A stretch of 63,987 nt of DNA, filler included, from Basidiobolus ranarum (Eukaryota): NCBI GenBank assembly GCA_040143965.1. It is 4 parts of 4 records of this genome, joined end to end, with 100 filler letters (N's around TTAATTAATTAA, not from the genome) between each part and the next. Parts side by side here need not be neighbours in the genome. Positions count along the whole stretch, not along the records: positions 16,099 to 32,078 come from JASJQH010000359.1; 3 more parts are not named here. One strand, given 5' to 3'. The notes under the pieces were generated by a model, which saw nothing but the letters and a program-made list of their open reading frames with translations, ran no database searches and was not told the origin of the DNA. Below are positions 1 through 63,987 of the stretch, in pieces; positions within the stretch are counted from its first letter, which is position 1; each line of letters begins with the position of its first letter. Position numbers and translations under genes: made by a program.

Positions 1-41
1 AGTGATACGGTTAATACGATAAATCCAAATAAATAGCTTCA

Positions 42-1511
42 TTATTGAGTGCAATTTACATTCTGCCCCTCCGTGTCATATTTAGATTTCAAAGGTACCA
101 CCGGGTACCCGAAGAATAGTTGCCCAAATGGTAAATTGAGTGGGGCTTCAGAGGGAGCTGCCGATTCCTCAGTCTTCGATTCATGACTAGAAGAGTTGAG
201 ATAAATGTTAAATATATGAATGATGTCAAAGTTAGTGACATATGCAGAGAGACGTACTTTACTGTCGTATCTAAACTTTTTCCATTTAAACGGCTTCCGT
301 TGCCTTTGAAAGCACTCCATTTACTTGGCGCTTCTTGGACCATTTCATCAATCTTTAGACTTTTGGCCTGCTGGATAGTTAGTACTCTATTTTCTTTAAG
401 GTAGTCGTTGGAAACTCTAGTTGGATTAAAGTTAACTTTACCATTGATGACGTGGGCGCTTGAATGGGTTTGGCCGGTTCTTTATAGCCGACTGGTGGAG
501 CGAAGTCGACCTAAAAAAAAGAGAGTATTATAAGTGATTACCATCAAGGAAGTGAATTGAATAAATTACCTCAAGGTCAGTCTCTACGATGGATACTCCT
601 TTTCCCTCTGGTTTAACCTCCATGACCAAGATTTCGTATAATTTATTGTTATAATTGATCATGATGATGTCCCCTTTGGTTAGAGTGGAGAAGTTTCGTA
701 GTGCATTTTCGAGGCTAAAAGAAATATGTTAAGTGAAATAACGGAACATATTAAAAGAACGACATGCATTGGTAAATGAAAATGGATACACAGCCTTCGG
801 ATCGGTAATATCTAAAAAGTCTACCGATTGCGGTTGAATCTTTACAAAACTACCAAGAGGCAACGTGATGTTTTTAACTTGAATTAAATCTCCTGGTTCT
901 AATAGAAGGGTTTGCATCATCTGAAGCCATAAAATAATTGTAAGCTATGTGGAATGGTCGAATTCAAACTGAAGTATATAATACCCAATGCGGAAGATAA
1001 ACTCTTCCTTCTTCTGCGATGAATTCCAAAACACCAGCATGCGTATGTCTTCCATGCATCTCGTTAGAAAGGGAGAATAGCATAGGGTAAGCGATGTTGA
1101 GACTTGCTAATGAGCGAAAGAATGGTCTAGTTAATATAATCCAGTAAAATCAACCAATAAACAAAATAATAAGAAATGTACCTAATTTCACTAAGGCCGA
1201 CTGTGGAAGTATAACTAAGTGAACGGTTTATATTAGTTTTCTATGTGTAAGTAATATCCCCTTGGACAATACTATCTACTAATCAAACATACTCTTTCCA
1301 CCAAAGTTTACATTTTCTCTTTCATTTCCAGGCAACATTGAAACTGGATAACATCGATAATGCTCTATAAAAGTTCGATTGGCTCCCATTGGAGTACCAA
1401 ACTGAGGAAACCCATCGTAATCGTATCCACCGAACTAGAAAAAAGTGAAAAGATTAAAATTTGCTTCTTTTAGAGATATAGTTGCAATACAAGAAGGGGG
1501 ATAAATACCAT
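42..1511 (-). CDS. UFD1: Ubiquitin fusion degradation protein 1 (Cdc48 cofactor), multi-exon
   Basis: ATG at 1511 is followed by a GT intron. Spliced exons read [100 protein letters not shown] and FKGNGSRL (SHP-box-like). The 3' end is uncertain and may splice beyond the window. Confidence 0.93.
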
Positions 1512-2464
1512 TTGTGTATGCTTGTTATTATTAAGAGAAGGTTGCTGCAATAGGAGAAAAGGTAAGAGTTTACCAAGTGGTTTAGAAGATACAATTTACA
1601 AAGCTAGCTCATCTTTAGTCATTCAAATGATAGATGCTATCGATTCATAATTGATACGTCAGACAGAAGCAAATGAGGATCCAACTCCTATAATGATTGG
1701 TCCAAATAAGCCTATGAAGTTCACTAGTCCTATGTTTGAAATGAGCTTCGATTATAATATGAAACATTATCAATTAATTTCCCATTTTATAAATACATTT
1801 TCTTACAGCGGTTCTTAACATGAGAATTAGTAACCAAGATATTAAGGTGAGATGCGCAGTATCGATTCTCCTCTTTAAATATTCGATATTATATGAATTA
1901 TTTGCAAGAGAATCTTAAAGTTTGAAGCTGAAGCCGCGTTTTTAGAGTTCATCGCAAGAGCTACGAATAGTAAGATCGTTTTCCAGATGGACTTGCATTT
2001 ATATTTTGCTTACCGTCATCTACAGCAGAGGAAAAGAATGTGACATTCATTGGAAGAATTTTGTATTTTTATTCTTTTTGATATGTTCTGATCAAACGTT
2101 TCGACCATAAAGGTAAAAATATCAGCAAAATGATTTCGCAATCGCATGAAATCATTCCGTCATTGAAAGTTGATATTTGATATGTAAGAGTTAAAAGGAG
2201 CCTGTGAAATATGAAAAGCGTCTAAAATAAAATACTAGAGTGAATGGAAATACTGGTAGCACTTGAAACCTCCAATACACCACACGAAGAAAGACCTAAA
2301 GATAAGGGTTAGGCTTGTAAAGAAAGCAACAGAGGATTGAGAGGAGGGGATTCACGAAAGTAGGATGGTTTTATGTCTTTGGATCATGAGTAATAGAAAT
2401 GCAAATGGCACTTGTGAAGTACGCGAAGGAAGGTTTGTCTCACTAACAATTTTGATGTGTGCAA

Positions 2465-4809
2465 TCATGATTTGATCATGCTAGATCTACCGTAGAAGAA
2501 CAAGTAGGGCAAGCGCTCTGGATGTTCACTGACTACTTCCGACACAGGAATACGTGTAATATTGACATCATCTATGTGCAACCATTCACCATTTTGTCGA
2601 AGAACATCACACGTGTAGTGGCCACCTGCAGCAAGTTTGCCATGGTGATAGACAACTGTGAACGTGCCATTTTAGTGAATGTCATCAGTAAGAATTTGTA
2701 ATTTGTTGACTGTTACCTCCTAATAGCTTGTATAGAATCGGCTTGGTGCCTTTTGAGGGAGCCATGATTTCTATATGATAATGAATACGTCAAATAACAA
2801 AGTTACGAAAGTCAGCCATCTAGAATACTACGTTACCTGAGGGGATCCTAAGATCAATGGAATATTCAATATGTTTATGAACCTTCTGAATGCCACCAAC
2901 ACTGTCATACTCGAACCGTTTGAGATGAAGAATCAACACTGGAGGAAGAGTTTCAATGAATGTCTGCCTTGTTGCTTCAACCTGTTGGATATGATGATTA
3001 GATGGTTTTCTAACGACACGAGAAATGGTCTATACCACACCTGAATGCCCTGGGTGGTAGTAAATCCATCGATAGTATCAAGCTTGGCTACGTTCAATAA
3101 AGCATCTTCAATGGTATAAACCTCGCTAGGCTGAATGATGATACGAAATAGAGTGTTAGTGTTCATTCATAAATAGGCAGCACACCTTTGATTTCCCTAC
3201 CGCAATATCCAGTTGAAGCGCTTGAAAAGGTTCAAGAGTGACTGAGTCCTTGGAGCCGGGAGTTCTTAGAACCGAACGAACTTGACCACCAAAGATTTTT
3301 TTAATTGGAGTCTCCATAACTTCAGTCTAGATATGGCAGATATTACTTAGTAACATAATATCTAATGTAATGGTTCAATTTGAATGCATACAGCTCGAGT
3401 GACTGAGGTTCTATTTCGAGGCCCCACTTCCATCCATTCACGCCCTTCCTCTAAACCATTGGCTGCTTCATGAATGGGTAGTTCAGTGATTTCTTCAGGG
3501 TCGACGGTTTTGGGAAGAACTATATCAAAATGAAAAGCGTTAACTTTCAAAGAGAAAAGCAATCCGTATGATAATCTTCGTACTTGACATGAATTCTTCG
3601 TGAAGACCGTCAAGAAGGAAGCCTAGAAATTCCTCCGCGTCCTCTTGTCTTCCCTGTAAGTAAATTCGCAGTAATTAGAAAGTTGAATTATAATCGAAGT
3701 ATGTTCAACCTACTCTCATAGAATTGAAGCGCTTAAGTCCACGGAGAGCATCATATACATATTCAGGAACAAATGCATCTTCATATTCAATGATCCCTGG
3801 GATGTGAAGAATATGTGTGAGCAGTGGTATGGTAGAGAGGGTTATTTTCAAGCAAACCTTGTTTCTCAACATCAGGGCCCTCTTTGAATTCGTTGACAAA
3901 CATAACTCTACGTAGTGTTGGTTAAGTAGAGTAATAACAAGGAAATACGAATGAGACTTACAATGAATCAATCAGAGGGGTTTTACTTTTGAAATCATGA
4001 GCAACGTTCTTGCTGACTTCTTTAACGAGAGAATAAAAAGGTGAAATATGTGCCAAAGGTTGCAAGATCTGAGTTGATGAAAAATATCATGAATTTTGAT
4101 GTGGGAATATATGCTCGTATAAATAAGAAAATACATACCGCATTCATAAAGCACATATTGCCGTTGTTTACTAAACCTCTGGGTTGAATAAGAACTCCAT
4201 CAAATGAAACTGTGTAATTATGAAGGATGTCTAGGTATTACAAAATTAGCCTTGAGTTAAATCAAGAAATTTATAGATGGCTGTGTACTATTGATTCCTT
4301 GGAAGGCGGAATTCCCGTTAGTTTTCGGCGCTTTTAGAATATCTTTTGTAATGGTCGATTGCTTAGAAGAGTTGTGATCGGCTACAATCCCAACTTGGGA
4401 ATTGGTAATTGTCGAGGTGGCTTTAGCTTGATTTTTATTTTTTACCAAGTCGGCCCAGCTTTTGGCTGCCGCTTTAGTGGTTGGTAGCGTTGTATCGGCA
4501 ACAGGAGAATCAACGGGGATAGGTGTAAGGTGATTAGTAGTAGTATTGCTATCTTGCGGAAAGGCTGCCCAAAGGGAGTAAGAATATAATTTAATAGATG
4601 CTAGACGATCAGATTCGCATATAAAACACCTACATAAAGATTTCTTGATGTTCCAAGGTAGCTATTACGTGAAAAGTTAAGAATCAGCTAACATAATAGA
4701 GTGAGTATAGCTCAACGAAATACTGTACCGAGAAAGTGACATAGTGCTCAACAATCTTGTTGATTTCTTCGCGGCTTAAGTCGCCAAGCGCGTATTGAGG
4801 CTGCACCAT
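2465..4809 (-). CDS. UBP3: Ubiquitin-specific protease, Ubp3/USP10 family, multi-exon
   Basis: Cys box [17 protein letters not shown] (~4140-4190), [31 protein letters not shown] and His box [16 protein letters not shown]...WLHIDD. Ends [15 protein letters not shown] at 2465. The start may include a tiny upstream exon. Confidence 0.88.
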
Positions 4810-6465
4810 CTACAAAAAATAAAATGGAATGGGGATGCAGGATAAATTGTAGATTAGTATAGAGAATCTAAGATTAGTAGAGTTGCTAAAATAATCACAA
4901 TTTGCATTGGTTGGAGGTTCCAGAAGGTAACTAGGAAGCGAAGGAAAACAAGAAGTCTACCAAATGAAATGTAATGAAAACGTAGTAAAATGCAGGTGAG
5001 TTAGAGTGCGTTATGCAACATGCTCTTATAGAGATTGAGATAACTATGTGATATGAGTTTAAACTAAAGTGTTAGGAAAATCCGATGGGTCGTATTGAAT
5101 GAGTCTCTACACTATTGTAGACAATATTTTCGTTAGGTCAAAAAAGTAACAAACTAGGAGTGCAGCAAATCCAAAGCAAAATGATCAGCTAAAGTGTGGG
5201 TGAATTAATGGAATTAGATATTGCGTACTAAAGAATTTGCTAGTGTGGATGAGATGAAAATTGATGGGCGTCAGTTCAAATCAGATATTTCCTTTTTTTA
5301 CCAAAAATAGCCTCCATTATAGCTCACGATGCCATCAAGCCAGGTTAGAGCCACTACTAATAAGCGCGTCCCCCTGATTGGAATCTAGGTCAGAGACTGC
5401 TAGGACATGATGACAATAAAGGACTAGTATTAGCTATGTACGTAGCACAGAGCATGATTGCCTCATGAGTACATAGGTGTTGAAGCATTGTCACATATTG
5501 TTGCTAAATCTAGTATTTAGTGAGGTTTGCTCGGTAGAAGCAAATTATGAATAATAATAGACTTGATCACCGAGTGACGTCAGCAATTCACTTGAGATGC
5601 CTTGAAATCCCTCCACAACATTACCAGTGTCCACTGCAAGAGAGTTTGCAGGTTATTTGATGCTTGCTTCTATAACGGGCTACAGTACCAGCCTCTATTA
5701 AAATCCATCTCACATATCCGTAGAAACTCAGAAATCCATATATAACTCGTCTTTACAATATTTCTGTCTTCAGAGGCCATTTTTGGTGTTAATCATGGTA
5801 GCAGTTAGATATTCCTACGCAGGGCTTGATTAGATCTTACAGCTCAATGTGATTAAGAAATAAAGAACTTGATGTTTGCTTCTCTTACTCATCAAAGTAA
5901 GGGTAGTTGTGCAGGGCTGGATGAGTTATGTGCTTATTAAGCAAAAGTTCTTTTACATAGGATCATGACAATAGCACTCATGAACTTAGATTTATGCATC
6001 ATGTTATGACTTTACAATAATTCATCCAGATTTTCCCAACATAAAAATCGTTGAGAATTAGTTTCTGACTGGATCTCAAATATTTATTGAACTGCTTAAA
6101 ATTTGTGTCAAGTGTGATTTTAAACACATACATCAACATACATGCGTATATGGAAACTAACAGCGTACCTTCTTAATGAACGAAAGGTTCAAGAATGATA
6201 AAAACAAGAGATTAAAATAAGCATTGCTATGAATGTTTTACTCATTGGTTTAGTCAAATATAAGAAAGGGAATTCATTAAAGTCTCATTTACGTCTTTAA
6301 TAGACATTTTGAAGACATGATAATATTTAAGTAAGAAAGTGTATCATTAAGCAAAGGTTTTTTTAAAAAGTGTTAAGGGTTTGAGGAGGAATCTTGGTTA
6401 TGTTGATGTTTTGTTGTTCCATTTCATCATATTCTGCATTATAACTGAGCGGCGAAGTAAGTCGA

Positions 6466-6678
6466 TTACTCGCGACGCTTCTTTTCTTCTTCCAAGGCAC
6501 TCTTCAAGAATGGCGCGCCTTGTTCACACTCAGAAAACCCTGGAGCACCAGCTATACATTCATCTACAGAATTGAAAATAGGTATCCTACCACCTTCATA
6601 ATTAACATATTTATTCCCAGAATCATCAACTTCAATGAGGCCTGGATAATTTTCCGGTGTGAATTCACTTCCTGGCAT
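6466..6678 (-). CDS. Small hypothetical protein (70 aa)
   Basis: ATG-initiated, intronless ORF with a protein-like composition and two Cys, preceded by a pyrimidine-rich leader. No recognisable family. Confidence 0.4.
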   Translation of the reverse strand: MPGSEFTPENYPGLIEVDDSGNKYVNYEGGRIPIFNSVDECIAGAPGFSECEQGAPFLKSALEEEKKRRE

Positions 6679-8343
6679 ACTGTCAGCTCAAAATACTGGT
6701 GCAAATGAGTAAAGAATGAATTGTTGTGAAGAGTATTTCAGAAAGTACTTGGTGTAGTTTGAGAAGTATATTCTGTATCTTGATCTTAGGTTAATATAGA
6801 GAATACGGATAATGTTCTGCGATAGAATTGCATTGGGTGGAAAGTGTGACCTCACATACTATTGAAGTTCAACGATTAAACGTAATTAAATCAAATTCAT
6901 AAAAGTAGAGTTGCATTCCAATCTGAAATCTTCTATACCCCTTTATTTTACTCTAACGGATATAATACAGGATGAGAATGGGTGTTGATGGTAGATATTC
7001 GAACAGATAGATTGTAGCGATAAGATAGAGTAAGCAGGTGTAAATCACAACTCACTATGGCTGTGTGTGATAATTTGTAGGGCTCTTCGGAGCTGAATAC
7101 TCACAACCATAAGCCTGTGTTATCCGGCTTTGCACATGCAATCTACGGATATATTTTTCAATTGTTATGGCATCAATTGGAGGCACTAGGTATTGGAAGT
7201 TGACCTGTCACAATATGATACTTCTGTCTCAGAATTATGGTTATTATTGCAGTTTGGTATGGAAAGTCTACGAAGATGGACAACTCAATTGAGAAATGTG
7301 CTAGATAAACTTGTCTTTTAACAATGAAACCGCCCAAGGAAAATCCTACAGTTGGCTTAATGCAACCATCATAGAGGAGCCTATACTATTAAAGCAGTTG
7401 CAGTATCCGAGTGACTTAATCGAATTGACAAGCAGGCTGGTTTACCAGAATCATAGTTATCTATATATCCATGTAGGAATTACATACTCTAGTGACCAAT
7501 ACATATATAACGAAACCATGCTTTCGAAACCACAATGACCCAAAGCAAATAGCCTCGGCAGCTATAAGCAGAGCAAAAAAATTATACTCGACTGGAAAGA
7601 GGTGTCGTCTGTGTTATTCGATATTTACATTATTAGACTAGTTCTACTGGTTGGCGCCAATATTGGCGAATACACAATACTTATACAGATACGTATCGAG
7701 ATGAAGATCTACTACGGTTGATTAAGTCTACAGTATCTTTTGAATCTTTATTCGCAAGTAGAAACCACAGATACCTGTTTGAAAAGCAAGTGAACATTTA
7801 AGAACGATATAAACATCAAATGAGATAGTATGTTCCAAACATCAGATTCCAGATCTAGTGGCTATCGGAGCGAGAGAACAGTCATATTTAAGGTGAGTTG
7901 ATATTGCTCTTTTCGATATAATTCTATCCGATATCTGACTGAAGGTTTATAGAATATGTGATATATTGCGTGACCCTAACCCTAACTACCATAGTTGAAA
8001 TACACCTCTGTCTCAACATTAGATAGCCACTCTCAACATCACCAGGCAGCAATCAGCTCAACTGATGATGAATTCTCTCATGTCACAACAATAAATACAA
8101 CAATTTCAGATCTCCATTAAAAGTCACAGGTTATTTAATATGTGGCTAATTCCGGTCATTTACTATAGCCCTAATTTAACAGTTGCTTGCTAAACTATAT
8201 CCTTATTTATACTTCTCACCCCTCTTTATATCGGTGCCACCACTCTCTTTTTGGTTGTTGATTGTATCTTCCTTCAAAGTAGATTCAAAACTTCAGCTAA
8301 CCGTTTCTTTTACATATATTTGTCCTCTCTAAGTGTATCAAGA

Positions 8344-9211
8344 ATGAATCCTGAGTAGTAAGTGGATTTTAATCTTTACTTTTAATTCCAATCACCGTTG
8401 CTGCTCATTTCTGTCTAACTTGTATTTTATAGCGACTATCTCTTTAAGCTTCTACTTATCGGTGACTCTGGAGTTGGTAAATCTTGCCTTCTACTTCGTT
8501 TTGCAGATGATACCTATACGGAAAGTTACATAAGTACGATTGGAGTGGATTTCGTAAGTATTGACAGCTAGGGAAGCAAGATATGTACATCTCCTAATTT
8601 TATGTCATAGAAAATTCGTACTGTCGAGTTGGAAGGAAAAACTGTCAAGCTTCAAATTGTAAGTTGAGAATTATTGTCGAAACAAGTCACGAGTTATACT
8701 AAATATCATTATTAATTCAAGTGGGATACTGCTGGTCAAGAGCGTTTCCGTACCATCACTTCATCTTATTACCGTGGAGCGCATGGAATTATCGTTGTGT
8801 ATGATGTTACGGACCAAGATACTTTCACTAACGTTAAACAATGGCTACAGGAGATCGAGCGTTATGCCTCGGAGGGAGTGAACAAACTTCTTATTGGTAA
8901 TAAGAATGACTTAACCTCAAAAAAAGTGGTAGATCACGCTGTTGCTGAGGTAAGTTGCACTAGGGTTGAACGATGAAAAACCATCTACAATGAAATTTAT
9001 TTACTTGTAGGAATTTGCAAACCAAACAAGTCTTCCTTTCTTAGAAACTTCAGCTAAAGATTCTACAAATGTTGAACAAGCTTTCTTAACCATGGCTAAG
9101 CAAATCAAAGATCGTATGGGAACCAACACCATGGCCACGGCCAGCAAACAGAACATCAAGATTGGTCAAGGCAGCTCAGTTCCTGAACAGTCTAGCAGTG
9201 GTTGTTGCTAA
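8344..9211 (+). CDS. YPT1: Rab1/Ypt1 small GTPase, 5 exons
   Basis: Spliced [76 protein letters not shown] and the C-terminal GCC* prenylation motif. Confidence 0.97.
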
Positions 9212-10331
9212 GTTAGCTGTTTACCTCTTTCTATCTTACTAAATTCGTAAATATTTGTCCTCCAAATTTATCCCAAACTACACCATCCTGGCTTCCATAG
9301 CAGTAATTTGTTTACGTTTTTTTAGGCAAATGATATTCAAACATCCTATGTTCGAACACAAATGGTATATGAACACTTCATTTGAAATGTTTCTTTCCTT
9401 TAGTTAGGTTTCATAAAGTATCTTGAATACAAATTAGCAGATGACATAGGCTTTCTTTATTGTTTTCTCGTGACAAGTTTGAAGAGTAAGCGGCGGAACT
9501 GGTCAGGGCACTATATAAAGCTACGTGGTAAGCTACCGTCGAGCAATATGTCAAACTTAGATAATAAGATAATGCTAGCGTACCATGCTACCAAAGCGAG
9601 TATACCTAGCACGAATTGACTTGGTTGATATAGTAGCGAAAAATCGCATAAATTCTCAAACTACTCTTTACAGATATCGAAAAATTAAGAAAGCAGTCAT
9701 ATTCGGTGCTAACCAGAGACTTGGTTACAAAATCACTAATTACCTGATATCTTCAGGCATTTGCTGTAATGACTTTTTGCACAGAATGTCTCTTTTGTTA
9801 GTCATCTATTGACATTTTGCTTAACAAAGAAGATCTCTCATCAACCCTCTAATTACCATTACTATGCTACTGATCATTCTGCCCAGTAACACCATCACGA
9901 TCGTATGCTTTGGCAAACACTTAAAGGCCTGTTTGAAGATAAGGCTTTGGAGATTAGCCATGAGATGTTGGCATTTAATATCACCAAACATCATAGCCAT
10001 TCACTTCTATCAACTTTATCTGGTTCTCGTGTGCAGTACACCTTCTATAGTTTTCATATTACTAACGTCTGATCATACTGATGGAGATCTAAAAATTGTT
10101 TAATGTCCTATCTTACAATACCCCCATCGATAATTATCCGAATTATTAGCACAACCTTGAGATACTAAGAATGTTTAGCCTACCGAGCTCTGTGTGTTGA
10201 TGTTGGCCTTTGGAATAGTGGCAAAATCATTGAAAAATAGACTAGGAGTACTGAATTTGCCACCTTTAGTGCGTCACAGGATCATTCGTTTTTTACTATT
10301 CCTTTTGTCTATCTTAATCTGAAGAAGTAGA

Positions 10332-11780
10332 TCACCACAGAGGAATGCTTCGGGGGAAGTTGAATACATTCGTAGGGTCATACTTGTTTTTGATTTTCAC
10401 AAGCTTGTTATAACTATCGCCGTAGTACATCTTTTTCCAATCTTTCTCATCACTATCAATATAATTCTGATAGGCCTCAGGGAAGGATGGTCGCAGAAGT
10501 GTATATATCTCCTGAACCCAGGGGAGGCTCTTTTGATTAAAAACCCCCATTTGAACGCTACAAATGGTGTTACGATGTATAAAGGAGGTATCCTTTGAAG
10601 TACTCTCGCTAATCTTTCCACCCTGCATGTCGAACATCAATAACACATGACCATTAACTTTACTCATAATCTCGTAGATCTTATCAGCGACCTCCTCAGC
10701 CACTGGCTCTACTAAATACCCAGATTTAGCTTTGAAATAAAACTTGTCAGACCTTCGTTGAGTTTTAGCTAAATCATCCATCACCTTCGGACGTCCACCA
10801 TTGAAGGACACATAAGACTCTGGCATATTCATTAATTGATTGGTCATGATGGAGGTTTTAGGGAGCTTTTGAACCATCTCATCAAATAGCTGACGCTGTT
10901 GTTGAAGATCATCCGTCAGGATCGTCCCTGCCAAACGCATTTTGCCACCAGGATATATATTAAAGATAGCTGTAATCTCATTAGGCGGACTCGACGCGTA
11001 CCATCGTTGTACGCCCAGCAAAATCTCACTGAAGTTACTAGAACCAGCGGGATACGTGAAAGAGAACACCGGAAATTTCTTAGGGGCATAGAAATAACGG
11101 AAGTGGAACTTGGTAACAATACCATATGAGCTATGACCAGCACCTAATAAAGCCCAGAATAAGTCACTATTTTCCTCTTTACTGGCAGTCACGACATCGC
11201 CAGCAGCTGTGACAACCTCCATGGATTCTACCGTGTCCGCCATTAGTCCATGAAGACGGCCATACAAGCCATAACCTCCTCCTAAAGTATGGCCACCTAC
11301 TCCAATTCTAGGGTCACTACCAATAGGAAGAGCCACACCACGTTCTTTCCACAAGAAATGCAAAAGTCTACCTACCAGCTGACCGGATTCAACGGAAACA
11401 GTGCTGTTGTTATTGTCAAACTTAGTTTCATGCATGTTGACAAGGTCAATAATCATTTTTCCATCTTCGCCTCCAAGACCGTAGCCCTCATAATCGTGAC
11501 CACCACTACGAGCAACAACATCTAGACTATGCATATTAGCACATTTCACAGCCTGTACCACATCCGCTGTACTTCTTGCCTGGATTATTACAGCAGGTGA
11601 AACCTCAGGGAGCCTATCATTCCAATTATACTTTGCTCGATCATATCCAGTTTGCCCAGGAAGGAATACATCTTCCTGAGGCAACTCCATCAAACACTTC
11701 CCAACCTGATGGTGAAGAGGAAATTGAGCTAGAGAGCCCACAGCCGATAGAATGAGCAACAAAGCATTAGGTGTCCTCAT
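10332..11780 (-). CDS. Secreted FAD-linked oxidase, berberine bridge enzyme-like (VAO/PCMH superfamily), intronless
   Basis: Likely start is MRTPNALLLILSAVGSLAQ (signal peptide), with a TATA-like element ~70 nt upstream. Motifs RSGGHDYEG, GGHTLGGGYG, DLFWALLGAG and the BBE C-terminus YQNYID...YYGDSYNKLVKIKNKYDPTNVF are present. Confidence 0.93.
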   Translation of the reverse strand: MRTPNALLLILSAVGSLAQFPLHHQVGKCLMELPQEDVFLPGQTGYDRAKYNWNDRLPEVSPAVIIQARSTADVVQAVKCANMHSLDVVARSGGHDYEGYGLGGEDGKMIIDLVNMHETKFDNNNSTVSVESGQLVGRLLHFLWKERGVALPIGSDPRIGVGGHTLGGGYGLYGRLHGLMADTVESMEVVTAAGDVVTASKEENSDLFWALLGAGHSSYGIVTKFHFRYFYAPKKFPVFSFTYPAGSSNFSEILLGVQRWYASSPPNEITAIFNIYPGGKMRLAGTILTDDLQQQRQLFDEMVQKLPKTSIMTNQLMNMPESYVSFNGGRPKVMDDLAKTQRRSDKFYFKAKSGYLVEPVAEEVADKIYEIMSKVNGHVLLMFDMQGGKISESTSKDTSFIHRNTICSVQMGVFNQKSLPWVQEIYTLLRPSFPEAYQNYIDSDEKDWKKMYYGDSYNKLVKIKNKYDPTNVFNFPRSIPLW

Positions 11781-13747
11781 GTTGCAACAACTATCAAACA
11801 AGCTCGATGCCTGTATGGATATTGCCAACGATGGGACCATGCCCTCTTTATATACTCCGCAGATTACCCAAACTTGGTTTAGAAGAGGTTTGATGAAAAT
11901 CGTTTGATTCATAGTAGTTTGAGTACCACACCATATAAAAAAGCTTGGGTTGAGATAGGATCGATTTGAAAAGGTTTTGGATCAAATTAGAGAAGGTTTG
12001 GTTTGGAACACATTCGATTTGAAAAACTCCCATTATTTTCTATACGACAGTTGTTTCATTTCTCTAAATTGTTTTATACATGGCTACCATGCGTTTGCAA
12101 GTTGAATATTTATTAATATTCTAGGCCTTGCAGCGTATAGTCAACTCAAGTCATCTAACCCCAAGTCTTGAAAAATCAGGTTTGACATTGAACTCTTATT
12201 TCATTCATATCTATACTCCACTGAGGATTTCAAGCACTGACATCAACTTTCCTTGGATTTGCAAGGGGTCAATTGTATGATAGTAGCTGACCTCTACCAT
12301 CATGACTAGTGTAGCGACATCTTGGTCTAACACTCTGCTTGTTCACATATTTTCTACATCACCTGTTAAGATAATTGTATCAAATGACAAGTCGTTTTTC
12401 TTATTATGTTGATTTATTTCTCACAAGGTAATCAAGAAACTGTAAGTATAGTGCCCATTTTTGGAGGAAAATTAAGAGAAGGACGAAAACTGAGACTTTC
12501 ACATGCCCAAAATACCTTTAATTGAAAAGTTAAACAGTAGCAAAGTCCAATGTAAACTCTATACCAACCCACCTTAGAACCTTTAAAAATTATATTGTCA
12601 ATCAGGAAACAACCTATGAAAATCATCTATATATTCTGATCAGAGAATAGGGTACAACGGCCCAATACGGATACGAGAAAATGTGGCATATTAACATGCA
12701 GTTGTCGTTAATTTCCTGTTTGCAGATACCAAGCTACTAGAAGCCTATCGTGTAACTGCTACAAATTCTTTCTGATATTAGACCATACAACGTATGTCGT
12801 CTACTTCAGCACCAACCATCATATATGGCTAAACCCCAGAGTTACATTGTTACATTCAAAGGTTCTCTATGTTTTAGTTAGCCAATCATGGTATTCTGGA
12901 TCAATGTGTTATTCAAACCACGAGTAAGAGAAAGATAATACCTCCTCTAACCAACTCTAGCTTGTTTTATATTCCGACGTAGTACACTTCGAGTGGCTCT
13001 ACCAGCTAAGATAATGAGATAATCGAGACAATACAAGGGGACACTTCCCTCTGATCTAGACATGATGGATCATGGATGACTAGCGATTTTGGTTCAAGAC
13101 GAGGCCTGGATGGTAAATCTAATGAGTTTCATTTCGAGGATTAGATGCAACTCAGTCGAATTCTCATAATAGTATATTCATAGGATCCGTTGAGCCCATA
13201 GACTTCCGTATTCAATATAGTATGTAGTTTACGCACAGAGAGTATATTGCTAATAGGTGACTACCCTGAATGAACACACGTGAAACTGGATGTATCTCTT
13301 TCCAGCTTGATAGCCAGTAGATGCCAAGGGAAAACAAGTGAAACCTGATGTCTATGACCTACGGCAATATTTCCATAACGGCAGTACCCAGCACCTCATA
13401 CCTAGTGTAGTTAGTGTAAGTTAAACTGTTGTGAAACCATTAGGAACACAACGTTTAGGTGGCTTTCCATTGCATATCGTTCATTCCATTAGTAAACAAT
13501 ACTTGTATCACATCACACAAACCGTTGATTCGTATCATCTCTCACGCATGTGCTAGGTTTGTATAGATTACAGCGATAGAAGCAGGGTAATCCCGATGTG
13601 AACTTGAGGTTGAACCATGAATGGACCATTTATTTGAATGTTATTCACTGTACATGTAATGAGAGAAGTCGGTAGTTTACAAAATGTCATTGAATAGCAG
13701 AATGAGTACAAAGGTTAGGGTGTTATATATTTGCTTTACATGCGTAT

Positions 13748-15214
13748 TCATTCCGCGCGTAGGACTAGTTTTGTGGAATCTTTTTGAAAAGTTTGACTCC
13801 ACGCTAATTTCAAATCATAGTCAGAACAGATTTCACTCAATTGTGATTCATTGTAGTCATTATAATAGCCCAGTGTTCCGAATGTTCCAATTCTAGCTGT
13901 AATCTTCTGTTTTAGGTCAGATAGAGGGATTTCTGTAGATACTCTAATGATAATAATATCTGCATCATAAATCACTTTAACTTTCGCGAATTCCGGAGCA
14001 ATCAGAGCACTGGATCTTGAAGAGTTTGACTCCGTTAAACTAGGTGTCGGAAGTGAACGAATGTTTGGTGAGGTGTCCAAATTGAAGTCATAAGAGAGGC
14101 GTGTCGCTGGTTCGGTCTCTCCAAAGAAACTTCTTGCGAAAAAACTACCTTTAACTTCACGAGGTAACTCACATAGTTCCGTCAAGTAAGCAGTTAGCTG
14201 AGTTGCTCTTACTCGAGTGGCATCTACTGAGTTAACGGTAGTTGGTGCTGGTAAATATGGAATTAATCTTGGTAACCCGTTTAATCCAGTAAATTCTGGA
14301 AAAAGTTGCAATAGGCCAAGGTGAAATTCGTAGAACTCTTCGTATGTTTTGATCAATTGTCTAGAATAAGGTGCTCCAGAGAGTGTGATGTCCAGATCAT
14401 ACTCACTAGTATCTCCAAATAAGCGATATCCATAAACAGAGGCTGAGACTATTTGGTTGAGTTCAACCTTCTCCACTTCACCTCTAATCACCTGTTGCTT
14501 CACGGATACTGGTTTAGGTAAATGTCCTACTATGTCTGTGACTTTCTCTTTGGTGAGGGCATCATATATCTGGACATGTGAATGAGGAATCAACCCAGGC
14601 CCAACTAGTTTTCCTATGGGTTTGGCCAAAATCCACTTAGGCATAGGACATCCAACGACAACAACTACCTCTCCCGCCGCCACACTTAATTGCTCCGGAG
14701 TTGTGGCAATAAAAGTGCTGTGAACTTCACCGTAAAGGGATGCTTGTGCATTAGAAATTCCTCGTTTTCTTGTGTTGATAGTAGGTCTGATATCAATGGA
14801 AAGGTTTGGGAGGGAAGTCTTCTCGATTCTTTTACTGCTTGAGCCAGATCTACTAGCTGGGGCCGACCGAGCTTTCTTTTTCTCAGACATAGAGTTTACA
14901 TCCTCGATAACTTTCAAAAATTTCACTGGAACCAGTCCAGATTTCTTGGTAATAGGGTTACAAACAACCCACCAATCTTTGTCATTTTCCTGCCCTATGA
15001 CATACAACACTTCGCCGGCCTGAAAGGTGAAATCTTTGTCCAACGGAGTTTGATAGTTGTAGAGTGCTTTCACGTACTTCTTTGGTTCGGGAAACTTAAC
15101 TTCTGTACTATCATGAACTATTGATGTTTCCTTTCTCACGGAATCGGTGCGCTCTATATGTGTAGTCTTTGTGAGGGTATAGGTAGAACGACGAAATAGT
15201 TTAGGTGCACGCAT
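13748..15214 (-). CDS. BEM1: Bem1/Scd2-like polarity scaffold (SH3-SH3-PX-PB1), intronless
   Basis: SH3a KALYNY...DWW...GLVP, SH3b WILAKPIGKLVGPGLIP, PX YEEFYEFHLGLLQLFP...RLIPYLP and PB1 KVKVIYDADIIIIRV...SDYDL. Confidence 0.82.
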   Translation of the reverse strand: MRAPKLFRRSTYTLTKTTHIERTDSVRKETSIVHDSTEVKFPEPKKYVKALYNYQTPLDKDFTFQAGEVLYVIGQENDKDWWVVCNPITKKSGLVPVKFLKVIEDVNSMSEKKKARSAPASRSGSSSKRIEKTSLPNLSIDIRPTINTRKRGISNAQASLYGEVHSTFIATTPEQLSVAAGEVVVVVGCPMPKWILAKPIGKLVGPGLIPHSHVQIYDALTKEKVTDIVGHLPKPVSVKQQVIRGEVEKVELNQIVSASVYGYRLFGDTSEYDLDITLSGAPYSRQLIKTYEEFYEFHLGLLQLFPEFTGLNGLPRLIPYLPAPTTVNSVDATRVRATQLTAYLTELCELPREVKGSFFARSFFGETEPATRLSYDFNLDTSPNIRSLPTPSLTESNSSRSSALIAPEFAKVKVIYDADIIIIRVSTEIPLSDLKQKITARIGTFGTLGYYNDYNESQLSEICSDYDLKLAWSQTFQKDSTKLVLRAE

Positions 15215-15998
15215 ATTTTCGGTGACTACGATAGAGATGTAAGAATAATGAGATCTTTAGCAAACTAAAATATAAGAAAGTGAATAGCAAAATTCCAAGG
15301 AAATCAAAGGACCAGCACTGATTTCCAGATGTGTCGAATAAAATGAGAATAAGATTAGGTTCGAGGGAATATACTCCTTTTTATAATTACCTTCAAAATC
15401 CAATATAATATAATATCACCCAAAGAAGGGTTGTACCCAATCATTCCATATATTAAGGATTTGTACAGGTTTTCTGTCTCGAAGAGGATGTATCACTTAG
15501 TATGGCCGCTAAGAGTTACACATGTGAACTGTAACTACTGCTCACAGAATATCGTACCACGTGAGAGTGGTAGTACTTGTCTACCATTGTGCACCGCTTC
15601 CCTAAAAATCCACGCTCTATCAACTGGGAGAAAAAGGGATGGGTCACTGTTGCAACTGAAATAACATTCATCTACTAATTGACAACCCCGAGTGTCAAAT
15701 TAATCAATTCCGCTCCTGCTTAAATCTAAATGAAAGAAGAATATTCCATTATTTATGTGAGCTGGAACTAAAGATTTAATTTGCTTGACAACAGATGAAA
15801 ATCTGAGTGGTTTTAGAGTGACGGCATTGAATCCTCTCTCCTCTAATTCTATCACATCTTCCCCAACTCCACTGATCTTGCCTTGCATGTTGCAGACAAA
15901 ACAAAGTTGCCAATTCCGGGCTTGCCTTTACGGTGCTTATACAAGTTACATCAATCTAAATATTTCTCGACCCTCTTCACACATCAACACACTTCTCT

Positions 15999-16098
15999 NN
16001 NNNNNNNNNNNNNNNNNNNNNNNNNNNNNNNNNNNNNNNNNNTTAATTAATTAANNNNNNNNNNNNNNNNNNNNNNNNNNNNNNNNNNNNNNNNNNNN
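15999..16098. other. Artificial contig-joining linker
   Basis: N44-TTAATTAATTAA-N44, 100 nt, with stop codons in all frames. Confidence 0.97.
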
Positions 16099-17025
16099 GG
16101 CGACTCAGCCCAGCGACACCCCCCCCCTCACCATGAAAAAGCAGTTACGCGCGATGGATCATCTATCTCTGATCCACCCCCAGTGAATGTAACCTCGCCC
16201 ACGCTGAAGTCGCATTCAGAAACTGATATTCAATACATATCTCAGGCCTCAGATATACCGAGCCCAACTTTGGGTCCGATCACCAGATCCCAACGTCTAG
16301 GCCTAAAGTACCCACATTTTGGAATAGGAGGGAGTCAGAATTCGACAGACTTGCGCCTTTCTCCCACCAAGCACCGTTTTCAAAAGATTCAAAACCAAAT
16401 ATTCACCAACCCACTTCTGGCACTATTTGTCAATCCATTTGCTAATGATGTGAACATTCTTTCCGATTCTGATCAAGTTTCACCCAATCCTGTTCAACCC
16501 AGTCGGGAGGTTTATCAGGATGAAACCAGTAAATTTGAAACCTACATACACCCAGACTTCATACGAGCGTTACCAGGTAGAGTGTGGCTCCCGGTAAATC
16601 CAAGGACAAGACGGTTTAATCTAGATGAAGGAGTAATAGAGCGTGAGGAATGTCTCACATCCTCTCTCTTCCCCAAAAATGAGTCTTCAATTATTTGTTA
16701 CCAAGGGAATCTGGGTGTTGTATCACAAAAATCGGAAAACACCGAGACAGCCATAGATACGACTCATACAGGTGTTGCTTATGATAGAACTAATCAGCAT
16801 TTGGTCTATGTCGCTGACCCTAATACTCCTGAGAGTGAAACTGGCTCCACGTTCCGTCGAAGAGGTACTGTACGTGGCACCGGAAGCTCCATCATTGAAC
16901 TGATAGGGGGAGCATTCCGTGGACTGGGTAGTTTTGAACATGAACCAACCAGTCCACACCTATCTATTCGTGATCCAAACCAGGACACTCGTAGATCCTC
17001 CGTATCTAGCGGATTGAGTACGTAA
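16099..17025 (+). CDS. 3' fragment of a gene truncated by the linker; S/T/P-rich tail, possibly of a CSC1/OSCA (Rsn1/Phm7)-type membrane protein
   Basis: The frame is open from the first base after the gap (GDSAQRHPPP...). The motif YIHPDFIRALPGRVWLP resembles the YxHP...P..W(I/L)P tail of fungal CSC1-family proteins. The family call is tentative. Confidence 0.55.
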   Translation, partial: GDSAQRHPPPHHEKAVTRDGSSISDPPPVNVTSPTLKSHSETDIQYISQASDIPSPTLGPITRSQRLGLKYPHFGIGGSQNSTDLRLSPTKHRFQKIQNQIFTNPLLALFVNPFANDVNILSDSDQVSPNPVQPSREVYQDETSKFETYIHPDFIRALPGRVWLPVNPRTRRFNLDEGVIEREECLTSSLFPKNESSIICYQGNLGVVSQKSENTETAIDTTHTGVAYDRTNQHLVYVADPNTPESETGSTFRRRGTVRGTGSSIIELIGGAFRGLGSFEHEPTSPHLSIRDPNQDTRRSSVSSGLST

Positions 17026-17314
17026 AAGCTCGGTGTATATATTTACCAAGTAGAAATATATGGGTACTTTATTTGGAGTCATGTTTCCCATTTACAATAC
17101 GAGATTTTTTGTTATTAAAACTTTCAATATTTTACTTTAACTAAAGTGAATTTCACTGGTGATATCGGTTTCGGAACTGAATATCCAGAATTCTGGGGAT
17201 TTTTAATTCACTCAACACTTGTAAATAAATACGTGCAAAAGTAACCAAACATAGCACCAGCTCAGTACCTTTCAATTTATCAGGGGAACATAGTAAGAAA
17301 TTTTCGGAAGATTA

Positions 17315-20300
17315 TTAATTCCACTGACAGTTGCAATGGCAATCCGATACTGGGCATTCATTATGTCTTTGGAACCATTCCAAAATATGAGAGGCATGGC
17401 CACCGTGTCGACACTTTTGACACCAAGTAAACCACATACCAAAATTAGTCGGTGAATTAACTATATCATTAAAAAGTCAATAAATATGCATTTCAAGCGC
17501 ACAAATCTAACATTGTATTACCTTGGCTCCCATCTGGTTGACCCCCAATAGATAATTTTTTAGTAGAATCCATTGGAGTACCCAAATTTAACAGGCAAAG
17601 CGAGCATCTTGGTAATGGTTTCCGACAACTAGGGCAGCAGGTAGACTAAGATTCGAACGCATATACATTAGCATGCTAAAGAATTACATATTAACGTATT
17701 GCTCAGAATTACTAACCCCTACTCTCTTGTTTGAGTCACCGCTGATACCTCCCACACCTATCCGCCGTCCATCTCTACCACGGTTACCAGGTGCAAGGGA
17801 TGAATGGGCGACGCTTTGGCTGCAGAAATTGCATCTAACATAGACTTGTGGTGGCGTAATATCTGCGGATCTAGCACCCATCTTCTTGCCTCGTGCAATA
17901 TCAAAGTGGGCACGAATATGGTATAATTGCCAGCGATCCAATAATAAGCGATAACTTGTAGTTAGGAAAGATATGGTAAGTAACATAATACAGAGGCCAA
18001 AGAGAATCAAGCTGCAACATACTTTTCAGTCCATTCGTGAACTCTTTGATCTTTGAATCTTCGAGGTACAGAATAGCTCATTACCAAACTTGCGGTTTGA
18101 ATATCACCAGTATTATTTACATATTGCTCCATTAGATCGGCACCTTGGGTTGTAAGTCCTGTTAGGATAAGACCCTCGACATCACCCGTAACAAGCATTT
18201 TAGAAACTGTAGAATCCACATAACCAACGAGCTGTAAACTATTTAATATGATGTACCGTCATGCGATTGGTAAGATGGAGTTGCTTACCTCGTCGTCGTT
18301 CAAAAATCTAATTGCCACGCCAAGACGGTCTCTTAACGGCAGTTCCTCATGCTCCAACACAACTTTCCAATCACCCGATGAGATATATCCAAAGATAGCT
18401 CTCAAATAGGGGTCAGTTAGCTCCAAGCTCAGAGCTCGACATAAATCCTGCCAAATTGTGGAGCTACGGCCTTCCTTGTTGGAATGGCCTGCCAGTGCAG
18501 TGGAGATCAGCTTGAGTCGCTCATCTAGGGCAATAAATATCTTCAGTTTCTAATAAATAATCTGATGCAACCCAACAAAATAACTACCCTTGCTATTGCT
18601 CAAGATTCTAATGGCTTTAGTGAAATCTGCATGAAACAAAGCCCAACCGGCAGCTTTTTCAAACTCGCCATTGAGCTCCAAACTATAGAATAGCTTATTA
18701 GTAATACACCTGCAAGCATACATCACCCGTGAGCAAACTTACTTCGCTAAGACTTTATCAAGTTCAGATCTATTGAATCCCCAACCACACATTATAAGTG
18801 CTAGTTTTCTTTGTAAAGTGCGTGAACTTGACACCATATAAACCTCGTCACTATCGGTACTCGTGCTAGCTGGTATGTAATTGTTGTTGGAATTTGTACC
18901 AGTACTAGGGGTACGTGCAGTGAGTTGAGATCTTCTCTTAGGTGAAAGTGCTTCACATTGGAGAATTCGGCTTAGAAATTGAAGATAATGAGTAATGGAA
19001 ACTACTAGGAAGGTTACCTCGAATATCTTCAAGCACGGTTTGTATTCCTTGAAAGCTGAAATCATAGTTTCCAATCTTGGCCTGACCAGCAGCTGTTAGC
19101 TCTTCAGCCTCTGTTGTATTGATGAGTGAAGTAAATAACAGAAATAGGTTTTGACGAAACGAATTAAGATGCATTTAAATGGAATTTTCAAAGAGGATAC
19201 GAGTTAACCACTCCCAAAGTTCCTTTAAAGGCCTCGATTCCGCGATAATAGGTAGATTTCCGATAGTCTATTAATGAAAAAATGAGCAAGTTAAAGCGCG
19301 GTACATTGCACTAGATGTTCACTTATTCTGAAAGGTCGATATACTTACAGTCATCGAATAGCCTTTGATGGCGCGATTTTTCATAACAACAGATATGTCG
19401 GACTGAAGATCTGCAGTCCCATTGGATTCAGATGCTATCTGCAAAGTTGATTTTGCGCTTTTAAACAATTTTTTCCCGCCCATATTACTATCCAGGGCTA
19501 GCTGAGCCATGAATCTTCCGAGAGCGTCGCTATTTTTCATCTCTTTTTCATCATCCATATTCGGAGTAGAGTCTTTGTGTAAATCCTCCATAGCATTTTC
19601 ATCTTCCGTCTCAATTTGAGAAATGTTTTTGTTACCAGCAATCAGTAGATTTCCGCTTGGTTTCCATGTGATTTTGAAGGATTCCTGGATTGTTACATTT
19701 TCAATCAAAGAATCCTTATTAACTGAAAGTAAATGATATGTAGAAGAGTTCGAAGAGTAGGGAACCCAAGCAAAGGAAGCGAGGGGTCTGGAGAATAGCT
19801 TTGCTAAAAGAAAAATAGAATGAGCGCATGCAACAAACGAGGCTGCTGAACTAGATATAAACGAAGCATACTTTGTCTACATTTCCAGAGTACAGGCACA
19901 TCACATTCGTCTTCTGGATTGCTATAGCCAATTGAGGCAGAGCTGGATTGAACGCTAGCTAGTTTATCCGAAACATTGCCGATTCCACCTACACCGACCG
20001 TGGTTCCTGAACCCATAACGTTTGAAGTCCCACCTACAGCGGCAGATTTTATTACACTACCTGTGTTGATCAAGTCGCCAGGTAACGGCACCCTAGCAGT
20101 GCTTAGAGTATTCCCGGTCATATAGCTGCTACCACCACTCATTAACATGCTATTTGTGTCAGCAAAATTTCCGTTGGCTCCATAGCCAGCAGAACTTCGA
20201 TTAGGATACAATGTTGAAGATGTGTAAGCCTTAGTCGTTCCTTCTTGAATATCCCAAATACGAACATAATTTGACTCCTTCCCGAGAGTAGCTAGAAGGC

Positions 20301-21836
20301 CCGATCTGCGTGGTGAAAAGGCCATATTTGATAAACCTAACGATCTAGTTGACCCATTGATTGTCAAAACGTAAAAATTCCATTAAGGATAAGGCATATA
20401 AGGATGTTGAATAAAGACAATCAGAAAATATGAAAAGGATATTGCTTCAGTAGGCTTTCGAATATCCCAGATTTTCACTACTCCATCTTCTGTGTGTGAT
20501 GCGAACCTATAGGGGTGAAATGGATCCACACTTATACCATAGATTGCCTTGGTAGCAAAAATCACACTTGGCGGACTGCTCGAATCCGCTATCATTGAGC
20601 ACGATAAGATTAATACAAGAATTGGCTAAATAAAAGCTTCGTATTTGATCAAACTTGCCTCGAACATCATATACTCGTAGCCACTTCAAGCCCATACCAG
20701 CAACTAGCTGTGATGGAGAGTCAGGAAACCACGCACAAGAGGTGATAGCCTCTGATGAGCCATATTGCTGAATAGGTCTAACGTCTTCGCTACGAGGATA
20801 ACTGGAGAATAAAATAAATGAGTAACTAACTCAAATACCATAAAATTTAGACAACTTGTACTCACGCAGATGAAACCATTTGCTTAAGTGGGTTCGTATC
20901 TGAAGGCAGTGGATTCATTGTCATTCTAGCTGGCTCTATTTTCACAATCTCTGGTAAGTAATAGACTTTGGTACATTTACAATATCCGTGGTGGAATTAC
21001 CGAATGTTGATGATTCGTTTCCATTGGTACGTATAGAAACCACCTTCTTGGGAGTTGAATGAGTTCCTTCGTTGTGAAAAAATGGACTTTTCTCCGCAGG
21101 AACACTTTTTCCAACACTTCCACTAAAGCTATCTTCTCGATTTAGAGTAGGTCTAAAGTTTCCTACTCCTGAATTGTTCGGAGCACCACGTGCCTGCTGT
21201 ACATCCCATATCATTAAACAGTAATCGTTTCGCACTTTGTCCAATCCTGTCGCTAGAAGCTTCGGCTCTGCATCAGAAAACGCCACAACATTACAAGCTC
21301 TAGAGTGGCGTATGTTAAAAGATGGATATGTTTGTTGCTGTGCAAATGACAAAGGTCTATTGAAGCTTTTATTTGTCGGAGATGCTATGTAAGGAGAAGA
21401 ATCGACGGGTGCACTGTTGCTCAATCGAACTAATAAGGTCCGTCCCGTTGTTAAACCGACGGCAATTAAATCTGGAAAGGAGGGATCTGGCGACCAGGCA
21501 AAACACTTAATTTGTAACAAATTTTATTTAGATCCAAACTTGCGGCTAGAAATATAAGTAGATTTACCTTCATTAAGGGAACGTCAGAATTAACCGCTAT
21601 CATGGAGATTTCAGGACTATCCCCGGCCATCTGTTGGTGAATAAAGTAAACGAGCCGATTACTGCTATTTAGTCGAGGCCATAGTCTATAGAAGTACAGA
21701 ACGGAATAAGCATGTTGGTTTTACGTACCCTAGGTGCCACCCATTCATAAAGTCTTAAATCTGTAGAACCAATAATAAATTGATTATGGTCCGGGTGCGG
21801 GGACCAAACCACTCTTTGGTTTCGAATGGTATTCAT
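17315..21836 (-). CDS. SEA4: GATOR2/SEACAT subunit Sea4/MIOS, multi-exon
   Basis: [14 protein letters not shown] start, WD40 segment RACNVVAFS...[54 protein letters not shown]-terminal Zn region [14 protein letters not shown] and [16 protein letters not shown]...[10 protein letters not shown]. Confidence 0.93.
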
Positions 21837-23528
21837 TTTTTAATAACTAATCGAAGAAGCAACACCACTCAAGTCGCCAAATAATACATCCAAATATTCC
21901 GCATTACCCATCGATTTGGATTATATTCTTAATGATGATCTTTACCCCAGTCGCAGCTAATTCTTCAAATTAATCAAAAATTACACTTTCAATTACAAAT
22001 TAACTATATTAATACCAATTGCAATACGTTACATGCACACTATTCTTTAGCAGATATCCAGGTGAAATTGGTTTTTCTACGGTCATAAACATCACCCAAT
22101 CACAGAGGAGGCAGCTTAAAAACATGAAGATGCTTGCTCTCATTAGTTGCCAAGTGACTACCTAAATCTACTCGAATCTCCAAAGCTAGTATATATTCAA
22201 AGACTTGTGTGAAAATACAACGAGCAATCAACAGGGACCTTACAGGGCTTAAGAAGGACTCTTGTATACGCGTACAGTGATGATGCCAAGCTAATGATAT
22301 TGCTATAACCAAATGATCTGCTAAATCAAGCCTCTAGCCAAACATCTCTTTCTTCGTGGCCAGAGGTAAAATTGCCGTGCTAAGGGTGAAGAAAATACAG
22401 ATATTTTGAAACATGATCAGGTTTTCATTTGAAGACAACGACTTCGATTATAAAAGCACTAAATTGGAATCGACAAAATAATCGTCTTCCAAAATATGAG
22501 TATTCATTGAAAAGGCATATCTGCACCAAGTTATTCAAGTCATACACAACATCAGAAATTGTGTACTAACATGCTTATGTATTCAACATATTTTCACAGT
22601 CCGAAGGGTATAAAGATATTAGTGGTAGTTTCGGAATTCCAGGTTATATCTTAATATCTGTTTTAACAACTGTTAACACAGTAGAATTTTTGAATTACGA
22701 ATTCCATTATGTCTTTGCCAAGTGCGTGAGAGGCCTGTTCGTATTACTCATCGAAAAGACTTCAAAGATTCTTCTCAATGCGCGATACTTGCTGACTAAC
22801 AAAATCCAAATTGTTCCTCTTTGACTATGTCTCCATATGATAGCTACCTCCGTTCTCTCTGCGGGATAGACACTTTTTGTTAGAAATTTTGATCATGTTC
22901 CTCAATAACTATAGCCATTTCTAAAGAATATTCTAACTTCACTAAAAAAGAAGACTTAATTTATACTCTATAGAAAGAAGTTATCCTTCTACTAGCAAAG
23001 GTAAATAAATCTATTACGAGTCATCATGAACGTAAAATATCTAGGAGAGAGATCAGGTCTACTGATAAACTTCCCGTCAAAAGTTATTGAACTCAGCAAT
23101 GTTAGATATCCTCCATATATGAGGCGAGTATGGATACTATCAAGTGGGTATGAGCACATGTATCGTTACAATTTGTTCTAATGATCCACAATCAAATATC
23201 ACCAATGAATATTTATTAACATGATCTGTGGTGAATGGAAGTTGCCGAATGGCTTCTATGCTGCTAACTCGGAATATTTCATGAGTGACTACTATTAGGT
23301 AGGTGGCTTGCGGTTTAGTAGATTTCAAAACCTATATGAATGGAATGCGTCTGAGGGGGTTTCAATAGCATTCAGTTTCAGTGGTTTATTTAAAGCATAA
23401 TAATTGAAGAAATAAAGTATTCATCTTATTAGTTGATTTGATTGGAGAAATCTTTTTTTCTTCTCAATATTATCAAGAATTGAGGATTGATACGACTAAC
23501 CAGTCTTTACTAAAGCTCACACTGAAAT

Positions 23529-24281
23529 ATGACAGTTTCTTTGGCAAATAAAGAGCTATTTGGTGGTGCGATCACCACCTATATCCCTAGTTCTTTCATC
23601 GACATAAGGTGAATTTCAACAGCATAAAGATGAATCTTACTTGTAAGCTTATTCCTTTTCTTTCAACAGTCAATTACGTGAAGTGCCAGACAACCAAGAG
23701 GTCTATGTAGATACTGACACTGACCAGAGTATTATTGTAGAATTATTAGAGTTGGTCGAGGAAGCTTCCGATGAAGAATGTGCCAAGTATGTTCAGATAG
23801 ATTCCATTTCTTCTAAAAATCTTAGCTGACCAAATTTACTTAGATATCATTTCAAGCAAATTGCCGAACACAATGATGCTTCGTCGGAGAATGAAGTAGT
23901 AAAATTAGTTACGCTAAGCGAAGCTGAAGTACCTAATCTACCGTAAGAGGAGAGAAACTGATTTTTTCACTAAAATTCCTACTGACTCTTATCTCTTGAA
24001 ATAGTTCGGATTGCATGAAATATCTACTTGTGGGAAGACAATCGGTCACTAAATATAACGAATCCGACCCTAATTCACGTAATGTTGTAAACATTTATTT
24101 GGCCGTATTCCGGATTCCCAGAATCACCACTGATATTATTGTAAGCTATAACCACCCAGTCGTTATTGGCACTACAAGCAGTAGTAGGGATACACAAGCA
24201 GGTTCAATAGATGAGGTAGAAACCAACTTCAAGAAAATCCTTGCTTCTTTTAACATCAACGATTGGTCACTTTTCTGTTGA
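23529..24281 (+). CDS. MOG1: Ran guanine-nucleotide release factor Mog1, 4 exons
   Basis: Spliced KELFGGAITTYIP...QLREVPDNQEVYVD...DQSIIVELLE, YHFKQIAEHNDA, LAVFRIPRITTDIIVSYN...INDWSLF. Confidence 0.92.
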
Positions 24282-24760
24282 AATAAATCGCCATTGTTTC
24301 TTGACCAAGGGTCTACCTTTACATGCAAAGTTCTATTCTACTGTGGATAGTTTGTATTGCGAGAGCTGAAGGCGAGGAAGAAGAGATCTATATGAAGATT
24401 CATCCTACAATCAGCTCTTAATTTCCGAGACTTGGTTACTGGGATCAAATGTCGATTAAGTACAGATTTCTGATATTTTGTAAACACTTTGAACTGGAAA
24501 GAATATTATTCTATTCAACCATGTCCGAGGCCTCATTCATATTTCAATATTTGTGAGCCGAGAGAGCCAAACTACTTGTTCATCTTTAAAAGGGCTCACA
24601 GTATTCTTTAAAATCAAATAATGGAAAAGTGCACTTTAAAAGTAAACTTCGATTTGAAATTTTAGTAGTATGATTGAGGCTTGGTGTATTGACCATATCA
24701 GATGAAGGGAAAGATATGTGAGTATGCTATTATATGGTAAACCAATCAGCCTTGATCAAT

Positions 24761-25581
24761 TTAGATGGAATCAGTAAGCATCTTGTTCAACTTGGTGACC
24801 TTTGAAGAGACCGACATGTCGATGGTCTTATCTCCAAATTCAATTACAAGTCCACCGAGAATGGAAGGATTGACCTTGTTTTGAACAGTAAGTTTCTTGC
24901 TACCGGCAAGAGTACCCTTGGTAAGGGAATCTTGAAGTTGTTTCAATTGAGCAGAGTTAAGAGACTTGGCTGAAGTGACAGTTACCAAAACTTCTCCACG
25001 GTGGGCCATCATAAGAGAGTTGAAAGAGTTAATAATTTTAGAGGTTTGGTTGAGACGACCATTTTCAGAAAGAAGATCGAAAAAATTCTTGGTTGTTTCA
25101 GTGAGTTTTTGTTCGCCGAGAAGAATATCAATACCGGCTCTCTTGTTTTTCTTCATAAGAGTAGGATTTTCAAGGAAGAATTGAACTTTGTCACTTTTGT
25201 CGATGATTTGTTTAAGCTTGGCTAATTCACCCTCAACAGCATCGAGTTGGTTCTTCTTTGCCGCAGCAGTGAAGAGAGCAGTAGCATAACGACCGTCAAG
25301 ACCAAATAAAGTTAAAGGAACCTATAACACTCTAGTTAGTCATGCCAAATATCAATTCCGAATAATAATAATTTCTAGAAGTAATGGTCTCCATAGATAA
25401 TAAAAACCAAGGAACTTTGAATACCTTTACTCGCTGGGCAGTAGCAAAGGTGCGGACTGAGCGCTGTCATATGGAAATTAAGTATAATTCAGTATGAGCC
25501 TATTTGGAAGTAAACTCATGAGCATTGAATATTTTAATAAAATATTACCAAAGGGGTAACTGCAATTCTAGCGAAGTTCAT
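24761..25581 (-). CDS. ATP5: Mitochondrial ATP synthase OSCP subunit, 3 exons
   Basis: Targeting peptide MNFARIAVTPL, then PLTLFGLDGRYATALFTAAAK, LLSENGRL, VTVTSA and KVNPSILGGLVIEFGDKTIDMSVSSK. Confidence 0.96.
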
Positions 25582-27305
25582 ATTTCTTAATATAAAATAT
25601 CAGGATAAGGAAGTAAAGAGGTATAAAATCAAGAGACAAGCCGAGTGAAAAGCAGTGTGCATAAGCCCTCATATTTAGTCACCCCAATAATCTAAAAAAC
25701 CCGCCCCACGTTAGACTTGCTAACGTTTAAATCGATTACAATTTAATCTACTTCTTTGTATGTGCTATGGTAGAAATCATCCCCAAGCTTTTGCTCGTCA
25801 CGCTGTTGGTAAACTCTTACCATTGGCCACCAGCCCTAGTTAGCAGTTTAACCATTTCATTTTAGAACTGACACGATCACAGAATAATAAACAAGGATCA
25901 AATAGTGCTTATTAGTGTCAAGGCAAGAACTACGAAGAACCCTCACAACGATAAATATTCCAGATTGTCTGGCGTTTCCGGGTGAAACACGTGCGACATT
26001 CAAGGTCTTGATATCTCTGTGATCGGAGAGCAAATGAAGTTCCCAACAACATTCAACAACTCCATCGATCATTAAGTTTTTTTTGTTGGTTGAGATGTGT
26101 TTAATGTTGCTTGTAAAACAACAGCAGAATCAGATCGAAATACAGATTTCGGTAGGTTATTTGACGATGCAATGCCCAAGTATTCCGGCAGCGGGAATCA
26201 ACAGTAGAATAAATTCATTTAAGCCTCAGCAAGAAATTGATATTCGTCTAATGCTTTCATTCTTAAAGTCCTCCTAACCCCTTTAACCCCAGTTACATGT
26301 CTTTCCATGCTCTAACTCAAAAGATTGCTCTCAGGTACTACCAATACGAGCTTTTAACCGCACTGTACATGTTGGAGCCATGGGAAAAAATCCTATTTAG
26401 TATCCATTTTCAAATTAATGGTAGTATGACATGAATTTTGTTGCAATTATAACTCCTTGACTCTCTGAATTTAGATGGCATATTGGCTACAATCATTTTG
26501 CTTCCTGTATATACTACCTGTATCTATCTTCCACCATACACCAGGGAGTTTGTACAGTATTTAGTGGATATTTTTTAGTACTTGCTATGTGTTTAAGAAT
26601 AGCCATAATAATCTACACTTGAATACTATAGCATCATTGTGGCTACTCAATCCAGTGTGGATACAGGTTGTACAATATCGCAGCGTTGCCCACCCAAGAA
26701 TAAATACGCAAAGGTTCATTTAGATCAATATTTCGTATGAACTATGGCAAATAGCGGCAAAAGCATTGATATCTACAAGAATGTAGATCATTTTGAGGTG
26801 TATGGTGTAACCAAAAAAAGTCTCTACATTGCAAGTGGTGTCAACCTAATAGCAAGGAGTTACTGCACTTCAAACCCGATTCACAATTAGGTTTCTACTG
26901 TTGTTATGTCCATAGAGCGCGAAATCCCAAGTAGTAATACCTCTGTACAGTGAAGATGAAAAGAGTCTTCTAATGGTTAGACCTGAAGCTCCACTTTCGT
27001 ATTTATATTTTCGTTCAAAGAGCTTCAATCTTGGTATTTGTGGGTATTCTTTGGACTTAAGATATAATCACAGCTCTAGGTAGTTTATCAATTTATTGGA
27101 GACTAGTGGTGACTTGGTTGGCAGAGATCAAGAGGCGAGTGAATTAGAATGGACTATTCAAAATTGAATAAATCGAAATCGATTGGTTCTACCAAGATCA
27201 CTCTCTGTATGAAATATGTATATGTAAATTTAGTAAACCAGTGGAAACATTAGTTAATAGGTAAACTCGTAATGAGGATTGATATATGTTAACGTTATAC
27301 TACAG

Positions 27306-28825
27306 TCAAACTTGGGAAATACAATCTTTAGGAAACATTCCTTTAAACTCTGAGTTACGGCTTCGATTGTATCCATATAACATCCCTGCAACTTCATCCA
27401 GGATAACAATTTCGTCGCCTTTATAAATGAATACCTCCTCCTCAGTTTGAGGTACGTGTGTTGCCAATGCTCGAACGGTTAGGTTTTGGTCACCTGCGCT
27501 TAATTTGGTGCGAGAGGAGGGCGAGTGTGACGCTTTCATCGGCTCTATTCAAAAACATTAAACTGTGTACATATCATCCAAGTACAACATCTAATATCCA
27601 TACCGATTGTAGTGTTCCTTGATTTGAAGCGGAATATCAAAAAACCTCCGATGGCAAGAAATAATACAACGCCGACAACGATACCAACGATGGCACCGAT
27701 GGAAATGGTGCTAGAACCGGAATTACCACTCATTCCACCGGAGAATGCTCCGTTTGTTACGTTCTCGTTCGTCATTCCTAGAGCTTCATTAGTTAGGCCC
27801 TTGTACATAGTCAAGCAAGTTTCTTACCTCCTTGGCATTGAGATAAATATTGAACTCCTTCACAGCGGGTGTTGAATCCGGAAGGGCGGCAAGAGAAATT
27901 GTTATCCTTAAGTTCGCATTTAAAACCGCTCGTTGTTTGTATATCACCAGAAAGCTCGAGATTGATGGCTGGAAGTGGGCCAGTAAGCAGGTTTCCTTGT
28001 AATCCGCTAATAAAGAACATGTATCAGAATATGTATAGGTGTATGAAGTAGATTAATTAGTGTTATTTTGATTTACAGGTAGTTCATGGCAATTTTCTTT
28101 ACTATGGTAATGGGAATGGGTCCAGTTAGGCGATTCTGGTTTAGATTTCTAAAAAATGCACTTGAGTCTCTGCTATAAGTGAACAGATATCGCACTTTAC
28201 TTACAAGTGGACAATAGGAGCATCGAAGAGTTCTGAGGGAATGGGACCCTGTAGCTGGCATTCAGAGCAACGGCTACAATGATAAAAGTTAGATGATATT
28301 TGATGGAGTATAGCATTCGACAGTACTCACAATACACTTAGCCTCTGAAGCCTTCCTATACCAGGCGGAATCTGACCCCTAATGGAAGACACTGACAAGT
28401 GACTAGATATTTAAGAAGCCCATTAGCAACCATGGATCAGTGTCTTGTACAATTTGTGATGCTTACAGTTCTGCTAGATACGATAGCTTGAAAATATCAT
28501 CTGGTATCTTTCCTCCCAGATTGTTTCTTTCTAGCATTCTGTGAAGGGTTGAGTTTAGTGCCAAGTCAATCCTACATCTTCATCACAATTATACATACAT
28601 ATTTGTGACTCGATTTCCAGTTTGGCAGCTCACACCGCTCCAGGAGCAACAATTTCCATTGTTGAAGTCATTCCAACCGGTCTGATTGAGCCATGCTGGA
28701 CCTGAAAGTGACGGGTACAATATGTTGCGAAGATAGTTGCAATCATCAGACAGAAACTGCGCGTTACAAAGAGGGATGACTAAAAGAGCCAATGCAACCC
28801 ATAATGATGATAATAGATAAGTCAT
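27306..28825 (-). CDS. Single-pass receptor-like protein: signal peptide, plant-type LRR ectodomain, TM helix, cytoplasmic SH3 (8 exons, ~367 aa)
   Basis: Exons 28825-28599, 28538-28467, 28402-28331, 28273-28205, 28148-28077, 28006-27828, 27777-27604 and 27544-27306 are all GT-AG and splice in frame. N-cap W...NCCSWSGVSC; repeats LERNNLGGKIP, LSVSSIRGQIP, CSECQLQGPIP, LNQNRLTGPIP, LQGNLLTGPLP; TM GAIVGIVVGVVLFLAIGGFLIF; SH3 RAL...EEEVFIYKGDEIVIL...GMFPKDCI. Confidence 0.85.
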
Positions 28826-29970
28826 ATTCAGTACAAATAGATTAGAAAATTTCTTGGGTTTGAGCAAACCTATCGAACCTTAAATACAATAGCGAGCAGC
28901 CATCGGGAGAGTTCATGTAATAAATCGATGATCGTATCAAGCTCCAGACATATCTTTTGTGAGTAGAAAATCAAACGAAGACCAGTCCTGAGCCATTCCA
29001 ATGCACCTTTTTGAATTTCCTGTTACTAATCTCTGTGTAAAAGACCACCTCCGACTACTATACATGAAATAATATGCTCTTTTTTGTCAGTATAAGCCTA
29101 TGTATGACAATTGAAATGCATTGGTAGGAGCACAAACCACCTTATCACCAAGAGCGATATCAAGTTCCATGTGTATCTAGTTGAGACATTCTATCACCAA
29201 ATATTCCTAGATTAAGGGGATTAGACCTCACGGCGATTAGGCCACAAATAGAGATTTAAATTGGTAGTAGGTGTATATTAACCGGAATCCATGTACTAAT
29301 CTAAACGCTCTATTTAGAGCCTTGCATAAGATGGGGATTTCCTGTAGCGTAGCTTGACCTGAATACTAGACTTATGTAATTACTATACATCACTGTACAT
29401 TGTTATAGCGATCCCCACAGCACTTCTACATCTAGAGACGTGAATGATTACTAGATGTTTCAATTAACTGCCACACTCTAACATAATATTGCCGCTGGTG
29501 GTCTAATTCCCAACACTTCAGTATTAAGCGAGAAAAGGGGGAGGCTCCGTATTAAGTACAGCTTTGTATTCTATCCTATCAAGTTTACACACTCTATTGT
29601 TCTGACATGCTCTTACATATATAATTCCTTCCTACATCACAAACTCCTGATCCGCTTGAACGGATGCGCTATCATGCACTATTAGCCAGGTCCTTCCCTA
29701 CAGTTCATCGGCACTCCATCGACACGATTACGAATACCCTTTTATTTGTTAATCGATTCGACATTGTTGACTAATTCCACACTCTGCCACAAATCTATAT
29801 ACGTAGCAACTGATTTTCATGTGCGCTGCTGACCCGCCATTGAATTAAACAATCACATGTTACGCAAGTGGCTCCGTCATGATATCGACTCTAATTGGCT
29901 GAAATTTATTTATACATTTCATTATTAAAATTTGCAATTATACAGTAGAGAGTGATGCGACTCTAGTAGA

Positions 29971-30993
29971 TTAGATATTTTTAATAATATTGTCAGCAGG
30001 CATGCCCTCGTAAGTGATCTGATAGACAACGTTGATGAAGGGGAATTCTTGAATTTTCTGCTTGTGTACCAAATAGTTATGAACCTTTTCAATAGTAATA
30101 GGACCTTGAAGTTTTTGTCCATTCAGCATTTCACGTTCAAGAACATCAAATGGCTTGCCGGTCTTCACGAAAGCTTCACCTAGCATACGGTTGCGTCCAG
30201 CGTAATAGAGTGTTATCATTTCTGCAACACCACAGCTTTCGTAGAAAGTTTCTTTCCTTACTTCTGGGTAAAAAGTTTTGGCAAACTTGATGATTTCCAT
30301 CAAGCCAATTCGAACTACAGCAGCCTTAGTGTTGCCACCCAAGTTGAGGCCGTCAATAATACCAGCAGCAATGCCCAGGATATGCTTCAAAGCACCGCAT
30401 ATCTCCACTCCAATGATATCGTTAATGATCGTTACTTTGAGATAAGAGGTACTAAACAGTTTTTTGAAGAGTTTTCCGTGCTTGCGAACTATAGTACCAA
30501 TAGTAGTTTCACAGAAGTTTTCGTTGGCAACCTCAGAAGCTACGTTAGCTCCAGACATAACGCTCACTTCAATATCCAGAATTTCTTGAATGATTTCCGA
30601 GAAAAAGCGAATACTACTGAATGAAGAATCAAGACCTTTGATCAATGAAATAGCCTTAGCATCAGGACGAATACGACCGACCATTCTACGAAGAGTTTCT
30701 TTTAAAAACTGAGGTGGAATAACAAACACGAATAATGTAGCTTCTTTGATGCATTCGATGAGGTCTGAGTTGGCAACAATATTCTCAGGGAGTTTGACAC
30801 CAGGTAGATACTTGACATTCTCGTGTTTTGTGTTAATGATATCAGTCAGGCTCTCTCCATCAATGAATTCTTCGTGAACCCACATGTTGACTTGGTCGTC
30901 GAATTCGTCGTACTTGGTGACATTACTACCAATTATCTTGGCTGCGGTGGAACCCCAGTTTCCAGAACCGATTATACAAACTTTCTCAGTCAT
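29971..30993 (-). CDS. GPD1: NAD-dependent glycerol-3-phosphate dehydrogenase family protein (divergent), intronless
   Basis: KVCIIGSGNWG, HENVKYLPG, AISLIKG, SGANVASEVA, GVEICGALK, FYESCGVA, GRN and LNGQKLQG. Confidence 0.9.
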   Translation of the reverse strand: MTEKVCIIGSGNWGSTAAKIIGSNVTKYDEFDDQVNMWVHEEFIDGESLTDIINTKHENVKYLPGVKLPENIVANSDLIECIKEATLFVFVIPPQFLKETLRRMVGRIRPDAKAISLIKGLDSSFSSIRFFSEIIQEILDIEVSVMSGANVASEVANENFCETTIGTIVRKHGKLFKKLFSTSYLKVTIINDIIGVEICGALKHILGIAAGIIDGLNLGGNTKAAVVRIGLMEIIKFAKTFYPEVRKETFYESCGVAEMITLYYAGRNRMLGEAFVKTGKPFDVLEREMLNGQKLQGPITIEKVHNYLVHKQKIQEFPFINVVYQITYEGMPADNIIKNI

Positions 30994-32078
30994 GGACAAA
31001 AATTAAGAGATTAATGGAAGTGGTAAAACAGAAGTTTATGGAGCAACCAGAGAGGTCTAAGCACCCTTTATATAGTTTTAGTAAGCTTGGTAAATTTGCG
31101 TATGCCATCTGATCAGAGTTAACTCTAGAACATCGATAAGTACACAATGGATCAAATCGGATATCATGTAAACGATTTCTCTTCTCTGCGTCATCATGGA
31201 ACAAACTGGCTGATAGAATGCCAATCACCAATTTCAGTGTAAAAAATAGGACAAATCTCGGGATTCTCTTTGGCTAAAAACCATCGAATTTCCAAGGGAT
31301 CTTGGGCTGATACCCTAATTCCTAAAATATTTAGCAGGCATATAATTCAAGGTCTAGTTATTGGCTACGACATGCTTAGTCTAGACAAAAATTTGTGAGA
31401 AGCCTCTAGATTTCTAACTTTGCTAGCTGGACCGTGATTATCTGGGAAATCAATATCCTTGTACTAGCTTTGAACAAACCTTAATGGCAAAGAGCATAAT
31501 GGATGTATTAGTGATGCAAATGGTTATAATAAACATGAAAACAAATCCACTCAGGCGAGGGATGGAAGGTCTACTAGTTGATCTGTAGGACCTAGATCCG
31601 GCAGTGCAATGCTGATAACCGTTTAAGATTTTATCCATGAAGTTTGCTGATTGCGAATGGTCAGTAGTCTAAAATCATTTAACATTCTCCCACACTTGTT
31701 CAAACAGCTGTCATTTACTAATCAAGTGAATGAAGCTTAGATAAACCATTTGTCGAAGTATTCATTTTTGGTATCTGGTTACAATGTCAGTTCACGGTGG
31801 AGCGTCGAAGCCGCTTAACTAAATCACGGTTGGAAAACCATTGTAGGTCCAAGCCGTGATGGATTCTGATCAACATTTCGACAGTGAACAAGTTAAGCAG
31901 TGATTGTGACCGCTATTTTCCGCTCAAGGCTACTAGCTTGGTGCTTAACAAACAGTAAGCTTAGTAGCCCATTTTTGAAGCTAAATCTGTGTATGATGCG
32001 AAAGACAATTCGGCTGAGCAGCGTCGGTAGTGGTACTTATGTAAGCTGCAAGCTCATGAGCGATCATTGTCTCTGTAT

Positions 32079-32178
32079 NNNNNNNNNNNNNNNNNNNNNN
32101 NNNNNNNNNNNNNNNNNNNNNNTTAATTAATTAANNNNNNNNNNNNNNNNNNNNNNNNNNNNNNNNNNNNNNNNNNNN
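32079..32178. other. Artificial contig-joining linker
   Basis: N44-TTAATTAATTAA-N44. Confidence 0.97.
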
Positions 32179-33378
32179 AACTGAGATTTTATTAATTAAA
32201 TGTATCTGGCAACCATGTCCACTGTACAATTGCTACTTTTAGATCTTGACTAGTGTTGAATGAATATCTGGATTCTTTAGTCTTATGCTCGCTTTCTCGA
32301 CCTAATAGTTTGTTTGGCATACGCTTTAGATCAGAAGATTTCAAGGATTTTTTTGGAATAGGCTTCCCGTAGTCTTCGAGTGCTGGTACATATCCAGCCC
32401 TTGTGGCATTTTGTCGGCACTGGTCATGATTGCAACTGTTGGGGTCGTGATCATGATGATCTTTATGGCTAGTATGAGTACTCTTGAATGTATTGGCTTT
32501 ATCTTTTGGAAGAGGAGCTTCCTTTGGCGAAGCTGGTACACTTCCAGCTGATTCCGAGTAGTGTTCACCAATACTTTTATCATCCTCACTATCCTCTTCG
32601 TCACTATTGTCTCTATCATCCGCATGGCCAGATCCATTTGCCATCCGTTTGCGTCTTTTAATTACAGAACGTTTCATACTAACCGGTCTGTGCCTTCCAT
32701 GGAGTTTATAATATAGTCCTAATGAATAGTGAATTTGGATCAGAAAAGCTACTAACAAGAAAGTCTAATGATTCTAAGAGTACCGCAAGCATTACAGATG
32801 GTGGCGCCAGCTTCATCCCGACGCCACAATGGCGTCGTTGTTGTATTGCAATTAGCACAGATAAGTGACTGTCGATTGATTTGATGCTGATTGAACGTTG
32901 GACAGCCACTACAAGATTTTGATCCACCGGTTCCATTACAATGACCGTCGCCGGGGCATGTGCCTGGGGCTTCAGAAGAACAAGAAGATTTCTTTGGAGT
33001 ATTGCGTTTAAGCCAGTGTGGACGTACTGCATTACGAGCCTTCATATATAATCCTAAAAATGTAACAAAAAGCAGTTAGTAAGTGAAATATGAGCCCAGG
33101 TTAGAAAAATTCCTAAAGATCGCCAACATACCACAAGCATTACAAATAGTATCTCCGTTAGGGGCTCTTCTCCATAAAGGTGTTGTGGTTGTACCGCAGT
33201 TGGCACATACTGTGGCTGAAACTCCACCATTGTCGATAGGTTTTTTTGTTTTGGTAGACTTTGAAGGAGAAGAGGATCTGGGTGAACCTGGGAGACTACC
33301 ATCTTCCTCCATTGTGTCTATATGCTCTTGGTTGTTTTGTGGATGTGTTAGTTTACTAACAGCAGCGGTGATAACCAT
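32179..33378 (-). CDS. sreA: Iron-responsive GATA factor, SreA/Urbs1/Fep1 family (3' end probably cut by the linker)
   Basis: Two fingers, [14 protein letters not shown]...CNACG and [14 protein letters not shown]...CNACG, flank the Cys-rich [20 protein letters not shown] segment, followed by [28 protein letters not shown]...CAG intron appears to end just before the gap. Confidence 0.9.
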
Positions 33379-34495
33379 CGTATGTATAAAGTTGAGTAGG
33401 GCGATAAAAGGGAATCAAGGGTTAATTACGAAAATATTATAACGAGTAAGTTTTCTCAGATTTGATTCATCGAATTCTAAAAATGGTACTATTCAGCGAA
33501 TCTACTTCTAGAGACTAGTCCGCTTGAAGTGTTGTTAGCTAGATTACTTTAAGTCGGGACGTATAGAACTAGCCGAAGTACAAAAAAAGTATTTATAAGA
33601 GCGTTCAACTGACAAATAAAAAACTAAAACTCTCACAGGTAATGAAAATGAAAGCTAGAAGGAATTGAATTTGTAATGTCTCGACCTGTTCCTTAAGTAT
33701 ATTCATATTGTAGTAGATTTTCATCAATTCATCACCAACGAGATCACACCAATTTTTTGATTGGTAAATATGGATAGCACAAAAAAAGTAGATAATTTGA
33801 TAAAGCTAAGGCTAAATTGAAGTTCATAATATAAATGGAAATGATCGAATTGCCGATTGCATTTATATTAGTGTTTCTCAAAAGCACTACGAAATCACGA
33901 AAAGTAAATTCTATTAGTAGATCCTCGGCGCTATTGGGCTCTATTGGGCTCTTGAAGGTTTCTTTGTCAGGTCTAACCAAAGGTGCATATTTTTCTTTCA
34001 GATCAGATTACATCGGCACATTGATGGAGGAAGGGCCAGAGGAAGGGCCCTAGTTGTTGGTCCGTCAAATTGATATATGTGCTGGTAATACACACAAATT
34101 AAATGTTACTTATCTTTAGGGTACACATTTATATCCCTTAAATTTAATGATCTGATTAGATTCAACACTTGATCAGCATCTGATTGAATGATAGTATTTT
34201 TTACGCAGCTTTGCTCATCATAGCCCCAGTTCGCTCCAAGGATGATGATCTGATATCCCCTAGCCGATATCTCCTAGCCAATATCCCCATCTTGATCATG
34301 CTTACAAATATTACTAATATAATATAATCCGATATAAGCTCGTCAAAATCGATATTCTGTTTATGCAAATTGCTCCCAATAACTGTGTTTATTAACAGAC
34401 CAAGGGTTTTGTGGTACAACCAGTCTCTAATTGTACTGACATCGAGCACGAGATGGGTGTAAGAAACTCTGTAATGAAAATCTTCATTCCAGCGC

Positions 34496-35908
34496 TTAAT
34501 CACTTTTCTTCTTCTTCTTCTTTCTCAGCGATGTGAGATCCTGGTCCGGTCTCTTTTTACGTTTGAGACTTTGTTGCTCAGCCAATTCTATCGACAAAGT
34601 GGTTGGTTAGTGTTAGACAAGGCGGTAGTTTGGTTGCATGTCATGTGCTTACCTAACTGAGCCTTTTGCGCTGCCATAGCCTACATAGATGGTAACAAAG
34701 CGTAAATCACCGTAAATATCTTGCACTTCGTTGCTTTAAATTCTTACCGCTTTGCTCATCACCGACTGAATGGATGTCAACGTTAAACCGGTTTTCTTGC
34801 TGGCATTTGATGGATCGTTGGCTTGTTCAGTTGGAAGTTTAATTCCAGCTGTATAGATAGCTCTGTCTATACAACTTCGAAATTCTTTTACCTCTTGCTG
34901 CCTTAGCAGAGAGCTACCGGGATTATCTTAATCACCATTTAATATATTAAGTTATCGCTATGCAAGCCAAGTTCATCAACTCTGTGTAAATATACCTCGT
35001 GGCGCTGAAGAGCTCTGACTCCCTTCATTATCAATCTTCCAACTATATCCGCGAGAAGGATGGAATTCCGCAAATTTATGCGCTTCTCTGAAAGCACTTT
35101 GAAGGTGTGATAGACTAGTAAGCTTAGGAAAAGGTGTTCATTAGTCGACAATCCATTACTAGAGTCTATTATCTAGCATAACCATTACCATACGATTTGC
35201 CATGACTGAGTACAAGTCTGGTGACTGATAAATATTTCCATTGATGATATAATATGTCGCTATGGGGATTGCTGGGTAGATATCAGTATAGTTGAGGTCA
35301 AATACAGTAAGCCAAACTATTCCAATCATGCTGTTTATTACTCACCTTCTTCTGGGCTTCGGCGTCTTTGCTTCCTAATAACAAATAACACAGGCCAACG
35401 TTCATGTGCTAGTACAAATTCAATTCCAGTCATTTCTCTAGAGATTAAATATTTTAGTCTTAGATTTCAAACTTCATTTAAAACAAATAAAGGTCAAGTA
35501 TACCTCAATTTCATATCTAAGGGCTCAAGTTCATTGAATTGTGTTTGCATTTTCAAAATCGCGTTATTACTTTCGGGATCCCAATACGGAGATAAACTAA
35601 AGTATTCCAACACATTTTGCGGGTTCAAACCACCAGTTTGCTATATATCGGCGAGATAGAGAAATATATATTAAAAGGATTATTAGAAAAGTATCTTAAT
35701 TTGGTGGCCTTTCTCTCTCTGAATGAAGATTGTTTCTGTCTGAGGATATAGAAGGTCGTAGAATCCCGCTACAATCATAATGAAAAAATACCTCTGTCGA
35801 AAGTACAATCTAATATAACATCACAGATTATCCATAGATAATTTATTTTTTACTTACCACCAACCATTCTGAAAAGCGCCACTCAAGATTTGTTAGATCC
35901 TCTTCCAT
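34496..35908 (-). CDS. MED6: Mediator subunit 6, multi-exon
   Basis: MEEDLTNLEWR, NVLEYFSLSPYWDPESNNAILKMQ, MTGIEFVL...LFVIRKQRR, ATYYIINGNIYQSPDLYSV and FHPSRGYSW. Ends in a poly-Lys tail KKKKSD*. Confidence 0.9.
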
Positions 35909-36259
35909 ACTATATTTTATCTATGTGGTATTTACTTGGGTTTCTTAGAACCAAGCTTGAAGAATAGTGCACACCCTGTATCACGTGAATTGTTGGATGA
36001 TTTCAAATTATCACTTATAATTTAGAAAATTGAAGTTACTGTTGGATTAAAAAAATAGGATGGAAAATAAAAAGGAATTATTTATTTCTTGTGAAATTCA
36101 AATAAAAATAACACCCGACTCGAGAGAAATTTCAAGGTAAATTCGAAGTAGATGTGTTTTTAAAGGAGAGGTAGAGGCTTTTCATCATATATGAAATATT
36201 CTTATTTCAAACGCAATCGAAAACCCTGGTATAGCAACTGTGGAGAGAGGCGGATGCTT

Positions 36260-37318
36260 TTAAGCCTGCATATCGTCTTCTTCATCTGATTTTTCATCAG
36301 ACTCTCTGAATCTCGGATTCTACAGCATGATGTAAGTATATGTCTTCAGATGATGAATATGGTGATTACTTTACCTGAGCCTCATCTTTAACTCTCTTAG
36401 AAGCCAAGGGACTATCCATTTCTTGTCTTCCTCTTTTATTGCTAGGTGCTACATGGAAGTAAATCAATATTTGTCAGTTTACCAAGCAAACTATCAGGGA
36501 TTCAGATGAATAAAATGAAAATTCACTTACTTGGTCTTCTTCCAGAGTAATCCAACGAAGCACCTTGAGGAATGGTAGTAATAGCCTCGTAGTTGGCTTT
36601 TTGTTCCTTCTCTCTTTCTCTTTCTTGGCGTGCACGGATATGTCCCCAGCCACCTCTACCGGGATCGTATTCTTGACGATATTCATCACGAACCTATTCT
36701 CATTCATCATTTGTTAAGAGACGCGTACTTAATCTACTGTAGTTACGTTACGAATCTAAATACCTGTCCACCACTCCGACCACGTCCAAACTGACGCCCC
36801 TCTTTGAATCCAGGATCGAGATCTGTACGAATTATACGTTCGTCTAACTTGGTTCCGTTAACATATTTCATACAGTCAACCGCGTCTTGATGATGATAGT
36901 ACCTTAATAAAGAAAAGAGTCAATGAATACAAACCTCTCGAATGTTATTAATTTGGACAACAATTGAACCCAAAATTTCAACTTCAACTGTAGTTATCAT
37001 ACTTACTCTACAAAGCAAAAGCCACAGGGGGTCTTTTGTATACGATCTAATCCCATGATAATACGTTTGATTTCACCACATTTTTGAAATAACTCATAGA
37101 TCTGTTCTTCACTAGTAAAAAAAGAAAGGTTGCCTACATAAATGGTGGTGGAATTTCCTAATTCATTTTGTAATTGCGACCGCGTTCCCTAACAGTAAAA
37201 AGAAAGTCAATCAGCCACTTTGAACTTTTAAAATAAAGTATATCTGGTTAAAATATACCTGATACTGTTGATCACGATATGTTGATGGTGAGGATAAATG
37301 TGGGACAATCGTAGCCAT
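36260..37318 (-). CDS. CBC2: Nuclear cap-binding complex small subunit (CBP20), multi-exon
   Basis: [30 protein letters not shown]...[52 protein letters not shown] and NPRFRE. Confidence 0.95.
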
Positions 37319-37766
37319 CTTTAGTCTCTAGTAAGAAATAAAGATATAACCCGTTTAAAAACCTTCTAACAAAAGTTGTACGTATTTTTCGTGGAATAGT
37401 CAGGAATTATTTTCCAAAATTGAATGCATTAACTAAAACTGATTTAACTGGAATTCTTCCAATTTCACACTATAAACTTCCTATTTTGTTTAAACATTAA
37501 TCGATTTTTGGTAATGGATTTTTTTCGATATTGATCAAAATCAGTGTGAAATTCATCTGTCTTATTTGTTGCTAGTGGGTTGCTATTTTTGAATTGGTTG
37601 TAGCTGCGGCGAACTAAATTATTGAGGATTTTGCTATTCAAATTGAAGGTAGTCATTCTTATCACCCACTCTTACAACCAAACATAGGATACAAAGAGAG
37701 AAGTCAACAGAGCCCGCTAATAGAGTTATTTTTTTTTACTTCAATAAAATCTATCTGGACCCAAGA

Positions 37767-38755
37767 ATGTCGGGAAGTCCAGTATTTGGAATGTTGGAAC
37801 TATATGAACAACGTTCTAACTTTCAAATAGAACAAAATTCTTCGAGAGGAGAGAAAATGGATGAATTTTTCATCCCATGCACACCATCGCCTTCACCTGA
37901 GCCTTTACCTCCTCCATTAGAAATACCAAGTTTCTATTTTGACGACATCGAGGCCAATTCACCAACCAAAAGAACCAAAAACCACCATTTTGAACCGCTT
38001 GAACAGGAGATAGACATCATAGAACAAACACCGTGTCGAAGCGAAGATAAATGTGTATCAGTATCTAAATACGCTTACAAAAGCCTAGGAAAAAAACGTA
38101 CTACTCAGGAAGCAGACTTTATACGTAGTTTTAACTCCATGCCCAACAAAACCCCCTCCCGTACAACTACCAAAGATTTATCTACTCCTCATACGAGAGG
38201 TAGTCAAAAAACCACTAGACATATGGCGGTATCAACATTGTTGAATGCTGTACGTAGCCCTCGGAATAGCACACCCCTAAATTTCGAAGAAATTTCAGCA
38301 ACCAGCAGTGATGAAGAAAGTTCTTTAGCTGAATACGCAAAAGATAGGCTACTATCACCTGCAAAGACGTGGAAGAAAAAACCTGGTATAGGTAAGTCTC
38401 GTGACTACATTAATAGACTTCGGTATAGAATATATTCTAAAACCGATCTATCAATTTTACTAGTTTTTCAAAGTCCAACGAAACTCTCTTTACAGATGGG
38501 AACTCAAGTCACTCCAAATAATTCGTTGAAAAGATCAGGTTTGTACTACAGCTTTCTATAGGTTATCGAGAAACTAACAAAACCATCTTTACAATAATAG
38601 TTAGATCGTCTCTTACTCTGACCTCGTTTTCAAGCACGCAACGGGAGGATATGTCGACAAAATTGACCGGGAAAGAGTCCAGGTCATATAAAACCTCTAG
38701 ACACCGAGGTCCATCATCAAACAGCAGATCTCAATTAGATCTGTCGCCAGAGTAG
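37767..38755 (+). CDS. Hypothetical S/T/P-rich, probably disordered protein (probably 3 exons)
   Basis: Long ORF from ATG 37767, divergent from CBC2, with candidate GT-AG introns near 38392-38463 and 38539-38600. Many SP/TP motifs. No family recognised. Confidence 0.55.
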
Positions 38756-38952
38756 GCTCTGATAGACAGTCAAATGGGAGGGAATGAGCAGTTTGAACCT
38801 ACACAGAGAGGTGCATCTTTGTGACAGTGTCTTGGATGATTTTGTCTCACTACCTAACATTCAGATGTATAGATTGTAGTGCAATTATCTTCAATGTATT
38901 TTTAGCATATATAAAAGTGACCTTGTATATAGAAATATTTGCTTGTATGAAA

Positions 38953-39019
38953 TTCATCGCAGTGTCGGTAAATCTCCATAATAGTTCATCGCAGTGTCGG
39001 TAAATCTCCATAATAGTTC
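38953..39019 (+). repeat. Perfect 32-bp tandem duplication
   Basis: TTCATCGCAGTGTCGGTAAATCTCCATAATAG occurs at 38953-38984 and 38985-39016. Confidence 0.95.
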
Positions 39020-40090
39020 TTCATCACCTTAGCTTTAGCCATGTGCCAAATACTGCTTATTAATCAGGGAATGGTCATGAAACTCAAGTAGTCATGCTTA
39101 GAAAGGCACGTGTTGGTGTTGTATTATTTGATCTGTTTATCTTTCGGGAGCAGATGCCTGTGTTGACTTGGTTGCATATAGGATTGTTGGGTCTTGTTGG
39201 CAGTTTCCCAGGTAACATTAGAATGATCAAGTATTACATGCGACAAGAATATTGTTCCAATGAGGTAGGGAGAGTTGTTGAGTTTGTATTTTAACTTAAA
39301 GCGGCTCATTCGTAGTGAGCCACAAGATTGAACTCAATGACTTCTTTGGGAGCGTGACCGGCCCATACCCTTTATGATTCGCCAGAAGATCGACAGGGAC
39401 TGAACTTCATCTGGCATCAATCCGCATGAGAATTCCTCTTTGTCAACATGAATCAAACCCATCTGACAATCACATTTATAGTCGAAGTGAAATACAAGAA
39501 ACAATCAGTCATACGGATAGCACAGATATGGTGACGTGATTAAAGTATATAATAAATCACATGTATATCTGGATTTTGCGGAGTAGTTAGTTGCTTGTGC
39601 TATGCTATCCGAAACGATAGCCTTTGAAAGTACTTAGCACAGGTTCTAGGAGCTAGTAGGTACTGGACCGGTCCCAGAAATTCTTCTCATCCCCTTTCAC
39701 ATCATCATTTCATATACTGTCATTTCCTATCGAGGTCCACTTTTCTTGCTTGCCTCTTCAGCTATCCTACTTTTATCTACTCTCCATTAATTCGGAGCCA
39801 TACGCTTTTGATAGGGTCTTGGCTTTGGTCAATATTATTACGCACTTGCTCAGTTAGCGAACCTTCCTTATTGAGTACACCTGTAAAAATTCCCCTTAAG
39901 TACGTTATCAAGCCTATTCTCCAACTGTACATTCTACCTTCCTTTTCCATTCCCTTTCCCTTTGGTTGCTTTAAAACCCAAATACGTCTAACTCTAACCG
40001 CCAACCATTGTCACTGTATCGGTAAGCTTGAACTATTCAAGAGCTTAAGAGAGAAGTTCAACCTTGAAATCAACCATACTTTTAGCTTAA

Positions 40091-42200
40091 ATGATGGGTA
40101 TACCAGAAACCGGCCAGAATCCTAATGGCCTCGAACACTCCAAGTATAGAAATAACTGTAAAGACAGTAATGTACCTGAAGTAAAACCAGAGAATTCCGA
40201 CTTTTTCAATAATCAGTATAATTATCTTTTGTATACCTCAAAACCCAATAATCACTATAACACTACACATTATGGTCAACTCCATGAATCCAGTGTAAAT
40301 ACCTCCACATATGACTATCCTATGAAGCCCAGTGAAGACATTCATTCTGGCAGACCACCACAAGCGAACGGACAATATCCGCGTGCCAAATCTAGAACCA
40401 AACCTTCGCCCATGTCTATTATGGAACTTTGTAATAATGAAGAAGTACATTCAGAGGAGAATGCAGAAGAAAGAGATATAGCTGTTCAAATTGCTGCACA
40501 AGCCCTGGACGATATGCGAGCTATGGGTGTCAATTATTCCGATTCTAGCAATAGTCATAGTAAATTATACCTGCTATCTCATCGTTTTATACAATTTACT
40601 TACAAAGTTTACAACAAAATCAGGTATCGCAAGTCCAACAACTTCTGAAGGAGATTACGCCTCCATGCACGAAGCTTTCTCGACTAGTGAACATTTCATT
40701 TCCAGAGTGAGCAATATTCCCTTGGTTAACTCGGCCTTGAGATTTTACGAACAAACTAAAGCTAACTCACGAGTAGTCAAGGTCAGTGTTATAATCTCAT
40801 AACTGAGATGAACCTATTATATTAACAGAGGAATTCCTTTTATTGGCCAAATTTCAACGAATTCTTCCTTCTAGTATAGCGTGGAGACCGTTGAAAGTAG
40901 TGTTAAAAGTATCTGTCAGCCGATGATTGAAAAATTTGAGCCTCAGTTAGGCCATCTTGATGAATTTGCGTGCCGACAGCTTGATACGGTATGTTATATA
41001 TATCCAAAAGTCATATTAAGTACACCAGAGATGGCAAGACGGGTTCACTGAAATGTGTTTCTAGCTAGAGAAGAAATATCCTTCATTGATGAGACATGGG
41101 AATGGAAACTTGAAGGAATCGGATGATATTCACTCAAGTACATACAATGATGATGGGGAAAAATCTGGTACACGTCGCAGGGTGCGGCGAAGAGCTGAAG
41201 TTGAAGAGGAAGAAGATCCTGATTCCTCGTACAAACGTATTTTGACAATCACTTGAAATTTCATAAGAATTCGTAAATATCTAACATCCTTCATTTTCCA
41301 GATCATAATTCTTCAGGTGGTTCAGACGAAACGAATAGTTCTGCTTTACAGCCAATCGCTACCGTTATTCAGTCACGTAGTCGATGGGAACAGTACCTGG
41401 TAGAAGCTTCTGCTGCTGCTGGCGCTGGCGCCGCTGTATTTAGTGAAGAAAGTATGAAAGCACTCAAGTACTGTCTTCAATGGCTGCAGGTAAGTCAACT
41501 TAGTTTCTAATATGAGTTTCCTCCAGTTAGCCAACACTTTTCTTCTAGTTCGCATCGCACAATATTGAAACTCAGATTGGGTTCTTACGACAATTCTTGT
41601 TGAATCTATCTCAACCGGCCTCGAACTCAACGGAAATTACCGTAGTGTCATCAACTACTTTAGAATCCATTAAACGAGAGGTGGTTGAGACATTAAGGAA
41701 GGTGGTAGAGGTTGTGGGAAGATATGCTGGTTCTTGTCTGCCTGGAGAGGCTCGGAACCGGGTTCGTAACTTCATCTTAAATCTCCCTGGTCGATGGGTG
41801 AGTATTCTTATCTGTTCAGAATTTTCATTTCACCTCAAAGGTTAACACTCTTAATTTACAGGCTACTGTTAATATGCATAGTGCTACAACTTCGCCCAAT
41901 TCTTCGCCTCTACTTGCACCGACATCTCCCGCTGCTCATACATCCCAGAATATGTCAGCGTCTGCACATAAGATACTCACTCTGGCCACTGAGTCTTTAT
42001 TGATGCTGCTGAGCGTGACTGGAATATTCAAAGATAGCGTTGAACGTGCCGAACTATGGGTCGATAGATTGCGTAGCATGGGAGTGACTTCATCTATTAG
42101 CGACCGTGAAGATCAAAGGCTCTTGCCTTCTCCTGTTGGCCACTCTGATCAAATGGTGGATGATCAAGAGAGCCAAAGAGATCAGATGGACATCGAGTAA
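40091..42200 (+). CDS. OPI1: Opi1-family transcriptional repressor, multi-exon
   Basis: FISRVSNIPLVNSALRFYEQTKANSRVVK, LDEFACRQLD, SEESMKALKYCLQWLQ, IKREVVETLRKVVEVVGRYAGSCLP..ARNRVRNFILNLP.RW and KILTLATESL.ML. Confidence 0.85.
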
Positions 42201-43137
42201 CCAATTCTGCATCATCTTAAGTCATTCAGTTGACCCCTCTACCTTTCCCTTTCCCTTTCCCTCTTCCTATGCTTTTATTTCGAATATTTCTTTTGTCTAA
42301 TAATTGGTTCTTAGCTTCGGTTTAATCCATCAAATTGGCTGATTTTCGTCTAAACATCATAAAATCACTTCATCAAAACCCACATACATCTGGCTTATTC
42401 TTCTCGCTCAATTTATTACGGTTACTTGTTTATCTGCTACCAAATAAATTCCTTTGTATCTATAGATATGTAGTATATATCCAGGTTCTACAAAAAGGAA
42501 GAAATTCCATCCTAAACTTCAAAAACTACAGTTACTTGCATGGCTGAGTATTTCCTGCTCGATTCTAACTTCATATGCTTCAGTGACAAGTGAAATCGAA
42601 ACACATCTAACTCAAAAATTATTTTGGCAAGCCAAATAGAAATGAGGACCTTTTTGTATTCTGACTGAGGTACATCAACATGCCCCACTTCCTTAAAAGC
42701 CTTATTCAGGTTCCTTTTTTCCAAGTTCTTTTAATTAATCTTTCAATTGTTTACCCCATATGCAATTTGACTAATCTTCAATCTGCAGCAACCGTAATGG
42801 GGTTATAAATATATTTTCTTTCATTAAGGTTACATTCCAGTTATTTTGGCATAGATCTCACCAGAGCAATATGCATACATTCACTCTCTGCTATCTTTAC
42901 TGTCATATTGTTGAGTCTTTATCTGCAAAAAGAGCAATTAGCTAGACTTGTTTGTTTGCAACATTTTACATACATATACTCAGCTGTATAGTAAATCCTT
43001 TATGCTCAAACCAATGACTTGTGCCATCCATTAATGCTGAAAGTCTCATAACTAAGACAATTCTCATTTAATCTACTTGAGTACATAATTGGTTTTACTC
43101 AAGATGTAACAAACTATGTGATAGATTAAGCGGTCTT

Positions 43138-43378
43138 CTATTGAAATTAGCATTGCCTGAGCACCTATATAGTCATATATAGCTTAGTATTCAGTTATCC
43201 TATGTTGAACTAAGATTTCTCCCATTGTTCTCAATAGGAATTTACTTGGGAGTTTGAAGATTTATAGATTTTGATAACTTGTGCTAGAAGCCCCAAACTT
43301 TGCACACATATTCCTGGGACCTTCCCTAGCATATTCTACATGTTATTTTGTTTACATTTTGAAAAAACTATAAATTCA
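43138..43378 (+). repeat. Dispersed ~330-bp repeat family, 3'-truncated copy
   Basis: Shares TTGAAATTAGCAT, TATAGTCATATATAGCTTAGTAT, CTAGAAGCCCCAAACTTTGCACACAT, GGGACCTTCC and AAAACTATAAAT with the copies at 48-49 kb and 56-58 kb. Confidence 0.88.
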
Positions 43379-45045
43379 TAGTATAATTAAACCGTATATT
43401 GTAATATCTATTCAAATCATTCTTACAATGCCTTTCCATACATTCCCGGGTACAAGTACTTTATATTATTGGCTTGTAAAGCCCATATCTGAATATTTTA
43501 CAACTATTTGGTAACTCGCACTTTACACATACGGTGTAGAACTACTATGCGGAATATGTATAATAATGAGCTAAGGTTCTCAATCATTTGAAGGAATATT
43601 TCAAGTTACTTGGCTTACTAATTCTTACTTTGGCATGTGCTGTCAATCTTCCTAAAGTTAGTTCGTTGAAGGAAAACGGAGCTGAACATGAACACAAATG
43701 GGGCCAATATCTTTTGTGTGTTCGTTTGAAATATCTTTGATTAAATAAAAATTTTATCTTCTTTCACAGGGAGACTTTATTACCTGGTTCTTCACTCTTT
43801 TGTGGGGAAGGGTATCTCCCTAAATAGGAGAAGATAGAGTAATAATATGGGGAATGGGGGAAGTGTGAGATTTTGCCTGATTGAGATTTGTGCTAAATTG
43901 GGAGAGTAGGCCCTAATTTGCGATTAGTGAAAGAAATTGGGCTAACTCTAATCAGGATTAGCGCACTGATAGAGTTGACACAGGAAGTGCTTGGCATATC
44001 TACCCCAAAGTGATAGAATCCCCCCAACATTACTTACTAATATCCTTCCTTGAGAATTTATAATAGTATACAACTGATGCTTCCTTCTCCTTAAGCAAGC
44101 TTTGAAAAGAATGCATATCAGGCTTCATAGCATAGAAAGCTAATCGTTGAATGAATAGACGTTGTGAGTAGCAACCCGATTTGTTCACTCAGTTGTACCC
44201 CCTTGATAAGACTGCTACAAATTTTTTGTAGTATATTAGAAATGCCGAAGATGTTACGTAGAGGTATACAATTTGGATAGAGTACGAGTACTTATCTCAA
44301 TATAAAAGGGAAATAATCACTGGATTATGCATCAGTGAATATTTTTGAGTATAAATCTATTTACATAAAATGTGGCTCTGCCTAATAGAACAAACAGGAA
44401 ATAGATATTGAGCATTGCCAGAGTAATTCCCAATATATTTGTACAAAACCCGTCACTGACATCAAATGAATCCCTATTTACCTCAATATAGACTGAAGTA
44501 AAGCTTATCACTCTTAGTTGCCTCACTGTATTTGCCAACCTTTGTGGAACTGAGCATAGAGTAGTAGGAGTGCGTGTAGGAGTCAAAGTAATTGTAAACC
44601 CAGTACTGGTTATTGTTCGTCAGTTGTTCAGCTCACTTAGGTATGTCAACTATCTTCACACATAGCTGTATCCCATACCAAATCCAACTTATCATCTGAC
44701 CTTGGAATCAAAAAAGTAACGTCAATCGATTCCATGAATATATTGGTGGGAAAATTCAATAAATAATCCAATTGTTCAAAATATGTTCAGGTGATTTTTA
44801 TAAATTCCATGGTCCATCTCTTTTATGGTCCATCTACGAAGAAGGAATCAAATTAATAAATATTTACAATGAATACAGAGGAAACGTGTGAGCAGAAAGA
44901 AAAAGAAGGGATAGGGCATTGCAATGCAGGACTGTTCGACAAAGTATGGAGTGTACAATCTATTGTCAAATCATAAATATTGGAATGACTGAGGTTACAG
45001 TACCTGGAGTGAAGAGCAATACAAGGTCAGCTCTCAAATATTCTT

Positions 45046-45543
45046 TCACTCGGACTGGTTGTTGGCTACTCCAGTGACGGTATTTAAAGCTCCTCTCAGC
45101 TCTTCAAGAGTCACAGGTTTACCAACACATGCGTTCATCCCTATTGCTGCATAGTGTCTCCGGTGCTCCTCTAATGCGTTGGTTGTAATAGCAATAATAG
45201 GGATGGTTCTATTTGAAGCCAGTACTTGGAATCGGCTGTAGGGATTCCGGATTTCCATGGTAGTTTCAATGCCAGTTAGAACTGGCATATCAATATCCAA
45301 AAGAATCAAATCATAATTGTGTAGAGATAATGATTCAAGTGCACATAATACAGAGGTGGTGGCGTAGGTGTACTTCACCTCATTTGTGAAATATTTTGCT
45401 AACATACGAGTGACGATACTGAGGTAGAGGCTATTATCATCTACAACTAATACACGTAGCCCATCATTGTCTACTCTAGTGGGTTCAGGAAGCGCTAAAG
45501 TAGCATCGACAGACAAATGAGGAGCATTCAGGTATGACATCAT
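45046..45543 (-). CDS. Stand-alone response-regulator receiver (CheY-like) protein, intronless
   Basis: RVLVVDDN, YDLILLDIDMPVLTG (phospho-acceptor Asp), IPIIAITTN and GMNACVGKP (conserved Lys). Confidence 0.9.
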   Translation of the reverse strand: MMSYLNAPHLSVDATLALPEPTRVDNDGLRVLVVDDNSLYLSIVTRMLAKYFTNEVKYTYATTSVLCALESLSLHNYDLILLDIDMPVLTGIETTMEIRNPYSRFQVLASNRTIPIIAITTNALEEHRRHYAAIGMNACVGKPVTLEELRGALNTVTGVANNQSE

Positions 45544-46933
45544 GGTGCTTGAAGGAAGAAGTGAATGTTTTAGAGAGTCAAGTTCAAAAGAAGCATTATA
45601 TAGAGATTCAATGATGGAGATATGGTGATTAGTAGACAGAGTGGCTCAAAAAGCGAATCAGGTGCTAGAGGGTGAGTGAGTGTGTGAGGGTATTGAGATC
45701 GAATGGGGAAGCATAAACTCTGATCAACCTCTGGTGAAGATAGCCTAACCAATTTTAGTGCCATTGAGCAAAAAGATTATTAAAAGGAGCGAAACTGAGC
45801 AAGTTGAGTGAGTAATTGATATAAAAAATGGGGAATGATTGGTTCTCATATCGATCAGCTGTTGCTTTAATCGCACTTATACCTGAACTTGAAGCCAACC
45901 AATATAGTGAGGCTAAAACTGCCACCTATGCCCCCGGCGGTAAGTAATCTAGTCAGTATCCCATCTGCCTATATCTGTAAAATTGAGTGACACTACAGCT
46001 TGATTCATCTTGCCGCAATACAGGCTAAATATCTCTCCGATCAGAGCCGCTTCATTGCCGATCCCCCGATATCTCCTTCTCAGTTCCGACATGCTATATG
46101 CGGGTTTTCCATCCTATTTTAGCATCAAATCCGATCAAGTTTCACTGAACCGTGCACAAACCATGACAAATGACTTTAATAAGTTCATAATAATTAGCTA
46201 TGCAAGAGTTCAATAAATAGAAGGCCAACGAGTGAACGTACACCTATACATTGCAAATTCAAGTGCAGTGTCAGACTAAACAGTTGTGGATCAGATAATT
46301 ATGTGACTATTCAATAGTCATTAAATGAAGTACTACCTCTAACAGCTACAAGGTCTTGTGTAAGTAAACATGTCTCCAGTTCCTCAAGGGTTAATCATAA
46401 CCAGAGAAACTATTCAAGAATCCATGAAATCATCTTCATCTACTTTAAAAGTTGCTTCGACTTCTCTTCCATTCAAATTCCAACGAGTGGGATTGTTTCA
46501 CCTTATAATTTAGTCAGATCAAACAAGTCTAGAATGGTCACAAGTGTACCAGATCAGCTATCACTCGCTAAATAATTAGCTAATCCTTGATCCTTGGATT
46601 TGCTGCATGCTGACTGTATGTTGATCGATTGAGTACAATGGTTTTAGTCCTATTAAAGTAATTGGTTAGTATATGCCCGTCGGATTGCTTATGCATGGGT
46701 TCAGAACAATGTAGATTTAGGTTAGGATTACTAAATCTTAGTGTGAGCATTGAACAATCCATGAAGGGCTTATTATCTTTTATTCCCTCAATTGAGATCA
46801 TACAGAAACAAACATTGGCAACAAATCAATTGTAGTTGGTTGTAAAATGATTGTCTAGATTCGAAAATGTCTTGGAATTCATACCTTAATATAGTCCTAT
46901 TGATACAGTAGTGTCACAAGTAGAAGATACAAA

Positions 46934-48040
46934 ATGTTGAATGGAAATAATTCTAAAATTTTCAACAATGGTTACCACTAGCATCTTACTGGACGTCTAT
47001 CTCACAAGTCTCCAAAATCTTACATCAACACCCATGAGATTCTTACCAAGATCAAAGCCGTGTCACTCAACAATCGCAACATTATCGTTTTACTATCAAA
47101 GAATCCGCTGTCTCTTGCTCGGAAGAATCTGGCGAGATCGTTGCTGTAGGCTCTCAAGTTACTTCTCCCCAAAAAAGGCATCCAATTGTCGCTAGCTTTG
47201 ATCAATCCATGGTCTATATGAATGGTTAGAATGCTAATCTAGGTGAGCCCATGATGGTGTACTCCAGCAGTATCGTATGTTTCCTGAACACTCAATTATA
47301 ATTCTTATGAGAAGAAGCAACTACACCAGCATGCACGGGTGTTACTACTTTGGTTTCACTTTTTGGTAATATACTATTTCTTACCCGCTAATCTGTTCTT
47401 TTTTTAGGTGTCAGGGCGTTTTCATTACTGGTGTCATCTTTTACAAAGCTGTTGATACCATCGCCATCGTGGCCTCTTCCTCGGCTGAAAAACTCTTTTC
47501 AAGGCAAAATACGGTGCTGATTACACTATCAACTACAATAACATTCTATATACCATCAGGGATCAAAATGAATATTATAGGTGCCAAAGTGCTCAAGCTA
47601 GTGATTTTGCCTCGGAACTATCGGTATCTCGAGTGCTTTAATATTAGGGACTGTTGGCACTTTTAATGGTATATCTCGAGATCTTTATGGATGTATTTTA
47701 TCTAAATTTAATGAATTAAGTTGAGTGTATTTGATAAGGTTTACTTTGCTATTTATATTATTGATATTAATATAGAAGCGCCGTCGATTCCAATTATTCG
47801 GCTTTAATTCATTTATAGCCGTTAGAAATCAGCACTTGAATATTGCCAGTGCAGACGATGGTAGCTTGATTTAGACTTTCATTCTGGTATCTGTGTTATA
47901 GTGCTCCAAGCTTGATATATTTGAACCGAGGTTTGTTGAATCTCGAAAATAACTCTATTATATCTACAATGTAGGTATATATACATACCTGGATGCCGTT
48001 GAAGAGTCAATACCTTACACAAATATGCATTTCAAACTCA
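46934..48040 (+). pseudogene. Degenerate medium-chain dehydrogenase/reductase (zinc-ADH/quinone-reductase-like)
   Basis: Fragments lie in shifting frames with stops: HEILTKIKAVSLNNRN, GEIVAVGSQVT...VASFDQ, EEATTPACTGVT...LFG, SSSAEKL and KYGADYTINY. Their order matches fungal MDR enzymes. The 3' limit is approximate. Confidence 0.62.
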
Positions 48041-48147
48041 ATTTACTTTTTTCTACAGCTTTGCTGTTTCAAGTATCGGTTGGAGTTCCTTTGAGTGCTT
48101 CTTCTACCAGTTATAGTAACTTAGTAGCACCACATTCTAATCAGCCG

Positions 48148-48247
48148 NNNNNNNNNNNNNNNNNNNNNNNNNNNNNNNNNNNNNNNNNNNNTTAATTAAT
48201 TAANNNNNNNNNNNNNNNNNNNNNNNNNNNNNNNNNNNNNNNNNNNN
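48148..48247. other. Artificial contig-joining linker
   Basis: N44-TTAATTAATTAA-N44. Confidence 0.97.
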
Positions 48248-48566
48248 AATTAGCATTGCCTAAACATCTATATAGTCACATATAGCTTAGTATTTAGTTA
48301 TACTATATTGAACTAAGATAACACCCACCATTTGCAATCGCAATTTACTTAGAAGTTCTCAGACATATAGATTTTTCAAACTTGTCCTAGAAGCCCCAAA
48401 CTTTGCACACATGCTGCTGGGACCTTCCTTAGCACATAATACACGTTCATGTGTTTACATCTTGACAAAACTATAAATGTCAACTGAATACTCAATAAGT
48501 CAGTTAGTGAAAAGCACCAAAATCTCTAGTTCTCCAAACCACCTCCAACAGGCTCCCAAAAAACAT
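48248..48566 (+). repeat. Dispersed ~330-bp repeat family copy (left arm of an inverted pair)
   Basis: Nearly identical to the reverse complement of 48745-49061. Confidence 0.92.
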
Positions 48567-48736
48567 ATAATGGCTACAAGAGCCTTGGGTCTGTGTAACA
48601 GCCAATAATTAATGGACCTATCAGAGTGCCATAGGAGTCCTCAAAGGCTAAAAATAAGTATTTCAAAGCCACAGCAAGCTTACGTTTCTGGTTAGTACAT
48701 AGCCTCTACTGTATGTACAAAATTGATTACTAGATA

Positions 48737-49068
48737 CTGTTGAAGTATTTTGGAAGTTTGTTGTAAGTGGTTTGGAGAACTGTAAGAGTTGCTGGTTTCC
48801 ACTTTTTGATTTATTGAGTATTCAGTTGACATTTATAGTTTTGTCAAGATGTAAATACATCAATATGTATTATGTGCTAAGGAAGGTCCCAGCAGCATGT
48901 GTGCAAAGTCTGGGGCTTCTAGCACAAGTTATCAAAATCTATATATCTGAGAACTTCTAAGTAAATTGCGATTGAGAATGGTGGGTTTTATCTTAGTTCA
49001 ATATAGTATAACTAAATACTAAGCTATATGTGACTATATAGATGTTTAGGCTATGCTAATTTCAACAG
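48737..49068 (-). mobile_element. Full-length ~330-bp repeat unit with 8-bp terminal inverted repeats (MITE- or solo-LTR-like)
   Basis: Begins CTGTTGAA and ends TTCAACAG. Non-coding and homologous to five other copies. No clear target-site duplication. Confidence 0.7.
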
Positions 49069-50964
49069 AATCAAGGCTAATTTTGGTCATAATGAGCACC
49101 TTTTTATGTAATTTGATATGATTTGCATAAATAATCCTAATGACTATTAATAGATAGAAGAAGTTATACCTTCACTCATAGAGTACCAGTCAATCATGAA
49201 ATAACTTTCTACTAAAATCTAAATTCTCGAATTTTACAAGGGAGGTAGGAGATTCATTAGAGTGAGGCCTATGTGAATACTCAATGCAAGTAGGGGATCA
49301 TTTATCAGAATCCTGAAGTATTCAAAGTGCTGAAATTTAGACAATAGAAGAGGATTCTTTGCAAGGTAAATGTACATCCAACCTTGTGCAATATCCAAGT
49401 GAATGAAATTACTCCATGTGATTGTGGTATATAACACAGTGGTAGGTGTATAACAGGTGTAGCCTATGAATCCCAAATTAGTACTCTGAAGAATCTCAAC
49501 CTGTTCCAGGAACATTCTAATACTATTGAACTGAATCGCAACTGGTCGTAATAAACTCTTGGGATGGGGATTACTAATGAACGCTCATTTAGCTGGAACA
49601 TCCGGCGTTGTAAACCTCATTTGATTTGGTAAAACCTTCATCTAACAATGATGTCTAGTCAGTGCTCTCTCAAAGCACGTGAGCTCGGCAATCACTTCTA
49701 ATTCCATAATATTAGAACATTAAACTTGTTTAACTATGACACTTTCTAGTATCAGTAACGGCTTCATTACAACTGAGCTCTAGACTGGAAATACGTAGTC
49801 TAAGAATGAACCTGATTAATTATTAACCCGTAGAACTTGTAATTTACTACGCGATCTAGTCTTGGCAAGAAGATTGCTTATTTAAGACGAAGAATTTCAT
49901 TTACCAAACCCAAAACCAATGTAGAAAGGCAATTTGATATCAATAACACACCCAACTGAATTGAAACATCCAAGAGCGGCGTTGATACGTTGCTGGAATG
50001 TTCACTACTGTCTGGGCTCCCATCGATATGGTTGTTGTATATCATCGATGATATAAGGGAAGTATGCAATAATGCTTATATTTGTGGTTGATACCCTATA
50101 TGCGGAAAGCATATTTCCAGGTAGTATCTGTTGGCGAAGTTCCTTTTGGTGCCAAGTATGCAATTACAAGAGTGTCTAGTGGATGATTACTGCTCTCCAC
50201 AAATGATCACTAGCTTACTGACCTGCACAGCGTCTCATAGGTTATTCGTATAATTAGATTCAATTGCATGGGAACAACTCGGGCGCCAAACGACTACCAC
50301 TGAATATTAGATAAATTGCATGATCACTGCCACCTCTCAGGTGGCCTATTTGATCATGTGCATTGTTGGATGATATATCAATATGATATGGCCCTCTGCT
50401 AAACAGCTATTTTCGCCAATGTAGAAAGCATCAAGTGACTGCCGCAATAAGCCACACGAAATCATTCGAATTTCACATCGACTAGATCCTCTATCCATCA
50501 TTTACGGTATGGGTTCCAGAGTTCCTTGCATAGAACTGTGGAAATGATGCCATTTACAAATTATCCGGAATGTTGGTTTCTATAACAATCTTTCGGAATA
50601 TTTATTATGGTAAGTAAATATGGCGTAATTCGAAGTTTAGGAAGGTTTAATTTTGACCGAGATGGTGCTTGGGATATTGACGAAGGTGATTTACAAATTT
50701 GAGGATTACAAAATTTGACGGCGGTGGAGAAGATATATAGACAAAAGGGGAATGGTCTCTTGGAAATATCAAGAGATTATTGAATGAAGATGTTAGGAGT
50801 TTCTTACTATATTAAAATGGACAGAGTGATATTCCAAATATGCTGTTGTTGATAGCTCTCGCATTTGTCGGGATGTGTGTTGTCAGGTGTGAATATTAAC
50901 GAACGGATGTGCCAGAGTGGAAGAGTAAGTAATGCCTAAATACCCAAACTGAATTGGCGCCTTC

Positions 50965-51255
50965 CTAATTGTATGTAGAGCCACCAAGATTGAAATTGGG
51001 TGGTGAGATTTTGCTGCTCCGTTCTTTGGACATGAAGTTCAGCGGCGAGAGAGGGGGTGATGGCAAGTATGCCTTGAAAGGAGGGCTTCGGACGTTGGAG
51101 GTACTGAATACACTAGAGCGACGGCGTTGGTAAACGAGACCGGGTGGAACCATTTCGTGAGCTGAGGTGTCTTGAAGTCGGCACATCTCACTGCAGTAAA
51201 GATCATTATCGAAGCTAACATGCTTGTCACAAACGGTGCACCAATTAGTATCCAT
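50965..51255 (-). CDS. Ecl1-like small zinc-binding protein
   Basis: MDTNWCTVCDKH...LYCSEMCRLQD (C-x2-C...C-x3-C), followed by an S/P-rich tail. TATA-like element upstream. Confidence 0.78.
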   Translation of the reverse strand: MDTNWCTVCDKHVSFDNDLYCSEMCRLQDTSAHEMVPPGLVYQRRRSSVFSTSNVRSPPFKAYLPSPPLSPLNFMSKERSSKISPPNFNLGGSTYN

Positions 51256-53758
51256 AGTAAGGGATGTTATAATAATCGAATAGTCTAGATGGTAATTTAA
51301 GGTGGGATATTGCAACCAGAGAAATCGAAGGCAATATGATTTGTAGAGAAAGCGAAGAACAGCTTAAACAGATATCAGATCTATATAATTGCTACGTCTG
51401 AAGGTAACGAACTGGTCAGTGGCAGTGATGGATATTTATAAAACTTCGAGCGGAACATGAACACTATTACTAACCCAATCGTGTGCTTGATTGAACAATG
51501 TGATCCGCTTTTACATCACTCCCTCCTATCACTATATTTAGTTAAAGCGGGTGAATATTGACTGGCTCCGAATGAATCTTGTAACAATGTCTTAATTAGC
51601 GGGCGACACATATTTCCCCACCTGTTCTCCGCTCTCACCCTCTTTCTGAAACCTCGTCTAACTCTAATAACCACTACACATGGAAGACCTCGGTAGCAGC
51701 AAAATCACTGTTAATGACTAACACCCAAGTGCATCTATGCTTTCTCGCCAATTAACGAGGTCTCATTGCTCATGCTCATGTTGGATGATTATGGGCTCAT
51801 TTTGCGGTGCAATAATATGCTGACAATCTTGCCAATTCTCGGGTTAGTTTAATGCATAATTAGTTGAAGATCATTTGACACAGCACCCAATTCAATATGC
51901 ATACTTCATATGTGAACAATGGATCGGAAGTTATTGGCGAGGGCGATGATTAGAATGGATCTGTTATTTGACGAAATCAACCTCTAGCCAATCGAGACTG
52001 ACATCATATATCATATATTAAATGTCCATTTAAAAATTGACGTAAACTTGCTAGTTCTAGTGTTGATTACATGGGCTCGGGTGGTTGATTCTTGGTAAGT
52101 CCTAAGTCAATCCTGCGATAGGTATCAAGAGTTGGTTAATACTGTCTAAATCAAGAAACTAACCAACCTTGGTAGGCTTGCTAATCTAGCTCAGGTATGG
52201 ATGTCTCGAAGTATGACGAATACAAATTCAGCCCCCTCATGCATGCCGTCAACAAGGAATTCCCAAAAATATCTAGGGCCCATATACCTCCTTTTGTTGC
52301 TTGGCTTATGCAATCTGCTTCCTGGCTCACGGCAAGGCTGTCATCACTTGGCTGTCTTAGCAACACATAGGTACATACCACCTCTAAAACCCACCCAAAT
52401 ATTCGCCATTACTGCGGCGTCTTAGGTATTCTACTGAGCGATGCATTGAGATCCCAAAACGTCGATAATTCTTAATAGTGCAAACCGGAGTTCCATGCAT
52501 AAACATTGGTGGCGACACGGAACTAAACAGGAATCGAATTTGTTAATGGAACCTTAATGATTTTCCAAGAAAACCAAATCTTGGATGATACAAAAGCGTA
52601 CCTGCTTTTAGACGCATGACGTCTTAGAGTAAAACGTCATACCGGCCTCTCTTTAGTCTACGATCAGTTTGTTGGGATAAACTTGGATTAGTGATGATGT
52701 CAGATAATCACGGATTTCTTGGACTTAGCTCACCTTAATTGGCAAGGTCCATGACTAGAGCATTTTCGACATCATTCTTATTTTTAGCAACTCTAATGAG
52801 TGTTTAATGGTCTAATTCTAAGACGACTAGGGGCAGATGCCACTGCGTCTTCATAGATTTAGTGTCTATTGAGTATGTATTAGGGACTAAAGTTAAGGAT
52901 GGTGTAACTCTCGCTGCTTGAAGTTCCATTTGACTCGAACGTGAAGAGTCGGACCTCCATACATCATTGAAACCTATCATCTTGTTTTGTAGATTACACC
53001 GTCTTCAGAATGGGCTTTGGTTGTATCATGGTATTACTATTGAAGGAGATCACATTAAATATTTCGGACCTAAATCGCATCACATGTGCAGGGTGGATGG
53101 CCATGATCTCAGGAGGAAACTCATTACACACAGGAACTTAATCATTGACTAATCTCCAATGGCTACTCCATTTGATTTCGATAGTCATTATCAACCAGGA
53201 GGATAGGGATTATTCGGATGGAGTATTCCGTAGTCAGCAGCATGATACGGGTATTTTGAGAATATCTCTTCCATGCGGTGAGATCTAAGTAAGAAGCTAT
53301 CAGTAGTCATGTGTCGGATTAATTGGGTGGTTATTGAACTCATGACAGTAGACACGCTCTGTTGGGGATGAGCGGAAGAACAACTGCAATTAAGGGTAAA
53401 TCAGATGCGAACCCGGCGCTGAGCTGGTAGGAATGATGTCGGAAAAGGTTAGTTGAAAGATAGGTAAACATAGTATTAACCCGATAGAATTGATGTTGCA
53501 AGTATCAAACGTCAAGGACGTTGACTAATGGTTGTTTTATATATGTATATATGTACTGTTTAAAAGTCGTTGGAAAGGCTTTCGTAGGGCTTGAGATTTT
53601 TTTGATTTTACAACTGAATTAAATGTACGAAATGATGAATGAGGAGTAAATTAAACAAACTATACAGAGTTTTGGAAAATATTGTCTAACTACATCGATT
53701 TGATAAACAGAATTGAAAGTGTCCATGTGAAGAGCGTAAATATAAAATGACTTCGTTG

Positions 53759-54070
53759 CTATAACACGTACAATCGCTTTGCAAAGGTATGTGTCTTGAT
53801 ATCCGCACGACCACAGAAATTTTGACCGATCGAGAAACTCGAGGGAGAAAGTTTCTCACTGGAATAAGGCAGAAGTGGCGGTGAAGATGGACCCTGATTA
53901 GGGGTTGAAGGTGAGCGAATACTACAGACACTAGGACGACGGTTCCCGTAAGTTAAAATAGGGGAGCTTAAGGTATTGGCGGTAGCATCTTGCATACGGC
54001 ATTTCTGGCTACAGTAGAGGCCATCAAAATCAATGTGCTTGTCACAAACGGTACACCAGTTGGTATCCAT
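53759..54070 (-). CDS. Ecl1-like small zinc-binding protein, paralog
   Basis: MDTNWCTVCDKH...LYCSQKCRMQD plus an S/P-rich tail. TATAAAA lies on the minus strand near 54225. Confidence 0.78.
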   Translation of the reverse strand: MDTNWCTVCDKHIDFDGLYCSQKCRMQDATANTLSSPILTYGNRRPSVCSIRSPSTPNQGPSSPPLLPYSSEKLSPSSFSIGQNFCGRADIKTHTFAKRLYVL

Positions 54071-56406
54071 AATGAAGTAGTTGAAGAGTAACAAAACTGG
54101 AGTTGCTTCTAGCGTTAATATAAGGCGTTCGACAGAACTTCGAAGATGCAGAGTTGCTGCGTAGGTAGATACTAGTTGTAATCTCTAACGGATGATGTTT
54201 ATCAACGACGCTCGTGGGGCTTTTATATGAGCCCATCCGGTGATCACACAATGACTCAAAGATGCTCAATGAAACAGATCATGACATTTGGATATGACAT
54301 ATTGGATCACCAAAGGATGATTGGCAATTTTAGAAATCCATTCACAAGCCTACCCCAATTGCATTCCTTTGGCGAAACTGGCAACCAACCATCATGCGAA
54401 TTTTATCCTCATTCATCAACAATATATCCTAAACACTTAGAATATGGTTGATTTCTATGACATATCTATCCAATGTCTGCCGTGGAATGAAATGTGAGGG
54501 ATTTAATTTGCCGATTTTACTTCAAATCGGTAATATTTATCACTAAATAGGAATATTCACCGCATCTAGTTCTCTGTGTATTGTTACTAACCAGTAAAAC
54601 TATGCATATCTGTTGGCGACCAAAATGATCCGTAAGTTTAGCATATGATAATTTTAACTGCCTCCTTGGGCTCTGTGAAATGATGGCGAACACCAAATCT
54701 TGATAAATTCCATCTAGAAAACCTGGCCAGCTCGCTAAATCATTCTCATTGCCCAAGTACAAAGGCTTATGTTTGATACGAATATAATGGTGTAATCTTG
54801 ACAAGTTGCTCAAGTGAAGATAGTTCTTCCATATGTAACTAATGATTTAGTTCGTATTGTGCTAGCTTATTTGTTTCGGACTCAGATTGTTGTTTAGTGG
54901 CGAAACCCAGCTTTTTGATCTTGTATTACTAATACCCAGGAAGCGCTATATAGCTAATGAGTTTTCCATGGAGGACTGCTTTAACATTGCCACCGTAGCA
55001 TATGTGGGACTATTAAGAACCTTTCCCATCATGGATATTCAATCTCAATGGATATAGACCTCGGATGTTGGGGCCGAGTCGTCCTGAAACGTAACAATTC
55101 CAAATAGCAATGCCGATTTAAACCCAAAGCCAGCTCTAGCCGTTATTTACTAGATGGAAATGTAGATGACGAGTGACGAACGTAGAGCTGTCATGTTGAT
55201 GTTATACAAGATTCATCCAATTAAGTATTTCATTACGGAGCTTTACCCACGACGAGATCCCAGCCATCCTATTAATAGATCGTCAATATATATATATAGC
55301 TAAATGGAACATTGAATAACTTAAACACCCCGACCTCAGTAAAAGGCTTCATTAGAATGTTCCCAGGAGCACATCAAATGAGGAATCGCCAATAAGGCAC
55401 GACTAGAGAATTCAGGTACCGAGTAAAACTGAGGAGTGAAACTTTCTCATTGAGTGTGAATAATCAGATTGATCAGTTAAATTTTGTACTCTCTCGAGTC
55501 CATCTTACTCTAGTTAAATGGAACGCACAAAGTTCCAATTCTAAAGTGTTCGAGCTACTAGGAGTGGAGAGAGCAATGGGAATACAAATAGTTATCGCAC
55601 CTCAACTGCTCTGAGAAAATATCAGATTTGAATTACTCCGAGTGGTTAGAGTGATCATGTGTACTGACTGTTCTTTGAGTTTCATATACTCTTTGGTGCC
55701 CGTCCTTTATCTAGAGTCTACATCTATATTTGAAAAAACATATCTATCGCAGCTGAATATAATTCTCATCAGTATTTAGCACGGAGAACCAACTACACAC
55801 TCATATAAAAAATTGCTCTTTATTTTGGTTCAATTCTCCTGAATATATAGGTCCTAACTTATCAAAGTATTTACACTTCTACCAGGAACCTAGACATTAT
55901 GTTCTTGGCTGTAAATCAAGTTATTTTGCCAGGTGTATCCAAATCCTGAATCTTGAAGTTATTCCTATGCAATTGTGGTGCGTTAAAATCACTGGCGAAT
56001 AACTGATGCTATCTTAATATGTTGTTGAGTTGTTCTACTTTCTGTGAGCTGAAGTAATAGTGATGTAGAATGTATCCCATGGGTTATATTCATATGCCAT
56101 GAGATTTGTAATTTCACTAGTAGAGATGTGGCCATTTATGTTCAAATATTGAATTCAGCACCAAACCATCATATATCCTGTTTAGCATAGTTTATACATA
56201 TCAAGTCAATTTTTATAAATCAAAATCCTCACATATTCTTCAGTTATATTTGACAAACATCAGAAATATTCAAAGTACAAAATGTCTCTCACTAGTCTAA
56301 AACTCCCTAGGCTTTAACCCCAACTTTTTGAACACCATAGGAACACACATCTATGTTTTTTATTTCTAAAATTTGACCAAAGACTTGCTTTCAATTAAGC
56401 AAGAAG

Positions 56407-57020
56407 TAAACATCACATATATAGTCATATATAGCTTAGTATATGGTTATTCCATATTTGACTAAGATATTGCCCATTATTCTGAATGGGAATTTACTTA
56501 GAATATGCTTACCAACTTGGAGATTCTCAGATATATTGATTGATCAAACTTGTGCTAGAAGCCTCATACTTTACACACATGCTTCTGGGTCCTTCCTTAA
56601 CATATTATAGATGTTTGTGTACTTACATCTTGACAAAATTATAAATGTCAACTTTCTACTCAAAAAATTAATAATGTTGAAATTTATATTGTCTAAGCAC
56701 CTATATAGTCATATATAGCTTTGTATATAGTTTCTAAGATATCACCCATTATTCTCAATAAGAATTTACTCCAAAAAATTTATTAACTTAGAAACTCTGA
56801 TATATATAAATTCTTTAAACTGGTGCTAGAAGCCCCATACTTTGTACACATGTTTCTGGCATCTTTCTTAGTACACTCTACATGTTATTATGCTTACCTC
56901 TTGACAAAACTATAAATGTCAACTTTCAACTTAATAAATCAATAGGTAAAGACCACCAATTTCTCTAGGTATCAAACCACTTCCAACAGACTCCCAAGCC
57001 ACTTCCAATAAACTCCTAAA
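56407..57020 (+). repeat. Two tandem diverged copies of the ~330-bp repeat family
   Basis: The motif series TATAGTCATATATAGCTT...GTGCTAGAAGCC...CTTGACAAAA(C/T)TATAAATGTCAACTTTC occurs twice. The second unit starts TGTTGAAATT at 56675. Confidence 0.87.
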
Positions 57021-57452
57021 ACCCCTCACCTGAGACAGTCAGTTTTAATCCCTTTTCAAAAATTCTCACATGATCTATTTCACAACATAGCACACTTGAA
57101 GCATGCATTTTGTAATAATCAAAGTCATTAAACTTAATACCTCCCACACTATAGCAATCTATGCAAATTATATTTTCAAATGTTTAGTAGCTTAGTAGCT
57201 TATGGTAATAGTGTTAGTGTAGCCATTCAAAAGCTGATGGCATTCACTACTATAGCTGACTAAAAAGATGACCAGTACTGAAGAATCACTTGTACATTTA
57301 TAAGACAAGTTCATCTTGCTGATAAATACTGACTCACTATTCCCCGGGGTTTTGAGTCCTTAAACCAACATTGCGGATTATTTGCTAGTTCTGCTTCCTA
57401 TATTTTGAGTCTTTTGAATACACTAATTGAGTGAAGATGAGGTGTGCGGAAA

Positions 57453-57801
57453 CTGTTGAAATTAACATAGCCTAACAACTATATAGTCATAAATAGCTTA
57501 ATATTTAGATATTCCATATTTCACCAAGATATATTACCTACTATACTCAATCGGAATGTACTTAATATTTTTACCAACTTAGAAGTTCTCAGATATATAG
57601 ATTTTTCAAGCGTGTTCTTGAAGCCCCAAACTTTGTGCACATGTTACTGGGACCTTCCTTAGCATATTCCATATGTTGTTTTGTTTCCCTCTTGACAAAA
57701 CTATAAATATCAATTTTCCATTCAATACATCAATAAGAGAAATCTACCAATTCTTCTAACTCTCCAAACCACTTCCAATTACTCACAAAATCTTTCAGCA
57801 G
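57453..57801 (+). repeat. Full-length copy of the ~330-bp repeat family
   Basis: Begins CTGTTGAAATT and ends TTCAGCAG, with the same internal motifs. Confidence 0.88.
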
Positions 57802-58130
57802 AAACTATACAGAGTGGTATATCCGAGTTGTTATGGAGGAGATATGAAATAAAACTAGGCATAAGCAAAGGTTACAAAAAGTGACTATCCTATGTTTTTT
57901 GGCCCTGTTGCCTTACATTGCATGAATTGGAAGTGTAGTTGGTAATTCATTATAAAGAGCGACTGATGAATCTACCATGTATATCTCTATAATTTGTGAT
58001 TAAATCAGCAGATGGTTAGCCGATTTTTAATTATCTTGTTTAATATCATACATAGTACCTATGTGAGTAGCCTTAACTAAACTGAGATACAGATATAAAG
58101 TGACTTACTACGATGGATATTTGTGGCGAA

Positions 58131-58622
58131 TGAGTCGCTGATACAATTGGTGGAGTGCCTTGATGATCTTTGCACTGTCTACTATTTAGCCATTGCTAGT
58201 ATCAAGGGTGTGTATCTCAGCATGACTCTGATTTCAATATTATCAATGAGTCAAATTGACAACACACATCCATCGAATGATAAGGCATGACTACTTGTGA
58301 CTCAATTTTTCTGGTGTCACTACAGATTGATAATTGTAGCTAATCTCAATTTCTAAGATCGTAACCCTAGGATTCGTATAGAGATCGAGAGAGTCTTGCA
58401 TCAAACAAGAGTATCATATTTTCGGGCTTTGAAATTTCTCTTTAACCAGAGAGGAATAGTTTCGAGACAGCGAAATGGTTACAGAAAAGCTTGTAGGTAA
58501 CTTCTAGAATCTTGGGCAGTGGACAGGGCTCAGATTTAGCATGAGTCCGTTCAAGAATGTATCAGCAGCATGAAGATTCAGGTTTCCTCTTTTGGAATTA
58601 ACCAAGTTTTCAATTCGAGTCA
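58131..58622 (+). promoter_or_regulatory. Cluster of Gcn4/CpcA (AP-1)-type elements upstream of LYS1
   Basis: TGAGTCA at 58247, TGACTCA at 58298, and 6/7 matches at 58131, 58223, 58542 and 58617. Confidence 0.6.
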
Positions 58623-58785
58623 CACTGAATAAGTCGTCTCAAAAGATCCCCACCTACCTAGCAACGATTACGTAGATTAAGGAGACCCCATAGATTTCCT
58701 TACTTTAAATACCGCCATCGAGGTTTTCGAAACTTCACTAAACACTCCATCTTGGTAGTATTTTACAATCTTAATAAACAGAAAC

Positions 58786-60013
58786 ATGTCCGTTCATCTT
58801 TGGCTCAGAGAAGAAACCAAGCCAATGGAGCATAGAGCTGCTCTTTCTCCATCAGCTTGCAAGACTCTTTTAGAAAAAGGTTACTTCATTTGTTCACCCC
58901 TAGTCTCAAGTTAACCTGCCCTAACCATAATTTTTTTCTAGGATTCCAAGTAACCGTTGAGAAGTGTGAACAAAGAATCTTCGATGACAAAGAATACTCC
59001 GAGTTAGTACACTTAATAACCTGACAACTTCTTTTCCTCTGATACTGATTTTCTCTTTGAAAAGTGCTGGATGTACTGTCGTCCCAGGAGGTTCATGGAA
59101 GAATGCACCAAAGGATGCATACATTATCGGTTTGAAGGAACTCCCCGAAGAAAAGACACCTTTGGAGCATACTCATATCTTTTTCGCACATTGCTTCAAG
59201 AATCAAGGGGGCTGGAAGGATATCCTTGGAAGATTTGTTACTGGTAATGGTACTATCCTAGATCTTGAGTTCCTTAATGACGAGAATGGTCGTCGTGTAG
59301 CTGCTTTTGGTTTCCATGCCGGTTTCGCTGGAACTGCCATTGGACTCGATGTTTGGTGTCAACAACTACTTCACCCCAATGAGCCTCTTGCTCATGTTAA
59401 GCCATACCCCAATGAGGACAGTTTGATATCCTACACCAAGGAAAGACTTGCTGCTGCTCGCGTCAAGAATAACGGTAAACTTCCTAAGGTTATGGTTATC
59501 GGAGCCCTTGGCCGTTGTGGTAAAGGAGCTGTAGATTACGCTGTTAAGGCCGGAATCCCTGAGGAGAATATTGTTCAGTGGGATATGAAGGAGACTGCCC
59601 CCGGTGGTCCATTCAAAGAGATCATAGATTGTGATGTTTTCGTTAACTGTATCTACCTTAGTCACAAGATTCCTCCATTCGTCACCCAAGAGTACTTGGA
59701 TAACGAGCGCAACCTCTCAGTTATTGTAGATGTCAGTTGTGATACCACTAACCCTTACAACCCAATTCCAGTTTACTCTATCAACACAACCTTTGATAAG
59801 CCCACTGTTCCCGTCAAATCATCCAATCCTAAACCCTTGGATGTTGTAAGTATCGATCATCTTCCAACACTCCTCCCCAGAGAGGCAAGTGAAGCCTTCT
59901 GTCATGACTTATTACCAAGTATTTTAAGTCTGCCAGATCGTGAGAACGCACGTGTATGGACAGATGCTGAGAAGCTTTTCAAAGAGAAAGTAGCCTCCAT
60001 GCAACAAGCTTAA
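58786..60013 (+). CDS. LYS1: Saccharopine dehydrogenase (NAD+, L-lysine-forming), 3 exons
   Basis: HLWLREETKPMEHRAALSP, QRIFDDKEY, IIGLKELP, HIFFAHCFKNQGGW, DLEFL, RRVAAFG, GALGRCGKGA, DVSCDTTNP and IDHLPTLLPREAS. Confidence 0.97.
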
Positions 60014-61089
60014 ATCCAAATATATTTCATCAATAAACATGCATAGATATGATATTATCAATTCCAGAATTAAAAGTGAACTACAAAATGAGTGTTTTAG
60101 TGAAGATTCAATTGTACTAAGTAATGCTTTTACACAAGTTGAGATGATTAGAAACAATCAACTTGTGTATATGGGTTAATGGATAATAACTGAGATTTTG
60201 AGATTTGTGTTCAATTGTTTAAAGAATATTCTAATTGGAGATTCTGTCAGCTCTTATGGTAACCTGGAAAGCCGATCGTATGGTCCTTTTTAGGTTGGAC
60301 TCCTTGAGGCCATGGTCTTCGGTGTTTGTGGATTATTTGGTAGCAATATTCGAATGTAACACTTCATAGTAATTTCATTTTGTACCATTGTGAAAGTAGC
60401 CACGACTGGTTCGATATTAAAGAATTCGTGACAGATGATTCTAGATCATCGATATACATTTGAATGAATTCAACATCAAGCATATTTGAGTAGAGTAGGA
60501 AAAAAAACCTTGCGTATATTTTACTTTTATCAAAAACTGCTTTATTTGTCTTTCAATAAGAAAAGCTTAAAGACTAAGTGAATTCGGTAGTGAATATGAG
60601 CCGAATAGATTGGTGTATATTACAAGTAAATTGAAAGTATAATTCACTAACATCAGTGTCACACGAACACTGATATAGTTGAAGTAAAGGGGTGAGAGAC
60701 CAAGAAACTAAGAGATAGATGGCCCCAGTGCGGAAGAGGCTTTCTATAAGTATTATAGGCGTGGATTATGTGGAGAATGAACAACGATGAAAAATTTCGA
60801 AAAAGGTTATGTGTAAGAAAGGTCAGTGTATATGAATCACTTAACACTGTCGGTGCAAATCTGATGTATGGGGAGTTTAACGAGGATAAACAGAGACTAT
60901 GGTACAAAGTAAGAGATTAAAGCAGAATTAATGTAACGACAGCGGGTTCTGCAAATAAAGATTGTAGTAAATCAAGTCCTTCCGATTAAGTTGTTAAGTG
61001 TGTGATATAACAGATATAAGATGTAGATAGAGATGGTGTGAGAATTAAGGGCTTCGAAGTGACGTGATGCACCAGTTACTAGCCTGTAA

Positions 61090-62336
61090 CTACCAACCAA
61101 CACCATAATATCCAGGGCTGGCCGCATAATTATATTCGTGTTTTGTGGAAAGTCCCGTCATTGATGACTCCTTGTGGAAAGGACGACATAAGTGATCGTG
61201 TTGTTGGCGTTGCCAAAGAACATTCTGATGCAGACTTGATGATAATTCTTTCGCAAGTGGGTCTTGCTCATGTTCTTTTTCCAACGTATTTAGTGTACAC
61301 AAGCCTCTGAAAAGAGATGGCTTTGAATGCGGAATCGGAGTAGAGGTACGTTTTTGAAAGAGAGTTGAGAGTAATGAGGGCTTGGGAAGTTCACACTGAG
61401 AGACATGCTTTGGTACATTAATCTTCTCAAAAAAGCAATCACTATCACTCAAAGGGGTTGATTGATAGCTGGATGCTATTGACTCCCAATCTTCCTCATC
61501 CAATATGCTTTCTGATTCGTTACTCTCGCTAAACTCCAACGAAGAATCTTTAGGGAAACGAGACAATGCTTGTAGATCCATTACCGTACGAGAGTTCTTC
61601 GATTTTTCATAAGCTAGAGCGGTGTATTCCTCTTCCTCTAAGGACTCAGCTATAAAGAATATTTTGCGTTTCTTATCTTCAATTGGGATCATTTCGACGG
61701 CCACTGTTGATGTTGTGTCAGGCAGAGTGCTAATAATTTGCTCATTTGTTTCCGACTCTACAATATCCACATCTTCTACTTTAGGCAAGGCTGAATCCTT
61801 CACTATGAATAACTCGGCCTGCTCAACGAAAGATTTCTCAAGATTGGATTTGAACGTAGAAGAAAGTGGTTTAGAATCATTATTAATTGATTCAGAGTTC
61901 GGGGAAACTGAATCGATCAGTTTATGAATAGAAGCGGAAGAAAGTTGACGAGGAAGAGAATTGAACACTTTAACCAGATCACTTCCTGGAGTTGGTGCAG
62001 ATTTACTGCAACCTTCTCGACTGGCATCATATTTGGATCCATTATTCAACTCAGAAGGGCATCTAGTGACAAGCTTTCTTTCAGAAGAAGCCTGTCGAAA
62101 CCATAGACGCCAAGACAGATTTTCTAATCTCTGGCCGTTTAATAAATTTTCTTTACACTTGGTGAAGACTAAACGACGAAAATAAAGGTTATTAAAATTG
62201 CACAACCAGCATTGGCCACAAGAGTGGAATACTAACCTGCCCACATTGAGCACAAGCTATCACAGTCAACGTCCCGAAGTTTGTGAAGATTGTCTAAAGC
62301 AAGTGTCAATACTGGCTCTGAGAGGATTGTAGGCAT
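61090..62336 (-). CDS. DUF1752 (AreA N-terminal-like) / DUF3295 fungal regulatory protein, 2 exons
   Basis: Exon 1 reads MPTILSEPVLTL...LCSMW. After an intron come VFTKCKENLLNGQRLENLSWRLW, a later PSLLSTLF, ELSSSLHQNVLWQRQQ and the terminal YYGVGW. Confidence 0.82.
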
Positions 62337-63987
62337 AGTGTGAGAAGACGTGCTAGGCACAGTAAGTGTCAAGTATATGAGTAGAGCAAAGAGATAATTG
62401 TATGGAGGCAATTGGGAAGTTTCGATATAACAATATGGTCACAGTGAAACTGTCGATAGATATAGCAGAGGGAAATGCGCTCGCAACAACAGCAGCTTCT
62501 AGATATTGGTTACAGTTGTTCCAGTGTAATTATGAGAGACCAAAGTCGTAAGTAAATGGAGAGAGGCGACGCTGTTATATATAATGAGATTAAGGCTATC
62601 AATCCAAAAATAGAAAAAATCCAACTAAAATGAACTCACTTATGAAATATTAACATACATATTGAGATCAACTGATGAGCAGAAATGAATATAGACATCA
62701 AAAAATGATTGGAGCGAATGTATGTATCATTGAATGCGATGGGTACGAATCTTACAATAATAGGATCAATAAGTAATTATCCTTCGGCAGCCTTCAAACC
62801 ACCATGTGTGGGTAAATTGATAGGGGATCACCGAGATAGGCAAAAGTTGACTCAGAGAAGCCATGGTTTGAATATTTATTCTAGTTCAACCACGCTGGTG
62901 CGAAACACTGCATTACATCCTAGTTGAACTAGTCAACCGATTTAAGAAGCTTTCTACAGCTCCTCTCCTCTCATCCGTCTTTGGTGTCTACCAACTATCT
63001 ATTTTACACAGAGTGTCGGGGTACGGTAAGTATCTCACTTCTAAAGCACTGCCTCAGCCTGTCTCTCTAATCATGTTCACCATCGAAATACATTAAGGAT
63101 AGGCGGAGATATTCGAAACCCGAAAACAATAAATCATGACTAAATTGAAATGGGACAGTTTACTTCGGAAGACACCGCATAGATAGCCTATCTGTTACAC
63201 CATTTCGGGTAACACTTGATATTCCACGAATAAAACCCGTAAGTTATTCCGGCAGAATTCACTGGATTGAACGATAAGAGTTTGGTCTCGTTTAGGATAT
63301 TTACCACTCTTCAGCATGGCTATGCATCTCATTCTTACCCGCTAACACCAACACAACTCCTCCCCCATCAAACATTTATATCCAGCGCCATTCAAGAGCT
63401 TCTAAAGAACCTTGATGGTTGTATTATAAATCAGGGAGTTGAACAAAGGCTCAATTTTTTTGTAATCCGTATTACGCTAGTGCAATGCAAGTTGTAGAGA
63501 CAACTTGTTACTGTAGTTTTAGCCTGGAAACGTGAAATCGTACATGTGGTTGCAAGCTAGAATACTAATGGTTGGATTCCGAACCTTATTTTGCTTCTTA
63601 TCCTGTATCACTGCATGCCATTAAAGATAAATGATACGCAGACACCCACCCTCCTCATTTCTCTAATGAAGAACCCATACACTTCCGTTTAAAATATGAA
63701 TCTCACAATTTGATCACAGGGGTAGATGCAGGTAGTTTGTGCTTAGACTGACATCTCTGAACAATCCCTTCCCTGTCGACCTCGCCGATAATTCCCTTTT
63801 TTCCTCCCATAAATCGTGCTCCAAATCACTTTGTCTAATCAAGCAAGATAGCTAACTGAGGCGAATGTAATCATTGTTTCGCCCTGATCTTGATATAATT
63901 AACATCGTGAATAAATCTTCGTTTTCGCTTCTCGGAACAGTTGTTTGATAAATCGGAATAGTCTCCGATTGTTGATTAGGCGTTGGA

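What the first reader, a model, noticed from the sequence alone, without database searches (positions are those of the whole stretch)
27306..28825. Kinase-less fungal receptor: plant-type LRR ectodomain joined to a cytoplasmic SH3
The spliced product has a signal peptide, a plant-RLK-like N-cap (W...CCSWSGVSC), five LRRs of the LxxNxLxGxIP class, a Cys-containing C-cap, a G/S stalk, a GxxxG-rich TM helix and an intracellular SH3 instead of a kinase. Plant LRR receptors signal via kinases, and Dikarya are not known for such LRR surface receptors. I know of no characterised LRR-TM-SH3 receptor. It could represent an undescribed sensing or immune-like receptor system in early-diverging fungi that recruits effectors through SH3. 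The domains are seen in the sequence; function and novelty are inference.
Basis: partly seen in the sequence, partly recalled or inferred. Interest (0 to 1): 0.85.

Follow-up and report, generated by a model that had tools for sequence, protein, structure and literature searches.

The report
Fungal LRR membrane protein with SH3 tail
This is a real eight-exon gene of the fungus Basidiobolus ranarum that puts a small plant-style leucine-rich-repeat domain outside the cell and a divergent SH3 adaptor domain inside, a domain combination found so far only in this genus and of untested function.

Summary
On the minus strand, 27306-28825 carries eight exons and seven GT..AG introns of 50-70 nt. The 367-aa product is letter for letter the NCBI protein K7432_007347 of Basidiobolus ranarum.

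- **Ectodomain:** a signal peptide, a plant-type N-cap, five 24-residue LRRs and a four-Cys cap. It matches plant receptor ectodomains strongly and is the size of a SERK/BAK1 ectodomain.
- **Membrane and tail:** a G/S/N-rich stalk, one GxxxGxxxG helix and an 88-residue cytoplasmic tail follow.
- **SH3 call:** probable, not proven. Pfam scores are below cut-off, and my own AlphaFold model of the tail was poor and found no SH3. But 27 of 31 weak PDB hits are SH3 chains, and the ESM Atlas model superposes on SH3 domains at TM 0.73-0.79.
- **Distribution:** only one other protein shares the C-terminal half, the B. meristosporus orthologue.

There is no gene family expansion, and the concave LRR face is conserved. 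This looks like a single, genus-restricted, kinase-less receptor-like protein rather than an immune receptor system. Expression could not be checked. Interest is moderate.

The parts
27306..28825 (-). Whole coding region: 8 exons, 7 introns, 367 codons plus stop
   Evidence: Splice model. The product is identical to P0001 (NCBI K7432_007347, B. ranarum).
28760..28825 (-). Signal peptide, residues 1-22 (cleavage inferred after C-N-A)
   Evidence: Kyte-Doolittle windows above 1.6 at residues 1-8 and helix 3-20 in the model. The cleavage site follows the -3/-1 rule and is an inference; SignalP was not available.
28610..28759 (-). Plant-type LRR N-cap, residues 23-72 (W51..C59 C60 S W S G V S C67)
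   Evidence: LRRNT_2 scores 17.6 bits on exon 1, below the cut-off of 20.7. PDB alignments to the MIK2, FLS2 and BAK1 N-caps start at residues 39-51. Helices 27-40 and 43-47 appear in the model. 46 of 50 residues are identical in the orthologue.
27943..28609 (-). Five 24-residue LRRs, residues 73-192, spread over the end of exon 1, exons 2-5 (72, 72, 69, 72 nt, about one repeat each) and the start of exon 6. Introns 1-5 are all phase 2.
   Evidence: Repeat register and exon phases. LRR_1 scores 31.4 bits, above its cut-off of 20.6. PDB E-value is 3e-74. Block-mean pLDDT is 86-98 for residues 61-180. Foldseek matches SERK/BAK1 ectodomains at TMt 0.68-0.86.
27829..27942 (-). Cys-containing cap, residues 193-230 (C201, C210, C219, C228). 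It aligns as a degenerate sixth repeat.
   Evidence: Cys positions. Alignment to the module ends of P0109 reaches residue 219. 34 of 38 residues are identical in the orthologue. pLDDT is only 52-87 here.
27707..27777 (-). G/S/N-rich stalk, residues 231-254 (codon 231 starts at 27828)
   Evidence: Sequence. pLDDT is below 50 at 230-247. Only 7 of 24 residues are identical in the orthologue.
27632..27706 (-). Single transmembrane helix, residues 255-279, with G258-x3-G262-x3-G266 and G274 G275, followed by R-F-K-S-R
   Evidence: Hydropathy up to 2.96 and helix 257-280 in the model. There are weak Pfam matches to TM regions of Syndecan, Podoplanin and Mid2, all below cut-off.
27486..27631 (-). 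Cytoplasmic juxtamembrane stretch, residues 280-308, Ser-rich (..KASHSPSSRTKLS..). It contains intron 7 (27545-27603).
   Evidence: 25 of 28 residues (281-308) are identical in the orthologue. It is disordered in both models.
27309..27485 (-). Divergent SH3-like domain, residues 309-367, at the very C-terminus
   Evidence: Pfam SH3_1 E 0.076 and SH3_2 E 0.16 in P0001; SH3_2 E 0.0073 over profile positions 2-54 of 55 in P0002; all below cut-offs. 27 of 31 PDB hits at E<=10 are SH3 chains. The Atlas model of 305-367 superposes on SH3 domains at TM 0.73-0.79 in 10 of 10 rows. My AF2 tail model is poor and gives no SH3 match.

Best explanation
The gene encodes a type I plasma-membrane glycoprotein of Basidiobolus. 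Outside the cell it carries a small, SERK-sized plant-class LRR domain (N-cap, five repeats, Cys cap) on a flexible G/S/N stalk. A single GxxxGxxxG helix crosses the membrane. Inside is a short conserved Ser-rich segment and a terminal SH3 domain whose usual proline-peptide contact residues are mostly replaced.

The most likely mode of action is a kinase-less surface sensor or co-receptor. The conserved concave LRR face binds a conserved extracellular protein or peptide, or pairs with another surface protein. Engagement or clustering, possibly through the helix, then positions the SH3 to recruit one specific cytoplasmic partner. This is how the yeast membrane SH3 proteins Sho1 (which binds a Pbs2 peptide) and Fus1 (which has non-PxxP targets) organise MAPK and polarity factors.

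Shown: the gene structure, the LRR fold class and the single helix. Probable: the SH3 fold and the topology. Inferred only: ligand binding, oligomerisation, partner recruitment and any signalling output.

I put the architecture at about 0.85-0.9 and the sensor-scaffold mechanism at about 0.45. The figure below is for the whole statement.
For: **Gene model.** The splice model equals an independent NCBI annotation. A colinear orthologue exists in B. meristosporus, with a single matched stretch covering query residues 15-367.

**Conservation.** Both halves are conserved while the stalk is not:
- N-cap: 46 of 50 identical.
- LRR1-3: 64 of 72.
- Cap: 34 of 38.
- Juxtamembrane: 25 of 28.
- SH3: 45 of 59.
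- Stalk: 7 of 24.

**Ectodomain.** It is a plant-class LRR. The model is confident. SERK1, SERK2 and BAK1 ectodomains are covered at TMt 0.68-0.86.

**Topology.** There are only two hydrophobic segments, with basic residues after the second.

**SH3.**
- Two Pfam SH3 models hit the same stretch in both orthologues, below cut-off.
- 27 of 31 and 21 of 30 weak PDB hits are SH3 chains, aligned end to end.
- The Atlas model gives TM 0.73-0.79 to SH3 domains in 10 of 10 rows.
- UniRef's own name for both proteins is 'SH3 domain-containing protein'.

**Native fungal gene.** GC3 is 0.416, against 0.411 and 0.387 in the neighbouring GPD and OSCP genes. Introns are short, and the neighbours are housekeeping genes.

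[quoted passage not shown] The Sho1 SH3 binds a Pbs2 peptide (PMC5823434, passage).
Against: - No RNA evidence could be obtained, so joint transcription of the LRR and TM/SH3 exons rests on annotation and on conservation in one other species.
- Every SH3 sequence score is below its curated threshold.
- My own AlphaFold models give the tail a pLDDT of 30-48 by ten-residue block in the whole protein. The tail folded alone has mean pLDDT 51.1.
- Foldseek on that tail model found 0 matches at E<=0.001. Its top rows were mostly four-stranded beta-sheet blades of propeller proteins, not SH3.
- In the HMMER alignment to HCK, the ALYDY motif aligns to A-L-A-T-H (A-V-E-T-H in the orthologue), no WW pair is present, and the Tyr of P-S-N-Y aligns to Cys. 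The domain may therefore bind no proline peptide, or nothing at all.
- No ligand, partner, localisation or phenotype is known.
- The orthologue's annotated model lacks the signal peptide and most of LRR4.
- Only two sequences exist, so conservation has no genome-wide baseline.
Confidence: 0.5

Rival explanations
1. It is a surface adhesion or wall-contact protein rather than a signal transducer. The LRR domain binds a wall or matrix component or another cell. The SH3 only ties the protein to cortical actin patches or the endocytic machinery, for placement and turnover.
For: Many SH3 domains nearest in the Atlas structure search belong to endocytic and actin adaptors such as SLA1-like, BAR-SH3, EPS8 and NCK. 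The stalk-plus-helix region weakly resembles Syndecan, Podoplanin and Mid2 TM regions, below cut-off. The gene is single-copy with a conserved ectodomain.
Against: Nothing separates this from the sensor reading. The Atlas neighbours reflect the generic SH3 fold, not a subfamily. The tail lacks the canonical proline-peptide contacts that endocytic SH3 domains use.
Confidence: 0.25
2. This is the first reader's reading: a member of an undescribed immune-like pattern-recognition receptor system of early-diverging fungi, with LRRs that detect microbes or hosts and SH3-recruited effectors.
For: The ectodomain is of the class used by plant pattern-recognition receptors and their co-receptor BAK1. 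Fungi are reported to lack classical LRR receptors almost entirely (PMC2939053, passages), so a hidden class would matter. Basidiobolus lives among gut microbes (recalled).
Against: There is one gene per genome and only two proteins in all. No paralogue or relative in another fungal genus was found: 2 of 18 candidates, 22 hits of which 2 are fungal, 2 of 532 candidates, and no locus in metagenome or prokaryote contigs. The beta-strand face positions of LRR2 and LRR3 are identical in the two species, and LRR1 differs only at T74S, N75A and M77V, the opposite of diversifying selection. These searches need shared 5-residue words or near identity, so distant relatives are not excluded.
Confidence: 0.08
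3. The main product is a secreted, soluble plant-like LRR protein of the kind described across fungi. The TM-SH3 exons are an annotation artefact, a minor isoform or a neighbouring small gene.
For: Reading through intron 6 (27778-27827) meets a stop after four more codons (..QCQGGKKLA*). This would give a 235-residue secreted LRR protein. Secreted plant-like LRR proteins occur patchily in Ascomycota, Mucoromycota and Chytridiomycota (bioRxiv 10.1101/2025.08.22.671746, section 18). No RNA data were available.
Against: Intron 6 has clean GTAAGA..CTAG ends and is only 50 nt long. Exons 7 and 8 have no start codon context or signal of their own, and would encode a helix plus SH3 with no way into the membrane. 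The TM, juxtamembrane and SH3 parts are conserved in frame and in the same order in the orthologue. Two annotation pipelines joined them.
Confidence: 0.07
4. The C-terminal 60 residues are not an SH3 domain but another small beta-rich domain. The protein would then be an LRR receptor-like protein with an unclassified tail.
For: All Pfam SH3 scores are below cut-off. The best PDB E-value for an SH3 chain is 0.02-0.03. My AF2 tail model is a four-strand meander with mean pLDDT 51.1 that matches mostly propeller blades, with 0 hits at E<=0.001.
Against: The weak hits are overwhelmingly SH3 (27 of 31) and align over the whole domain to its last residue. The ESM Atlas model superposes on SH3 domains in 10 of 10 rows at TM 0.73-0.79. 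All six listed named feature neighbours are SH3 clusters, though at scores of 0.79-0.83, which is lead level only.
Confidence: 0.1

Closest known systems
Plant SERK/BAK1 co-receptors (LRR receptor kinase subfamily II)
   Same: Signal peptide, LRRNT_2-type N-cap with CxWxGVxC, five plant-class 24-residue LRRs, a hinge and one TM helix. The model covers SERK1, SERK2 and BAK1 ectodomains at TMt 0.68-0.86. BAK1 gives single-stretch phmmer E-values of about 4e-14 over residues 39-184. Domains tend to sit on separate exons in both (PMC3061892, passages).
   Different: There is no kinase domain. The stalk is G/S/N-rich rather than the Ser-Pro-rich SPP hinge. The cap has four Cys residues. Sequence identity is only about 26-32%. 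The host is a fungus.
Plant LRR receptor-like proteins (RLPs)
   Same: A plant-class LRR ectodomain, one TM helix and no kinase.
   Different: RLPs usually have many more repeats and a short tail without a folded domain (recalled). Here the tail ends in an SH3-like domain.
Fungal secreted plant-like LRR proteins (ZtLRR and 'sLRR' relatives; bioRxiv 10.1101/2025.08.22.671746)
   Same: A small LRR domain in a fungus whose nearest structural matches are plant receptor ectodomains such as BAK1 and FLS2. Distribution across fungi is patchy and includes Mucoromycota and a chytrid (sections 15 and 18 read).
   Different: Those proteins are described as secreted, single-domain proteins acting on plant immunity. 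This one is membrane-anchored with a cytoplasmic domain, and its host is not known as a plant pathogen (recalled).
Saccharomyces cerevisiae Fus1
   Same: A type I membrane glycoprotein (PMC2132759, passage) with an SH3 whose canonical surface is altered and which binds non-PxxP targets. It has Cys where aromatic residues are usual (PMC5823434, passages). Here Cys363 aligns with the Tyr of P-S-N-Y in HCK.
   Different: Fus1's ectodomain is short and O-glycosylated, and is not an LRR. Its long cytoplasmic region and the C-terminal position of its SH3 are recalled, not checked.
Fungal osmosensor Sho1
   Same: A membrane protein whose cytoplasmic SH3 recruits a specific partner, a Pbs2 peptide (PMC5823434, passage). 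It gives a model for signalling without a kinase domain in the receptor.
   Different: Sho1 has four TM helices (PMC4411306, abstract in the search listing) and no LRR ectodomain.
LRR-plus-one-TM proteins of a chytrid, two zygomycetes and Postia placenta (Soanes and Talbot 2010, PMC2939053)
   Same: Rare fungal proteins with a Pfam LRR and one TM helix, normally one per genome and mostly in early-diverging lineages (passages). P0001 would be scored the same way, because its SH3 falls below Pfam cut-offs.
   Different: Those five were reported to have no other domain. Their identities are in supplementary tables that I could not open, so kinship is unknown.
Unnamed giant multi-module LRR proteins from environmental contigs (for example P0109, 1160 aa)
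   Same: They contain repeated modules of N-cap, about five or six LRRs and a Cys-containing end. These modules align with residues 35/36-219 of this protein at 34-35% identity. They are the highest-scoring relatives of the ectodomain outside Basidiobolus.
   Different: They are 1160-7821 aa long with 5-23 matched stretches, and none matches beyond residue 219. The four I scanned, P0109, P0135, P0152 and P0154 (the last two), have no SH3. Their organisms are unknown.

Membership tests
Plant-class (LRRNT_2-capped) extracellular LRR domain | Tandem 24-residue repeats LxxLxLxxNxLxGxIPxx | tested here: met
   Five repeats in register at residues 73-192. LRR_1 scores 31.4 bits against a cut-off of 20.6. 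phmmer gives E 3e-74 to MIK2, and all 60 rows shown are plant LRR proteins.
Plant-class (LRRNT_2-capped) extracellular LRR domain | N-terminal cap matching Pfam LRRNT_2 (PF08263) | tested here: inconclusive
   17.6 bits on exon 1 alone and 13.6 bits in the whole protein, against a cut-off of 20.7; only profile positions 24-40 of 41 match. The CxWxGVxC motif is present, PDB alignments to plant N-caps begin at residues 39-51, and the model has two cap helices.
Plant-class (LRRNT_2-capped) extracellular LRR domain | Curved solenoid fold superposable on solved plant ectodomains | tested here: met
   Block-mean pLDDT is 86-98 for residues 61-180. Foldseek gives 127 matches at E<=0.001, the top rows are all plant LRR proteins, and SERK/BAK1 ectodomains reach TMt 0.68-0.86.
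LRR receptor kinase (LRR-RLK, including SERK) | Cytoplasmic protein kinase domain | tested here: not met
   No kinase family appears at E<=1 in Pfam for P0001 or P0002. The tail is only 88 residues long.
LRR receptor kinase (LRR-RLK, including SERK) | Single TM helix between the LRR and the cytoplasmic part | tested here: met
   One hydrophobic segment at residues 255-279 and helix 257-280 in the model. No dedicated TM predictor was available.
SH3 domain (Pfam SH3_1, SH3_2, SH3_9) | Score above the curated Pfam cut-off | tested here: not met
   SH3_1 scores 13.1 bits (cut-off 22.9). SH3_2 scores 12.1 bits in P0001 and 16.4 bits in P0002 (cut-off 21.8).
SH3 domain (Pfam SH3_1, SH3_2, SH3_9) | Small five-strand beta-barrel fold | tested here: inconclusive
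   My AF2 models are poor here, and Foldseek finds no SH3 match. The ESM Atlas model of residues 305-367 superposes on SH3 domains at TM 0.73-0.79 in 10 of 10 rows.
SH3 domain (Pfam SH3_1, SH3_2, SH3_9) | Sequence likeness to solved SH3 domains over the whole domain | tested here: met
   27 of 31 PDB hits at E<=10 are SH3 chains. The best are Shank3 at E 0.029 and HCK at E 0.072, aligned to the last residue. With a two-sequence profile, 21 of 30 hits are SH3 chains. Each hit alone is not significant. That the chains are SH3 domains is read from their names and lengths.
SH3 domain (Pfam SH3_1, SH3_2, SH3_9) | Canonical proline-peptide contact residues (ALYDY Tyr pair, WW, Pro and Tyr of P-x-x-Y; motif names recalled) | tested here: not met
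   In the HCK alignment, ALYDY aligns to A-L-A-T-H (A-V-E-T-H in the orthologue), there is no WW, the Pro is kept, and the Tyr aligns to Cys363. The Shank alignments show the same A-x-x-A-H and F-P-x-D-C pattern.
Fus1-like type I membrane SH3 protein | Type I topology with a cytoplasmic SH3 of non-canonical surface | tested here: inconclusive
   Topology and altered surface are predicted here. These features of Fus1 come from passages of PMC2132759 and PMC5823434.
Fus1-like type I membrane SH3 protein | Sequence homology to Fus1 | not tested
Sho1 osmosensor | Four TM helices before the SH3 | tested here: not met
   There is only one internal hydrophobic segment.

The most novel reading that the evidence does not exclude
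Basidiobolus has wired an LRR ectodomain to the cytoplasm in a third way. Plants use a kinase and animals a TIR domain. Here a terminal, non-canonical SH3 would turn ligand-driven clustering at the surface directly into recruitment of a polarity or MAPK scaffold. If so, the few 'LRR plus one TM, no other domain' proteins counted in early-diverging fungi in 2010 may hide the same sub-threshold SH3. That would define a small, overlooked class of fungal surface receptors.
Probability: 0.25. Interest if true: 0.75.

Novelty: new variant of a known kind. Interest (0 to 1): 0.45.

Why it matters
Fungi are held to lack classical LRR surface receptors almost entirely (PMC2939053, passages; repeated in PMC13618815, passages). 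How they sense neighbours at the cell surface remains poorly understood.

A conserved protein that joins a SERK-like ectodomain to an SH3 adaptor gives a concrete, testable candidate for kinase-independent LRR signalling. It also shows that a Pfam-threshold census would miss the cytoplasmic domain.

The case is limited. It is one gene in one genus of a hard-to-manipulate fungus, with no expression or functional data.

Tried and rejected
1. **AlphaFold of the tail alone**, with the orthologue as its only alignment row, gave mean pLDDT 51.1. Foldseek on it gave 0 matches at E<=0.001 and mostly propeller-blade rows. This is inconclusive, not evidence against SH3.
2. **A PDB profile search with alignment A3** used all 346 columns of the orthologue. 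It returned only LRR proteins and says nothing about the tail. I repeated it properly with A4.
3. **The exhaustive phmmer search** was swamped. There were 60122 hits at E<=0.001. Among the 150 listed, only P0002 covers the whole protein. The other 149 are 1160-7821-aa LRR giants matching only within residues 7-219. It cannot show whether distant LRR-TM-SH3 proteins exist.
4. **Word-indexed searches** for the tail and the C-terminal half found only the two Basidiobolus proteins.
5. **Scans of metagenome and prokaryote contigs** found pattern matches (122 and 52 stretches) but no relative by tblastn.
6. **Three resources were unavailable:** RNA runs, the whole genome and earlier findings. Expression, paralogue counts in the genome and selection tests were therefore not possible.
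7. **Transfer of the LRR part from a plant or bacterium** was considered.
   - For a native gene: composition (GC3 0.416) and the short introns look native.
   - On nearest relatives: the top five rows (unnamed environmental proteins) are 33-37% identical, P0109's aligned modules are 34-35% identical, and solved plant ectodomains are about 19-32% identical. I built no tree.
   - The origin is left open.
8. **Genomic context as a clue to function** was rejected. The neighbours are housekeeping genes: GPD, ATP synthase OSCP, Mog1, MIOS-like WD40 and a GATA factor.
9. **No paralogue lies in the window** (tblastn).
10. **No complex prediction was run,** because no binding partner is claimed.
Full report
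**Observation.** The feature lies on the minus strand.
- I read the three frames and placed seven GT..AG introns of 60, 64, 57, 56, 70, 50 and 59 nt.
- They join eight exons: 28825-28599, 28538-28467, 28402-28331, 28273-28205, 28148-28077, 28006-27828, 27777-27604 and 27544-27306. Together they form an open 1104-nt CDS.
- The 367-aa product is identical to a database protein, P0001. NCBI names it 'hypothetical protein K7432_007347 [Basidiobolus ranarum]' and UniRef names it 'SH3 domain-containing protein'.
- The organism is an early-diverging fungus of the phylum Basidiobolomycota.

**Anatomy.** Only two hydrophobic segments exist: residues 1-~22, followed by C-N-A|Q-F, and residues 255-279.
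- Residues 23-72 hold the W..CCSWSGVSC cap.
- Residues 73-192 are five 24-residue repeats of the plant class.
- Exons 2-5 are 72, 72, 69 and 72 nt, about one repeat each, and introns 1-5 are all phase 2.
- Residues 193-230 carry Cys at 201, 210, 219 and 228.
- A G/S/N-rich stalk follows (231-254).
- The helix has G258, G262 and G266, with R-F-K-S-R after it.
- The 88-residue tail has a Ser-rich stretch followed by about 59 terminal residues.

**The ectodomain is well supported.**
- Pfam LRR_1 passes its cut-off (31.4 bits). LRR_8 and LRRNT_2 do not. LRRNT_2 reaches 17.6 bits on exon 1 alone, against a cut-off of 20.7.
- phmmer against PDB sequences gives 120 hits at E<=1. The 60 shown are all plant LRR proteins, led by MIK2 (3e-74), FLS2 and GSO1. 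BAK1 matches as one stretch over residues 39-184 at about 4e-14.
- AlphaFold with a 22-row alignment gives block-mean pLDDT of 86-98 for residues 61-180 and a helix at 257-280.
- Foldseek finds 127 PDB matches at E<=0.001. The model covers SERK1, SERK2 and BAK1 ectodomains at TMt 0.68-0.86.
- The domain is therefore a SERK-sized plant-class LRR.

**The tail is probably an SH3 domain.**
- *For:* Pfam SH3_1 (E 0.076) and SH3_2 (E 0.16) hit residues 312-364 of P0001. SH3_2 (E 0.0073) covers profile positions 2-54 of 55 in the orthologue. All are below cut-off.
- *For:* Of 31 PDB hits at E<=10, 27 are SH3 chains aligned to the last residue, the best being Shank3 at E 0.029. A two-sequence profile gives 21 SH3 chains of 30 hits; the rest are eight GAPDH chains and one other.
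- *For:* The ESM Atlas holds this protein. Its model of residues 305-367 superposes on SH3 domains in 10 of 10 rows at TM 0.73-0.79. All six listed named feature neighbours are SH3 clusters, at lead-level scores of 0.79-0.83.
- *Against:* My own AlphaFold runs give the tail a pLDDT of 30-48 by ten-residue block in the whole protein, and the tail folded alone has mean pLDDT 51.1.
- *Against:* Foldseek on the tail model returns no match at E<=0.001 and mostly propeller-blade rows.
- *Ligand site:* In the HMMER alignments, ALYDY aligns to A-L-A-T-H, no WW pair is present, the Pro is kept, and the Tyr of P-x-x-Y aligns to Cys363. If it is an SH3, its ligand site is non-canonical.
- *Precedent:* Passages of PMC5823434 report such a surface for yeast Fus1, including Cys at usually aromatic positions.

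**Relatives.**
- Searching proteins of 138-2000 aa with the tail gave 2 hits among 18 candidates.
- Searching with residues 186-367 gave 2 hits among 532 candidates.
- In both cases the hits were P0001 and P0002, the B. meristosporus orthologue (346 aa, 76% identical).
- The whole protein gave 22 hits at E<=1e-5 among 4865 candidates of 201-643 aa. Two were Basidiobolus and the rest were plants, a green alga or unnamed metagenome proteins. None had an SH3 family in its precomputed list, and two had kinase families.
- The exhaustive search gave 60122 hits at E<=0.001. Its top 150 hold only P0002 as a full-length match. The other 149 are giant LRR proteins matching within residues 7-219.
- One of these giants, P0109, has repeated N-cap-LRR-Cys modules that are 34-35% identical over residues 35/36-219. 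P0109, P0135 and two metagenome proteins (P0152, P0154) have no SH3. The organisms of P0003, P0004 and P0109 are not named.
- Scans of metagenome and prokaryote contigs found no relative, and the window holds no paralogue.
- These methods see only fairly close relatives, so distant LRR-TM-SH3 proteins are not excluded.

**The gene looks native and constrained.**
- GC3 is 0.416, against 0.411 and 0.387 in the adjacent GPD and OSCP genes.
- Neighbours are ordinary fungal genes.
- Identity to the orthologue by segment:
  - N-cap: 46 of 50.
  - LRR1-3: 64 of 72.
  - Cap: 34 of 38.
  - Juxtamembrane: 25 of 28.
  - SH3: 45 of 59.
  - TM helix: 17 of 26.
  - Stalk: 7 of 24.
- The strand-face positions of LRR2 and LRR3 do not differ between the species.
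- Both halves being conserved in one frame argues for one protein. The conserved LRR face argues for a conserved ligand rather than an arms race.

**Mechanism.** I commit to a kinase-less surface sensor or co-receptor. The LRR face binds a conserved extracellular protein or peptide, or a partner receptor. The GxxxGxxxG helix may mediate association. The terminal SH3 recruits a specific cytoplasmic partner. Only the anatomy is shown; binding, clustering and output are inferred.

The precedents are fungal membrane SH3 proteins:
- Sho1 has four TM helices (PMC4411306, abstract in the listing), and its SH3 binds a Pbs2 peptide (PMC5823434, passage).

The rivals are:
- an adhesion or anchoring role;
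- a mainly secreted isoform, because reading through intron 6 stops after four codons;
- a tail that is not an SH3.

**Comparison with what is known.**
- *Fungal LRR receptors:* Soanes and Talbot (PMC2939053, passages) found LRR-plus-one-TM proteins in only four of 49 fungal genomes. The four species were a chytrid, two zygomycetes and Postia placenta. None of these proteins had another domain.
- P0001 would have been scored the same way, because its SH3 is below threshold. Their supplementary tables, which I could not open, may bear on kinship.
- *Secreted fungal LRRs:* A 2025 preprint (10.1101/2025.08.22.671746, sections 15 and 18 read) reports secreted plant-like LRR proteins across fungi, with BAK1-like predicted folds. 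A plant-class LRR domain in a fungus is therefore not new in itself.
- *Chytrid LRR kinases:* They are mentioned in PMC13618815 (passages).
- *LRR-TM-SH3 in print:* I found no paper describing such a protein. Two phrase searches returned 0 papers each. Related searches returned nothing on it, judged from their listings.
- *Review of fungal immunity:* The review PMC10197012 has no occurrence of 'cell surface' or 'SH3', and its three LRR mentions, in two passages, concern NLRs.

**Verdict.** This is a new variant of a known kind: a receptor-like LRR protein with an unusual cytoplasmic adaptor, restricted as far as can be seen to Basidiobolus. Interest is moderate, at 0.45. The architecture is unusual and relevant to how fungi sense their surroundings. 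But it is a single gene without expression, partner or phenotype data, and its SH3 rests on weak though concordant evidence.

Noticed in passing
window 15999-16098, 32079-32178, 48148-48247: Three blocks, each of two 44-N runs separated by 12 bases, recur about every 16 kb. The stretch between the first two blocks (16099-32078) is 15980 bases, exactly the 'longest contig' recorded for P0001. The window therefore seems to be pieced together or masked at regular intervals.
   Followed up: partly
window 27778-27827 (intron 6, minus strand): If intron 6 were retained, the frame would stop after four more codons (..QCQGGKKLA*). This would give a 235-residue secreted LRR protein without the TM helix and SH3, resembling the secreted plant-like LRR proteins reported in other fungi.
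   Followed up: no
window 28077-28609 (exons 2-5 and introns 1-5, minus strand): Exons of 72, 72, 69 and 72 nt each carry about one LRR, and introns 1-5 are all phase 2 at the same repeat position. This fits growth by exon duplication. It also parallels the tendency toward one domain per exon described for plant SERK genes (PMC3061892, passages).
   Followed up: partly
P0002 (B. meristosporus orthologue), aligned to residues 1-22 and 145-170 of P0001: The orthologue's annotated protein lacks a hydrophobic N-terminus and most of LRR4; 11 of 24 positions are gaps and 4 of 24 are identical. This is probably a mis-called start and a skipped exon rather than a real loss, but no DNA was available to check.
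   Followed up: no
window 29974-31002 (-), 24764-25321 (-), 24000-24278 (+), 20945-21523 (-), 32755-33075 (-): Neighbouring open frames match ordinary fungal genes. They are NAD-dependent glycerol-3-phosphate dehydrogenase, ATP synthase OSCP subunit, Ran-interacting Mog1, a MIOS-type WD40 protein and a GATA zinc finger. None has an evident functional link to the LRR gene.
   Followed up: partly
proteins P0003-P0151, for example P0109: Very long proteins from unnamed environmental contigs consist of tandem modules. Each module has an LRRNT_2 cap, about five or six plant-class LRRs and a Cys-containing end. They are the closest relatives of the Basidiobolus ectodomain outside the genus. Their organisms and function are unknown.
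   Followed up: partly
window 27531-27872 (+): A 114-codon stop-to-stop frame runs antisense to the TM and stalk exon. It is most likely a by-product of the composition of the sense strand.
   Followed up: no
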